DNA from: Mobula hypostoma
Taxonomy: Eukaryota
Direction of reading: 5' to 3'
Assembly: GCF_963921235.1 (NCBI RefSeq)
Contig: NC_086097.1
Coordinates: 40,178,001 to 40,242,000, forward strand
DNA length: 64,000 nt
Within the stretch, counting starts at the first letter, position 1. Each line of letters starts with the position of its first letter. Made by a program: the position numbers and the translations under genes. This document shows, piece after piece, positions 1-64,000 of this stretch. The notes under the pieces were generated by a model. That model was given only the letters and a program-made list of their open reading frames with translations. It did no database searches and was not told the DNA's origin.

Positions 1-2829
1 GATGAGGTATAATCACAACTAGTGGGATGATTTACAACAGAAAGCAACAAATACTGGACTAAAAGTGTTATACTTGAATGCACGCAACATAAGAAATATA
101 ATGGATGATCTTGAAATTCAGCTACAGACCGGCAAGTATGACGTTGTGGCCATCTCTGAAATTTGGCTACAGGATGGCTGCCATTGGGAGCTGAATGTCC
201 ACGGATATACAGTGCATCGAAAAGATAGGTTAGTAGGCAGAGGGGTTGGTGTTGCCCTGTTTATAAGGAATAATATTACATCATTAGAAAGGGATGACAT
301 AGGATTGGGAGGTGTAGAGTCTCTATGGGTTGAGTTAAGAAATGGCAAGAGTAAAAGGACCCTAATGGCAGTTGTATACAGGCCTCCAAACAGCAGCCAG
401 GATGTGGATTACAAATTACAGCAGGAGATAGAAAAGGTGTGTCAGAAAGGCAATGTCAAGATAATCGTTGGGGATTTTAACATGAAAGTGGATTGGGAAA
501 ACCAGGCCAGCGCTGGACCTCAAGAGAGAGTATTTGTAGAATGTCTCAGGGGTGGCATTTTAGAACAGCTTGTTGTTGAGCTTCCTAGGGGATCGGCTGT
601 GCTGGATTAAGTGTTTTGCAATGATCTGGAGGTGATAAAGAGAGCTTAAGGTTAAGGAACCCTTAGGGATCAGTGATCACAATATGATTGAGTTCACTTT
701 GAAATTTGAGAAGGAGAAACTAAATTCCAATATGTCAATATTCCAGTGGAATAAAGGAAATTACAATAGCATGGGAGGGGAACTGGCCAAAATTGACTAG
801 AAAGATATACTAGCAGGAAGGACAACAGCGCAGCAATGGCTGGAGTTTCTGTGAAAAATGAGGGAAGTGCAAAATAGATATATTCCAAATAAGAAGAAAT
901 TTTCATAGGGAAGAAGGACGCAACAGTGGCTGACAAGTGAAGTCAGAGCCAAAGTAAAAGCAAAAGAGAGGGCATACAAAGAAGTCAAAGATAGTGGGAA
1001 AATAGGGGATTACGAAGCTTTTATAAACTTGCTGAAGGAAGCTAAGAAGGTCATTAGGAAGGAAAAGATGAATTATGAAAGGAAGCTGGTGACTAACATC
1101 AAAGAAGATACTTAAAACTGTTTTAAGTATATCAAGGGTAAAAGAGAGTTGAGGGTAGATATTGGACTAATACAAAATAATGCTAGAGATATTATAATGA
1201 GAGATGCAGAGACAGCGGAGGAACTGAGTGCATATTTTGCATTAGCCTTCACAGTGGAAGACACCTGCAGTATACTGGACATCCAAGAGCATCAGGGAAT
1301 GAAGTATGTGCAGTGAAAATTATGACTGAGAAGGTGCTCAGGAAGCTTTATAGTCTGAGGGTAGATAAATCTCCTGGACCTGATGGAATGCACCCTTGGG
1401 TTCTGAAGAAAGTAGCTGGAGAGATTGCGGAGGCATTAACAATGATCTTTCAAGAATCAATAGATTCTGGCATTGTACCAGATGACTGAAAAATTGCAAA
1501 AACTACTCCACTATTTAAGAAGGATGAGAGGCAGCGGAAAGGAAACTATAGACCTGTTAGCCTGACATCAGTGGTTGGGAAGTTGTTGGAATTGATTGTT
1601 AAAGGATGAGATTATGGAGTACCTGGAGGCACATGACAAGATAGGCCAAGGCCTGAAAGGAAGATCCTGGCTGACTAAACTACTGCAATTTTTTGAGGAA
1701 ATTACAAGCAGGGTAGACGAGCAGTAGATGTGGTGTACTTGGATTTTCAGAAGGCCTTTGACAAGGTGCCGCACATAAGGCTGCTTAGCAAGTTAAGAGC
1801 CCATGCAATTACAGGGAAGTTACCAGCATGGGTGGAGCATTGACTGATTGGCAGAAATCAGAGAGTGGGAATAAAGGGATCCTAGTCTGCCTGACTGCTG
1901 GTTATCAGTGGAGTTCCACAGGGGTCGGTGTTGGGACCGCTGCTTTTTACGATGTACGTCAAAGATTTGGACTATGGAATTAATGGATGTGTGGCTAAAT
2001 TTGCCGATGATACAAAGATAGGTGGAGGAGTGGGTAGTGTTGAGGAAACAGAGAGCCTGCAGAGAGACTTAGATAGTTTAGGGGAATGGGCAAAGAAGTG
2101 GCAAATGAAATGCAATGTTGGAAAGTGAATGGTCATGCACTTTGGTGGAAGAAATAAATGGGCAGATTATTATTTAGATGGGCAAAGAATTAAAAATGCA
2201 GAGATACAAAGGGACTTACCTAAAGGTTAACCTTCAGGTTGAGTCGGTGGTGAAAAAGGCGAATGCAACATTGGCATTCATTTCTAGAGGTATAGAATAT
2301 AAGAGTCGGGATGCGATGTTGAGGCTTTACAAGGCACTCCAGAGACCATACTTGGAGTATTGTGTGCAGTTTTGGGCACCTTATTTTAGAAAGGATATAC
2401 TGACATTGGAGAGGGTTCAGAGAAGATTCACAAGAATGATTCCCGGCATGAAAAGATTACTGTATGAGGAATGTCTGGCAACTCTTGGATTGTATTCCCT
2501 GGAGATCAGGAGAATGAGGGGGATCTCATAGAAACATTTCGAATGTTGAAAGGCCTGAACAGATTAGATATGGCAAAGTTATTTCCCATGATAGGGGAGT
2601 CTAGGACACGAGGGCACGACTTCAGGACTGAAGGACGACCAAGTCATTGGGTGCATTTAAGACAGAGATAGATAGGTTCTTGATTAGCCAGGGCATCAAA
2701 GGGTATGGGGAGAAGGCAGGGGAGTGGGGTGACTGGAAGAATTGGATCAGCACATGATTGAATGGCGGAGCAGACTCGATGGGCCAATTAGCCTACATCT
2801 GCTCCCATATCTTATGGTCCTATGATCTA
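1..2829 (+). mobile_element. CR1 (HER1-like) LINE, decayed ORF2 through 3' tail; runs off the left edge of the window
   Basis: APE endonuclease motifs (YLNARNI, YDVVAISEIWL, VYRPPN, VGDFN) at 65-610; RT motifs (LGPLLF, KFADDTK) at 1928-2128; C-terminal LEYCVQFWAP; ends in CTTATGGTCCTATGATCT. Many stops and frameshifts. Confidence 0.95.
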
Positions 2830-2959
2830 AGAGAGAGGGAAGTTTTCATCCTATTCAAATGAAAATATGAGAATTGATGTTTCAATTGTTACTCTTGAAA
2901 GTGAGGCCACACAGAGTATTAGTGCACAGTTTTATTTCCTTTAACTAAAAAGAGAATAT

Positions 2960-3340
2960 GCTGGAATTGGAAGCATTTAAAAGAGATGCATTGGGTTAAT
3001 TTCAGGGAAGACATGATTGTCCTATTACCAGCAGTCAAAGGAATTAAATCTTTTTTTCTTCAGAATTTAAAAGAATGCAGGGTAATTTTATTGAAGCATA
3101 TAAAAACCTTTGAGGGTATGATAGGGTAGATGTTGAGATGTTTCCAGTCTTAGTAGAATCTAAATGAGGGCTAATAGTTACAAAATTAGGGCACAATCAT
3201 TCAGAAATGAGCTACACAGGAGCTACTTGGAGATGTGGTGAATCTCTGAGATTGTCTACCTCAGGGCTGTGGAAGCTAGAACCATGGATGAACTCAAAGA
3301 GGAGGTAGATAGAGTTTTGAAGGGTTGGTGCGTAAATGGT
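2960..3340 (+). mobile_element. Old CR1 3' fragment
   Basis: Degenerate match to the 3' coding end of the other CR1 copies (AGAATGCAGGGTAATTTTATTGAAGCATATAAAA...GATAGGGTAGATGTTGAG). Confidence 0.65.
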
Positions 3341-3369
3341 CAAATTAAATTAATACAAAACATACAAAC

Positions 3370-3635
3370 AGTAGTTAGTACAATGTAACTACAGCTCAGT
3401 TCAAATCCAGCACCATTCTATAAGGGGTCTCCGTATGTCCTCCCAGTGGAAGGTGTAGGTTTTTCCCAGGTGCTCCAGTTTCCTCCCACAGCCCAAAGAT
3501 GTACTGGGTAGGCTAATGGGCCGTTGTAAATTGTCCCAGGGTTAGGTTAGGGTGAATCAGGGTTGTGGGGTTGCTGGAGCGGCTGAGCATAAAGGGCCGG
3601 AAAGGCTTACTCCATGCTTTGTCACGAAAATAAGA
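3370..3635 (+). mobile_element. tRNA-derived V-SINE (HE1-like) with CR1-type tail
   Basis: B-box-like GTTCAAATCC; V-domain GGTGCTCCAGTTTCCTCCCACAGCCCAAAGATGT; tail GGGCCGGAAAGGCTT resembling the CR1 3' hairpin. Confidence 0.8.
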
Positions 3636-5444
3636 TATAAAGGAAAGGATGAGACATAGAGCAGATCAGCTAAGATCATATTGAATGGCCAGGCAGGCTG
3701 AGTGGCCCACTTTCCTTTGTTCTTAACTGCAGCTTCATCTGAAAGGCTGCTTCTTAGTAAATGCGGCTGGATGCTTTCCATTTTATCAGATTGGATTCAG
3801 TCCATGGGATAATAACATTTATTTCTATATAAACCCCAGTAATTATCTTCAAATGTATAATTAATGATTTTCTAATAATGGAGCCAATTCATACAGCATA
3901 ATTCATAATTCAAATAAATCTGGAGAAAACGTAGAGCTGTGATGAAAGGATGCATTTTATAATTATTACAACTACAATTACAATTTGACAATTATTTTGG
4001 GCTCAACTGCTAACACATTAAAACTACAGTTAAAGGCACCAGTAATTAGAAGTTGCTGGATCAGCTTGAATGTTCATGGAATAAAAAAGTTGCAACAGTA
4101 AGATAATTAATGCAATTAAAAAGGCAAGGTCTAGCAGTTTCCTGACGCGTAGGCATATACACTTTATGAATATCATCGTATTTAATGAGTGGTATCAACA
4201 CATGAACAAGTTATTTTTGTAAACTTTCCGTAGCTCTACTGTTCCAAATCCTAAATAAAACACTTCAATTGAACATCTAATACTTGCAAGCAGCCCTTTT
4301 AGAATACAGCTCCACCATAATTATGGCAGTGACTTACCAGAAGGGCATTTACCTCTTTAGAGCAATGGCCAGTGAAAGTGGGTGAAGCTGCAGCCTATCA
4401 ATGAGCACCTGCATTTTTAAAACTCCTTTGTCCATCTATGCTTTGGTCATTTCCTTGATAAGAGTGCAACTGGGTGAGATCGCCTTCCCGTGAATAAGCA
4501 TTCCAACGTGTTATGAATTCTGCAGCATCTTTGTTGATTTCAATGAAATTCAATAGGGCCAGGCTGAGCTGGAGGTTAATGTGAGTAATCATGACTGGCC
4601 CGGGCAGTACAGCAGATCTCATCCGAATGCACCAATTAAAATGAATACAACTCACGTGCACCAGGTTTGGCTGAGCTGTGGCAATCCTCCAGTCCGTGCA
4701 TTAACCTACAGATTAAACAAAGCAGTCCATTTATCTTACTTTCATTCACCAAAAGAAGCTGTCCACTAAACAGATGTTGCTGAGTTACATAGCTTCACTG
4801 ACGTAGTTTAGTGTTTCATTATACAGGACATAAACATTAGTGAACAACAGCACAGGCTTTTGATCTTGCTTGCTGTTGTATTGTTCATCAAAACTCACAA
4901 ATCTTTGAATTATCTGAAAAATCTATTTACTTTATGATTTCTGGCTATCATTTAGTGGCACACTTCCTCTTTCCCAGGAGCAGTGACATGAAATCTTGAT
5001 TGCTTAATTTAAGCATAAACTGTAACACCCTGCATTTGACGTATTGAGAATCTATTGACGTTAAATTAAGCAACAATCCCATAACCTTGATTGACTCATT
5101 GGCAGCAAATATTGTTCAGGGGCAGCAATTGAGAGAATATACAAGGCTGTGTAGAACCATTCCAGTATATCAGACCTGGGTTCTAGTTTACTGCAGAGCA
5201 GGGTGGGTGATGCAGTAGAATTGAAGTGGAAATGCTTGATCCATTGTGATGGAGCAGCAAGTGATACTTTCATTTCCTTCCTATTGTGTATGACTGTAAC
5301 AACTAGAACATTGTGCCTAATATTGATCATTTTCCTTTATTCATGGCTCCTGCCTAACTCCCTGAATGTTTCTGACATTTTTTCATACTTGTTAGCTGTT
5401 GGATTAAGTATCTATTTTTATGTAAACTGGGGGATGTTCATTCT

Positions 5445-5627
5445 CAATTTCTTTTTGAGTTTGCAGTCTGTCTTCTGTTGCACGTTAGTTGTTTGTCAGT
5501 CTTTGTGGATAGTTTGTCATTAATTTGATTGTACTTCTTTGTTCCATTCTGAGTGCCAGCATGAAAATCAATCTACGTGTATATGGTGATATATACGTGC
5601 CTTGATAATAAATTTAGTTTGAATTTA
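5445..5627 (+). mobile_element. 3' tail fragment of a non-LTR retroelement (Rex1-like)
   Basis: Ends ...TTGATAATAAATTTAGTTTGAATTT, similar to the reverse-complement tails at 10125 and 30630. Confidence 0.55.
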
Positions 5628-7379
5628 CATCAAACTTAAAAATTTTAAAATTAATTGCCACTGGATGTAGTTGTTTACTCATTTCAAATATTGTGATATT
5701 TCTGATATAGTGGAATCATACAAAGAAAATTCCTTTGGTTCACTTGATCCTAACCCCCTTTGTTCCAGTTTCCTGAGCTCTCATTAATGGACCTGTCCTT
5801 TGCTGGAGAGCTGAGAAATGACACAACTCAACAGTGGTGTGAGGTAGTAATGTTCCACAGATGCTGTTTAGGAATTAATTTGCCCTCAGTTGAAGAGGTG
5901 ACTTTTGTGAAATATCACTTGATCTAATTTTTCCTCATCCATGATGTCTACTTTATTCTATCCTTACTTTTCTGGGTTAATTTGGAAAACCTGTGCTTCT
6001 TGGAGATAGGGACATCCCTTAGTACAACAAACTAACTAGCATCCTTTTACTTCAGTTGGTTTGCTAGTGGGTTTTTCTATTCTAAATTGGTCAGATTACA
6101 AAATAAATGGAAAATTCCCGGACTGTACGATCCCTGACAAAACTTTAGGTAAGCATGCCTGACCTGTTGCAAGCAAGGATTTTTCACTCTCTTAGGAGAT
6201 TTTGAGTGCGTATATCTTTTAACGATTTCTTCTGTCCTGGTAATCTCTTGTTACAATGTGGGGTCAGAATACAGTGACTGCTTGGGCATGTGAACAGGTC
6301 GGTGTGCAAACTGGAGCTGACTGAGTATAATTAGACCATCAGTAGTGGCTATGTCAGTTCTGGAGAGGATCATGAAAGTCTGCTCCTAGTTATCTCTCGT
6401 AGCCCAATATATCAAACCCAATACATTGTGCACACATGTTGGAATGAAAAAAGGCTGCTAGACGGGGAGAACTGAAGAGTTAAACATTATTGCACAGGAG
6501 AGCTTTGAAGCATAAAAGCATGAGAACATTTTAAATCACTATCACTTCAGAAGTAGTACTTTGCCACAGGGTGGTTTGATAGCAATATCTGTAGCCTGGC
6601 GTCCTGCAGTTGTCTGTCAATTAATCTTAGCAGGAAATTGTGGTACATTCACATATACATTGTGCTATTCCTTCATTGCTATTGGTGTGGGAAGTATAAC
6701 CTGGAAAGCTTTAGATTAGCTTTCTCTGTTGCATCCAGATAATTAAATCATCCATGCAGCAAATGCTAATCTAAATACAATTCTAAGCTCAACAATAAAC
6801 ACACAAAATATAACATTTTCGCACAATAGAGCTGAACATAATATATTACAACTACTGGAAACTGGAAATAAAATCAGAATCTGCAACAAACATGCAAAGG
6901 TTCCATTAATATTGGGAAGAGGTTGAAATCAGAGTTGGGATATTCGGCAGATGGTTGACATATTCAGTGAGTTTCCAAACTAAGTTACAAAGAAATCTGC
7001 TCATTTGGAATTCCTATTTTAGCAGCACTGAGGGCATGTCATTCCTCTATGTTGCCTCACACCACTCAGTCAGGTCTGCAGAGAGACAGATCTGAGGCTT
7101 GGGGAACCTCAGTTCTGCAATACCATACTGCTGGCGTTACTAAGTTATATCTGGTGTGACCAAATTGACAAATAAAACATCAGTGCCTAGGTATGATTTA
7201 GTAACCTCAGAATTTTGAGTATGATCTTTATGTTATCGCTCGTTTCAGCTTAAAAACAAAAAGTAGTTGAAATATACCATACATCCCCTTGATCTAATTT
7301 GCCATTTCATATGATCTTCGCTGATTCTTAAAGTAAAAATAGTCTGTTCAATTCTGATTTTCCTTAATCAGTCTAAATG

Positions 7380-8537
7380 AATGGGTGGAGGGGCAGGTAG
7401 TGTTGAGGAAGCAAGGTGCTTGTGGAAGGACTAATAGTCTAAGTCTTAGTCAGGTTGGGAGAATGGGCAAAGAAGTAGTAGGTGGACTATAGTGTAGGGA
7501 AGTGCATGGTGTTGCACTTTAGTAGAAGAAATAAAGGTGAGGACTATTTTCTGAATAGGGTGAATATTCAAAAACCATAGGTGCCAAGCGACCCCTGAGT
7601 TCTCATGTAGGGTTCCTTAAAGGTTAACTTGCAGGTTGAATCAGAAGTTAGGAAGGCAAATGCAATGTTAGCATTCATTTTGAAAGGTCTATATACAAAA
7701 ACATGGATGTAATGCTGAGGCTTTATAATGCATTGGTCAGTCTAGAGCTGGGGTATTGTGAGCAGGTTTTCAGAATCAGAATCAGGTTTATTATCACTGG
7801 CATGTATTGTGAAATTTGTTAACCTAGCAGCAGCAGTTCAATGCAATACATAATATAAAAGAAGAAGAAACAAATAATAAAATAATAATAAATAAATAAA
7901 TCAATTACTGTATACGTACATTCAATAGATTAAAACTCATTCAAAAAATAGAAATAATATATATATTAAAAAAGTGAGGTAGTGTTCACCAGTTCAATGT
8001 CCATTTAGGAGTCAGATTTTTGGCCCCTTATCTGAGTAAAGATGTGTTGGTATTGGAGAGGTTCCAGAGGAGATGCACGAGAATAACTCTGGGAATGGAA
8101 GGGTTAATCTATGAGGAGTTTTTGATAGCTCTGGGCTTGTATTAGCTGGAATTTAAAAGAATGAGGAGGGATCTCATTAAAATTTATCAAATATTGAAAG
8201 ATCTGGATAGAGTGGATGTGGACAGGATGTTTCCTATAGTGGGGAGGGGGAGTGTAAGACCAGAGAGCAAAGTCTCAGAGTAGAGGGGCGTCCATTTAGA
8301 ACAGACATGAGAAGGAATTTCTTTAGCCAGAGGGTACTGAAACTAAGGAATTAATTGCTATATACAGCTGTGCAAGCCAAGTTAAAGGGTATATTTAAGG
8401 CAGAGGTTGATAGTTTCTTGTTAATCAAGGTGTCAAAGGATATGGGAAGAAGGCAGAAGAATGGGGTTGAGAGGGATAATAAATCATCCTTTAAGGAATG
8501 ACCTAATTCTACACCCATGTCTTATGGTCTTATGGTC
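7380..8537 (+). mobile_element. 5'-truncated CR1, interrupted at 7770-8017
   Basis: Collinear with the CR1 at 2020-2829; ends in a (CTTATGGT)2 tail. Confidence 0.9.
7770..8017 (-). mobile_element. Rex1/Babar 3' UTR fragment nested in CR1
   Basis: Begins CAGAATCAGAATCAGGTTTATTATCA and matches the 3' UTR of the Rex1 element at 14517-14720; splits the CR1 motif GAGCAGGTTTT/TGGCCCCTTA. Confidence 0.85.
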
Positions 8538-8539
8538 AA

Positions 8540-8750
8540 TTCTACCTTGAATATTCCAAGTAATTAAACAAATACAAACTACAGGGTAGTGAACTCTGAG
8601 CATTCATAATCCAACAAGTGAAGCAATTTCGGCCGACAGTTAGAACAATCTTTTGCCTGGACTAAACAATCTAGTTCTAGATTCTCTAACCACAAGAAGT
8701 AACCTCACTGCCTCAGGTCAGTCAAGCCCTCTCAGAGTCCATATTATTGA
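8540..8750 (-). mobile_element. Very old CR1 3' fragment
   Basis: CTAGTTCTAGATTCTCTAACCACAAGAAGTAACCTC...GTCAAGCCCTCTCAGA resembles minus-strand CR1 3' coding sequence. Confidence 0.5.
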
Positions 8751-8782
8751 GTAATGCATGGATATCTTTATGACTGTATTTT

Positions 8783-9700
8783 ATTAGTCACTCCCTCAGT
8801 GATGAGTTGACTTACTTCCATCCCAGTTCAGTTCATTTGGGGTGGTTGAAGAGACCAATGTGGGAGTCAAGAACTCTAGCACAATGATATGAGCGAGGAA
8901 GTGCTTGATGAAGTGGATGGGTTGGTAGTTTAGGAAGCAATGTGCTCATTCCAATAGTTACATTTTATTTTATTGTGGCGTCAGTGATGGTTACAAAGTC
9001 CTCAATGCCAACCTGAATGCACCTTCTCCATTTTGAGCAGTCATGGGGTAAGTCAGCAGGATGTAATGTTCCATCATGACTGCTTTATTATTCCTCTCCA
9101 TACCATTATCCTGTCTTCTCCCTGTAACCTTTGATGCCCTTACTAATCAAAAATCTATCAACATCTACTTTAAATATACCCAATGACTTGGTCTCTACAG
9201 CAGTCTGTGGCAATGAGTTCCACGGTTTCACCACCTTCTGGTTAACAAAATTCCTCCTCATTTCTAATCTAAAGGTACGTCCCTCTATTCTGAGCCTGTG
9301 CCCCTTTATACAAGGCATTGAGTATATCTTTGAACATTTTCTGCTGCCATCCTGTTAATTCCTTGTTATGATGGAGCTCAGAAAAGTGTGACTGCTCTGC
9401 CCATTGGAGCTGAATGAGTGTAATTAGAGCTTCATTGCTGACTACGTCTGTCTAGGAGAGGATGATGATGTTGACTCATTTATCTTACCGGTGAACTCGG
9501 TTGATTTTGAAGAGACAGTTTTAGTGGCATCTGATGATGTAAATGCCTTGGGAGTAGACAAGAAGACAATCTTCAGTGCTACCTAGAAGACTATTGAGCA
9601 TTTTGCTAATCTGAGGTCTTGGTATTTCTGCGCTCCTTTCTCTAGACAACAAAAATGCCTGCCTTCACTATGCTAACTCTCAACACCAGGAAGTAGCTCA
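8783..9700 (-). mobile_element. Old RTE-clade LINE 3' fragment, interrupted by a CR1 piece
   Basis: Blocks such as GAATGCACCTTCTCCATTTTGAGCAGTCATGGG and CTGCCCATTGGAGCTG (minus strand QLQWA, cf. the RTE LRWAGH motif) follow the RTE ORF C-terminus as I recall it; no intact ORF. Confidence 0.65.
9069..9303 (-). mobile_element. CR1 internal 3' fragment lacking the terminal tail, nested in RTE
   Basis: ORF 9106-9318 GHRLRIEGRTFRLEMRRNF...WNSLPQ is the CR1 ORF2 C-terminus; stops short of the hairpin and microsatellite tail. Confidence 0.9.
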
Positions 9701-10124
9701 TATATCGACCCTGCATTTCTCCTGCAGTTGTTAGCGGTGAAGATTTTGTCTATCGTACCTCCAGATGGGCAGGATCCATACTGTGCTTCATAGTACAAAT
9801 CCTTGGCCTCTTAGAATGAGGCTGCAGAAGACAGCTTGTTGCAATGAAATTTTCTGCAGCACATAATCACTGCATTAAAATTTATTTCCTTTTAAAAACG
9901 TGGCCACAGTGACAGTAGCTTTGAGAACAGGTGGCAGGTGAATTAGAATCAGAATCAGGCAATTTTTGGTCAGTTTGATGTGATGCCAGGACTGGATATA
10001 TTAGTCTGGCTTTATCACCATCTCAGACAGAGACTCTCAGGACTGCTATGGGAAATCCAGATACAAATTACCATCTCAGTTCAAAATAAATTGCTCAGAT
10101 TTCCTTTAATATGGTTGAGGACTT

Positions 10125-11077
10125 TCAAAGATTCAAAGTACATCTATTATCAAAGAATGTATCAATTATACAATGTTGATTTGTTTGCCTACAGGTAGCT
10201 ACAAAGCGAGAAAGCTGAAAGAACCCAATTAGAGAGAAAAAAAATAAAAGACCAACACCCGATGCGCAAGAGAAAGAATAAAACCCCAGCACAGTCCAGA
10301 GTAGGCCCAAAGCCTCGCCTATCAGTTTTTCATATTAGCAGGCACGGAGCACAGCAGCCAGGGTAGTCTTCACAGCCTCAGCGTCATGAAGAGAGAAGTG
10401 ACCATCATGGAGAGAGAGCAAGCGAAACCGGCTCTTGCCTCGGACCCCAACACACTGCCTTTTCAGCTATCCGGGTTGGCGTTTAAATTGACCAAACTCT
10501 GGAACAGTGAAAGGATCCGGTGCCCTGGAGAGAGGAGTGAACATCACGAAGATCAAGTGAGGTTGGCGCACACCTCTGATCTGGGCCGGTGTTTAAATTG
10601 CCAAAACATCAGATCGCACCTCGCACTAGGGCTGCAAAGGGTTTGGGATTAGAACAGGCCACCCAGAGACTTGCTGTGGGCCCAGGTCTTGCTGCCCAGC
10701 CCAAAGCCGCTCTCAGCACACAGAGCCATCCAACCTCGCACGCAGGATAGTTGTACAAGCATCGAATCTCCTCTGCCCTGCCCCCTCAGCTCTGTGCCCA
10801 GAACAATCCAATTTCTTACTCAGGCCAGTTGAACTCCACTGCCCTGACCTCTCCTCTCCGAATGGCTCACTCCATCTGCATCGATTCTGCAACACACTAT
10901 CCCGGTTCCTCTCCTGAACTCACCTCGTCATCGCTCGCCCCCCCTCACTGTTTTCAGCGATAATTTAACACAATTACCTCAGAAAAGGTGTTTTTAGCGA
11001 TGTTCTTATTCAGATTTATTAACTTTTTAACGACCAGTGATCTATCACATGCATTCGGTAGCGCCAAGTTAACCGGG
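10125..11077 (-). mobile_element. Non-autonomous, non-coding retroposon (~950 bp) with a LINE-type tail
   Basis: Minus-strand tail ...TACTTTGAATCTTTGAA similar to that at 30630-31020; GC/CpG-rich body with an internal duplication; minus-strand head CCGGTTAACTTGGCGC; no Pol III boxes or credible ORF. Confidence 0.65.
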
Positions 11078-11769
11078 ATTTTTATGAAATGCTTCTTGTC
11101 GTGAATGCTGTGGCCTTGTAAAGCACTGCTGAGAACTGTTATCCTTAGTTTTCAGCCCTCAGCAGAGCGGGTCCCTGGGTGTTTGACAGTGCTGTAGTAT
11201 TCATCAATGTTGCTTTAGAAGAGAGTGGCTGGATCTTCTCCATTTTTTCTATTCACTATCTGTTCTTTAGAGCACAGAAATGGAATTGGATTTCATGAGT
11301 CTGAAGAACAATTTCCTTCTCTTTGTTAGTGGTGAAGTTTCCAATTCAATGTCCCCTTGCATTCACAGTTAATTAGTTAATCTTGGATTCCTCAGTCATC
11401 TGCATCAAACCTTTAAGCTTCTGGCAGGGAAGCATAAAATCCTTCACAGTTGCTGATCATGATGGACTCTGGACAGACCAGCACTACAGACACTTCACAG
11501 TTCCTGTTGAACACGAGCCATCAGGATGTTAGTGAGGCATGGCAGAGAAGAGTTTGTAGTTTTTGTGACATTTAACATTAATTTTTCTGGCAGCAGTGAT
11601 TATGCTGCAGCTGTTGTTTTGGTGCTAGGCTGATGGGAATAAAAATTGCATTTGGTAGCATTTAGGCTGTCACTGTGAGATGATGTGAACATCTTTACAG
11701 TCTCTCACTCACTAGGTAACATAACCTACTAGGTGCTGGAGCTTGTACTTACCCCGATGATTTTGGCAA

Positions 11770-11880
11770 AAAGAGAAAATGCTGGAAACACTCCGCAGGT
11801 CAGGTAGGATAGAGAGAGAGTCATATCTGTGGAGAAACAGAGTAAATGACTCAGGTTAATGTCTTTTCATCGCAACTGTT
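11770..11880 (-). mobile_element. Old Penelope-like terminal remnant with decayed hammerhead
   Basis: GAAAATGCTGGAAACACTCCGCAGGTCAGG...; minus strand CAGTTGCGATGAAAAGACATTAACCTGAGTCATTTAC. Confidence 0.55.
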
Positions 11881-14800
11881 TGGTTACATTATGATGATGT
11901 TCCAAACTTCTGTCTCTAGAGAATCTCTGTTAGAGTTAGCTTCCTCTACTCCTTTGCAATGTTAAAGATTAGTGTCCTTTCTGACCGGGCAATAAAGTCA
12001 TGCAGAAGGATCAGACTGTAAGCTAGGGGTTTCCTAAGACCAGTGAAGAAGTCTTTTTTGGAGTTATCGTTAACTTCTAGGGCTGATAGTGATGTGCCAT
12101 TGTCTGTAGGGAGTTGGTTCCATGTTAGAGTGAGCCAGAGGGCTGTGAGATATTCTCCCTGAGTAGGAACAATTCCATTCCACCACCTGTCCCAGATTCC
12201 CCAATAGTTCTTATATTTGAAAGTTTTTTTAATAGATTCTGCTTCCATTATTTCAGACGATGGATGATTTAGCATAATTTAAAGAAAAAAATCAACATTC
12301 CGATTTGCTTTTGGGGAAGACAAAGATCAAAAAGTAGACTGTGAGGTATCCACCTACATGTCCTCCTCAGGTTCCTGTGAGCTGTTTGTAACTGGAACAG
12401 TTCGTAAGTTGGAAATGTGGCCATGAACCATGTTTCAATGCATGTGAATTGACTACTGACCCACAGCAGCCAGCAAAGTCTCCCAAACGCTCCTTCATAT
12501 GTGTGGGCTGTATGTAATTTGACTACTTGTACCCTGAGGAGGACCTATAGCCTATCCCACAGGGGCCTGCTACGTGTACCAATGTTCCAATTAGGTAATA
12601 CTGGCAAAGTTTGTTGCAAAACATAATTCATAGTGAATGCACTATAATTCAGAACTAACAATGGAATGTCCTGTCACCTCACAGAAGAGAAGTAGAATTA
12701 ATACCAGGTAGACACGTTCAGTTGATGCACTTGGTTGAATGGTCATTTATTTCAAAAACTAAGTTCTGTGTGATAAGATAACAGGAGTATAGAATTCTAT
12801 TCATCTTGCCAAGTGGACTGCAGATAGGTTTATGTTTGCTTGACAGTTAGGAATTCAACTTGCTAACTGAGATATAGATGAGGTAAATGTTTACCTTCCA
12901 ATTTCTTTTTGTGTGGAATTGCTTTTAACTTTTTTGGTGTAATTACAAGTGGAATAGATGCTGCTGGTTAGATGTGGCCTGTGATTTGAGTTGATAAAGA
13001 TGAGTTCAGAGTAGCAACTTACTCTGAACTTCCAGATCGGCACAATTTTGTCCAGTTTTTCTTTGAATCCTTGACTTACCAGTGTTTAAAAATCACAAAG
13101 CTTTAGAACGGTAGACACCTGCATGTCTGAAATAAAAATGAAAAATATCTAACAATTATTCACCTACTGAGCGTTTCCAGTATTTTGTATAAAAATACAA
13201 ATACAGAAGTCTGAAAGGACAATGCTGTGAATTGTAAAACAAATTGGAAATAGATAGTTGGATAAATTGAGTAAGAAATAAGGCCAATGCCATATAGCAC
13301 ACCTGTACAAAAATACTCCTTTGTCCTGTTAAAACCTCGAGTTAACTGTCCAGAATTTTGGCTCCTGAGAATGATCTACTGCACACCATTTTAAACATCA
13401 GCCTCACTGTTCAGCAGACATACTCAGTTTCAAAATCACATTACCTGTCAAGTTATCCTGGAGCCAACAAACCCAAGAAGAATTCTCCTCCTGCAGTAAA
13501 TTCTTTCTTTTCAAAGTTACTGGACAGCTGTCCATTTTGCTGTTGTTTATCACCCTAGAACTGAGTGGCTTGCAGAGACCTTCAAAGAACTGGAGGCAAT
13601 TTGGCCAGACCAGTGAAAAGCTACAAATTACTTCTCACATGTTGACCGCAGTGGATTGTTGAATAATGATCTGATCATTTCATAGTCACTAACACTGACT
13701 GTAGTTTTCAAATTCCATATTACATATTAAAGTGAATTTAAATTCTCCAATTTCAATGATGGAATTTGAATTCACTTACAGTACTGTATCTATGTTTTTA
13801 GAGCATGCCTCAGCAAAGTGAATCTATAACTCAATAATTATGCTAAATAGCCTCTCATACTTGGGGACTCTAAGCAAATCAGAGCACCATGAACTTCCTA
13901 GAATGGAAGTGATCCAAGTTACTGAAGGCAGCTTGGAAACTGGATAATAAGAAAGAGGCAGAGCAGTTGGATGGCAAGAGCTTAGATAGAATTGCTTTCA
14001 TTAAAAGGTCTGTTGACATTTACCGCTACTGCAGGCTGTTGCAAATAGCTCAGCAAGAAGGAAATAATCTATCCATATGGCAGTCAACCATATCATGAAA
14101 TTGCTTAGACATGATTTTCCAAAAGAATCAAATTATTAAGGCCGTAACTTTATTTACTAATTCAAAATATCAGCCAAGCTTAAAATAATAGCTCCTTTAG
14201 AGAATGTATTTACCATTGTCCACATCTATTAAGGTGGATAACCTTTCTAATTATTATTAATCTTAGTTCCCAGAATTAAACTGTCATCTCAGGCCAATTT
14301 CCATGTTCAGATAACTACCTTGATTGTGTATTTCCTGATTAATGGAGAGTATTGCTTTGAAAACTTTTAGCAGCAGGTGCCTTAACAAGTGATGGTTATC
14401 AGATACCTCGTGGATAGTTAGTTTGCCTTTAAGCTTTGTAGTAGCATTGATCTGAAGCAAAAACACTGCACTGAGACACTGCAGTTCTGGAGATGATGCA
14501 GCCTGAACTGGTAGCCAGAATCTGGTTTAATATCATTGGCATAAGTTGTGAAATTTGTTATTTTGTGGCAGCAGTGCACTGCAATACATATTAATAAAAA
14601 AACTATGAATTGTAGTAAGATTTATATACTATTTATTTAATTAACTTAATAAATAGTGCGAAAAGAAAGCAAAACATATATAGTGAGGTAGTGTTCATGG
14701 GTTCACTGTCCATTCAGAAATGTGATGGTGGAGGGGAAGAAGCTGTTCCTGAAATGCTGATTCTGTGTCTTCAGGCTCCTCTGCCTCCTCCTTGGTGAGA

Positions 14801-15247
14801 AGAGGGTGATGGAGTCCTGAATGATGGAGGCCGCCTTTCTGAGGCATCACCTTTTGAAGGTGTCCTTGATGCAGTGGAGGTCAGTGCCCATGATGGAATT
14901 GGCCGAGTTTACAACTTCATGCAGCTTTTTCCGATCTTGTGCAGTGGCCCCTCCGTAGCAGGCAGCAATGCAACCAGTTAGAATGCTTTCCATGGTACAT
15001 CTGCGGAAATTTGTGAGTGTCTTTGGTTGCATACAAAATCTCCTCAAACTCCTAATCAAATATAGCCGCCATTGTGCCTTCTTTGTCATTGCATCAATAT
15101 GTTAGCCTGGGTTGGATTTTCAGCGATATTGACACCCAGGAACTTGAAACTGCTCACTCTTTCCACTCATGATCCCTCGATGAGGGCTGGTGTGTGTTCC
15201 CTCACCTTCCCCATCCTAAAGTCCACAATCAATTCCATTGTCTTACA

Positions 15248-15938
15248 AACACTGACTGACGCACACTAACACGCGCCCCCCTCCCTCGGTAGAGATCCAA
15301 TTGATGACTCTATCTCCCTCCTCCCGGGCTTCACTATGGCCACCAAAAAAAACTGGACAGCCCCGAATAGACTCTGAAGTCGACGTGCTAAAACAGCGCA
15401 AACACTACACTGATGGGGTCCCCAACAAACCCCTGCTTGCTCCTGTGCTGTCCCAACCCAGGATGTCCTTCACCTAGTCCAAGCGTGCTCTTTCACCAAG
15501 ATCAGAAACATAGAAAGATAGAAAATAGGTGCAGGAGTAGGCCATTCGGCCCTTCGAGCCTGCACCGCCATTTATTATGATCATGGCTGATCATCCAACT
15601 CAGAACCCTGTACCAGCCTTCCCTCCATACCCCCTGATCCCTTTAACCACAAGGGCCATATCTAACTCCCTCTTAAATATAACCAACGAACTGGCCTCAA
15701 CTGTTTCCTGTGGCAGAGAATTCCACAGATTCACCACTCTCTGTGTGAAGAAGTTTTTCCTCATCTCGATCCTAAAAGGCTTCCCCTTTATCCTCAAACT
15801 GTGACCCCTCGTTCTGGACTTCCCCAACATCAGAGTCGGCTTTGCCGCGGTCCATCGATGTGGTCACAAACTACAGCAGTGGCTTGATAAAAACCAATAA
15901 GAAGTGTGGAGAAAAACACCTGCCTTATAAAACAACAA
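15248..15938. other. Unclassified CpG-rich insertion (~370 bp net) within Rex1, itself split by a CR1
   Basis: Rex1 sequence GTCTTAC/TGACGTTGAG is interrupted by sequence matching nothing else in the window. Confidence 0.6.
15507..15828 (-). mobile_element. Young 5'-truncated CR1 with 6-bp TSD
   Basis: Open C-terminal frame SRTRGHSLRIKGKPFRIEMRKNFFTQRVVNLWNSLP; ATCAGA at 15501-15506 and 15829-15834; TTTCTATG-type tail. Confidence 0.93.
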
Positions 15939-16119
15939 ACTGACGTTGAGTGTGTTTGCTGTGACACCACTAAACAAGTTGAGCTATCTCACTCCTGTAC
16001 TCCTCCTCATCACCATCTGAAACTCTGCCAAATATAATTCTGTCACTGGAAAATTTATAGATGGTGGTTGAGCTGTGCCGAGCCACGCACTCATGGGTGT
16101 AGTGAGAATAGAGTATTGG

Positions 16120-16626
16120 TGTATTGGTGATGGTAAAGATGAAGCCACACTCAGGTTGGAGGAACAACACCTTATATTCTGTCTGGGTAGCCTCCAACCT
16201 GATGGCATGAACATCGACTTCTCCAACTTCCGCTAAGGCCCCACCTCCCCCTCGTACCCCATCTGTTACTCATTATTATGCACACATTCTTTCTCTCACT
16301 CTCCTTTTTCTCCCTCTGTCCCCCTGAATATACCTCTTGCCCATCCTCTGGGTCACCCCCCCCCCGTCTTTCTTCCCGGACCTCCTGTCCCATGATCCTC
16401 TCGTATCCCCTTCTGCCTATCACCTGTCCAGCTCTCGGCTCTATCCCTCCCCCTCCTGTCTTCTCCTATCATTTTGGATCTCCCCCTCCCCCTCCAGCTT
16501 TCAAATCCCTTACTCACTCTTCCTTCAGTTAGTCCTGACGAAGGGTCTCGGCCTGAAACGTCGACTGCGCCTCTTCCTATAGATGCTGCTTGGCCTGCTG
16601 CGTTCACCAGCAACTTTGATGTATGT
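16120..16626 (+). mobile_element. Penelope-like element 3' fragment with TSD
   Basis: Encodes KDEATLRLEEQHLIFCLGSLQPDGMNIDFSNFR* (C-terminus of the GIY-YIG endonuclease), a pyrimidine-rich UTR and a hammerhead motif; TSD TGAGAATAGAGTA(T/A)TGG at 16103-16119 and 16627-16643. Confidence 0.9.
16526..16567 (+). ncRNA. Minimal type I hammerhead ribozyme motif
   Basis: AGTC-CTGACGA-A-GGGT(CTCG)GCCT-GAAA-CG-TC-GACT: complete core, stem I AGTC/GACT, stem II, palindromic ACGT stem III; predicted cleavage after C16562. Confidence 0.82.
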
Positions 16627-18229
16627 TGAGAATAGAGTAATGGGTTAAGCGCACATGCTTGAGGTGTGTCAGTATTGATTGTCAATGATGAGATATTATT
16701 TCCAATCCACCCTGACTGTGATCTACCAGTGAGGAGTCAAGGATCCCATTGCAGGGGGAGGTACAAAGGCCCAGATTTTGGAGCTTGTGGATTAGAACCG
16801 AGGGCATAATTGTGTTGAATGCTGAGCTGTAAGCAATAAACAGCAGCCTGATGTGAGAGTTGTTATTATCATGGTGATCTAAGAGCAGTTAGAGAGGCAG
16901 AGAGATTTGCATCCACCGTAGGCCTATTGTGGTAATGGGCAAATTGCAGTGGCTCCAGGTCCCTGCTTAGTCAGGAGTTTATTATGGCCATGACTAGGCT
17001 CTCAAAGCATTTCATCGCAGTAGATGTGAGTGCAACTGGGTGATAGTCATTGAGCCATCTCACCCTGCTCTTCTTGGGCACTGGTATGACTGTCACCCTT
17101 TTGAAGCAGGTCGGAATCTCCGACAGCAGTGACAGATTGAAGACGTCGTTGAACACTCCTGCCTGTTTGTTGACACAGGTTTTCAGTGCCTTACCAAGTA
17201 CACCATCAGGGTCTGATACCCTGCAAAGGTTCACTTTCTTGAAAGATGTTCAGATGTCGGCCTCTGAGACAGAGATCACAGGGTCATCAGATGCTGGAGG
17301 GATTTGCACAGGTGTAGTTCTATTCTCTCTTTCAAACTGTGCATAAAGATCTTTGAGCTCATCTGGGAGTGAAGCATCACAGCCATTCATAATGTTAGGT
17401 TTTGATCTGTAGGAAGTAGTGGCCTGCAAACTCTGCCAGAGTTGACTGACATGCATCCAATTCCATCTCTAACTTCTTTTACTCTTAAAATAGCCTTCTG
17501 TAATCCTGATCCAGGCCCTCACCACAGCAAGTACAAGAAAAATACTCTGACAGGAGAGAATCATATTCCCCTTCAGTACGGAGTCATTTCATCCCTGACC
17601 TCTCTAACTTATACATTTTATGTTACATCATAGAACATAGAATAGTACAGCACAGTACAGGCCCTTTGGCCCACAATGTTGTGCCGACCCTCAAACCCTG
17701 CCTCCCATATAACCCCCCACCTTAAATTCCTCCGTATTAGTCTCTTAAACTTCACGAGTGTATCTGCCTTCACCACTGACTCAGGCAGTGTATTCCACGC
17801 CCCAACCACTCTCTGAGTAAAAAACCTTCCTCTAATATCCCCCTTGAACTTATCACCCCTTACCTTAAAGCCATGTCCTCTTGTATTGAGCAGTGGTGCC
17901 TGGGGAAGAGGTGCTGGCTATCCACTCTATCTATTCCTCTTAATATCTTGTATACCTCTATCATGTCTCCTCTCATCCTCCTTCTCTCCAAGGAGTAAAG
18001 CCCTGGCTCCCTTAATCTCTGATCATAATTCATACTCTCTAAACCAGGCAGCATCCTGGTGAATCTCCTCTGTACTCTCTCCAATGCTTCCACATCCTTC
18101 CTATAGTGAGGTGACCAGAACTGGTCACAGTACTCCAAGTGTGGCCTAACCAGAGTTTTATAGAGCTGCCACACACATAGAAGTTGCTGGTGTACGCAGC
18201 AGGCCAGGCAGCATCTCTATGAAGAGGTA

Positions 18230-18271
18230 CAGTTGATGTTTCGGGCCGAGACCCTTCGTCAGGACTAACTG
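18230..18271 (-). ncRNA. Hammerhead motif, partly decayed (inverted arm)
   Basis: Minus strand CAGTTAGTC-CTGACGA-AGGGTCTCGGCCC-GAAA-CATC-AACTG; two G>A changes break the ACGT palindrome and the first pair of stem I. Confidence 0.65.
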
Positions 18272-18380
18272 AAAGAAGAGCTAGTAATCCTATGGCCATC
18301 CCTCCCCCTCCTGTCTTCTCTTATCATTTCAGATCTCCCCCTCCCCCTCCCACTTTCAAATCTCTTACTAACTCTTCTTT

Positions 18381-18422
18381 CAGTTAGTCCTGACGAAGGG
18401 TCTCGGCCCGAAACGTCGACTG
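18381..18422 (+). ncRNA. Minimal type I hammerhead ribozyme motif, intact
   Basis: CAGTTAGTC-CTGACGA(18390-18396)-A-GGGT(CTCG)GCCC-GAAA(18410-18413)-CG-TC-GACTG; predicted cleavage after C18417. Confidence 0.85.
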
Positions 18423-18771
18423 TACCTCTTCCTATAGATGCTGCCTGGCCTGCTGCATTGACCAGCAACTTTTATGTGTGTTGCTTGAAATTCCAGCGTC
18501 TGCAGATTTCCTCGTGTTTGCGTTTTATAGAGCTGCATCATGATCTCGTGACTCTTAAACTCTAAACCGCGACTTATGAAAGCTAACACCCCATAAGCTT
18601 TCTTAACTACTCTATCTACCTGTGAGGCAACTTTCAGGGATCTGTGGAAATGTCCCCCCAGATCCCTCTGCTCCTCCACACTATATCGTCTCTTACCCCA
18701 TGTGAGCTCTGCTCCTAGCAGAACCTTCTTTGAGATCGGAAAGTGGAAATTTATAGATAACAACTGTAATT

Positions 18772-18885
18772 GAAAAGCAAAATGCTGCAGACGCCAGAAA
18801 TCTGAAATGGAACAGAAAACAGTGGAACTGTTGAGCAAGTCATGGAGTGTTATGGACAGAGATTCAGGGCTTTGTTTCAGGTTCC
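18772..18885 (-). mobile_element. Old Penelope-like terminal remnant
   Basis: AAAATGCTGCAGACGCCAGAAATCTGAAAT...GTTTCAGGT resembles the reverse complement of the PLE terminus. Confidence 0.5.
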
Positions 18886-19073
18886 TGCAACACACTGACT
18901 TCACATCGACCTGTAGGCATCTGTTATTACACTAATCCTATCCAAGTACACTTCATTTTCTCCACAAACCAAGCAACTTCTTCTCATCCTCCCAATTCTA
19001 CTCTCTCCTGCACTCTAGAGGCACGATGAAGCTATCTGGTTAACAGATTAATGAGGATAGTTTGCGCGTGTGT

Positions 19074-19091
19074 GAGAGAGAGAGAGAGAGA
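19074..19091 (+). repeat. (GA)9 microsatellite preceded by a short (GT)n
   Basis: Direct reading. Confidence 0.9.
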
Positions 19092-19983
19092 TATAAAGAA
19101 AAGTAAAAAAAAAACTGAAAGGCAGCTATAGGAAGGCTAAAAGGCTTTTTAAGAGAACGTTTACAGCTCTGATCCTGGCCTCTGGGTCTTCAGCCCGGTG
19201 ATATTTTGCAGTGATAAGATGTGGGTTAATTGATAAAACCTGGTGCATTCCAGGCCTGCTGCCTGCTGTTTTCCAGCGCTCATTTGGAATCTGCCTATGA
19301 TTATAAGAATCACTAACTTTGTTGAAGGGGCTTGTTCTTGGCTCAAAGAGGACCTGATCAGAAATGTAAAGCCATCTCTGCCGAGCAGCTTGCCTCATAA
19401 ATAAAATAGCAGAATAGATCAGTCATTGGAGATCCGTTCTGGATGTTTTAGGGGAATGTAGTGTACAGGAGGAAGCTTTGTGCTGGTAAACTTTGTGGTG
19501 TTAGCCATATTTATCAGACTGCTTGCCCAATTATTTGTTTTTTGCTTTATTTCATAACAATCAGTGAAGAAGCAACACAACATGCTTTCTTTCAGTTAGG
19601 AACACTTGCTGAGAGAGAAATAGGGTTAATGCTTTAGGTCTCAAAGAGCCTTCATCAGAGCTGGTCAAGAATTAAAAAAAAGCAGCAAATAGGCTTCAAG
19701 TTAAATAGAGTTAACGTTTCCAATTGCTGATCTTTCATCATTATAGTCTTTCCATTTCATCAGAATTGTTATTAATAATAACCTTTGTGTGACAGGAAAC
19801 TATATGATGGTATCTGCTCTTGCTGGCAGAGGACATGAGTGAGAGTGTGAGTTCTCTGGCTCTCTCAGTATATATTTCAAAGAAGAGCCATAGAATCTCT
19901 TACAAAATGTTGCAAATGGCATTTGTGAACTTTTTCCAATGTATCCTGGGGTCTTGGAAATTCACTCTCTGAGATTTTGAATC

Positions 19984-20325
19984 TGCTATAAGATGATGAG
20001 AGGCATTGATCATGTGGATAGTCAGAGGCTTTTTCCAGGGCTGAAATGGCTAACACGAGAAGGCATAGTTTTAAGGTGCTTGGAAGCAGGAGATGTCAGG
20101 GGTAAGTTTTTTTTACGCAGAGTGGTGCGTGTGTACAATGGACTGCCGGCGATGCTGAAGGAGGCGGACACAATAGGGTCTTTTAAGAGACTCCTGGATA
20201 GGTACATGGAGCTTAGAAAAATAGAGGGCTACGGGTAACCCTAAGTAATTTCTAAAGTAAGTACATGTCTGGCAGACATTGTGGGCCGAAGGGCTTGTAC
20301 TGTGCTGTAGGTTTTCTGTGTTTCT
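19984..20325 (+). mobile_element. CR1 3' fragment
   Basis: MMRGIDHVDSQRLFP...GSFKRLLDRYME; very similar to 53480-53830. Confidence 0.92.
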
Positions 20326-20519
20326 TTGCTACTTAGAGGGCAATGACAGCATTTTATCACTGGCCCTTTATTTGCACTGAACAACTGGTGTTGAGCAAAG
20401 ATGTACATCACTCAGTGGACAGAGGCTATTTGTACGTCCCTGGAGCTGCTCGATATCCCAGGGCTTTCAATGCCATTCTTCTGTTTCAAGCACAATATAT
20501 TTTCTCCACACCATATATA

Positions 20520-20712
20520 GAGTTCTGGAGACCTACAGCATAGAGCTAAGCCCTTCAACCCAACTGGTCCATGCTGACAACAGCATCCTCCCGACTACTC
20601 TCAGTTACCTTTGTATGGCGCATAATCCTTGAAGACCTTCCCCTCCACGTACCTATCCAAATGCCTTTAAAATGTTACAATAGTACTCACCTCAACCACT
20701 AGCAGTTCATCA
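20520..20712 (-). mobile_element. Old CR1 3' end
   Basis: ACAGCATAGAGCTAAGCCCTTCAACCCAAC...ACCTATCCAAATGCCTTTAAAATGTT resembles 28180-28370. Confidence 0.65.
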
Positions 20713-20984
20713 GGCACACTGCTTCTGGAGGCCTCTCTCAGGCAGACCTCCAAAGTAAAACATCATTGTTGTAAAGTGCTAGGCCTTCTCCATTGTACGT
20801 TGAGCAGTTTTCAACCCAAGGTGCTCCTTTAAGTGTCACGTGTATTTAAAACTATATCAATGTCAGTAAAACTGTATGTTTTCCCTGGTAAAATTAAAAC
20901 TGCACAAAGACAGGCTGGTCTATCTAACGTTATAGAACTGGCTGGAGATATAAGCCTAACCTATAAGTGTTTTGAATGTGAGAG

Positions 20985-21100
20985 GTGTATAGGTTATGGT
21001 TAGTAAGTTGTTGGCATGCTATGGTGATACTTGCCCCCAGCATATTTTTGTCTGTATTGGTCGTTTTCGCAGTTGTCACATTTCTCTGTATGTTTCTAAT
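20985..21100 (+). mobile_element. SINE 3' half (same tail type as 62540-62832)
   Basis: GGTTAGTAAGTTGTTGG...CATTTCTCTGTATGTTT matches 62703-62805. Confidence 0.6.
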
Positions 21101-21720
21101 ATGCGCCTGCGTGTGTGCAGCCCTCCGGTGAAAAATGATATCGTATCTGTTAAATAGGGGCCGTGGACAATTCTGATTTGATGGAGAATGGACGGGAAAG
21201 CACAGAGGAACATCTGGAGAAATTTCAGAAACGTCCGATCGCTGCTGTCATTACTGTGTGGTCGGGAATCTTTCGGAGGGTAGGCCTCAAAATCCCCGGC
21301 CTTGCCTGCTTTTGGCGACCGAGAAGGAGGTCGAATCGTTCGGACAGAGATGGCGCTCAGTACTCGGTGTCGGAGAGCTGATCAGAGCTCAAAGTTTTCG
21401 GATGACTCAGAGTCGGATCGTGGTCGGCATGGCAGGGAGAGTTTTTCTTCCTTCTCCCGTCTGCGTGAGATGTGGGACATTTGAGAAACCTTGAACTTTA
21501 CTGTGCTCATGGACTTCTTCATCAAGTTATGGTATTGTGGACTGTTGTAACTATATGTTATAATTATGTAATTATGTGGTTTTGTCAGTTTTTTCAGTCT
21601 TGGTCTGTCCTGTGTTTTGTGATATCACACCAGAGGAAATAATGTATCATTTCTTAATGCATGCATTACTAAATGACAATAAAAGAGGACTACGTGTCTT
21701 CATAATCTAAAAAAAAATCT
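21101..21720 (+). mobile_element. Non-autonomous retroposon, family X copy A (slightly 5'-truncated)
   Basis: Collinear with 25655-26319 and 35951-36630; ends AAATGACAATAAAAGAGGACTACGTGTCTTCATAATCT plus an A-rich tail. Confidence 0.88.
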
Positions 21721-24700
21721 TCAGAAACTGGATAATTCTTGTGGCACTTAATGCGTAAAAAGGGCAGAATAGGATCCAATTTTTAAGTATATTTTTCATG
21801 GGAACAAATTTCTTCTTAGAGGGGAAATATCTTAAACATTGTTAATTTAGGTTGAAAACAGAAAATACTAAAAGTTCACGACAAAGGATGTAGAAAAGAG
21901 ATATTAACATTTTAGACAGTGTTAGGGAAATTAATTTGTTAAGGAAATTCAATTAAAGTTGTTCACAAATAAATTGTACATGGACTTCAAAGTGACTAGA
22001 GAATTCCTTTATTCATGAATAAGGGAAGAGTGGCTCACTAACAGTCTGATTGCCAGCTCTTCAAAAAAGCAATAGGCATAGCCTTGTTTATACATGCACA
22101 CACAAAGTCGATTAAATCAGCCGAAGTTAGAAAGAAATTCAATCTGTGTAACTTATCCCATTCTACAATGTTAGAGGCAGCCTGAACCACCATTTGTCTG
22201 CAACTCGCAGAGACAAGTTGTTATTCATCCTTGAAACTAAGATAAATTATTGCAAGCTTGCTGAGAACCCAAGGCTGAATGGTGAATTTTTATTTATGAT
22301 ACGATTGAAGGTTCATTAAATCTTTAAATCTGGTAAGTTCATTAAAGTACAAATGTTTAATTTGTTTTACATGTTACACCTGACAAGTGAAGGAAAATCA
22401 GGATACCCCTTAATGGTCAGAGACTTGACAGCCCACAGGGTCCTCCCCACAATTTATGACCTTCACTGTCTTCATCTTGTTTACATGGCTGTGTTATGCA
22501 CAAAAGCTCGGATATGGTTTGTTAATAAATGGAAGGTGCAGGGTGTTAGCAACTCAGATATTTTAACCCTGTATTCAGAATTTTCTTCCACAGATAGAGA
22601 CCCTTCCTCTGAGGTGGAAGCCATTAAAATTAAGGAATACCCTACATATCTAATAATCAATAAATTTAATTGCTAATGAACAAATATAGCGGTGCCCAAA
22701 TGGAGATCAGAAGCCTGAGGAGACATATTTTACTCAGGTTTGCTGATTGAGCAAAAAAGGCAGCAACACAGCAGTTTGGGCCAATCAGCATTCAGGATTG
22801 ATCGGCAAGAACAAATTAAACTAAGGCATGGGCAAGCAGAGCGTGGAGAGCTTCAGCTCTTAGAGGGTTCACCAAGGAGCTTTAGTAAGAGAAGGCAAAA
22901 ACGCTATAAGTAGAGTTTTTCCCCCACAATTTATTGTTTTTCCTTCTTTATAGTCGCTCAGTTAAGAACAGTAGAGGTGACAGACAGGATAGTGAAATGC
23001 TCCTCTTGCGTGATGTGGGAGGTCAAAGGGTCCTTCGGTGTCCTTGACAACTACATCTGCGAGAAATGCATCCAGCTGTAGCTTCTAGCACTCCGTATTA
23101 AGGGGTTGGAGCTGGAACTGGATGAACTTTGTATAATTTGGGAGGCTGAGGTGGTGATAGATAGGACATATGGAGAAGTAGTTAAAGTGCAGGACACAGG
23201 AGACTGATGAGAGTCAGGAAGGGGAAAGAGGTTAAGGAGCCAGTGCAGGCCATCCCCCTCAACAACAGATATCTCACTCTGGATACTGTTGGGGGGAGGA
23301 TGACCTAGGAGAGGAAAGCCATGATGGTCAGGTCTCAGGTCTCTGACACTGAGTCTGGCTCTATGGCTCAGAAGAAAAGGAGAGAGAAGAAGAAAGCTAT
23401 AGCAATGGGGATTCATTAGTTAGGAGAGCAGAAAGGAGGTTCTGTGGACAAGAATGAGATTCCCAGATGGTATATTGCCTCCTGGGTGCCAGGGTCTGGG
23501 ATATCTCAGATTGAGTCCTCAACATTCATAAATGGGAGGGTGAACAGACAGAGGTTGAGGTCCATGTAGGTACCAATGACATAGGTAGAAAGAGTGACAA
23601 GGTTCTGTAAAGTGATTTCAGGGTGTTAGGTGCTAAGTTAAAGAGCAGGACTGACAGAGTTATGATTTCAGGATTGCTACGCATGTCATATGCCAGTGAG
23701 GCCAGAAGTAGGAAGAGTATACAGCTTAAGACATGGCTAAGGAGTTGATGTAGGAAGGAGGACATGAGATTTTTGGATCACTGGGCTTTCTTCCAGGGAA
23801 GGTGGTACCTGTAGAGAAGAAATGGTTTGTACCTGAATTGGAAGGAGACTAATAGGAAGGTTTTCTAATGTTGCATGGGGGTGGGAGGGCATGGTTAAAA
23901 TAAAGTTGCAGGGGTATGGGAACCAGAGTGCCAGAACAGATAGTGGAGATGTTCTGGAGATAGATGTTATTAAGACTTCAGACAACATCAGGATTCAAAA
24001 TGTTAGGTATTCGCGACTAATGTCCTGAGTTGCATATTTTTCATTGCAAGAAATATCATAGGAAAGGCAGATGAGTTCAGGGCATGGATCAACAACTGGA
24101 ATTATGATATTGTAGCCGTTAGTGAGACAGTTACAGGAGGGACAGGACTGGCAGCTCGATACTTGGGGTTCTGTTGTTTTAGATGCGTCAGAGTGGGAGG
24201 GATTAAGGGAAGAGGGGTGGCATTACTAGTCAGGAAAATGTCAAGGCAGTGCTCAGTCAGGGCACACTGGAGAACTCGACTAGCAAAGTGTTATGGGTGG
24301 ACCTGAGTAATAAGAAAGGTATGTCCATGTTAATATGGCTACATTACAGACCACCCAACAGTCTGAGGAATATAGAGGAACAAATTTGCAGGGAGATCAC
24401 AGACTGTTGCCAGGAATTTAAAGTTGTTATAGTAGATGATTTTAACTTTCCACATATTGACTGGGACTCTCATACTGTAAAAAGATTAGATGGGATAGAG
24501 TTTGTCAAATGTGTTTAGGGAAGTTTTCTTAATCAGTTTAGAGAAATCTCAATGAGAGGTTTTGTGATGAATCCCCATCGTTATACCTTAATCTGCTATT
24601 CAGGGAATGAGTCAGGCCAGGCGACAGAAGTTTGTGTAGGTGAATACTTTGCATTTAGTGATCACAATGCCAATAGTTTCAAAGTAAATATGCAAATAAA

Positions 24701-25058
24701 AGGTCTGGTCCATGGGTTGAGATTTTTAAATTGAAGAAAAGCCACTTTTTTGATGTAATCAGAATAGATCTGGCAAGTGCGGATTGGGATAGGCTGATTT
24801 CAAGCAAAGGTGTACTTGGTAAGTGGAAGGCCTTCAAACGTGAATTTTTGAGAGTACAAAACTTGTATGTGCCTGCCAGAATAAAGGGTAAAGATAATAG
24901 GTTTAGGGAACCTTGGTTTTCAAGAGATATTGAGGTCCTGGCTAAGAAAAAAAGAGGTGCATTGCAAGTAGAGACAGGTAGGAACAAATGATGTGCTTAT
25001 GGAGTATAAGAAATGCAAGAGAATACTTAAGAAAGAAATCAGGATGGCTAAAAGAAAG

Positions 25059-26550
25059 AGTAACCCTCTCACCGGGCTTGTATGCAAACTTGGCTCATCA
25101 GCTAACTCATGTTAAGAGCCATGTGCCGCAGTGGTGGGAAGGCCACCTTTCATAAACAATATTGTCGATATGTTTTGGGATTCAGCCAAACAGGAACGTT
25201 GTGATGTTCCATTTAAAGGAACCTCTATTTGAGTGAATGCTGTTATTGGTAGCCCAGAAATATAATATCGTACACCAGCATAAAATTATAAAGAAAGTAT
25301 GTTTACCAAATTCCCTACTTTAACAAACAATTACAGATAAAGAAAACTAAAAGGACCCATTACAGCTAAGCCCATCCAGTGCGCACATAATGTTGCAGCT
25401 CATGGGGGGGTGTATCTCTTTACTCACGTGCTGGACCCACGGTCTGTGTGAAATCACCCACCACTTTCTGAACTTACCTCGAGGACCATCTCAAACAAAC
25501 TGGCCCTCTCTCAGGAGTGTTGGCCCTTCCTCCTTGAAGCCATTCGTCTGCACAAAGTACATTTTGCAATGGGGACTCTCCTTCCAATGGCATTCATTGG
25601 CATCTTCCTTGTGACCCGTTCTGCAGCTCCCGCCAAAAGACTCAAAATGATGGCGGAGGAGAAGATGGTGGCGTGACGGCGGTGTGCGCAGCCACTTCGG
25701 TGATGATATCTGTAATCTGTCAAGTAGGGGACCGTGCACAATTCTGATTTGATGGAGACAGATGTGAGAATATGGAGGAATATCTGGAAAACTTCTGAAT
25801 TGTCTGCTTTGCTGCCGCTGCTACTGTGTGGTAACTGGAATCTCCGGAGATGAAGGCCCTTGAAATCCTCGGCTTTGCGTGTTTCAGCGGCTGGGGTGAG
25901 GTTGAAGGCGCTCAGGAGACTGTATTGGAGAGGCTGGTCGGAAGCTCAAAGTTTTCGGATGGATGGACTCAGTGTCGTCCGTGGTCAGCTGCTTCCAAGG
26001 CATTGGCAAGTTGCTGGTGCCTGGAGGTTTATGGCAGGGAGCTCCTTCCTTTTGCCGCCTGCTATCAGGGACTCGGGAGTCGATCGACTCAGGGACTTTT
26101 GAGACTTTATTTACTGTGCCCATGGTTTGTTCTTCATCAAATTATGGTATTGCTTTGCACTGCTGTAACTATATGTTACAATTATGTGGTTCTGTCAGTG
26201 TTAGTCTTTGGTTTGTCCTGTTTTCTGTGATATCACTCTGGAGAAACATTGTATCATTTCTTAATGCATGTATGCATTTCTAAATGACGATAAAAGAGGA
26301 CTGAGTGTTCTTATAATCTAAAACCAAGCTACTGTCCTTCAGAAAACTCATCCCTCCAACTCTCTAGAACCTTCTCTTACAACCCAAAATCCTGTTTGGC
26401 TGGCACACATTCCTAAGTTGGACAACATGGCTCCTTATCTTTAGGTGAAGCCAAAACGCTCTTTCCAGCAAGGCACACTGCTTTTACAGAAAACTGCTAA
26501 AATAAATTACCTCACAGCATGGCAATAAAAATCTTAACCTGGGCATTACA
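25059..26550. mobile_element. Solo LTR (~820 bp net; Gypsy-like by its 4-bp TSD) inserted in CR1 ORF2
   Basis: Termini AGTAACCC (TG>AG) and GGGCATTACA form a short inverted repeat; TSD AAAG at 25055-25058 and 26551-26554; CR1 resumes in register (GCTAAAAGAAAG/CATGAG); no coding domain. Confidence 0.78.
25648..26319 (+). mobile_element. Non-autonomous retroposon, family X copy B, nested in the solo LTR
   Basis: Head GGAGGAGAAGATGGTGGCG at 25655; tail ...ATAAAAGAGGACTGAGTGTTCTTATAATCT; possible AAAA TSD. Confidence 0.88.
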
Positions 26551-28000
26551 AAAGCATGAGATTGCCTGAGCAGACAAGGTGAAGGAGAATCCTTAAGTAT
26601 TTTACAGATATGTTAAGAGCAAAAGAATTGCAAGGGGTAAAATTGGTCCTCTGGACAATCAGAAAGGTGATCAAAAGAGTTAAGAGAGATGGAGGAGATT
26701 TTAAATGAATTTTTTGCATCTGTATTTACACAGAAGATGGAGACAGAGCCTATAGAAGTGAGGATCAACTTCATGGACTCTATATAGATTACAGAGGAGG
26801 AGGTGGTTGATGTCTTGAGGCAAATTAGTGTAGATTAATCCCCTGGATCTGACAAGGTGTTCCCCTGGACTCTGCACGAGGGAAGTGGAGAAATTGCTGG
26901 GGCTCTAGCAGAGATATTGAAATCATCCTCAGTGACAGGTGAGGTGCTGGAGGATTGGAGGATAGTCACTGTTGTTCCACTGTTTAAGAAAGGCCCTAAA
27001 AATAAACCAGGAAATTATGAGCTGGTGAGCTAGATATCAGCAGTGGGAAAGTTATTGGAAGGTATTCTAAGGGAAAGGATAGTCAGTATGACTTTGTGCA
27101 TGGTAGTTCATATCTAATCAAACTTACAGAGTTTTTCGAGTCAGTTACCAGGAAAGCTGATAAAAGCAAGGCAATGGATGTCATCTACATGGACTTTACC
27201 AAGGCATTTGGCCATGTCCTACATGGGAGGTTGGTCAAGAAAGTTCAGTCACTCAGCATTCAAGATGAGGTAGTAAGTTGGATTAGACATTGGCTTTGTG
27301 GGAGAAGCCAAAGACTGATAGTAGTTGGTTGCTTCTCTGACTGGAGACCTGTGACCAGTGGAGTGCCACAGGGATTGGAGCAGGGTCTATTATTGATTGT
27401 TATCTACATCAACGATCTGGATAATAACATGGTAAACTGGATCAGCAAATTTGTGGATGAGCCAAGGTTGGGAGTGTGGTGGATAGCAAGGAAGACAATC
27501 ATAGCTTGCTGCGGGACTTGGACCAGTTGAAAAAATGGGTTGGAAAACGGCAGAAGGAATTTAATGTAAATAAGGGTGAGGTGTTGCACTTGGGTATGAT
27601 TGACCAGGGTAGGTCTTACTCTGTTACTGATGATACAGCTTTGACCTCAGATTATCCAATGCTTCTCCATTTTGTCTTATCTGTGGCCATCTTGACACTG
27701 ATAGCTCCACTGTCACTTTAGATTTCCTCCTATAATTCTTTCCTCAGACTCTGGTAGTTCATCATGAAGAAATAAAATAGCCTATAAAGTAAAAGCAGTT
27801 AAAACAATAATTAATAAACAATAATTAATAAACAACAATTCTGAAGAAGAAATTAATATTATAGAAAGTGTCTGACCCTTGTGCATCTCCAATATATTTC
27901 AATTTATTTTCAATTATGTAGCTTTTTTATTTTTATTTATACAAACAACTGCTTTCACATTAAAAATGGAACAGAATGCAGTAATACATTTTCAAGCCCA

Positions 28001-28060
28001 CAGCATTAGTATTAATATTAGCATTATTAGTATTGTTATTAGCATTAGTATTTGTATTAG
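28001..28060 (+). repeat. Degenerate (ATTAGY)n simple repeat
   Basis: CAGCATTAGTATTAATATTAGCATTATTAGTATTGTTATTAGCATTAG; explains the ISIN/ISII-rich ORF. Confidence 0.75.
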
Positions 28061-28158
28061 CCTGTTGTGAGGTATTAGTCCCAAATACCTCAGAGACACG
28101 GCATAACAGAGATAGAGAGGGTTATGCCTAGAGATTCACTGGTATCATCTTTTGGGGA

Positions 28159-28497
28159 TTAGAAACTATAGAAACCATAGAAACTACAACACAGAAACAG
28201 GCCTTTTGGCCTTTCTTGGCTGCGCCGAACCATTTTCTGCCTAGTCCCACTGACCTGCACACGGACCATATCCCTCCATACACCTCCCATCCATGTATCT
28301 GTCCAATTTATTCTTAAATGTTAAAAAAGAACCCGCATTTACCACCTCGTCTGGCAGCTCATTCCATACTCCCAGCACTCTCTGTGTGAAGAAGCCCCCC
28401 CTAATGTTCTCTTTAAACTTACCCCCCCCCCCCACCCTTAACCCATGTCCTCTGGTTTTTTTCTCCCCTTGCCTCAGTGGAAAAAGCCTGCTTGCAT
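28159..28497 (-). mobile_element. Young CR1 3' fragment
   Basis: GGFFTQRVLGVWNELPDEVVNAGS...GYGPCAGQWD*; tail TAGAAACTATAGAAACCATAGAAAC on the plus strand. Confidence 0.92.
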
Positions 28498-28844
28498 TAA
28501 TTACAACACGTAATTTTTAAAAAGATTGCAAAGTTTGTTAGTGCTGGTTGAAATATAGCATTTTCAGATTCCCAGTGCAGCATTATTCTGGTTCAGCTAA
28601 CATTACAAGTCAAATCTTTTGGACACATATTGAGAGTTCAACAGTGAAGCCCACAAGATCTCCAGCATTCTGCCAGCTACCAAAGACTGCTTTTCATTTC
28701 ATCTCTGGCTACTGTAGTGACTCCTGAGGTCAGGCAGAGTGTTCCAAGTTTACTAACAGGGAGGCTTGTTGATGACTTGACCCACGGGAGGGATGTCCTC
28801 TGTTTCAAGGGATTATCCAATACATGAAGATGCCAAACACATAC

Positions 28845-29835
28845 TGCAAATTAGGAGCATGAAGAGCAACTCAGTCACTCAAGCCTGGTCTGCCATTTAA
28901 TAAAATCATAGCTGATTTTATTATAACCTTCTGTCTACACATCGAGTCACGCTGCATGGATCTGGGCTCTTTGGCTCACTAATTTTGCACAACATCAAGC
29001 ACCCATTTGAACCATGCTTCACTGATCCCATAAACTCAAGCCATGGTAACATTCCACTCCCTTGCATGTCAAGAATCAATTGACCTCTGCCCTAAAGATA
29101 TTCAAAAACTCAGCTTCATCCAGAATCTCTCAAAGTGCTCCAAAGGCTCACAACTCTCCGACAAAACATAATATCCTATCTTTGTTTTAAATGACTAAAC
29201 CCTTATTTCTGAGCAGTGAATCCTTATTCTAGAGAATGAATAGAAGAGATCACTGCTGGTGTAGAACGTGGTGTGCAGAGGGAGTCAGGGAGGATGTGGA
29301 GAATGGGCATTGACATTGTGGTTGCAGAGGTAAAATGTGACGAGGGAGTGGGGTGAGATGATAGTCCAGGGGTAGATTATGTGTGGGTAAAAAAGGGATT
29401 GTGATCTTGCACCAGAGGTTAATTTGGTGGCTACGGAGTTATATGATGACAGAAGGATGTGGTGAGCTAGTGGCATGACAGTCAGAAGTAGAAGTAGGTC
29501 ATTTGGTTCTCATGCCTGTTCCACTATTCAGGTAAGTTTATTAGCCTGGCTCCACTTTCCTGCAATAGCTCCACACCCCTTGATTCCCTTCCTGTCTTAA
29601 TCCATTTCTGTCTTGAATACACTTAGTGACTTGGCTGCCGTAATTCATTTGGGTTGAGAGGTCCAAAGATTCACACCCTCTGGATGAAGAAAGTGACTAT
29701 GATTTTGAGACAGCTACCATAGTGCTGGGGAAACAACAATTTTGCATCCACCTTGGTAAAATCCTTCATAATTTTGCAGCTTTCATTGAGTCTCCTTTCA
29801 TTACTGTAGCATAGGGCTTGTCTGTTTAATCTCTC
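28845..29835 (-). mobile_element. Two very old CR1 3' fragments (~28845-29235 and ~29485-29835)
   Basis: TAGGAGCATGAAGAGCAACTCAGTCACTCAAGCCTG...; AGAAGTAGAAGTAGGTCATTTGG...TCCAAAGATTCACACCCTCTGGATGAAGAA. Confidence 0.6.
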
Positions 29836-30329
29836 CTTAAATGAAAGCCAAAAAACAGATTTCTGTCTGTAGCATTGGTGTCACCTCCTGTCTGTTTTTG
29901 AGGCAGTAATTGGTTTGTGACTTAAACCTCAAATGTACACAGCAATCCTCAGAGCAATCTGCTGATGATCCAGTGAAACATGCCTACAGGTAAATGACTA
30001 CACCAGCCCGCTAAAACTGAAGTAGCCTTGGAGTTGGGAAGTCTCATTTTTAATGTAAAGTTCCCAGCCCGAGAATGTATGTATCTCTTCCATTTTCCCG
30101 TCTAGTTCTGTGCCAGCTTTTTGATACAGTTTTAATGTAATAAAGTCATAATTTCTGAATTACACTCCAGATGGTCAAACATAATTTCAGTGGTTGCAAT
30201 GGAAATGTTTTCTTTGGTTTTACGTTACAAACCAGTTTCAATGGAATAACATCAGCTTCATTCCAAATACAGAAATACAATCTACACCCTGCTCAGATTA
30301 AGCCAACCACATAGAGCATAATCTTCAGA

Positions 30330-30595
30330 TGTTCCGCAGGTGTGGCCACTACTCTGCAAGTGACTGCGGGAAACTGCAGAGAGCTGTGGGCACAGCTCAG
30401 CACTTCACAGGAACCATCCTCCCCTCTATGGACTCTGTCCATACCTCACACTGCCTCCGTAAAGTAGCCAGCCTAATCAAAGACCCCATCCATCCCAGAT
30501 ATTCTTTTGTCTTCCCTCTCCCATCAGGCAAAGGATATAAATCATGAAAGCATGTCTCTTAAGGCTTAAGGAGTCTTGAATGAGTCTCTTGTACA
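30330..30595 (+). mobile_element. Rex1/Babar C-terminal fragment
   Basis: DCGKLQRAVGTAQHFTG...IKDPIHP...LPSGKGY parallels DRKKLQKIVNTAQRIT...IKDTTHP...LPSGRRL at 57796-58431. Confidence 0.85.
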
Positions 30596-30629
30596 ATAAG
30601 AGTGAGATTGTGATCATAATTAGAATGAT

Positions 30630-31020
30630 TAAAAGTTTGAAGTTCAAAGTAATTTATTATCAAAGTATGTATATATTATACAACCTTGAGATCCATCTCC
30701 TTACAGGCAGCCACAAAACAAAGAAAGCCTGCAGAACCCATTTAAAAAGACCATTAAAGACCTGCACACACAAAATGCTGGAGGAACTATGGAAAAAGGT
30801 ATATTTGACATTTCGGGCTGAAACCCTTCGCAGGGCAGTCCATTTATGGACCTTTTTTCCATCGATGCTGCCTGGCCTGCCGAGTTCCTTCATCATTTTG
30901 TGTGTGTTACTTAGATTTCCAGCATCTGCAGATTTTCTCTTGTTTGTTGTTAAACACTCAATGTGCAGAAGAAAATCCTGCCAACAATAAAAGTAAGCAA
31001 ATAACATTCAATACTGAAAT
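30630..31020 (-). mobile_element. 3' fragment related to the 10125-11077 retroposon, split by a Penelope-like insertion
   Basis: TTCAAAGTAATTTATTATCAAAGTATGTATATATTATACAACCTTGAG...ACAGGCAGCCACAAA matches 10132-10230. Confidence 0.75.
30765..30946. mobile_element. Older inverted Penelope-like terminal insertion
   Basis: Left CACACACAAAATGCTGGAGGAACT versus right AGTTCCTTCATCATTTTGTGTGTG; decayed minus-strand hammerhead GACATTTCGGGCTGAAACCCTTCGCAGG. Confidence 0.8.
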
Positions 31021-31749
31021 TCAGCTTAAATCATGAGGTGTGAGATATTTGTTGTAGGAATTGAGTGTGGGACTGCAGTAAGACAGTGGCCACAAGGTTA
31101 TTGTCTTGTCAGGGCTAGGAAACAGTGCTCATATGAGTAGAGTGTGGTCAGTTTCTGTAATGTTGGTAGAGTATTGTTGGAGGAAAAGCTGTTATTCTTT
31201 ATGATTGAGTTGCAGCTAGTGCTTGGGATGGCAGTCACAGCAGTAATGGGGTAGCTAGAGTGACCCCATTGACTGTGGAACATGGGAGGGAACTGGCGAT
31301 AATGGAGGTGGGTATCAGGCAGCACACAAGACGTGTGTTCTCTTTGGACACTCACATTGGTACTGCCTTACAATAAATGGCACCATCCCCTCTCACCTAC
31401 TTTTCCTTTAAGGTTTTCTCCAAGTTTAGAAAATACCGTCACCATGGGTTCAGCAGAAGTTCATGAAAATGTAAACTTTCATTGACTGACTTGCAGGTTG
31501 AACACTCCACCTAAACCCCAGCTCAGTCTTTATAATAGGAAATGACTGCTGCCTTTGACACCAGATAGGCTGGTTTCCGATATGAAAAATTCTAATGTTA
31601 ACCTGTCATTTGTTATTATGGTGGGTGGGGATAGAACCATAACCATTCTCATGGTGGCGAAGGACAAAATGTTTGGACTCACAGTGAATTTCAACTTTTT
31701 CAGTTGAGCTGCTATGCTGGGACTACATTTAATTTTAAACTTCTTCGTG

Positions 31750-32030
31750 TCATGGAGAGGCAGAGCACAGAAACATGCCCTTTGCCCCACCAAGATTATG
31801 CTGCCTATCAACTACCCATTTACACTATTCCCACATTAATCCAATTATTTTTTATTCTCATTAACTCCACTCAGACTCTGCCACTCAGTAGAGCTAGTTT
31901 ACAGTGGCCATTTCATCTACCAAACCATGTCTTTGGGGATGTTCAAACTCAACATCGGCAGCATCTGAGGTCACAATTGAACCTGGTCTCTGGCAGTGTA
32001 AGACAGCTGCTCTACCACCTGCACCATTGA
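31750..32030 (-). mobile_element. HE1-like SINE, internally deleted
   Basis: AGCACAGAAACATGCCCTTTGCCCCACC tail...GAGGTCACAATTGAACCTGGTCTCTGGCAGTGTAAGACAGC head; matches 62160-62460. Confidence 0.75.
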
Positions 32031-35000
32031 GCTGACTTTAAAATTTCTTTTGATGGGGGAGAAATGCTGAGGATTATATCTGTTTTTTTCCCAAGGGGAT
32101 AGTTTAAATCACATAGTCTACAGCGAGAAAAACTGGTGATTTAGCATGGTCTGGCTCTTCAAAAGTTTAAGCTGTGTGACAGCACAGATACGAGTCAGAT
32201 TAACATATGGAAAGCTGAAAAATAATGGACTCTTCCAATCTAGGCTTCTTGCTCTCTTGTCACTTCCTTCATTCCAAGCCCCTGCACCCACTATTCTAGA
32301 ATTTTCTTGCTTAGCGACTCATTACCTCTTACACCTCCCTTAAGATGAAACAAGAGTCTGTCTTGTATCTGAAGCTTCAAGCACGCTGACAAGAGAGTGT
32401 TTTTGGAGTTCAAGAGAAGATGTTCTGACGCTGTACATCAGACTAAGGAAGGTCAAGTGCCGATGATTGTTTGGATATGTGCTGATGCTGCTCCTGTATT
32501 GGCACAGAGGCTCACAAGACCCACTCGTACTACGGTGGGAAGTAAACCTAACATTCAGTTCATGACTGTTACATGAATTCATCCATCAAAATAAACACAG
32601 GAGAATTGCTGAGCAAATCACAAATTAACTTGAGAGTTGTCAAATACTTGCTGAATTTAATGAAAAGCTTTCTGGTCAAAATCAGTCCATACTCAAGCAC
32701 CAACCAAAGGATAGTCTGTGCATTTTAGATGTAATGACCTATTATTTTGCTGTCTTGACATGTTTTTCAAACTCACCGAATTAATAGATTAAATGCTTCT
32801 CAGGTCATTCTGAACTTTGCATCTTTAGCTCATCAGTCGAGTGAATCGGCGATAAGGCTCCAATAATGAAAGAAATCAATTCTTCACAGACCTCCTTTTG
32901 GAAGGGTGTTACTTGTCTGCTTCCATGGGGAAAGTTAATTGCAGAATATGCAGCAATTTGCTTCCATTTACTGACAGGTTGTCAATTTTGACAGAGAGCT
33001 AATTAATCAATTTCAGGATTTGCTAAAGAATTTTTACTGTTCCTGTTGATTTTAAGCCCTCAAATGACATTATTCCCCCCACCTCCTTGCCCGAATCAAA
33101 TTTTACTTGGAATATTTATTGATGCTGATGAACGAGCTTGGCTCCAGAGTTTGATGCACTGTATTATTCTATCCATTTATTCTTTGTATTATGCCTTAGT
33201 GATCACACTGACAGCGACCCCTCTTCATTTACAGCAAGTCATATCATTATAATGATAGTGATTTTTTTTGCCATCAATCATGGAATATAAAGATCTAATT
33301 AGCAAAATAAGCACAAAATATATCTTTTATTGCAATCTATCTGTTTCAAATTGAAAGTGATATTAAGCAACGGACAGGTAATCATTAAATGAAACATAGA
33401 AAATGATGTCATCTATCTTTAATTCAATCTTTAGCCATCTGGGATGAAATAATTTAAGGTTTCATTGTGTATTTACTGCTTGAGTCCAAAGTAACAATTT
33501 AAGCTTAGTTATTGAGATGATACTTTATATTTCAAAAGAACAGAGCAGTGGGTGTTAAACAACTGGACAGGATTTGTACAGGTGTTCCCGGTCACTTTTT
33601 AAACAGATATCTTGAGCAATGTTTTAGCACGAATGTACCAGGGCTACAAGTCCTGACTTGATATATAACATTAAATGTTTTAATGAATTTACAAATTTGG
33701 TGTCATAGTTAATGATAGGTAGAGAATGCATTAATTTAATTCTATAGAAGTTCACGGCTTTATGGAAAAATGTGTAGGAAGTATCAGCATTGATTAGGGA
33801 ATGCTTCAATGGTACCTTTAAGTTTGTGACCTCCATTACCAGAAGAACAAGATCCATAGGAAACATCATCCTTTCCAAATTCCTCTTTGATAGACTGGTC
33901 AAATTTTGGTGGACATGGTGGATGGAGTGGATAACAACCAAGATCTCTTGGTGACCACCCATTTCAATTCTACTTCATGGCCTGTAATGAGCTCTTCAGG
34001 CCTGTAGAGAGCATCAAGATTTTTAGAGCACCTGAACTGGTTATTTGTTGTTTAATGAGAGTTGTTAACTATTTAGAGGTCCTTGTGTTTTTATCGAGCA
34101 ACTCACTCTTTGTAATGGTCTCTGGTGCTTGCTGTTTAAGCTTGTTAAGTTGTTTTTGATAGGTTCAGGTGTTACTGATATTATTTAAGCAGATACTTGA
34201 TTAGTGCTAATTGCAGGGTCCTAGTTTTAAGGATGTTACCTTCATTGCCATCTCTATGTCAAAGTCTGTCTTTCCTTTGCACTTGGGTTCTGATATTATG
34301 AGTACACATCATGACAGAAGGACCCAGTAAAATAATGGACCCAGCCGGGGTTGAACAGTGGCATTTTGACATTGGTTGGCTTTAGGTGAGAATGGCATTT
34401 ATTCTCAAGTCCACATTCTGAGTTTCTGTCTAAGTTTATGTCTGAGTTTATGTCTGAGTGTCTCAAGTCCACATTTCTAAATCCATATTCTGAGCTTCTT
34501 TAGTTTATGTTGTGAGTTCCTCTGGTCTCCGTTCAAAGCTTTCAGAGTCCTGTGACTCAGGTCTGCATAATAATTGAGAGCTTCAGGAAAATTTAATGAT
34601 AAAGTTCATTTGATTGAACAAATACAATAGCATAAATTTTGGAAGAACTTGCCTGTTCCTGATGTTCCTTGCAAGTAATAGTATGTTTTTGTTAAGATCA
34701 AATCAACGTTTGGAAGGACCCTATCGGGAATAATTGAAATAAGCTTGCATGCTAATAACTGCAGTGAGATGGACTAACGTTTTACAATACATAATTCCCG
34801 TCTGTCTGCTCTGATGAGTGACGCTGATGGTAACAAATGCTCCAGTGTACAAGTGTCTCCTGAAACAGTAATTTGAGTTTTCAATCCTGAAGAGCCTTGC
34901 TCCAAAAGCTGATCCTTGGCTGGAGTATGTAAATGCACAAGGAACCCTATCAAGGGTAAGCCACCTTGTATTTAACCTCCTGATGAAAATCATGGGACAG

Positions 35001-35489
35001 ACTGTGAAAATTGAACTTTCATGTAACAAATGAAACAGATCTACACAGAGACAATTAGCTCAGCAATAACAAGAGCCTGTCAATGATGTCTCAAACTGAG
35101 AATACAGTCTTCTGTATCCTAATTGCCTCTGGATGAATTGTGAAAAATGAAACACTGAGCAAAACCCTTCCCTAAGTTTCAGTTTTCATATTTTCAACAA
35201 CTCAAGTTTCCAGGTCTCAAGGCTTTTTTTAATAGTCTAAGTGTCCCTGTCGAAGCATTCACGGTTTTCAATGTTCTCCAGGTTTCCCATGGCCCTCTGG
35301 TCTCCAATGTCTTTTCAGGGTTCAAAGGTCTTTTCAATTTTTCCCCATCTCAAGGCCTCCCTTTTGGGGATTCTCTTGAGGTTCCCAGGTCCCGCTGAAG
35401 GTTTCCAGTCCCCACTCAAGGTTCCCTGGTCCCTCGGTCTCTTTAGGTTTCCTGTTGCCAGCTGACGTAGTGACACGGCCTCTGCTACT

Positions 35490-36737
35490 GCCATAATGAA
35501 GCTAGATGCAGTTCAGAGAAGTAACACCTCATATTCCATTTTGGTAGTCTCCAACCCGACAACATCAACATTGATTTCAATAACTTCCAGCAAACACTCC
35601 CCTATGCTTCTGTTTCTCTCCCCACCCCCACCTTGTTTCCCTCATTCAAATGGCCCTCTCACCCCTTCCCTTCTCCTCCCCCATTTCATGACCATTCCTT
35701 CATCTCTCTCTGGTTCCCCACATCCTTTATTCCATGGTCTACTGTCCACTCCTATCAAATTCTTTCTTCAGACCAAATTCTCTTCCATCTATTATATCCT
35801 AACTTCTTAAAGTATTCATTCATCCCCACTCCCTTGCCTACCTCCCTGGCCTCATCTATCACCTGCCAGCTCATGCTCCTCTCCCTCCTCTACCTTTTTA
35901 TTGTGGCTACTACCCCCGTTTCTTTCTAGTTTTTATGAAGGGTCTCCTCAGGAGGGAGGAGAAGATGGCGGCGTGACGCAGCATGTGCGGCAGTTCCGAA
36001 ATGATATTGTATTTGTGAAATAGGATGCCGTGAACAATCCTGATTTGATGGGGACAGCCGTGAGAAGCACGGAAGAACATCTGGAGAAACTTCTGAAATG
36101 CCTGCTTCGCTGCCGCTGCTACTGTGCAATCGAGAATCTCTGGAGGGGAAGGCCCCAAATCCTCGGCTTTGCCTATTGCCTGTTGCCGGGGCCAGGGTCG
36201 AAGCGCTCGGCAGAGATGGTGCTCAGTGCTCGGTGTCGGAGGCTCGAGTTTTTCAGATGGACTCAAGAGTCGGCTGTGGTCGGGTGCTTCCAGGGTGCTG
36301 CATCGGCAAGTTTGCGGCGCTGGAAGCTCATGGCAGGAAGAGAGTTTTTCTTCCTACTACCGTCTGCGTGAGATGTTGGGACTTTCGAGAGACTTTGAGA
36401 CATTTTTTACTGTGCCCATGGTCTGTTCTTCTATCAAATTACGGTATTGCTTTGCGCTGTTGTAACTATATGTTATAAGTATGTCATTTTTGTCAGTTTT
36501 TTTTAGTCTTGGTTTGTCTTGTGTTTCTGTGATATCATTCTGGAGGAACAAATTGTATCATTTCTTAATACATGCATTACTAAATGACAATAAAAGAGGA
36601 CTGCGTGTCCTCATAATCTAATAATCTAATAAAAACATCAGTTGTTCATTTCCTTTCCAAGATGCTGCTTGATCTGCTGAGTTCCTCAGCATTTTGTGTG
36701 TGTTGATCAAGATTTTCAGCATCTGCAGAATCTCTTG
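35490..36737 (+). mobile_element. Older Penelope-like 3' fragment split by family X copy C
   Basis: AACACCTCATATTCCATTTTGGTAGTCTCCAACCCGACAACATCAACATTGATTTC matches 16165-16222; the terminus GATGCTGCTTGATCTGCTGAGTTCCTC...CAGCATCTGCAGA resumes after 36631. Confidence 0.85.
35951..36630 (+). mobile_element. Non-autonomous retroposon, family X copy C (full length)
   Basis: Head GGAGGGAGGAGAAGATGGCGGCG; tail ...AATAAAAGAGGACTGCGTGTCCTCATAATCTAATAATCTAAT. Confidence 0.9.
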
Positions 36738-38671
36738 CAACTCCATGTTTGGTGGTTCTTAGAACTTCCCTTTGAAGAGCTAGACCATTTCAAGAAGTGA
36801 TGAGTAAGTTAGTCTATCAGAAGAAAGTAAAATGCAAAGGTGTTTGGCTGGTCAATGAAAGTCTGGAGCTGGTAAGGTCTAAAAGTAATTATTGTCTAAT
36901 TTGCAGAGAATGCTCAATTTGAGCCATTAACTTATTGATTAACTTGTTGATTTCTAGAGGGAATTTGTGCATATTACTGATAAGATGCCACTAATGCCAA
37001 CTCATAACTTTGGAATAAATGGACATTCAATTCATAAACTTTGCCAAAGCAGTTAGATGCAAACAGCTCACTTCTGAAAGCATATTCAACGTCAGATGCC
37101 TGCTGCAGTGCATTGTGCGTAACGTTCTCATACAAATTATATGCAATGCAGAGCTGGTTAAACTGCTTTCCACTAATGAAGTTGTGGTCCAAATTTTCTG
37201 TTGATATCCTGGAACAGGTTGGAAGTTAGATGTAGCTGAGGTGTTTAATTTCAATGTAAGGTTGAAGTGCAATGAGTGAGGGAGAAGTGATTTCAGAAGA
37301 CTGTGACTTCTCTTGAACAATATATTTTCCAGAAGGAAATATTGTCCAGGATTTTGCAAATGGCACAAATGTAATGGAGGTGGCAAAATAATTTCCTGTG
37401 GAGAGCACAGTATGTAGTACCTTAAAACATTGTATGATCTAGGAATAGACCATAAGACCACAAGATATAGAAGCTGATTTAGGCTGTTTGGCCCATTAAG
37501 TCTGCTCTGCCGTTCAATCAAGGCTGATCCTTTTTTCTATCTCCTGCTCAACCCCACTCTCTGGTCTTCACTCCGTAACCTTTGATGCTGTCAAGCTCTG
37601 CCTTAATTACACCCAATGACCTGGTCTCTACAGCCTGTGGTAATAAACTCCACAAATTCACGATCCCCTGGCTAAAAAAATTTATCTGCATCTCTATCCT
37701 GGGGTCGTGCCTTCTTGTCCTAGACTCCCCCACCATGGGAAACATCCTTTCCACATCTACTCTGTCTAGGTCTTCCAACATTCAAAAGGTTTCAATGAGA
37801 TCCCCCCCCCCCTCCATCCTTCTAAATTCCAGCAAGTACAGGCCCAGGGCTATCAAACATTCCTCATTTGAAAATCCTTTTATTCCCAGAATCATCCTTG
37901 TGAACCTCCTCTGAACCCTATCCAATGCCAGAATATCTTTTCTTAGATGAGGAGCCCAAAACTGTTCACAATACTCGTGGTGAGCCTCAGCATCACATCA
38001 CTGCTCTTGTATTCAGGATTTCTTGAAATGAATGTTAACTTTGCATTTGCCTTCCTCACCACCGACTCTACCTGCAAATTAACCTTTGGGGTGTTCTTCA
38101 CAAGGACTCCCAAGTCCCTTTGCATTTCCCATTTACAAAATAGTCTACACATTTATCTCTACTACCAAAATGCATGGCCATGCATTTTCCAACATTGTAT
38201 TTCATTTGCCACTTTCTTTCCGATTCTCCTAATCTGTCTAAGTCCTTCTGCAGGCTACCTGTTTCCTCAACACTACCAGCCACACCACCAATCTTCGTAT
38301 CATCTGCAAACTTGACAAAAAGCCATCTAGTCCGTCATCTAAATCGTTGATTATATAGCATAAAAAGAAGTGGTCCCAGCACTGACCCCTGCGAAACACT
38401 ACTAGTCATTGCCAGCCAACCAGAAAAGGATCCTTTTATTTCCACTCGCTGCCTCCTACGAATCAGCCACTGCTCTAACAATGCCAGTAACTTTCCTGAA
38501 ATACCATGGGTTCTTAACTTTGTAAACAGCCTCATTTGTGGCACTTTGTCAAGGCTTTCTGAAAGCCCAACTATACAATATCCACTGCATTCCCTTTATC
38601 CCATATTTAATCTCCTCAAAGAATTCCAAAAGGTTCAAAAGTTAAGATTTTCCCTTAAAGAAACTATGCTG

Positions 38672-38763
38672 ACTTTGTCCTATCTTGTCCTGTGTCACCA
38701 AGTACTTTGCCCTATCTTGTCTTGCCTGACCAAGTACTTTATCCTATCTTGTCCTGTGTCACC
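38672..38763 (+). repeat. 32-bp tandem triplication inside the CR1
   Basis: ACTTTGTCCTATCTTGTCCTGTGTCACCAAGT at 38672, variant at 38704, partial at 38736. Confidence 0.85.
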
Positions 38764-39810
38764 TTATCCTTAACAATTGACTCCAACATCTTCCCAACCA
38801 CTGAGATCAGGCTAACTGGTCTATAATGTCCTTACTGCTGCTTTCCTCCTTTCTTAAAGAGTGGAGTGACATTTGCAATTTTCTAGTTCTTCAGTACCAT
38901 GTTAGAGTTCAATAATTTTTGAAAGATCATTGCTAATGCCTCCACCTTCTCTACTGCTACCTCTTTGTGAACCCTAGGGTGCATTTCATCTGGTCCGGGT
39001 GACTTATGTTTTCTTAGGTCTTTCAGCTTTTTGAGCACCTTCTCCCTTGTAATAGTAACTGCACTCACTTCTCTTCCTACACACACTACAATATCTGGCA
39101 CACCGCTAGTGTCTTCCACAGTGAAGACTGGTGCAAAATACTCATTTAGTTCATCTGCCGTCTCCTTGTCCTCTGTTATTATTTTTCTGACCTAATTTTC
39201 TAGCTGTCCAAAATCCATTCTCATCTCTCTTTTATTTTTTACATGTTTGAGAAAGCTTTTACTATGCACTTTGATATTGTTTGTTAGCTTGCTTTCAGAG
39301 TTCACCTATTCCCTCCAAATGATTCTTTTAGTTGCTCCCTGTAGGGTTTTAAAAGCTTCCCAACCCTTGGCTTCCCACTAATTTTTGCTTTGTTATATGC
39401 CCCCTTGTTTGTTTTTACATTAGCTTTGACATCTCTTGTCAGCCACGGTTGTACTATTTTACCATTTGAGTATTTTTTTTCATTTTTGGAATACATCTAT
39501 CCTGCACCTTTTTTTTTCCAGAAACTCACATATTGCTGCTTTGCTGTCATCACTGCCAGCATCTCATTCCAATTTAATTTGGCTAACTCCTCTCTCATAG
39601 CAGTGTAATTTCCTTTACTCCACTGAAATATTGCTAAGTCAAACTTTAATTTCTCCCTATAAAATTCATAGTTGAATTCAATCATATTGTAATCAGTACC
39701 TCCTAATGGTTCCTTAACCTCAAGCTCCTTAATCACCTTTGGTTCATTACATAACATCCAATCCCGTGTAGCTGATCCCCTAACAGGCTGAATGATAAAT
39801 TGCTATAAAA

Positions 39811-39853
39811 TACTTTATACTTTACTATATATATATATATATATAATATATAT
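39811..39853 (+). repeat. (TA)n microsatellite preceded by TACTTTATACTTTAC, within the CR1
   Basis: Direct reading. Confidence 0.85.
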
Positions 39854-42800
39854 CCATCTTGTAGGCACTAAACAAACTCACTCTCTTGAGATCCATTTCC
39901 AAACAGATTTTGGCAATCTACCTACATGTTGAAATCTCTTATGACTATCATATTATTGCCCTTTTGACACGTCTTTTCTATTTCCTGTTGTAATCTGTGG
40001 TTCACATCCCAACTACTGTTGTGAGGCCTGTGTAAAACTGCCATCAGGATCCTTTTACCCTTGCAGTTTCTTAACTCAACCCACAAGGATTCAACATCTT
40101 CTGATCCTATGTCACATCCTTCTTCTGATTTGATGCTATTCTTTACCAGCAGAGCCACGCCATCCCTCTGCCTACTTTCCCATCCCTCGGATACAATTCG
40201 TAATCTTGGACATTTAGCTCCCAAGTACAACCAACCTTCAGCCACGACTCAGTGATGGCAACAACATCGTACTTGACAATCTGTAATACTTCAACAAAAT
40301 CATCCACCTTATACTCAGTGCATTGAGATATAACACTTTGAGTACTATATTTGCTACCCTTTTTGATTCTGCATCCCTAATGCACTGATGCTCATCCTGC
40401 TGGCTGCAATTATGTCCTATCATCTGCCTGCCCTTCCTGATAGTCTGACTGCACGCTATCTTTGCTTTTTCTCTTACCAATCATCCTTTCCTGTGTCCTT
40501 TCATTCTGGTTCCCATTCCCCTGCCAAATTAGTTTAAACCCTACCGAACAGCTCTAACAAACCTGCCCGTGAAATTACTGTTTCTCCTCTGGTTCAGGTG
40601 CAACCCGTCATTTTTGCACAGGATTGATTGCAGGACCTGTTTGCTTTTCCTTCCTATGTCATTGGTACCAATATGTACCAAGACATCTGGCTGCTCTCCC
40701 TGCCTCTCTAAAATGTTGAGGACATGATCCAAGGCATCCCTAACCCTGGCACCCTGGAGGCAACGTACTATTCAGGTGTCCCATTCACATCCACCAAAGC
40801 TTATTTCTGTTCCCCTGACTACTGAGTCCCCTATCACTACTGCTCCCCTCTTCTCCCTCTTTCCCTTCTGTACCTCAGACCTACGCTCTGTGCCAGGAAC
40901 CCGGTCTCTGTGGCATTCCTCTGGGAAATCATCCCCCACAGCAGTATCAGAAACAGTATACTTATTATTGAGGGGAATGGCCACAGGGGTACTCTGTGCT
41001 AACTGCCTATTCACATTTCCATTTCTCCTGAGTGTCACCCAGCTACTCAGCTCCTGCAACTTCAGGGTGACTGATTCTCTATAACTCTGATCAATAATCT
41101 CACTCTCCCACACAAGCTGTCGATCCTCCTGCTGCAGCCGGATGCACTTCACACCAATATAGTTCCCTGGGTAAGTCTGGGTCTCCCAGGACTCCAACAT
41201 CCAGCATGAAGAATGAACCACAGCCATTTACCACACTCGGTACAGTATGAGGAAATATAAGGGAAACTTAACAGAAGCTTACCCAGAAACAACACCTCTT
41301 TCGAGCTGCAGCCTCCTTTGAGCCAAAGCCTGGCACTCCTACTCTCACCAATGAGCCTACTCCCAACAATGTCCCCTCCGCACCACCTGTCCTTTCAGTA
41401 CTTCTAAACAAGCGTCACCAATCTGCAAGAGACCTCGTTGCTGTGGCCTGCTCCTGCCGCCGATTGGGCTGTCAGAATGAGCAGCTCAATGGTTTAATTT
41501 ACATTAACTTTAGATAGATAGTCTTTGGAAAGGATAATTAAAGATCTGGAGTGAGATAAATGGATTTCTAGGAGGAGATTTGCCATTCCGGAGCTGTTCT
41601 TGACTGGCTGTTCACTTCACCTTGCCATGGTGTCTCTGGCCTTACAATATCTGATGGGAGCTAAGAGCAAGAAACTTCACATTTCCCATCATTATCATCA
41701 TTCATCTAGATTGATAACTGCCTTGAAGATGTGGAGCCATTGTTTAAACTCTGAGGACTAGGACTAGGACTGGGGACTAGGGGCTACATTAACGTGTAGT
41801 CGATAATCAGCTCTTTGGTTTTGCTGCGAGATTGCTGTTTTTCTTATTCAGACAGTGCATATCCATTTGATCCACTGTTATGTTATGGATCAATGCAAGA
41901 TTGGCTACTCTGCTTTACTTTGCAATCCATATAACTTACTGTTGTGTGGAAACTGGCTGCCTTACTTTATTAGAATTGATCATAATCCATCACATGAGCT
42001 TTTGTTTTATCCAAAAGAGCTGGGCATCTCTGATCAGGAATGCAAAGTTATCTTACTGCTATCATGTTCTCAGAATTACTTTGAGTCAAACACTACCACT
42101 TAAAATTGTAACCTTGTACAGGAACAAAAATACCACAAGGGGATAGTGAAGCCTTTTGTTTCTTTAACTTACACCTAGCAATTGCTATAAAAGTTACTCA
42201 TCAACTGTTTTTACCCAAGCTTTGATGCTGGCAAAACCCTTGTTATTTTAATGGCCACCTTTTATATTTTTATTGACTTCCATTTCACAAGGCACATGTC
42301 TCGCCTTTCTGTGATTTGTAGAGCACATCATATGATTGATTTTCCAGGCTGGACCATAACCACTGTCCCAGGAGAAGCTACTCCTTCTAAAGAATACTTT
42401 ACAGACTACACATCTGTGACATTAACACATTCTAGGATTTTATTTAAACCTAGCCTCCAGTTATTTCTTATGAGTAGTACTTTTCCTATCTTATAATATT
42501 TTAAATAAGCTCTGAACATATTAGAACATGCCTTCCTCGTTGTTTAGCATCAGTGGCATCTTTTCTGTGTGACCTTGGGCTGTGGACAGTGAAAGCAAAA
42601 CTGTAAGTTGGGGAAGCACAATGGGTGAAGTTTGGATTTGAGAGATTGTGTCAAAAAGATCCCAACAGAGATCTTTTCTGTGAACCTTTTTGTTTAATCA
42701 TTGGAAACTTCCAGGTGCAGGCCTGCTACCCAGAATCCACTGATCCTACTCCCAGTGTGCCCTTGCTTTCCTGGTATGAGTGTATTGCATAACTATGAGA

Positions 42801-43338
42801 CACGACCAAGCCTTAATAATACTGGGCTTCACTGGCAGAAGGTTTAGCCACACGCCGGGAAACACCTGACACACATTGGACAGTGTTCTGCTTTACAACG
42901 AAGACTAAAGACTTCATATGTCCTTGACATTCAAAAACAGTTAAGATGGATATAAGAGGTTTTGAAATCTTGCATTTAAACATTAAAAAGAGAAGAATCA
43001 TTAATAGTGTAAAATTATCCAAGATCAATAAAAGTACTAAATTAAAATTCGGAGAAGGAAGTCTGAGAATCGGAGTGGGAGTGCGGAGGAAGCCACTTTT
43101 AAATTCTTCGTGTTTTTTTTCATCAGCGTTCAGAGAGGTGGGACTGCGCAGGCGTGTGACGTCGGGCAGTGAAGCGTGGAAGATTTAAAAGGAACAGAGC
43201 CTTATACAGCGGGCAGCAGAGTGAGCCGGGAGCAGAGTGAAGGCTTAAGGGCTTCGGCACAACGGGCTTAGGCAGAAATGGGCGAGGCGAAGAAGGTTAG
43301 GTATTCATTTTTTGTTGTTATTTGAGGAGAGGGGAAGT

Positions 43339-44275
43339 ATGAGTGTGAGGGCAGCTTGTTGTTCTCGGTGCCAGATGTGGGAGGTCCTGGAGACTCCAGG
43401 CCTCCCGGACGTCGACACTGCGCCAGGAGCACAGAGATGCAGCTTCTAAGAGACCGTGTTAGGGAACTGGAGCTGCAGCTCGATGACCTTCGTCTGGTCA
43501 GGGAGAGTGAGGAGTTGATAGAGAGGAGTTACAGGCAGGTGGTCACACTGGGGCCATGGGAGGCAGACAAGTGGGTCACGGTTAGGAGGGGGAAGGGGAA
43601 GAGTCAGGTAATAGAGAGTACGCCAGTGGCTGTGCCCCTTGACAATAGGTACTCCTGTTTGAGTACTGTTGGGGGGGGGACAGCTTACCTGGGGGAAGCA
43701 ACAGTGGCCGTGCCTCCGGCACAGACTCCGGCCCTGTAGCTCAGAAGGGTAGGGAAAGGAAGAGGAGGGCAGTTGTGATAGGGGACTCGATAGTAAAGGG
43801 GTCAGATAGATAATTCTGTGGACGCAGTCTGGAGACCCGGTTGGTAGTTTGCCTCCCTGGTTCCAGGGTCCAGGATATTTCTGATCGCGTCCAAGATATC
43901 CTGAAGTGGGAGAGAGAGGAGCCAGAGGTTGTGGTACATATAGGTACCAATGACATGGGTAGGAAAAGGGGAGAGGTCCTGAAAGGAGAATATAGGGAGT
44001 TAGGAAGGGAGTTGAGAAAAAAGACCTCAAAGGTAGTAATCTTGGGATTACTGTCTGTGCCACGCGACAGTGAGAATAGGAATGCAATGAGGTAGAGGAT
44101 AAATGCGTGGCTGAGGGATTGGAGCAGGGGATAGGGATTCAAGTTTTTGGATCATTGGGACCTATTTTGGCGCAGGTATGACCTGAACAAAAAGGACGGG
44201 TTACACTTGAATCCGAGGGGGACCAATATTTTGGCGGGGAGATTTGAGAGGGGTACTGAGGTGACTTTAAACTAG
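43339..44275 (+). pseudogene. CR1 ORF1: zinc finger, coiled coil, SGNH esterase; disrupted
   Basis: MSVRAACCSRCQMWE; LRDRVRELELQLDDL; GDSIV; CLPGSRVQD; VVHIGTND; DGLHLN; ends ...VTLN*; internal frameshifts and stops. Confidence 0.9.
44266..44275 (+). promoter_or_regulatory. Candidate -1 ribosomal frameshift site T_TTA_AAC followed by TAG
   Basis: Heptamer is in X_XXY_YYZ phase in ORF1; the -1 frame TTT AAA CTA GAA TGG TTG runs open into the endonuclease with no upstream ATG. Confidence 0.65.
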
Positions 44276-47271
44276 AATGGTTGGGGGGTGGGAATCAAAT
44301 TAAAGAGGCTAGGAGAGAGGAGGTTAGTTCACAAATAGAGAAAGCTAGTAGACAGTGTGTGAGGGAGGATAGGCAGGGGACCAAGATCGGGAGCACTCAG
44401 ACCGAAGATGTAGGGGACAAGGAAGAAAAAGATAACAAAGTTGTTTGCTCCATTAAGGATAAAAAGAGAGTAAGAGGTGGAGAGTTTCTTAAATGCATCT
44501 ATTTTAATGCTAGGAGCATTGTAAGAAAGGTGGACGAGCTTAGAGCATGGATTGATACCTGGAAATATGATGTTGTAGCTATTAGTGAAACGTGGTTGCA
44601 GGAGGGGTGTGATTGGCAACTAAATATTCCAGGATTTTGTTGCTTCAGGTGTGATAGAATAGGAGGGGCAAGAGGGGGAGGCGTTGCATTGCTTATCAGA
44701 GAAAATATAACAGCGGTCCTCTGGCAGGATAGATTAGTGGACTCGTCTAGGGAGGCTATTTGGGTGGAATTGAGGAATAGGAAAGGTGTAGTGATGCTTA
44801 TAGGGGTGTATTATAGACCACCTAATGGGGACCGAGAACTGGAGGAGCAAATTTGTAAGGAGATAGCAGATATTTGTAGTTAGCACAAGGTTGTGATTGT
44901 GGGAGTGGGAGATTTTAATTTTCCACACATAGACTGGGAAGCCCATTCTGTAAAAGGGCTGGATGGTCAGGAGTTTGTAAAGTGTGTGCAAGGTAGTTTT
45001 TTGCAGCAATACATAGAGGTACCAACTAGGGAAGGGGCAGTGTTGGATCTCCCGTTAGGGAATGAGATAAGGCAGGTGATGGAGGTATGTGTTCGGGTCC
45101 AGTGATCAGAATATCATTAGTTTCAATATAATTATGGAGAAGGATAGGACTGGACCCAGGGTTGAGATTTTTGAATGGAGAAAGGCTAACTTTGAGGAGA
45201 TGCGAAAGAATTTAGAAGGAGTAGATTGGGACAATTAGTTTTATGGGAAGGATGTAATAGAGAAACGGAGGTCATTTAAAGGTGAAATTTTGAGGGTACA
45301 GGATCTTTATGTTCCTGTTAGGTTGAAAGGAAAGGTTAAAAGTTTGAGAGAGCCATGGTTTTCAAGGGATATAGGAAATCTGGTTCGGAAAAAGAGAGGG
45401 ATTTACAATAAATATAGGCAGCTTGGAGTTAATGAGATGCTCAAGGAATATAAAGAATGTAAAAAGAATCTTAAGAAAGAAATTAGAAAAGCTAAAAGAA
45501 GATACGAGGCAGCTTTAGCAAGTAAGGTGAAAATAAATCCAAAAGGTTTCTACAGTTATATAAATAGCAAAAGGATAGTAAGGGATAAAATTGGCCTCTT
45601 AGAAAATCAAAGTGGACGACTATGTGCGGAGCCAAAAGAGTTGGGGGAGATTTTGAACAATTTCTTTTCTTCGGTATTCACAAAGGAGGAGGATATTGAA
45701 TTGTGTGAGGTAAAGGAAACAAGAAGGGTAGTTATGGAAAGTATGACGATTAAAGAAGAGGAAGTACTGGCGCTTTTAAAGAATATAAAAGTGGATAAGT
45801 CTCCGGGTCCGGACAAGATATTCCCTAGGACCTTGAGGGAAGTTAATGTGGAAATAGCAGGGGCTCTGACAGAAATATTTCAAATGTCATTAGAAATGGG
45901 GATGGTGCCGGACGATTGGCGTATTGCTCATGTGGTTCCATTGTTTAAAAAGGGTTCTAAGAGTAAACCTAGCAATTATCGGCCTGTGAGTTTGACGTCA
46001 GTGGTGGGTAAATTGATGGAAAGTATTCTTAGAGATGGTATATATAATTAACTGGATAGACAGGGTCTGATTAGGAACAGGCAACATGGATTTGTGCGTG
46101 GAAGGTCATGTTTGACAAATCTTATTGAATTTTTTGATGAGGTTACTGGGAAAGTTGACGAGGGTAAAGCGGTGGATGTTGTCTATGTGGACTTCAGTAA
46201 AACCTTTGACAAGGTTCCACATGGAAGGTTAGTTAGGAAGGTTCAATCATTAATATTGAAGTAGTAAAATGGATTCAGCAGTGGCTGGGTGGGAGACGCC
46301 AGAGAGCAGAGGTGGATAACTGTGTGTCAGATTGGAAGACAGTGTGTAGCGGTGTGCCTCATGGATCTGTACTGAGTCCAGTGTTGTTTGTCATATATAT
46401 TAATGATTTGGATGATGGGGCGGTAAATTGGATTACTAAGTATGCAGATGATACTAAGATAGGTGGCGTTGTGGATAATGAAGTAGGTTTTCAAAGCTTG
46501 CAGAGAGATTTAGGCCAGTTATAAAAGTGGGCTGAAAGGTGGCAGATGGAGTTTAATGCTGAAAAATGTGAGGTGCCACATTTTGGTAGGACTAATCAAA
46601 ATAGGACATAGATGTAAATGGTAGGGTATTGAAGAATGCTGTAGAACAGAGGGATCTAGGAATAATAGTGCATAGTTCCCTGAAGGTGGAATCTCATGTG
46701 GATATGGTGGTGAAGAAAGCTTTTGGTATACTGGCCTTTATTAATCAGAGCATTGAGTATAGGAGTTGGGATATAATGTTGAAAATTGTATAAGGCATTG
46801 GTAAGCCCAAATTTGGAGTATTATGTACAGTTCTGGTCACTGAATTATAGGAAAGGTGTCAATAAAATTGAGAGAGTACAGAGGAGGTTTGCTAAAATGT
46901 TGCCTGGGTTTCATCTCCTAAGTTACAGAGAAAGGTTGAACAAGTTAGGTCTTTATTCTTTGGAGCGTAGAAGGTTGACAGGGGACTTGATAGAGGTGTT
47001 TAAAATTATGAGGAGGATTGATAGAGTTGACATGGATAGGCTTTTTCGATCGAGAGTGGGGGAGATTCAAACAAGAGGACATGAGTTGAGAGTTAAAGGG
47101 AAAAAGTTTAGGGGTAACATGAGGGGGAACTTCTTTACTCAGAGAGTGGTAGCTGTGTGGAACGAGCTTCCAGCAGAAGTGGTTGATGAAGGTTCGATGT
47201 TGTTATTTAAAGTTAAATTGGACAGGAAGGGAATGGAGTGTTATGGACCGAGTGCAGGTCGGTGGGACTAG
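44266..47271 (+). pseudogene. CR1 ORF2: APE endonuclease plus reverse transcriptase; disrupted
   Basis: IYFNARSI, YDVVAISETWL, YYRPPN, GDFNFP, KSPGPD, NYRPVSLTS, KYADDTK, C-terminal WNELP; several stops and frameshifts. Confidence 0.94.
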
Positions 47272-48808
47272 GTGAGACTAGGAGTTTGGCACGGACTAGA
47301 AGGGCCAAGATGGCCTGTTTCCATGCTGTAATTGTTATATGGTTATATGGTTAAAATATTTAAAGCAAAAACACTTCCCCAGAAGTTTTGGGCTGCAGCT
47401 TTCTAGGAATGATGCTGGGGAATCCCAGGTAGATCAGTTTCCACCACTGGAATTTGAGGCCAGTTGTCCAGTAAAGTCAGCACCTGTCACTCATGAGGGA
47501 CTGGACTCACAGGTGGAACCTGGGATTCTGGGAATTTCTTCAATGTGACAAGCAGTTCCCTTGTGAATCACCAGCCACCGTCAGCACAACACAGTCCAAT
47601 TTCTTCATAATGAACAGACGTCTAGAGCCAGAGGTCTAAATTTGTTGAAGATGCTGAAACTGAACAAAATAATTCTAACATTTTACAATCTGATTTTACA
47701 ATTCAGTTATTTTTCGGATCTGTACATGGTTGCACTATTTTCTAATTTTATAATTTCTTCCAGACTTTCAGTTTTCCCAAGGTATTTCTATTAATCCACT
47801 TGTGCATTTTCTATTTTCCCAATATTTTTATTATTAATTTTACATTTAAGAATACAGAGCACAAGAAAAAAAAAATCAATGCATTATACTAAATCGCATA
47901 TCAAGACCCTATATTCATATAGATTAATTAATTTGTAACATTGAAATATAGTAACTTTATTATATTAAGAAAATCTAACTCACTACCAAGACCGAAGCTG
48001 ATTAGTAAAGAAAAAAAGGGGGAAAAAATTATTAGTCATCATCTGTCCTTTAACGGCAAATTAAATGTTTTGAAAATAATTCCAAAATAGTCCCCACAAT
48101 GTTTGAAAATCTTGACTAGATTCAGAGATTGAACATCGAATCTTCTCTAAATTTAAACATGACATCATATCACGTAACCATTGAGCGTGAATAAGAGGGG
48201 CCGCATCTTTCCATTTAAGCAAGAGCGTCCTTCTGGCTAGAAGAGAAATAAAAGCCAAAATGTGCAAATCAGATGGCTCCAAAATAATATCCTTTCCTCC
48301 AACAATACCAAATAAAGCGGTCAAAGGATTTAACGTTAAGGTTTACTTTGAAAAGTATCGAGAAAGTTTGAAATACTTCTTTCCAATATTTTCCCAGACT
48401 CGGACATGTCCAAATCTTATGAATGAGTGAAGCTTCTCCATTATTATATTTATCACAATATGGAGATATATCTACATAAAAACGAGACAACTTATCCTTG
48501 GTCATATGGGCCCTATGGACAACTTTAAATTGAAGGAGAGAGTGGCGGGTGCATAACGAAGAAGTGTTGACCAATTTAAAAATTTGGTTCCAAGTTTCCT
48601 CAGAAATTGAAGTCTGTAAATCTTGTTCCCAAAGATTTTTAATTTTATCTAAAGGAACACTTCTCATTCCCAGCAGCATATTATAAATATTAGATATAAA
48701 TCCATTATAAAAAGGTTTCAAATTAAAAATTACATCTAATAGGTTCTTATCAGGACTTTTGAGAAATATACTCATTTGAGACCGTAAAAAATCTCTTATT
48801 TGTAGGTA

Positions 48809-50043
48809 CAGCTTTCCCCTGCTATCCGAAGGTAGAGCATTCCTATGAAATGGTTCATAAGCCGGAATGTCAAAAAGTGAATAAGCAATTTTTGAGCGTT
48901 CCCAGACCCAAAAAATAACCTATAATATCGTGCCAAATAACACATAAAACCTAAAATAGCAGTAACATATAGTAAAAGCAGGAATGATATGATAAATACA
49001 CAGCCTATATAAAGTAGAAATACTTTTCTGCAGCACTGTCTAGCGCAGTGAAATCTCACGGCAGCACTCTAGGCGCAAGCGCTCTCGGCAGAAACACTCT
49101 CTCCAGTAACCTTTAAGCTATGAAGCTGCCAGATCATACCAAATAACAGATAAAAATATACAGCCTATATAAAGCAGAAATAATGTATGTACAGTGTAGT
49201 TTCACTTACCGGAATCGGGAAGACTCAAATAAATTGCAATTTCTTCACAGTTAAACACTTGCTTATATGAATAACCAGCTTCTGTAATTAGTTTCTTCAG
49301 TTCTGCTGGGAACTTTTCGGCAGCTTCAGTATCAGTCAAAGCACTCTCTCTGGTAAACGTTAAACTATGAAGCTGCTCTCGCCTCAGAAACCGATCAAAC
49401 CACCCATGACTACCTTTAAATTCCGCTTTCGCAACACTTTCATCACCATTGTCCAGTGCTTTCTGTTTCAGCTTATTAAAAAGACTGACTGATTTCTCCT
49501 TAAGTATAACAAAACTTAACGGAACCCAACGCTTCGTACACCCATCAATCCACTCAAACAATAGACTTTCCACTTTATCGATTATTGGATGCTGACTAAG
49601 AGAGACGACTTTGCGACGAGCAGAACCAACAGTAACATGGGCAGCTTTCAAAATTCTTTCTGTCTGCGTATAAATAGTGTGAATAGTGGATGCAGGCAAG
49701 TTCAACGCGCGGACAATGTCCTTACTTCGTTCACCACGGTCGAAACACTTAATTAGTTCCAGTTTTACGCTAAGTGTAACACCCTTACGAGCTCTTTTAG
49801 GCTTTTCCGATACCTTAGAACTCCTCTTGCTAACGGATGCACAAAATAAATTGAGATAACGCACCCGTTTAAGCAATGGCAGCTAGAATGCAGTTCCGGG
49901 GGAGGAGCTTGGCTGTTCGGGCGCGCGCTAACAGTTTCGTAACAGTGAAAACATATTCTATTAGCGAAAACAGGTAACTAATGTAGGTCTTTCGTAACAG
50001 CGAGTTGTCGTAAAGCGAATGTTCGGAAAACGGGGGCCACCTG
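48809..50043 (-). mobile_element. Tigger/pogo-family DNA transposon, internally deleted (1235 bp)
   Basis: TA TSD at 48807-48808 and 50044-50045; imperfect 22-bp TIRs CAGCTTTCCCCTGCTATCCGAA / CAGGTGGCCCCCGTTTTCCGAA (16/22); L1 is contiguous across it. Confidence 0.93.
49202..49876 (-). pseudogene. Truncated Tigger transposase: HTH-psq and CENP-B-type HTH, DDE domain deleted
   Basis: RKGVTLSVKLELIK...LNLPASTIHTI; VESLLFEWID; FKGSHGWFDRFLRR; stops just after QVFNCEE (family consensus FNxDET); the frame starts at TTG. Confidence 0.88.
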
Positions 50044-52852
50044 TATCAAAAAAAAATGAGTTTTAGGTAAACTATATTTAGTTGACAGTTGTTCAAATGA
50101 AAAGAGACTTCCTTCTACAAACAAGTCCTGAAAGCATTTAATACCTAATCTATCCCATTCTTTAAAAGCCACATCAATCATAGAGGGTTTAAAAAAAATT
50201 AGAAAAAATTGGACTCGAAAGAGAAAATCTCATAAACCAAAGTATTCTCAGAATTGTATCCAAATTCTCATGGTGTGTTTAACTACCAGATTATCGGTTA
50301 CCTTACTCAGAGACAAAGGAAGTGAGGACCCAAGAATAGAAATAATAGAAAATGTATTGACAGAGTTAGCTTCTAAAATAACTCACATCGGGCAATCCTC
50401 ATGGTTAATGTAATATAACCAAAATGTAAGATTTCTTATATTAACTGCCCAATAATAAAATCTAAAGTTTGGTAAGGCTAATCCTCCATTCCTTTATCTT
50501 TCTGAAGATGAATTTTATTTAATCTAGAACGCTAATTCTTCCATATATAAGAAGATATATAAAAGAGTCAAGAGAATCAAAGAAAGATTTAGGAATAAAA
50601 ACAGGCAATGCCTGAAAAAGATATATAAATTTAGGTAATATATTCATTTTAATAGTTAATTTGGCCAATTAGCAATAACGAAAGAGGCGACCAATTTGAT
50701 GGTGTCTTTTTTATGTGATTCAATAGGGTAAGAAAATCTTCTTTAACTAGACGCTTATAATTTTTAGTAATTGTTACACCTAAGTAGGTAAATTGGTTTC
50801 TCACAATTTTAAAAGGAGGGTTAGAATTTGTTGGTATCAAATTATTCAAATGGAAAAGTTCACTTTTATGTAGGTTTAATTTATAACCTGAGAACTGGCT
50901 AAAACAGGAGAGTAAAGAAAGCACATGTGGAAATGAAGTCTCAACAGTAGAAATAAATAAAAGCAGATCATCAGCGTACAGTGAGGCTTTGTGAATAATG
51001 TCTCTCCTTAAAATACGGGTGATATCATTAGATCCTCGAAAGGCAATAGCTAAAGGTTCTAAGGCCAGATCAAAAAGCAAAGGACTCAACGGGCAGGCTT
51101 GACTAGTGCCATGTTGAAGCTTAAATGGTTTGGAATTATGAGAATTAGTGATAACCCTAGCAGAAGGAGCTAATTAAAGTAATTTAATCCATTGAATGAA
51201 TAAGGGTCCAAAATTGAATTTTCTAAAGTTCCAAATAAATAATTCCATTCAACTCTGTTGAAAGCTTTCTCAGCATCTAGGGATATCACACATTCCGATA
51301 TCATGTTAGAAGGAGAATAAATAACATTTAATAATGGACAAATATTCAAGTGAGAATATCGATTTTTGATAAGTCCAGTTTGGTTATTGGAAATGACAAG
51401 TGGTAAAATATTTTCAATCCTTTAGATAGGATCTTAGTATTAACATTAAGTAAAGAAATTGGTCTATAAAAAGAGCTTTCAATTGGATCCTTATTCTTTT
51501 TTAAGGATAAGCGAAATGGAAGCCTCATAAAAAGATTGACGGAGTCTGCCCAACTTGAACAAATCTGAAGAAACTGAACATAAATGACGTATAAGCAGTG
51601 AGGAAAAGATCTTGTAAAACTCTCCAGAAAATCCATCTGGACCCGGAGCTTTCGTCAAATGTAATGAGCGCACAGCCTCAACAATTTCCTCAAAAGAAAT
51701 AGGTTGTTCCAACAACTTTCTGTTGTCGGCAGAAATGTTTAGTTGGTCTAAAAAATTGTTCATTACAGTGTTATCCTTAGAAGATTCAGAACTTAGAGCT
51801 TAGAATAAAATTCTCTAGAAGTATCATTTATTTCTAAATAATCAGTTGTCCTATCACCATTAGATTTGCATATTTCTTTAATCTGCTGTTTAGCTATGAA
51901 GGTTTTAATTTGATCAGCCAATAATTTACCTGTTTTATCTCCATGAATTTAAAATTGACTTTTATCTTTTAGGAGTTGGGTTTCAATTGGATAGGTTAAA
52001 AAGAGATCATATTTAGTTTTAGTTTCAACACGTCTTTTATATAAGGCAGGTTCTGGAGCCAAGGCATATTCTTGGTCTAATTGTTTCAGCTGATTAGCTA
52101 AATCACTTCTCTCTTTATTAGCTTTTTTCTTAATGCTTGCAGTATAAGAAATAATTTGTCCTCTAATATATACCTTAAAGGCATCCCATCTGATAAAACT
52201 AGAAGTCTCCTCTGACGTATTCTCTTCAAAAAATAAGTTATTTGTCGCTCCATAAACTTTAAAAAATCTTTATCAGATAACAAAGTTAAATTAAATTGCC
52301 AGAACCTATTTATTTGAAGAAGACCAGGGAGATTTAAAGATAGGAGCACGGGAGCGTGATCTGAGACAGCAATCTCTTTATATTCACAAGATCAAACTGA
52401 TGGAATCATTTGGCTATCAATAAAAAAAAATCAGTCCTGGAATATGTATGATGGACATGAGAGAAAAACGAATATTCCTTGTCTACTGAATGAAAAAAAC
52501 ACCAAACATCAACAATACCACATTTCATTAAAAAAGATTTAATAAACACAGCTGATTTATCTGGTATCATTAGTTTAGAAGATGAATGATCTAAAGCTGG
52601 ATCTAAGCAACAATTAAAGTCTTCACCCATCACCAGTGAGTACAGACTTGGATCTGGCAAAAATGAAAAAAAAAACGCTCAAAGAAACCTGGGTCATCTA
52701 TATTCGGAGCCTACACATTGGCAAATACCATTAGTTTGTAACTTAGTTTCCCTGATACTATAACAAAATGCCCATCAGTATCAGAACTTACTTTATGTTG
52801 AACAGAGGGAACTTTATTATCTATAAGGATCGAAACCCCTCCGGCTTTGGCC

Positions 52853-53833
52853 TCTGTTCTGGAACCCGTTCTCTTTGTGATGTTTAGAAATGACCTAAAT
52901 GAGGAAGTGGAGGGATGGGTTAATAAATTTGCTGATGACGCGAAGGTTGGAGGTGTTGTGGATAGTGTGGAGGACTGTCAGAGGTTACAGCAGGACATTG
53001 ATAAACTGGGCTGAGAAGTGGCAGATGGAGTTCAACCCAGATAAGTGTGAGGTGGTTCAGTTTGGTAGGTCAACTATGATGGCAGAGTATAATATTAATG
53101 GTAAGACTCTTGGCAGTGTGGAGGATCAGAGGAATTTTGGGGTCCATGTCCATAAGACACTCAAAGCTGTTGTGTAGGTTGACTGTGTGGTTAAGAAGGC
53201 ATATGGTGCATTGGCCTTCATCAACTGTGGGATTGAGTTTGAGAGCCAAGAGGTAATGTTATAGCTGTATAGGACCCTTGTCAGACCCCACATGGAGTAC
53301 TGTGCTCAGTTCTGGTCACCTCTCCATAGGAAGGATGTGGAAACTATAGAAAGGGTGCAGAGGATATTTACAAGGATGTTGCCTGGATTGGGGGGCATGC
53401 CTTATGAGAATAGGTTGAGTGAACTTGGCCTTTCCTCCTTGGAGCAACAGTGGATGAGAGGTGACCTGATAGAGGTGTGCAAGATGATGAGAGGCATTGA
53501 TCATGTGGATAGTCAGAGGCTTTTCCCCAGGGCGAAAATGGCTAGCATGAGAGGGCACAGTTTTAAGGTGCTTGCAAGTAGGTACAGAGGAGATGTCAGG
53601 GGTAAGTTTTTTATGCAGAGAGTGGTGAGTGCGTGGAATGGGCTGCCGGCGACGGTGGTGGAGGCAGATGCAATAGGGTCTTTTAAGAGACTCCTTGACA
53701 GGTACATGGAGCCAAGAAAAATAGAAGACTATGGGTAAGCCTAGGTAGTTCTAAGTTAAGTACATGTCCGGCACAGCATTGTGGGCCGAAGGGCCGATAT
53801 TGTGCTGTAGGCTTTCTTTGTTTCAATGTTTCT
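52853..53833 (+). mobile_element. 5'-truncated CR1
   Basis: WAEKWQMEFNPDKCEV; EYCAQFWSP...RVVSAWNGLP; TTTCTATG-like tail. Confidence 0.94.
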
Positions 53834-54084
53834 AATTTCATTTTGTTACTCTAGATCAACACATTTATAGATATTAGGTAAATTGATACAGAATAGTTTT
53901 GTCTTACATAAGTTATAATAAATTTATGCCAGTTGTGATTATTCCTTGCACCTTATCTTATGAGTATCAGATGGTCAATGTCCAAACCAGAGTTTCTTAA
54001 ATTAGTTTCTGCATGAGACATCTGCATGAGGCAGAGGCATCTTTCTCTGCTCTGTGTTTACATGAGCCTCCATTCTAATTTTTT

Positions 54085-54500
54085 GAGAATAAAACACATT
54101 TACAGAGAAGCCTCTCAAGACCTTGGAAAATGCCAAAATCCTTTATAACCGGCGGAGACATGGTATTGATATGAGTAAGAAAGGTAGAAAAATGATGCAC
54201 AGCTACTTCATCCACAACTGCGTGAGTTGCCAAGAGATCTGCTTTAGTGATATTGTCTCAGGGACAACAGCACACAGGGCAAAAAGGGTAAGTCCCCACT
54301 GACCTTCAGAACTGCATAATGTTATTCTTCATATATGAGTGTGGGTGGTTAGATTGCTGGTTTAACATCATATTCAAAAGACAACCTCTGATGTTGCAGT
54401 GCTCCTTCAGTACTGCACTGAAGAGCCAGAAGTGATTTCTAAGTTCAGACCTCCAAAGTAGTATTGAACCTGCAGTCTTCTGAATTAAAAGAAAGAACGG
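54085..54500 (-). mobile_element. Ancient Deu-domain SINE relic (SacSINE1/AmnSINE1-like)
   Basis: TGCAGTGCTCCTTCAGTACTGCACTGAAG...TTGAACCTGCAGTCTTCTGA and flanking blocks follow the reverse complement of the DeuSINE consensus as I recall it. Confidence 0.6.
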
Positions 54501-55249
54501 GGGGAAATGAGTGAACCCTCTTGTCTCACTGCCCAAGCAGCTGAATGAGAGACTACCTGGGAGGAAATTTGCTGACTGGGGAGATAAACAATCTAAACAG
54601 CAGAATTGATTCAACAAGAATTGCAATCACATTGCAAGAGCATTAAAAATGGTAAGACTGTGACAGTTGATATTTTCTCTTTCCAATGACAGAGAGCCTT
54701 TGCTATGGTTATATGTCCCAAGGTGATTTACAGAAATGCTATCATGGCATGATATTTTTAGCCCCTCAAACTGAAAATATCATGAAATTACTGAGCAATA
54801 TGACAAATATTGCAGAACTGCTAAGTTTGTACTTGAAGTTATGCTCTGGAGGAATTACCAATATACCAAGACTCTTACAGTCTTTCGTGATCTAGAAGTT
54901 CTTATTCCTGCTGAATATTGTGTGTATTGTTCTGTATTACCACCATCTGAAGAATATCTTGTCTTTAAAATTACGAGAGAAGGAGAGTTGGACATGGGGC
55001 TAATAAACTCATTCAGTAAAAATCCAGAGTTATAGAAATGCCAACAGAAGCTCCTGGGAGAGGAAGTATCTTCATCTAGAAGATGTATGAAGCCATGTAT
55101 GAAGAGCGAAGCCACAGGGCCAATCAATCTTTGGCCCAGGACTGAGGACCCTGGCAGGCTGCTGTTAGACCTCTTTGCCCCAGCTGTGGTGATGAGTTTA
55201 AAAAAAAGAATTATTCAGTTCAGTTAGCTGAAGCATCTTGAAATTGGCA

Positions 55250-55405
55250 ACTCTAAAACAGCTTTTAGATAATGAAGTATTTTTGAACTGTGTTCATTAA
55301 TATAATGTAGGAGATGTGGGAACTGAATTTGTTACAGGAAATTCTGCAAACAGCAATGAAAGAATCACTTGATCATTACTCTTGTGATGCTTTAAAGGAT
55401 AACCA
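55250..55405 (-). mobile_element. Second Deu-type SINE 3' relic
   Basis: AATGAAGTATTTTTGAACTGTG...AATGTAGGAGATG...CAAACAGCAATG matches the recalled 3' part. Confidence 0.55.
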
Positions 55406-56062
55406 CTAACCTAAAGGGCTTGCGAACCAGGTTCTCTTTGTACGGAAGTATTACAGCACAACTTAATTGCTTTCCTCTGGCTATAGCAGCCATGTGAGCA
55501 TGCAGATATATTTGTCCTAATCTTTCATGTTATCACGAGTCTTTGCTTGTGATTTCACTTTAACCTTGTTTGTAGACTCGACTAGCTGAGACTTTGCCTA
55601 GGGACACATTCTGAAGCTCAGTGAGAATTTATTCCTTGCATCAGTGTATCAAGATTGGTGTTCAATAGCATACAGTTTTTGACCTCTTACATTAGAAAAG
55701 ATATGGAAACATTGGAAGCAGACCAAAGGAGACTCATTGCGTTAATTCCTGGGATAAGAAGAGAAGCTAAATAGTTTGGACCGTAATCCTTAAAATGTAG
55801 AAGAATTTTAAAGTTTAGTGGCTCTATGTAAACATATAGGATTCCAAGGAAGCTTGACAGAATGCTGGTAACATTATTTTTCTCTTTCCAGAGATGCTCC
55901 TGCACCTGCTGTGTATTTCTAGTAACAGAAGTGTTTCCTATCTCATAGTTTCAACAAATTCTTCTCTGCTCTTTCTTTTTCTCATTCATCTTTTTTTTTA
56001 CACCTCCTCCAGACAGATTAGGTGTGATTATCAAACCTTAATCACTCATTCTCACCACTACA

Positions 56063-56790
56063 ATTAGATAGTTAGATAAATACTTCATTGATCCCAACGG
56101 AAATTACAGTATCACAGTAGTGCACGGATATAAATATTAGAAGAGTAGAAAAGTTAAAAAATAAGTTATGACAAACAATCTAACCAGGAGGGGGGTCATC
56201 ACTTCCTTGGTTATAGGTTAACTCATTATGGAGCCTAATGGCCAAGGGTAAGAATAACCTCATAGAGCACTCTTTAGAGCAGTGCAGTTGTCTTAGTCTA
56301 TTACTAAGAGCGTTCCTCTGTTCAGCCAAGGTGGCATGCAGAGGATGAGAATTATTCTTCAGAATTACCAAGATCTTCCATAGGGTCCTTTGTTCTACCA
56401 CAGCATCCAGTGTATCCAGTTTGACTGCTACACCAGAGCCAGCCTTTCTAATCGGTTTATTGAGCCTGTTGGCATCACCTGAATTGGTGCCATTGCCCCA
56501 GAACACCACCACATAGGAGATAGCACTGGCAACAACAGACTGGTAGAACATGTGAAGGAGAGGCCTGCATACTCCAAAGGACATCAGTCTCCTCAGGAAA
56601 TAGAGGCGACTCTGGCCCTTCTTGTACACAGCTTCTTGTTGGTGTTCCACTCAAGTGTCTCAGCTAGGTGTACCCCCAGATACTTGTAAGACCTCACCAT
56701 CAATATTTGCGGGGAGCAGTGCGGGCTTGGTCTTCCTAAAGTCCATCACCATCTCCTTTGTCTTACTAATGTTACTTATATCATGGAGCT
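56063..56790 (-). mobile_element. Rex1/Babar-clade 3' fragment, a different subfamily
   Basis: KKGQSRLYFLRRLMSFGV...FYQSVVASAISY...WGNG...HPLH (56180-56650). Confidence 0.88.
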
Positions 56791-56879
56791 TCTCTTCATC
56801 TCCACACCATCATAGACATTCCCTTTGCTTTCTGCACCCCTCCCCTTTCCCCGCAGCTTAAATACTACATACTCAGGGC

Positions 56880-57475
56880 CATAGATCATTGATGTCAGAG
56901 ATGTGGCACACTGTATCCACTAATCATGCACTCATTCTGCTTTACTTACTCCACGTTACCAGAAAAATTTTCAGTCCTATGACTCACCTGCACACTACGA
57001 GGGATGAAGTTCAGTCGGTTAAATTACCAACCTACTTGTCTTCTGGGATGTGTGAGCAAACTGGAGCACCGACTTATTTATTTATGTTATTCAGAGATGC
57101 AGCACAGAACAGGCCTTTCTGGCCCACTATATGGCGTCGCCCAGCAACCCACCAATTTAACCCTACCGTAACCACAGGGCAACTTACAATCATTAACCAA
57201 TGAGCCGGTACATCTTTGGACTGTGGGAGAAAACTGCAGAACTCGGTGGAATCCACACACTGCGTGGGGAGGACGTTCAAGCTTTCTTACAGTGGACGCC
57301 GGAATCGAACTCTGAAATCCGACATCCTGGGCTGTAAGTGGATCGTGCCAACCACTATGTTACTGCGGTGCCACAAATTCACAGCAACAGCCTGTGAACT
57401 GCAACACACAACAGTAACATAGGTCAGGACTAAGCCCAGGTCTCTGAAATTGTGAGGCAGAAACTCTATTTTATG
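56880..57475 (-). mobile_element. Old HE1-like SINE split by a younger V-SINE
   Basis: CTCACCTGCACACTACGAGG...AAACTGGAGCACC, then after 57372 AGGTCAGGACTAAGCCCAGGTCTCTGAAATTGTGAGGCAG. Confidence 0.7.
57074..57372 (-). mobile_element. Full-length V-SINE with CR1-type tail
   Basis: Minus-strand A box TAACATAGTGG, B box GAGTTCGATTCC, V-domain TTTCTCCCACAGTCCAAAGATGT, tail GGGCCAGAAAGGCCTG...(TAAA)n. Confidence 0.88.
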
Positions 57476-57560
57476 TGCTTCTAGGCTGCTAATTTCTAAA
57501 TGTTTCTGTTGAAACCTGTATAAAATCTTGAGGGATATACAGTAGATAGTGTAAACATAC

Positions 57561-59174
57561 TTTATACTTTATTGTCGCCAAACACTTGATACTAGAACGT
57601 ACAATCATCACAGCGATATTTGATTCTGCGCTTCCCACTCCCTGGATTACAAATATTAAATAGTAAAAATTAGTAAATATTTAAAATTTAAATTATAAAT
57701 CATAAATAGAAAATAGAAAAATGGAAAGTAAGGTAGTGCGAAAAAAATACCAAGAGACAGGTCTGGATATTTGGAGGGTACGGACCAGATCCGGGTCAGG
57801 ATCCGTTCAGCAGTCTTATCACAGTTGGAAAGAAGCTGTTCCCAAATCTGGCCGTATGAGTCTTCAAGCTCCTAAGCCTTCTCCCGGAGGGAAGAGAGAC
57901 GAAAAGTATGTTGGCTGGGTGGGTCGTGTCCTTGATTATCCTGGCAGCACTGCTCCGACAGCATGCGGTGTGAAGTGAGTCCAAGGACGGAAGATTGGTT
58001 TGTGTGATGCGCTGGGCTGTATTCACGATCTTCTGCAGCTTCTTCCGGTCTTGGACAGGACAACTTCCATACCAGGTTGTGATGCACCCTACAAGAATGC
58101 TTTCTACGGTGCTTCTGTAAAAATTAGTGAGGGTTTTAGGGGACAGGCCAAATTTCTTTAGTTTTCTCAGGAAGTAAAGGCGCTGGTGGGCCTTCTTGGC
58201 AGTGAACTCTGCTTGGTTGGATCCAGTCAGGTCATTTGTGATATTGACCCCGAGGAACTTAAAGCTTTTGACCTGATCCACTTGCGCACCACTGAGGTAA
58301 ATTGGGTCGTGCGGTCCGCTACTCCTTCTGAAGTCAACAACCAATTCCTTTGTCTTGCTGACATTGAGGGATAGATTATTGTCTTCACACCATGCCACCA
58401 GGTTCTTAATTTCCTCTCTACTCAAACTCATCGTTACCCGAGATATGGCCTACAATTGTTGTGTCATCAGCAAACTTGTATATTGAGTTTGATGGAAACT
58501 TGGCTACACAATCATGGGTGTACAGTGAGTACAGCAGGGGGCTGAGTACACAGCCTTGTGGGGCACCAGTGCTCAGAGTGATTGTAGAGGAGAGCTTGTC
58601 CCCTATTTTTACAGCCTGGGTCCTGTCTGTGAGGAAGTTGAAGATCCAGCTGCAGATCTGAGTGCTAAGGCCCAGGTTCCGGAGCTTAGGAATCAGTTTA
58701 TATGGAATGATGGTATTAAAAGCAGAGCTGTAGTCAATGAAAAGGAGCCTCACGTATGCATCTTTATTCTCCAGAAGTTCTAAGGAGGAATGTAGGGCCA
58801 GAGAGATGGCATCTGCCATTGACCTGTTGCTCTGATAGGCGATTTGCAAAGCGTCGAGGTTGACCGGTAGGCTGTGGTTGATGTGTGCCCTAACCAATCT
58901 CTCGAAGCACTTCATAGCAAATGATGTCAGAGCCACAGGTCAATAGTCATTCAGGCATGCCACCTTGCTCTTCTTCGGCACTGGGATTATCGTTGCCTTC
59001 TTAAAACACGAGAGGATCTTAGACTGAAGCAAGGAGCAGTTGAAGATGTCAGCAAACACTCCAGCTAGCTCGCTTGCACAGGCCCGGAGAACCCGTCCTG
59101 GGACGCCATCTGGGCCGATTGCATTCCTTAAATTTATCTTCAGGAAGGCCCTTCTAACATCCTCCTCGGTGACG
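57561..59174 (-). mobile_element. Young 5'-truncated Rex1/Babar LINE with 6-bp TSD
   Basis: RT ORFs 58940-59182, 58418-58936 ([34 protein letters not shown]) and 57796-58431, separated by one stop and one frameshift; ACATAC at 57555-57560 and 59175-59180. Confidence 0.96.
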
Positions 59175-59184
59175 ACATACATAG

Positions 59185-59935
59185 TCCTAGATGGACATGC
59201 TTCCTTGACTAGAAGGCCAGAGCTATAGGGAGAGGTTGGTCACACTGGATCTCTATTCCTTGGAGCAGGGGAGAATGAGGGATGAGCTCACAGAAGTTTA
59301 TAAGATCATGAAGGGTATGGATAGGTGAATGGTCATAGTATTTTCCCCTGGTTTTGAGACCAAAACCAGAGGGTGTTAATAGAAGGTAATAAGGGAGAGA
59401 TTTAAAAGGGACCTGAGGGGTAACTTCCTTGCACAGAGGGTAGTGAATACCTGGAATGAGCTGACAGAGGAAGATATCGGTGGATAAAATTGTAACATTT
59501 AGGAGGCATTTGGATAGTTACATGGAAAAGAGGAGTTTAGAGGATTATGGGTCGAATGCAAGAAACTGGGAGTAGCAGGGAGGATAATGTGGTCACTACG
59601 GACCATTTAGGCCAGAGGGTTTCTTTTCAGTTCTGTATTACTTTATGACTCTATGATTCTTTCTCCCAGGAAAGGGGAACTAAAAACCAGAGGGCATAGG
59701 TTTCAGGTGGGATGTGAAAGATTTAAAAGAGACCTGAGGGGCAGAGAGTGCTGTGTATATGGAATGAGCTGCCAGAGGCAGATGCAATACAATATTTAAT
59801 AGACATATTGATAAGAACATGGATAAGAGGGGTTAAGGTATAAAGGCCAGCTGAGCATGGGGAATCAGCCTGGTGAATGAATTAGAATGAAGGGCCAATT
59901 TCCAAGCTGTATTTCACTATGATTCTATGATTCTC
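59185..59935 (+). mobile_element. Two tandem old CR1 3' fragments
   Basis: Both carry AGATTTAAAAG(G/A)GACCTGAGGGG and TGGAATGAGCTG, and end in CTATGATTCT tails (~59660 and ~59932). Confidence 0.8.
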
Positions 59936-60399
59936 TGGGAGGTTACCAACCTGAACCATAAACTGATTTTGTCTCTCCACTAACACTACCTGCCCCTCAA
60001 ATATCCACAGGATTGTCTGTTTTCATTTTTAATGACTTTGACAATATGTGTGACGAATCACCTAATAGGATCCACCACTATCTTTTCTTGTCGGGCCGGA
60101 GAACATTGCCTGACTGACCGATTGGCGAAAGGTCCTTTTCTGCATAAAATTTTCTGCAAGGGACGGTTAACATAGAACATTGCCAGGCAAATCCTTCACC
60201 ACACTGGGGAGAGCATGGCATAAGTACCACAGAGATCATGGAAGAGTTAGCATATTTACTTGGCTCAAAGTATTGGAAAGATTTTGTCAGAGTTGGTGGG
60301 TGATCAATACTTTCCCATTTGTTCCCATTAGCTCTGGAATACTGTACTGTCTGTGTCTTTAAAATCAATTCAAACCTGGATCTTATTTTTGCCCGCCTC

Positions 60400-60645
60400 C
60401 ACCCTATCCCCCCCCCCTCCCCTGACTAGTCCTTCTCCCTGTCATCCTTGGTCCAACACTCACCTCTTTGTCCTTGCTCACCATTCCCCTCTTTTCCTCC
60501 TTCTACACTCTCACTCCGCTTGATGAAGAGGTTAGATCCAAAATATTGACAGGTTCTTCCCCCACCCCCAGCACCAACAGGTCCATTCAACCTGCACATT
60601 GTTTGTTGCTCCCCATTCCAGCCTCTGTAGTCTCTTGGGTTTCCA
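60400..60645 (+). mobile_element. Old Penelope-like terminal remnant
   Basis: Pyrimidine-rich tract, decayed hammerhead CTTGATGAAGAGGTTAGATCCAAAATATTGAC, then TGTTGCTCCCCATTCCAGCCTCTGTAG. Confidence 0.55.
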
Positions 60646-61039
60646 GTACAAAAAGACTATTGATTTTATAAAAAAAACACTTGTTTTACTTTTAACTGGG
60701 AATAGTTTGTGCTAGACTACATTGTTTTCATTATTTTCACTTCTGGCTTTGCATTTAATTAACCTTTAAGAAAATTACACAAACTGTTTAACACTTTGGC
60801 TGCCTTGGTGATTCATTACACTAGACAGAGGTCTTTCATGTTACATTTGAAAAGAAATGCCTTTATCAGACCAAGCTGAATGCAATTCAAGGTTTAAAAT
60901 AACTGGAAGTTTTATAGAATAATAAATAGAATAATAGATGAAGGGCATCCAACATTGACCTTTTCGAAGTTAATCCAGCACAAATAATTCAAGTTTAAAA
61001 TTGGAATGGCTAGGTATGTTTTCCGAATTCTTGTCATTT

Positions 61040-61848
61040 AAGACCGTAAGACAAAGGAGCAGAAGTCGGCCATTGGGCCCATCAAGTCTGTTCCACCATT
61101 TTATCATGAGCTGATATATTCTCCCATTTAGTCCCACTCTCCCACCTTCTCACCATAATCTTTGATTACCTGGCTACTCAGATACCTATCAATCTCTGCC
61201 TTAAATGCACCAAATGACTTGGCCTCCACTGATGCCCATGGCAACAAATTCCATAGATTCACCACCCTCTGACTAAAAAAATGTCTTCGCATTTCTGTTC
61301 TGAATGGGCGCCCTTCAATCCTTAAGTCATGCCCTCTCGTACTAGACTCCCCCATCATGGGAAACAACTTTGCCACATCCACTCTGTCCATGCCTTTCAA
61401 CATTTGAAATGTTTCTATGAGGTGTCCCCTCATTCTTCTAAACACCAAGGAATACAGTCCAAGAGCAGACAAACGTTCCTCATATGTTAACCCTCTCATT
61501 CCTGGAATCATTCTAGTGAATCTTCTCTGTACCCTCTCTAACGTCAGCACATCCTTTCTTAAATAAGGAGACCAAAACTGCCCACAGTACTCCAAGTGAG
61601 GTCTCACCAGTGCCTTATAGAGCCTCAACATCACATCCCTGCTCCTATACTCTATTCCTCTAGAAATGAATGCCAACGTTGCATTCGCCTTCTTCACCAC
61701 CAACTCAACTTGGAGGTTAACCTTAAGGGTATCCTGTACGAGGACTCCAAGTCCTGTTGCATCTCAGAATTTTGAATTCTTTCCCCATTTAAATAATAGT
61801 CTGCCCATTTATTTCTTCTGCCAAAGTGCGTAACCATACACTTTCCAA
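61040..61848 (-). mobile_element. 5'-truncated CR1 with 5-bp TSD
   Basis: Open 191-aa C-terminal ORF (61128-61703); CATTT at 61035-61039 and 61849-61853; same subfamily as 1-2829. Confidence 0.94.
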
Positions 61849-62159
61849 CATTTGCTACAGCTTTGAAGCAATTCAAAATATTTTACTTATTCCAATTGGC
61901 AGGTGCAGCGCTTAAAAATCTAATTGGTCAGGAACTGGTCAAGGCACTGTGCAGGGGAGAACATGGAGGAGACGAGCAGATTACTGTTGAGAGAAACAGG
62001 AGCCTAGAATTAATTGATGTCTAAAAGTTGGCATCATGGGGCATACATATTGGGCTCTAAAAGATCTCAATTGCTGCGTATCTGTTTGGGAGGAAATGGG
62101 GCATTACTAACATTTCTTGAGGGCAGTCTGCTCTGAAATGGAAGTGTGTGGAATGCAAG

Positions 62160-62460
62160 CAGGTCTTTATGCTCACTAAATCCACGCTGACCACCAGGCA
62201 CCCACTTTACACCAATCCTATACTAATCTCATGATTGTTTTCCCTGCATTCCCATTCAATTCTACCATTCAAACTACAGTTAGGGGCCACATAAAGGGGC
62301 TGTTTAAACTACTAATGAGCATATGGGAGGAAACTGGACCACCTGGAAGAAATCCACCTGATCATATGGAGAGCATGCAAACTCCACACAGACAGCACCT
62401 GAGATTAAGGTTAAACCAGGGTCCCTGGAACTGGGAGGCAGCAGCTCCACCACTGTGGCA
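62160..62460 (-). mobile_element. HE1-like SINE
   Basis: GGGAGGAAACTGGACCACCTGGAAGAAATCCAC...GCAAACTCCACACAGACAGCACCTGAG is the reverse complement of the V-domain and tRNA head. Confidence 0.82.
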
Positions 62461-62539
62461 CTCCAGTGAGGCAGAGCCAGAGGGAGGAAGCAGGATGCAA
62501 GGCTAGAAGGAAAGGATTACAGCCAGCTTCTGGAGCTAC

Positions 62540-62832
62540 TGGGCGGCAGAGTAGCATAGTTCTGTTTTACAGTGCCAGCCATCAGTGATCAGGGTTCAAT
62601 TCCCCCCACTGTCTGTAAGGAGTTATAGCATTTTCTCTGTGACTGTGTGGGTTTCCTTTGGGTGCTCTGGTTTCCTGCCACGTCCCAAGAATGCACTGGA
62701 TAGGGTTGGTAAGTTGTGGTTGAGGTTGGAATCCTGCTGACACTTGCACATATTTGGACTGTTAGCTATTGACAGAAAATGATGCATTTCACTGTGCGTT
62801 TTGAAGTACATGTGACAAATAAAGCTAATCTA
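62540..62832 (+). mobile_element. V-SINE with a non-CR1 tail
   Basis: A box TAGCATAGT, B box GGTTCAATTCC, V-domain GTGGGTTTCCTTTGGGTGCTCTGGTTTCCTGCCAC, tail CATGTGACAAATAAAGCTAATCT. Confidence 0.85.
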
Positions 62833-64000
62833 TTACAAATTGGCTCTCCATTGGAAGGGGAGGATTTTCCTTTCATCCTATACAAGCCTTCCTGTTCAGT
62901 GATCTGAAACCTGAGGAGTGCTCTGAACCTTGCGCAGGTATGTACCTTAACAGATAAGCTGCCATATTCCCGAGTCACATTTCAGGCAATTGGCTGACAA
63001 TCCAAACCAGTGCTTCAGTTTGTCTGTTGTCTGTGATTTATATTAAGCGTAGGTATAAACCTTATTCGTGGGACTAGCAACTGTGCCACAGTGGCAGAAT
63101 CTGTACTGTCATTCTGTTTAATCCCTAGATATCACACAATGCAAACTTACTGGCCAAGTATCAAAGCGTGTAGTACAGAAATTGGTAATTGTTTTTTTAA
63201 CGATGCTGAAAGGCTTAATGAAGTCAGAATTATTTGTTCTTGGATTCATAGCAGCATTACCATTGTTGTCGCGTGCCTTTACAATCAAGAACACAAAATG
63301 TCCAGGAGACATTTCCTTCTGCACCACTGGGTACTTTATACTCAAGAACAAAGCTTCATGCCCACTCTATTAACAGCAGTATCTACACCATAAAAATGTG
63401 AACAGTATCCCCAAACTTTATATATAAAATGCTCATGGCATCCTTAGCTTCCTGGTACTCCAAAATCTGAAGCTGGACTTCAAGAGAACATTAATACTGT
63501 CACACACAATCTCAGGTGAACCAACCGAGCAGGCTATGAGGGGAACAGTTGAAGTCATTTGAATGATGGGAAATGATTTGTAATAGGGGTCAAAATATTG
63601 ATAATATAACAACACAGAACCAAATAAAACTATTTGTTTAATGAAGGTACATCATCTGTTTTGTCTCTCACAAAGGTAAATTCCTGTTGAGGAGAGGAAT
63701 ATTAGAAAGACTCATTTTCTCTGAATCTTGCTTCTTTAGATGCAACTTTGCAGTTCAAAATGATAATGATAATATAGGCTCTCCCAAATTAGGTAACCTA
63801 GTGCTCTTTTTGATTCTGCAAATTGACATTTTATCTTTTTCTCTGTCCCTTACAGTTTATTTATTTTTGTCTGCCCAACATGCTCTTTGTATGTGTCCTA
63901 CATTATTGCATTTTCTGCACGTTTCAACTTTAAATCTGCATTGGTTCGGTGTATGTGAGCATCTGCCACAAGGGTAATCCAATTTGTTCCACCAGGCAAG

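Follow-up and report, generated by a model that had tools for sequence, protein, structure and literature searches.

A conserved slippery heptamer and G run at the ORF1-ORF2 junction of esterase-ORF1 CR1 LINEs point to probable expression of ORF2 by -1 ribosomal frameshifting

The window, by which we mean the whole 64,000-nucleotide stretch of Mobula hypostoma DNA that was analysed, contains a near full-length, decayed CR1 LINE on its plus strand (43.1-47.35 kb). Its ORF1 (43339..44275, plus strand) encodes an N-terminal Cys motif, a coiled coil and a C-terminal SGNH esterase, and is broken by two frameshifts (~43415 and ~43680) and three stops, the stops at 44094 and 44131-2 being private to this copy as judged from contigs of four runs. 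Pfam recognises the esterase in the window ORF1 (PF13472, GDSL/SGNH esterase, E = 2.8e-5, which is below the curated cut-off in this broken piece), and the ORF1 profile matches the esterase of ZfL2-1 ORF1 (4C1B) with an E value of 1e-41. The closest named ORF1 proteins come from rays and skates, the nearest being an intact Mobula hypostoma protein to which the window ORF1 is 85% identical, and in an esterase tree the window element is placed among vertebrate proteins (99/96). ORF2 (44488..47271, plus strand) comprises an APE endonuclease, detected in the -1 frame relative to ORF1 as PF03372 (Exo_endo_phos, E = 6e-8), followed by a reverse transcriptase identified by reading its YADD motif in the translation near 46440. 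ORF1 and ORF2 both carry frameshifts and stops, and the window copy is dead. A short repeated unit, without poly(A), is visible by eye near 47332-47353; canonical CR1 LINEs have a 3' hairpin and a short terminal repeat and lack poly(A). Two further CR1 copies lie in the window: a diverged one (~68% DNA identity to the first in ORF1) with the same junction on the minus strand (40518..40538; heptamer, TAA, 7 nt, GGGG), and one with a decayed junction on the plus strand (23894..23914; heptamer with 2 mismatches, TAA, 7 nt, GGGG).

ORF1 of the window copy ends GTG ACT TTA AAC TAG, which places the heptamer T TTA AAC (44266..44272, plus strand) in X XXY YYZ phase with ORF1, its last codons being Leu-Asn, and immediately before the stop codon (44273..44275). 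The original prediction had described exactly this arrangement, together with an open linker of ~75 codons leading into the endonuclease and a first Met well inside that domain, and the coordinates bear it out. The -1 frame stays free of stops between 44260 and 44883, the first strand of the endonuclease begins at 44488, and the intervening linker (44272..44487, plus strand) is 72 codons long with neither stop nor ATG. An in-frame ATG comes only at 44794, far into the endonuclease, and even this one is missing from the loose-end consensus of one run. Past the stop there is a 7-nt spacer (44276..44282, plus strand), whose length is fixed and whose sequence is variable by column counts over ten junctions, followed by a G run (44283..44288, plus strand) that starts 10 nt past the heptamer and 7 nt past the stop and is a candidate stimulator. 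Counting both strands, the window has 24 copies of the heptamer, so a lone site proves nothing: a single occurrence is not beyond chance, and the case rests on conservation. As an aside, a variant table made from run contigs contains no change at 44260-44301 among the variants listed, and was kept out of the evidence.

Further junctions were drawn from animal DNA within metagenome and genome collections. We assembled 29 de-duplicated loci chosen by similarity to the esterase and not by the motif, 17 of which come from one assembly (G001), and kept among them as a miss a distant esterase element without this junction (L108). The exact heptamer is present in 23 of the 29 loci and a heptamer with at most one mismatch in 27, and GGGG stands exactly seven bases past the stop position in 23. 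Counts of the whole-junction pattern were kept out of the evidence, as the pattern was derived from the same junctions and such counts would be circular. The junction is also present in published CR1 consensuses, where the PMC13343379 supplement was searched by motif, which makes the sample a biased one, and each row was read over its first 400 letters: 18 CR1-labelled rows among the 44 matches carry the motif at the ORF1 end, with hosts that, read from the row prefixes, include alligator, crocodile, bearded dragon, bullfrog, coelacanth, bowfin, elephant shark, rays and sharks. Seven of these 18 rows have G4 at the same spacing, and most of the others have a G run nearby.

Ten junctions, all with the heptamer, were picked by eye to span the diversity of the family and compared in detail. 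At eight of them the -1 frame is open from the heptamer to the endonuclease over linkers of 29-84 codons, as the proposed -1 phase of ORF2 called for; the other two are decayed copies (L046 is counted as one of these, its automatic endonuclease position being a false match). The search for an in-frame ATG ahead of the endonuclease gave the same answer, with no Met before this domain at seven of the eight open junctions. A -1-frame stop lies just 3-18 nt upstream at 8/10 junctions, which leaves little room for any other shift site, and the ORF1 stop follows the heptamer directly at 9/10, its identity varying between TAG, TAA and TGA. Related linkers, counted by hand among the matches listed in run contigs, are shorter by 33, 36, 78 or 81 nt, all multiples of three. 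One element, L127, is naturally intact, with an ORF1 of 357 residues followed by a 962-codon -1 frame in which no Met occurs until past the endonuclease motif CLNARS.

The heptamer is conserved at the level of codons, as a check of its synonymous positions makes clear. In six diverged elements T-TTA-AAC is invariant: the Leu is encoded by TTA and the Asn by AAC throughout, with a T in front in each case, a combination expected from codon usage at 0.025 per lineage. Among the other invariant residues of the same six elements, a single codon is kept by only 1 of 21 in the esterase and by none of 7 in the endonuclease. The codons are thus kept beyond coding need, and by sequence comparison the junction is a real, family-wide and well-supported feature.

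The same signature can be read from ORF1 proteins. Leu-Asn forms the C-terminus in 96 of the 120 ORF1 homologs listed (of 181, many being near-copies of one family), and the named proteins with this end come from rays, sharks, an eel, turtles including snapping turtles, a snake and a lizard. For a less redundant sample we took, from the best 150 representatives at 50% identity, the 96 proteins with a DGxH motif and a tail of 20-45 residues. Sixty-seven of these end in Asn (LN 49, GN 12, KN 3, SN 2, EN 1), and the terminal tripeptide is compatible with X XXY YYZ in 63 of 96, against a background of 3.4% and 9 of 96 one residue earlier, with lineages that are not phylogenetically independent. 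The remaining 33 have incompatible ends; some are broken copies, and others, with SN and EN ends, do not fit the frameshift reading. Residues that have no U-ending codon precede LN in 1 of 57 proteins, whereas the next three positions hold such residues in 12, 14 and 15 of 57. In front of GN stand Gln (9), Ala (2) or Ser (1), and in front of KN Ser or Ala. Read in this way, LN, GN and KN ends fit the heptamers U_UUA_AAC, G_GGA_AAC and A_AAA_AAC, the GN and KN ends being known from protein alone. These three are among the four heptamers named as most shift-prone (PMC5009743). In the esterase tree, which was built without the C-terminus, GN and KN ends fall in one supported subclade among LN lineages. 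In another subclade, 6 of 11 proteins share [S/T/R/A]-K-N at a set position with unconserved sequence behind it, so that at the protein level the tripeptide stands 10-12 residues before the stop. The ORF1 tail is 25 to 39 residues long, and in the esterase model Leu-Asn is predicted to come after the final helix. Scans for DNA of the GN-, KN- and GF-ending lineages yielded nothing, with a search of 179 genomes matching only the assembly already known; scanning virus contigs found no relatives; and a protein search for longer, fused ORF1-ORF2 proteins gave none, a result that carries little weight.

The sequence downstream of the stop was examined for a stimulator. G occupies all four first positions of the G run in 10/10 junctions, over a run length of G4-6, and both the middle codon (GGG) and the preceding third base (G) are the same in 10/10. 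As these include wobble positions of the -1 frame, a Gly-Gly protein constraint is an unlikely cause of the run. No conserved fold was found: local stem-loops gave z-scores of -1.9 to +1.7 against shuffles at the ten junctions, and a local stem was rejected as the stimulator since no junction clearly beats its shuffles. The original prediction had likewise seen no clear pseudoknot, and one appears improbable across the ten junctions: none has a significant nested fold, a pseudoknot requires a stem, and little C is present downstream. A search of Rfam returned a chance match only (E = 0.71), and no shared long-range pairing partner for the G run emerged in five elements. The label 'coronavirus-type' is therefore apt for the heptamer and not for the structure, no pseudoknot-like element having been found. 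The suggestion of the G-rich run as a candidate stimulator calls for one correction: a run of G4-6 at a fixed distance is conserved, and a G-quadruplex is predicted at only 2/10 junctions, for which reason we rejected it as the general stimulator. The adjacent stop codon, also proposed as a stimulator, is not an obvious one, given that in HIV reporters a stop placed after the heptamer lowered shifting through eRF1, which competes with the shift (PMC4373837). The G run is probably the stimulator and would act as a linear motif, either a protein-binding or a ribosome-contact site, more than as a fold. This reading leans on an analogy with the arterivirus nsp2 -2/-1 frameshift (PMC7618843), which likewise has a short linear downstream motif and no fold; the arterivirus motif, however, is rich in C and has nsp1beta and PCBP as its binding proteins, whereas in CR1 it is a G run that is not known to bind a factor.

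From the heptamer, the frame, the nucleotide conservation, the missing usable AUG and the fixed G run, all of which are observed, we infer slippage, fusion and a role for the G run, and consider it likely that in canonical, esterase-ORF1 CR1 LINEs the translation of ORF2 depends on -1 programmed ribosomal frameshifting, which would give an ORF1-ORF2 fusion. In this mechanism most ribosomes would halt at the ORF1 stop and free ORF1p. In a minority, tRNA-Leu and tRNA-Asn on UUA AAC would re-pair one base back, on UUU AAA, and the shifted ribosome would take CUA as its next codon and go on to translate the linker, the endonuclease and the reverse transcriptase. The product would be a gag-pol-like fusion, running ...V-T-L-N-L-E-W-L-G-G-G... 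in the window sequence and comprising 357 + 960 residues (~150 kDa) in the intact L127. Tandem slippage would account for the heptamer and its codon-level fixity, for the seeming exchange of one site for another among three, and for both the frame and the absence of an AUG. Its efficiency may be low, considering the stop after the heptamer and the eRF1 competition described above.

Several known systems share parts of this arrangement. Retroviral gag-pol and coronavirus 1a/1b, as portrayed in passages of PMC5009743, have in common with CR1 the heptamer U_UUA_AAC, to which the protein ends suggest adding G_GGA_AAC and A_AAA_AAC, as well as a structural ORF followed by a polymerase ORF that lacks an AUG and lies in the -1 frame. 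CR1 differs from viral -1 sites in that no stem-loop or pseudoknot, usually placed 5-9 nt downstream, was found and a short G run stands at a fixed 10 nt instead, and from gag-pol in being a non-LTR retrotransposon in which no protease was seen. Among LINEs, the APE-type elements TRE5-A and TRE3-A of Dictyostelium are said to require a -1 frameshift to translate ORF2 (PMC5911963), which provides a LINE precedent for frameshifting. In contrast to the animal-wide CR1, these elements are amoebal, target tRNA genes and have a zinc-finger ORF2, and the relevant passage presents neither a slippery site nor an experiment. With canonical CR1 LINEs the window element and its relatives share the ORF1 esterase, the APE and reverse transcriptase of ORF2 and, as far as could be judged by eye, the lack of a poly(A) tail (PMC13343379, PMC3905857); the word frameshifting is absent from the main text of either account, and neither describes a junction signal.

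A first alternative makes use of the same bases without a fusion: translation would terminate at the ORF1 stop, ORF1p would be freed, and the ribosome would then re-pair one base back on the heptamer and resume in the -1 frame, producing a separate ORF2p in a process that needs both heptamer and G run. It would explain why the stop so regularly adjoins the heptamer (9/10), and with the stop in the A site the G run, 7 nt further on, would lie at about the mRNA entry channel. AUG-independent initiation also has a counterpart in mammalian L1, where ORF2 starts in this way (PMC5009743). However, the subclade with its tripeptide well ahead of the stop, as far as its proteins tell, does not fit termination as the trigger, nor does the variable identity of the stop, and a stop right after the heptamer occurs naturally, as in CR1, at the -1 sites of RSV and BYDV (PMC4373837). 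We regard slippage after release as unlikely.

If ORF2 began by ordinary termination-reinitiation, using an AUG or a near-cognate codon that overlaps the stop or comes right after it, the conserved bases would be a reinitiation signal. SART1 sets the precedent with its UAAUG (PMC3708506), and SART1 and mammalian L1 share with CR1 the bicistronic LINE mRNA (PMC3708506, PMC5009743). A few shark CR1 families share it: three of the 18 CR1-labelled rows from the PMC13343379 supplement, all shark consensuses, have TAATG, a stop-start overlap in the ORF2 frame, and one of our own loci (L002) has an in-frame ATG at codon 4 past the heptamer. Most of the CR1 junctions examined, unlike SART1 and L1, have no AUG at or past the stop and keep the slippery heptamer. 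At the ten junctions the codon overlapping the stop is GAA, ATT, GGT, AAG, GAT or GTT, mostly non-start, and an AUG overlapping or near the stop is missing from the window and present at only one of the ten. Reinitiation moreover leaves both the X XXY YYZ pattern and the fitting GN and KN ends unexplained, and we hold it to be improbable. That Leu-Asn is kept for the function of the ORF1p C-terminus, the slippery appearance being a by-product, is barely credible: the terminal Asn is strongly conserved, as this explanation would have it, but invariance of its codons and of the third base in front sets Leu-Asn apart from other invariant residues, so that the codon control largely refutes it, and furthermore the penultimate residue switches between L, G and K, the ORF1 end is modelled outside the folded domain, and the start of ORF2 would be left without a cause.

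Our literature search found no account of how CR1 ORF2 is translated and no report of frameshifting in CR1, the original chicken and turtle CR1 descriptions (1997) and Kapitonov and Jurka 2003 being outside its reach and a passing suggestion in the 1997 papers possible. No statement on CR1 frameshifting appears in passages of PMC5009743 (where CR1 goes unmentioned), PMC13343379, PMC3905857, PMC3708506, PMC2734521, PMC8665684, PMC4120745 or PMC11835228.

A broader proposal is more speculative, and we offer it tentatively. Throughout the esterase CR1 clade, from non-vertebrate-type hosts to amniotes, the fusion might be made by -1 frameshifting, with classical viral heptamers swapped in the course of evolution. 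The structure-free G run at a fixed distance might then represent a new class of cellular stimulator, probably bound by a factor, and ORF1p itself might read it as feedback. Outside the clade, related esterase LINEs may arrive at such a fusion through readthrough of a single in-frame stop.

In most vertebrate species, CR1 is described as the dominant group of retrotransposons (PMC13343379). Natural use of a G-quadruplex as a stimulator was not known at the time of a 2016 review (PMC5009743), and the CR1 G run offers a directly testable G-rich candidate within a signal of 25 nt. If CR1 ORF2 is indeed expressed by -1 frameshifting, a gag-pol-like fusion would set the ratio of ORF1 to ORF2 and tether the esterase to the reverse transcriptase, and ORF2 proteins begun at the first Met would miss the first endonuclease motif. 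A large animal-encoded family would then join the natural cases of -1 frameshifting, with a stimulator that is not a fold.

The window is rich in further decayed LINE pieces, comprising more CR1 copies and one more distant reverse transcriptase fragment, located on the plus strand at 1–2650 and 22.9–27.6 kb and on the minus strand at 37.5–41.4, 48.1–50.2 and 58.4–59.2 kb. Judged by eye, the open reading frames at 48269–48919 and 49202–49882 resemble the end of another LINE and a piece of a DNA transposon. Animal CR1 elements also turned up inside two bacterial assemblies, G001 (about 17.8 Mb, by label a Metamycoplasmataceae MAG) with 17 CR1 junctions and G002 with one, near 1.418 Mb of the 1.4-Mb contig 2, and their presence in bacterial assemblies points to host contamination or misassembly. 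Judged from the first 400 letters of each row in the PMC13343379 supplement, two shark CR1 consensuses (SquAca_CR1-3 and SquAca_CR1-18) also carry the heptamer 5′ of ORF1, together with a stop and G-rich sequence.

At the protein level, two database entries (P0026 and P0085) span the esterase, the junction and the endonuclease uninterrupted; these derive from copies with a one-base change and resemble the predicted ORF1–ORF2 fusion. Within a subclade of the ORF1 esterase homologs (P0255, P0277, P0280, P0291 and P0213) the C-terminus is Gly-Phe-x or Phe-Phe-x and, judged from the protein sequences, such ends would be compatible with slippage at G_GGU_UUU or U_UUU_UUY/A at least one codon before the stop. 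In other esterase LINEs (loci L069/L086 at ∼2314 and L111 at ∼1945), CAG TAG precedes an ORF2 that lies in the –1 frame, and no classical heptamer is present.

In one lineage the last residue of ORF1 is His, followed by TGA and then CT (L020 at 1015, L037 at 1435, L049 at 735 and L053 at 1325). The ORF1 frame of L049 and L053 runs on past the TGA for 131–168 codons and reaches the endonuclease. UGA-C is a leaky stop context; the linker, however, includes a Met.

Outside the CR1-type clade, esterase LINEs have a single stop codon between ORF1 and a same-frame ORF2, as seen at L011 (∼1600), L014 (∼2100), L019 (∼690), L010 (∼2000), L048 (∼1940, with a Met shortly downstream of the ORF1 stop), L006 (∼1840) and L027 (∼720). 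This arrangement suggests that stop-codon readthrough may serve these elements as a parallel route to an ORF1–ORF2 fusion.
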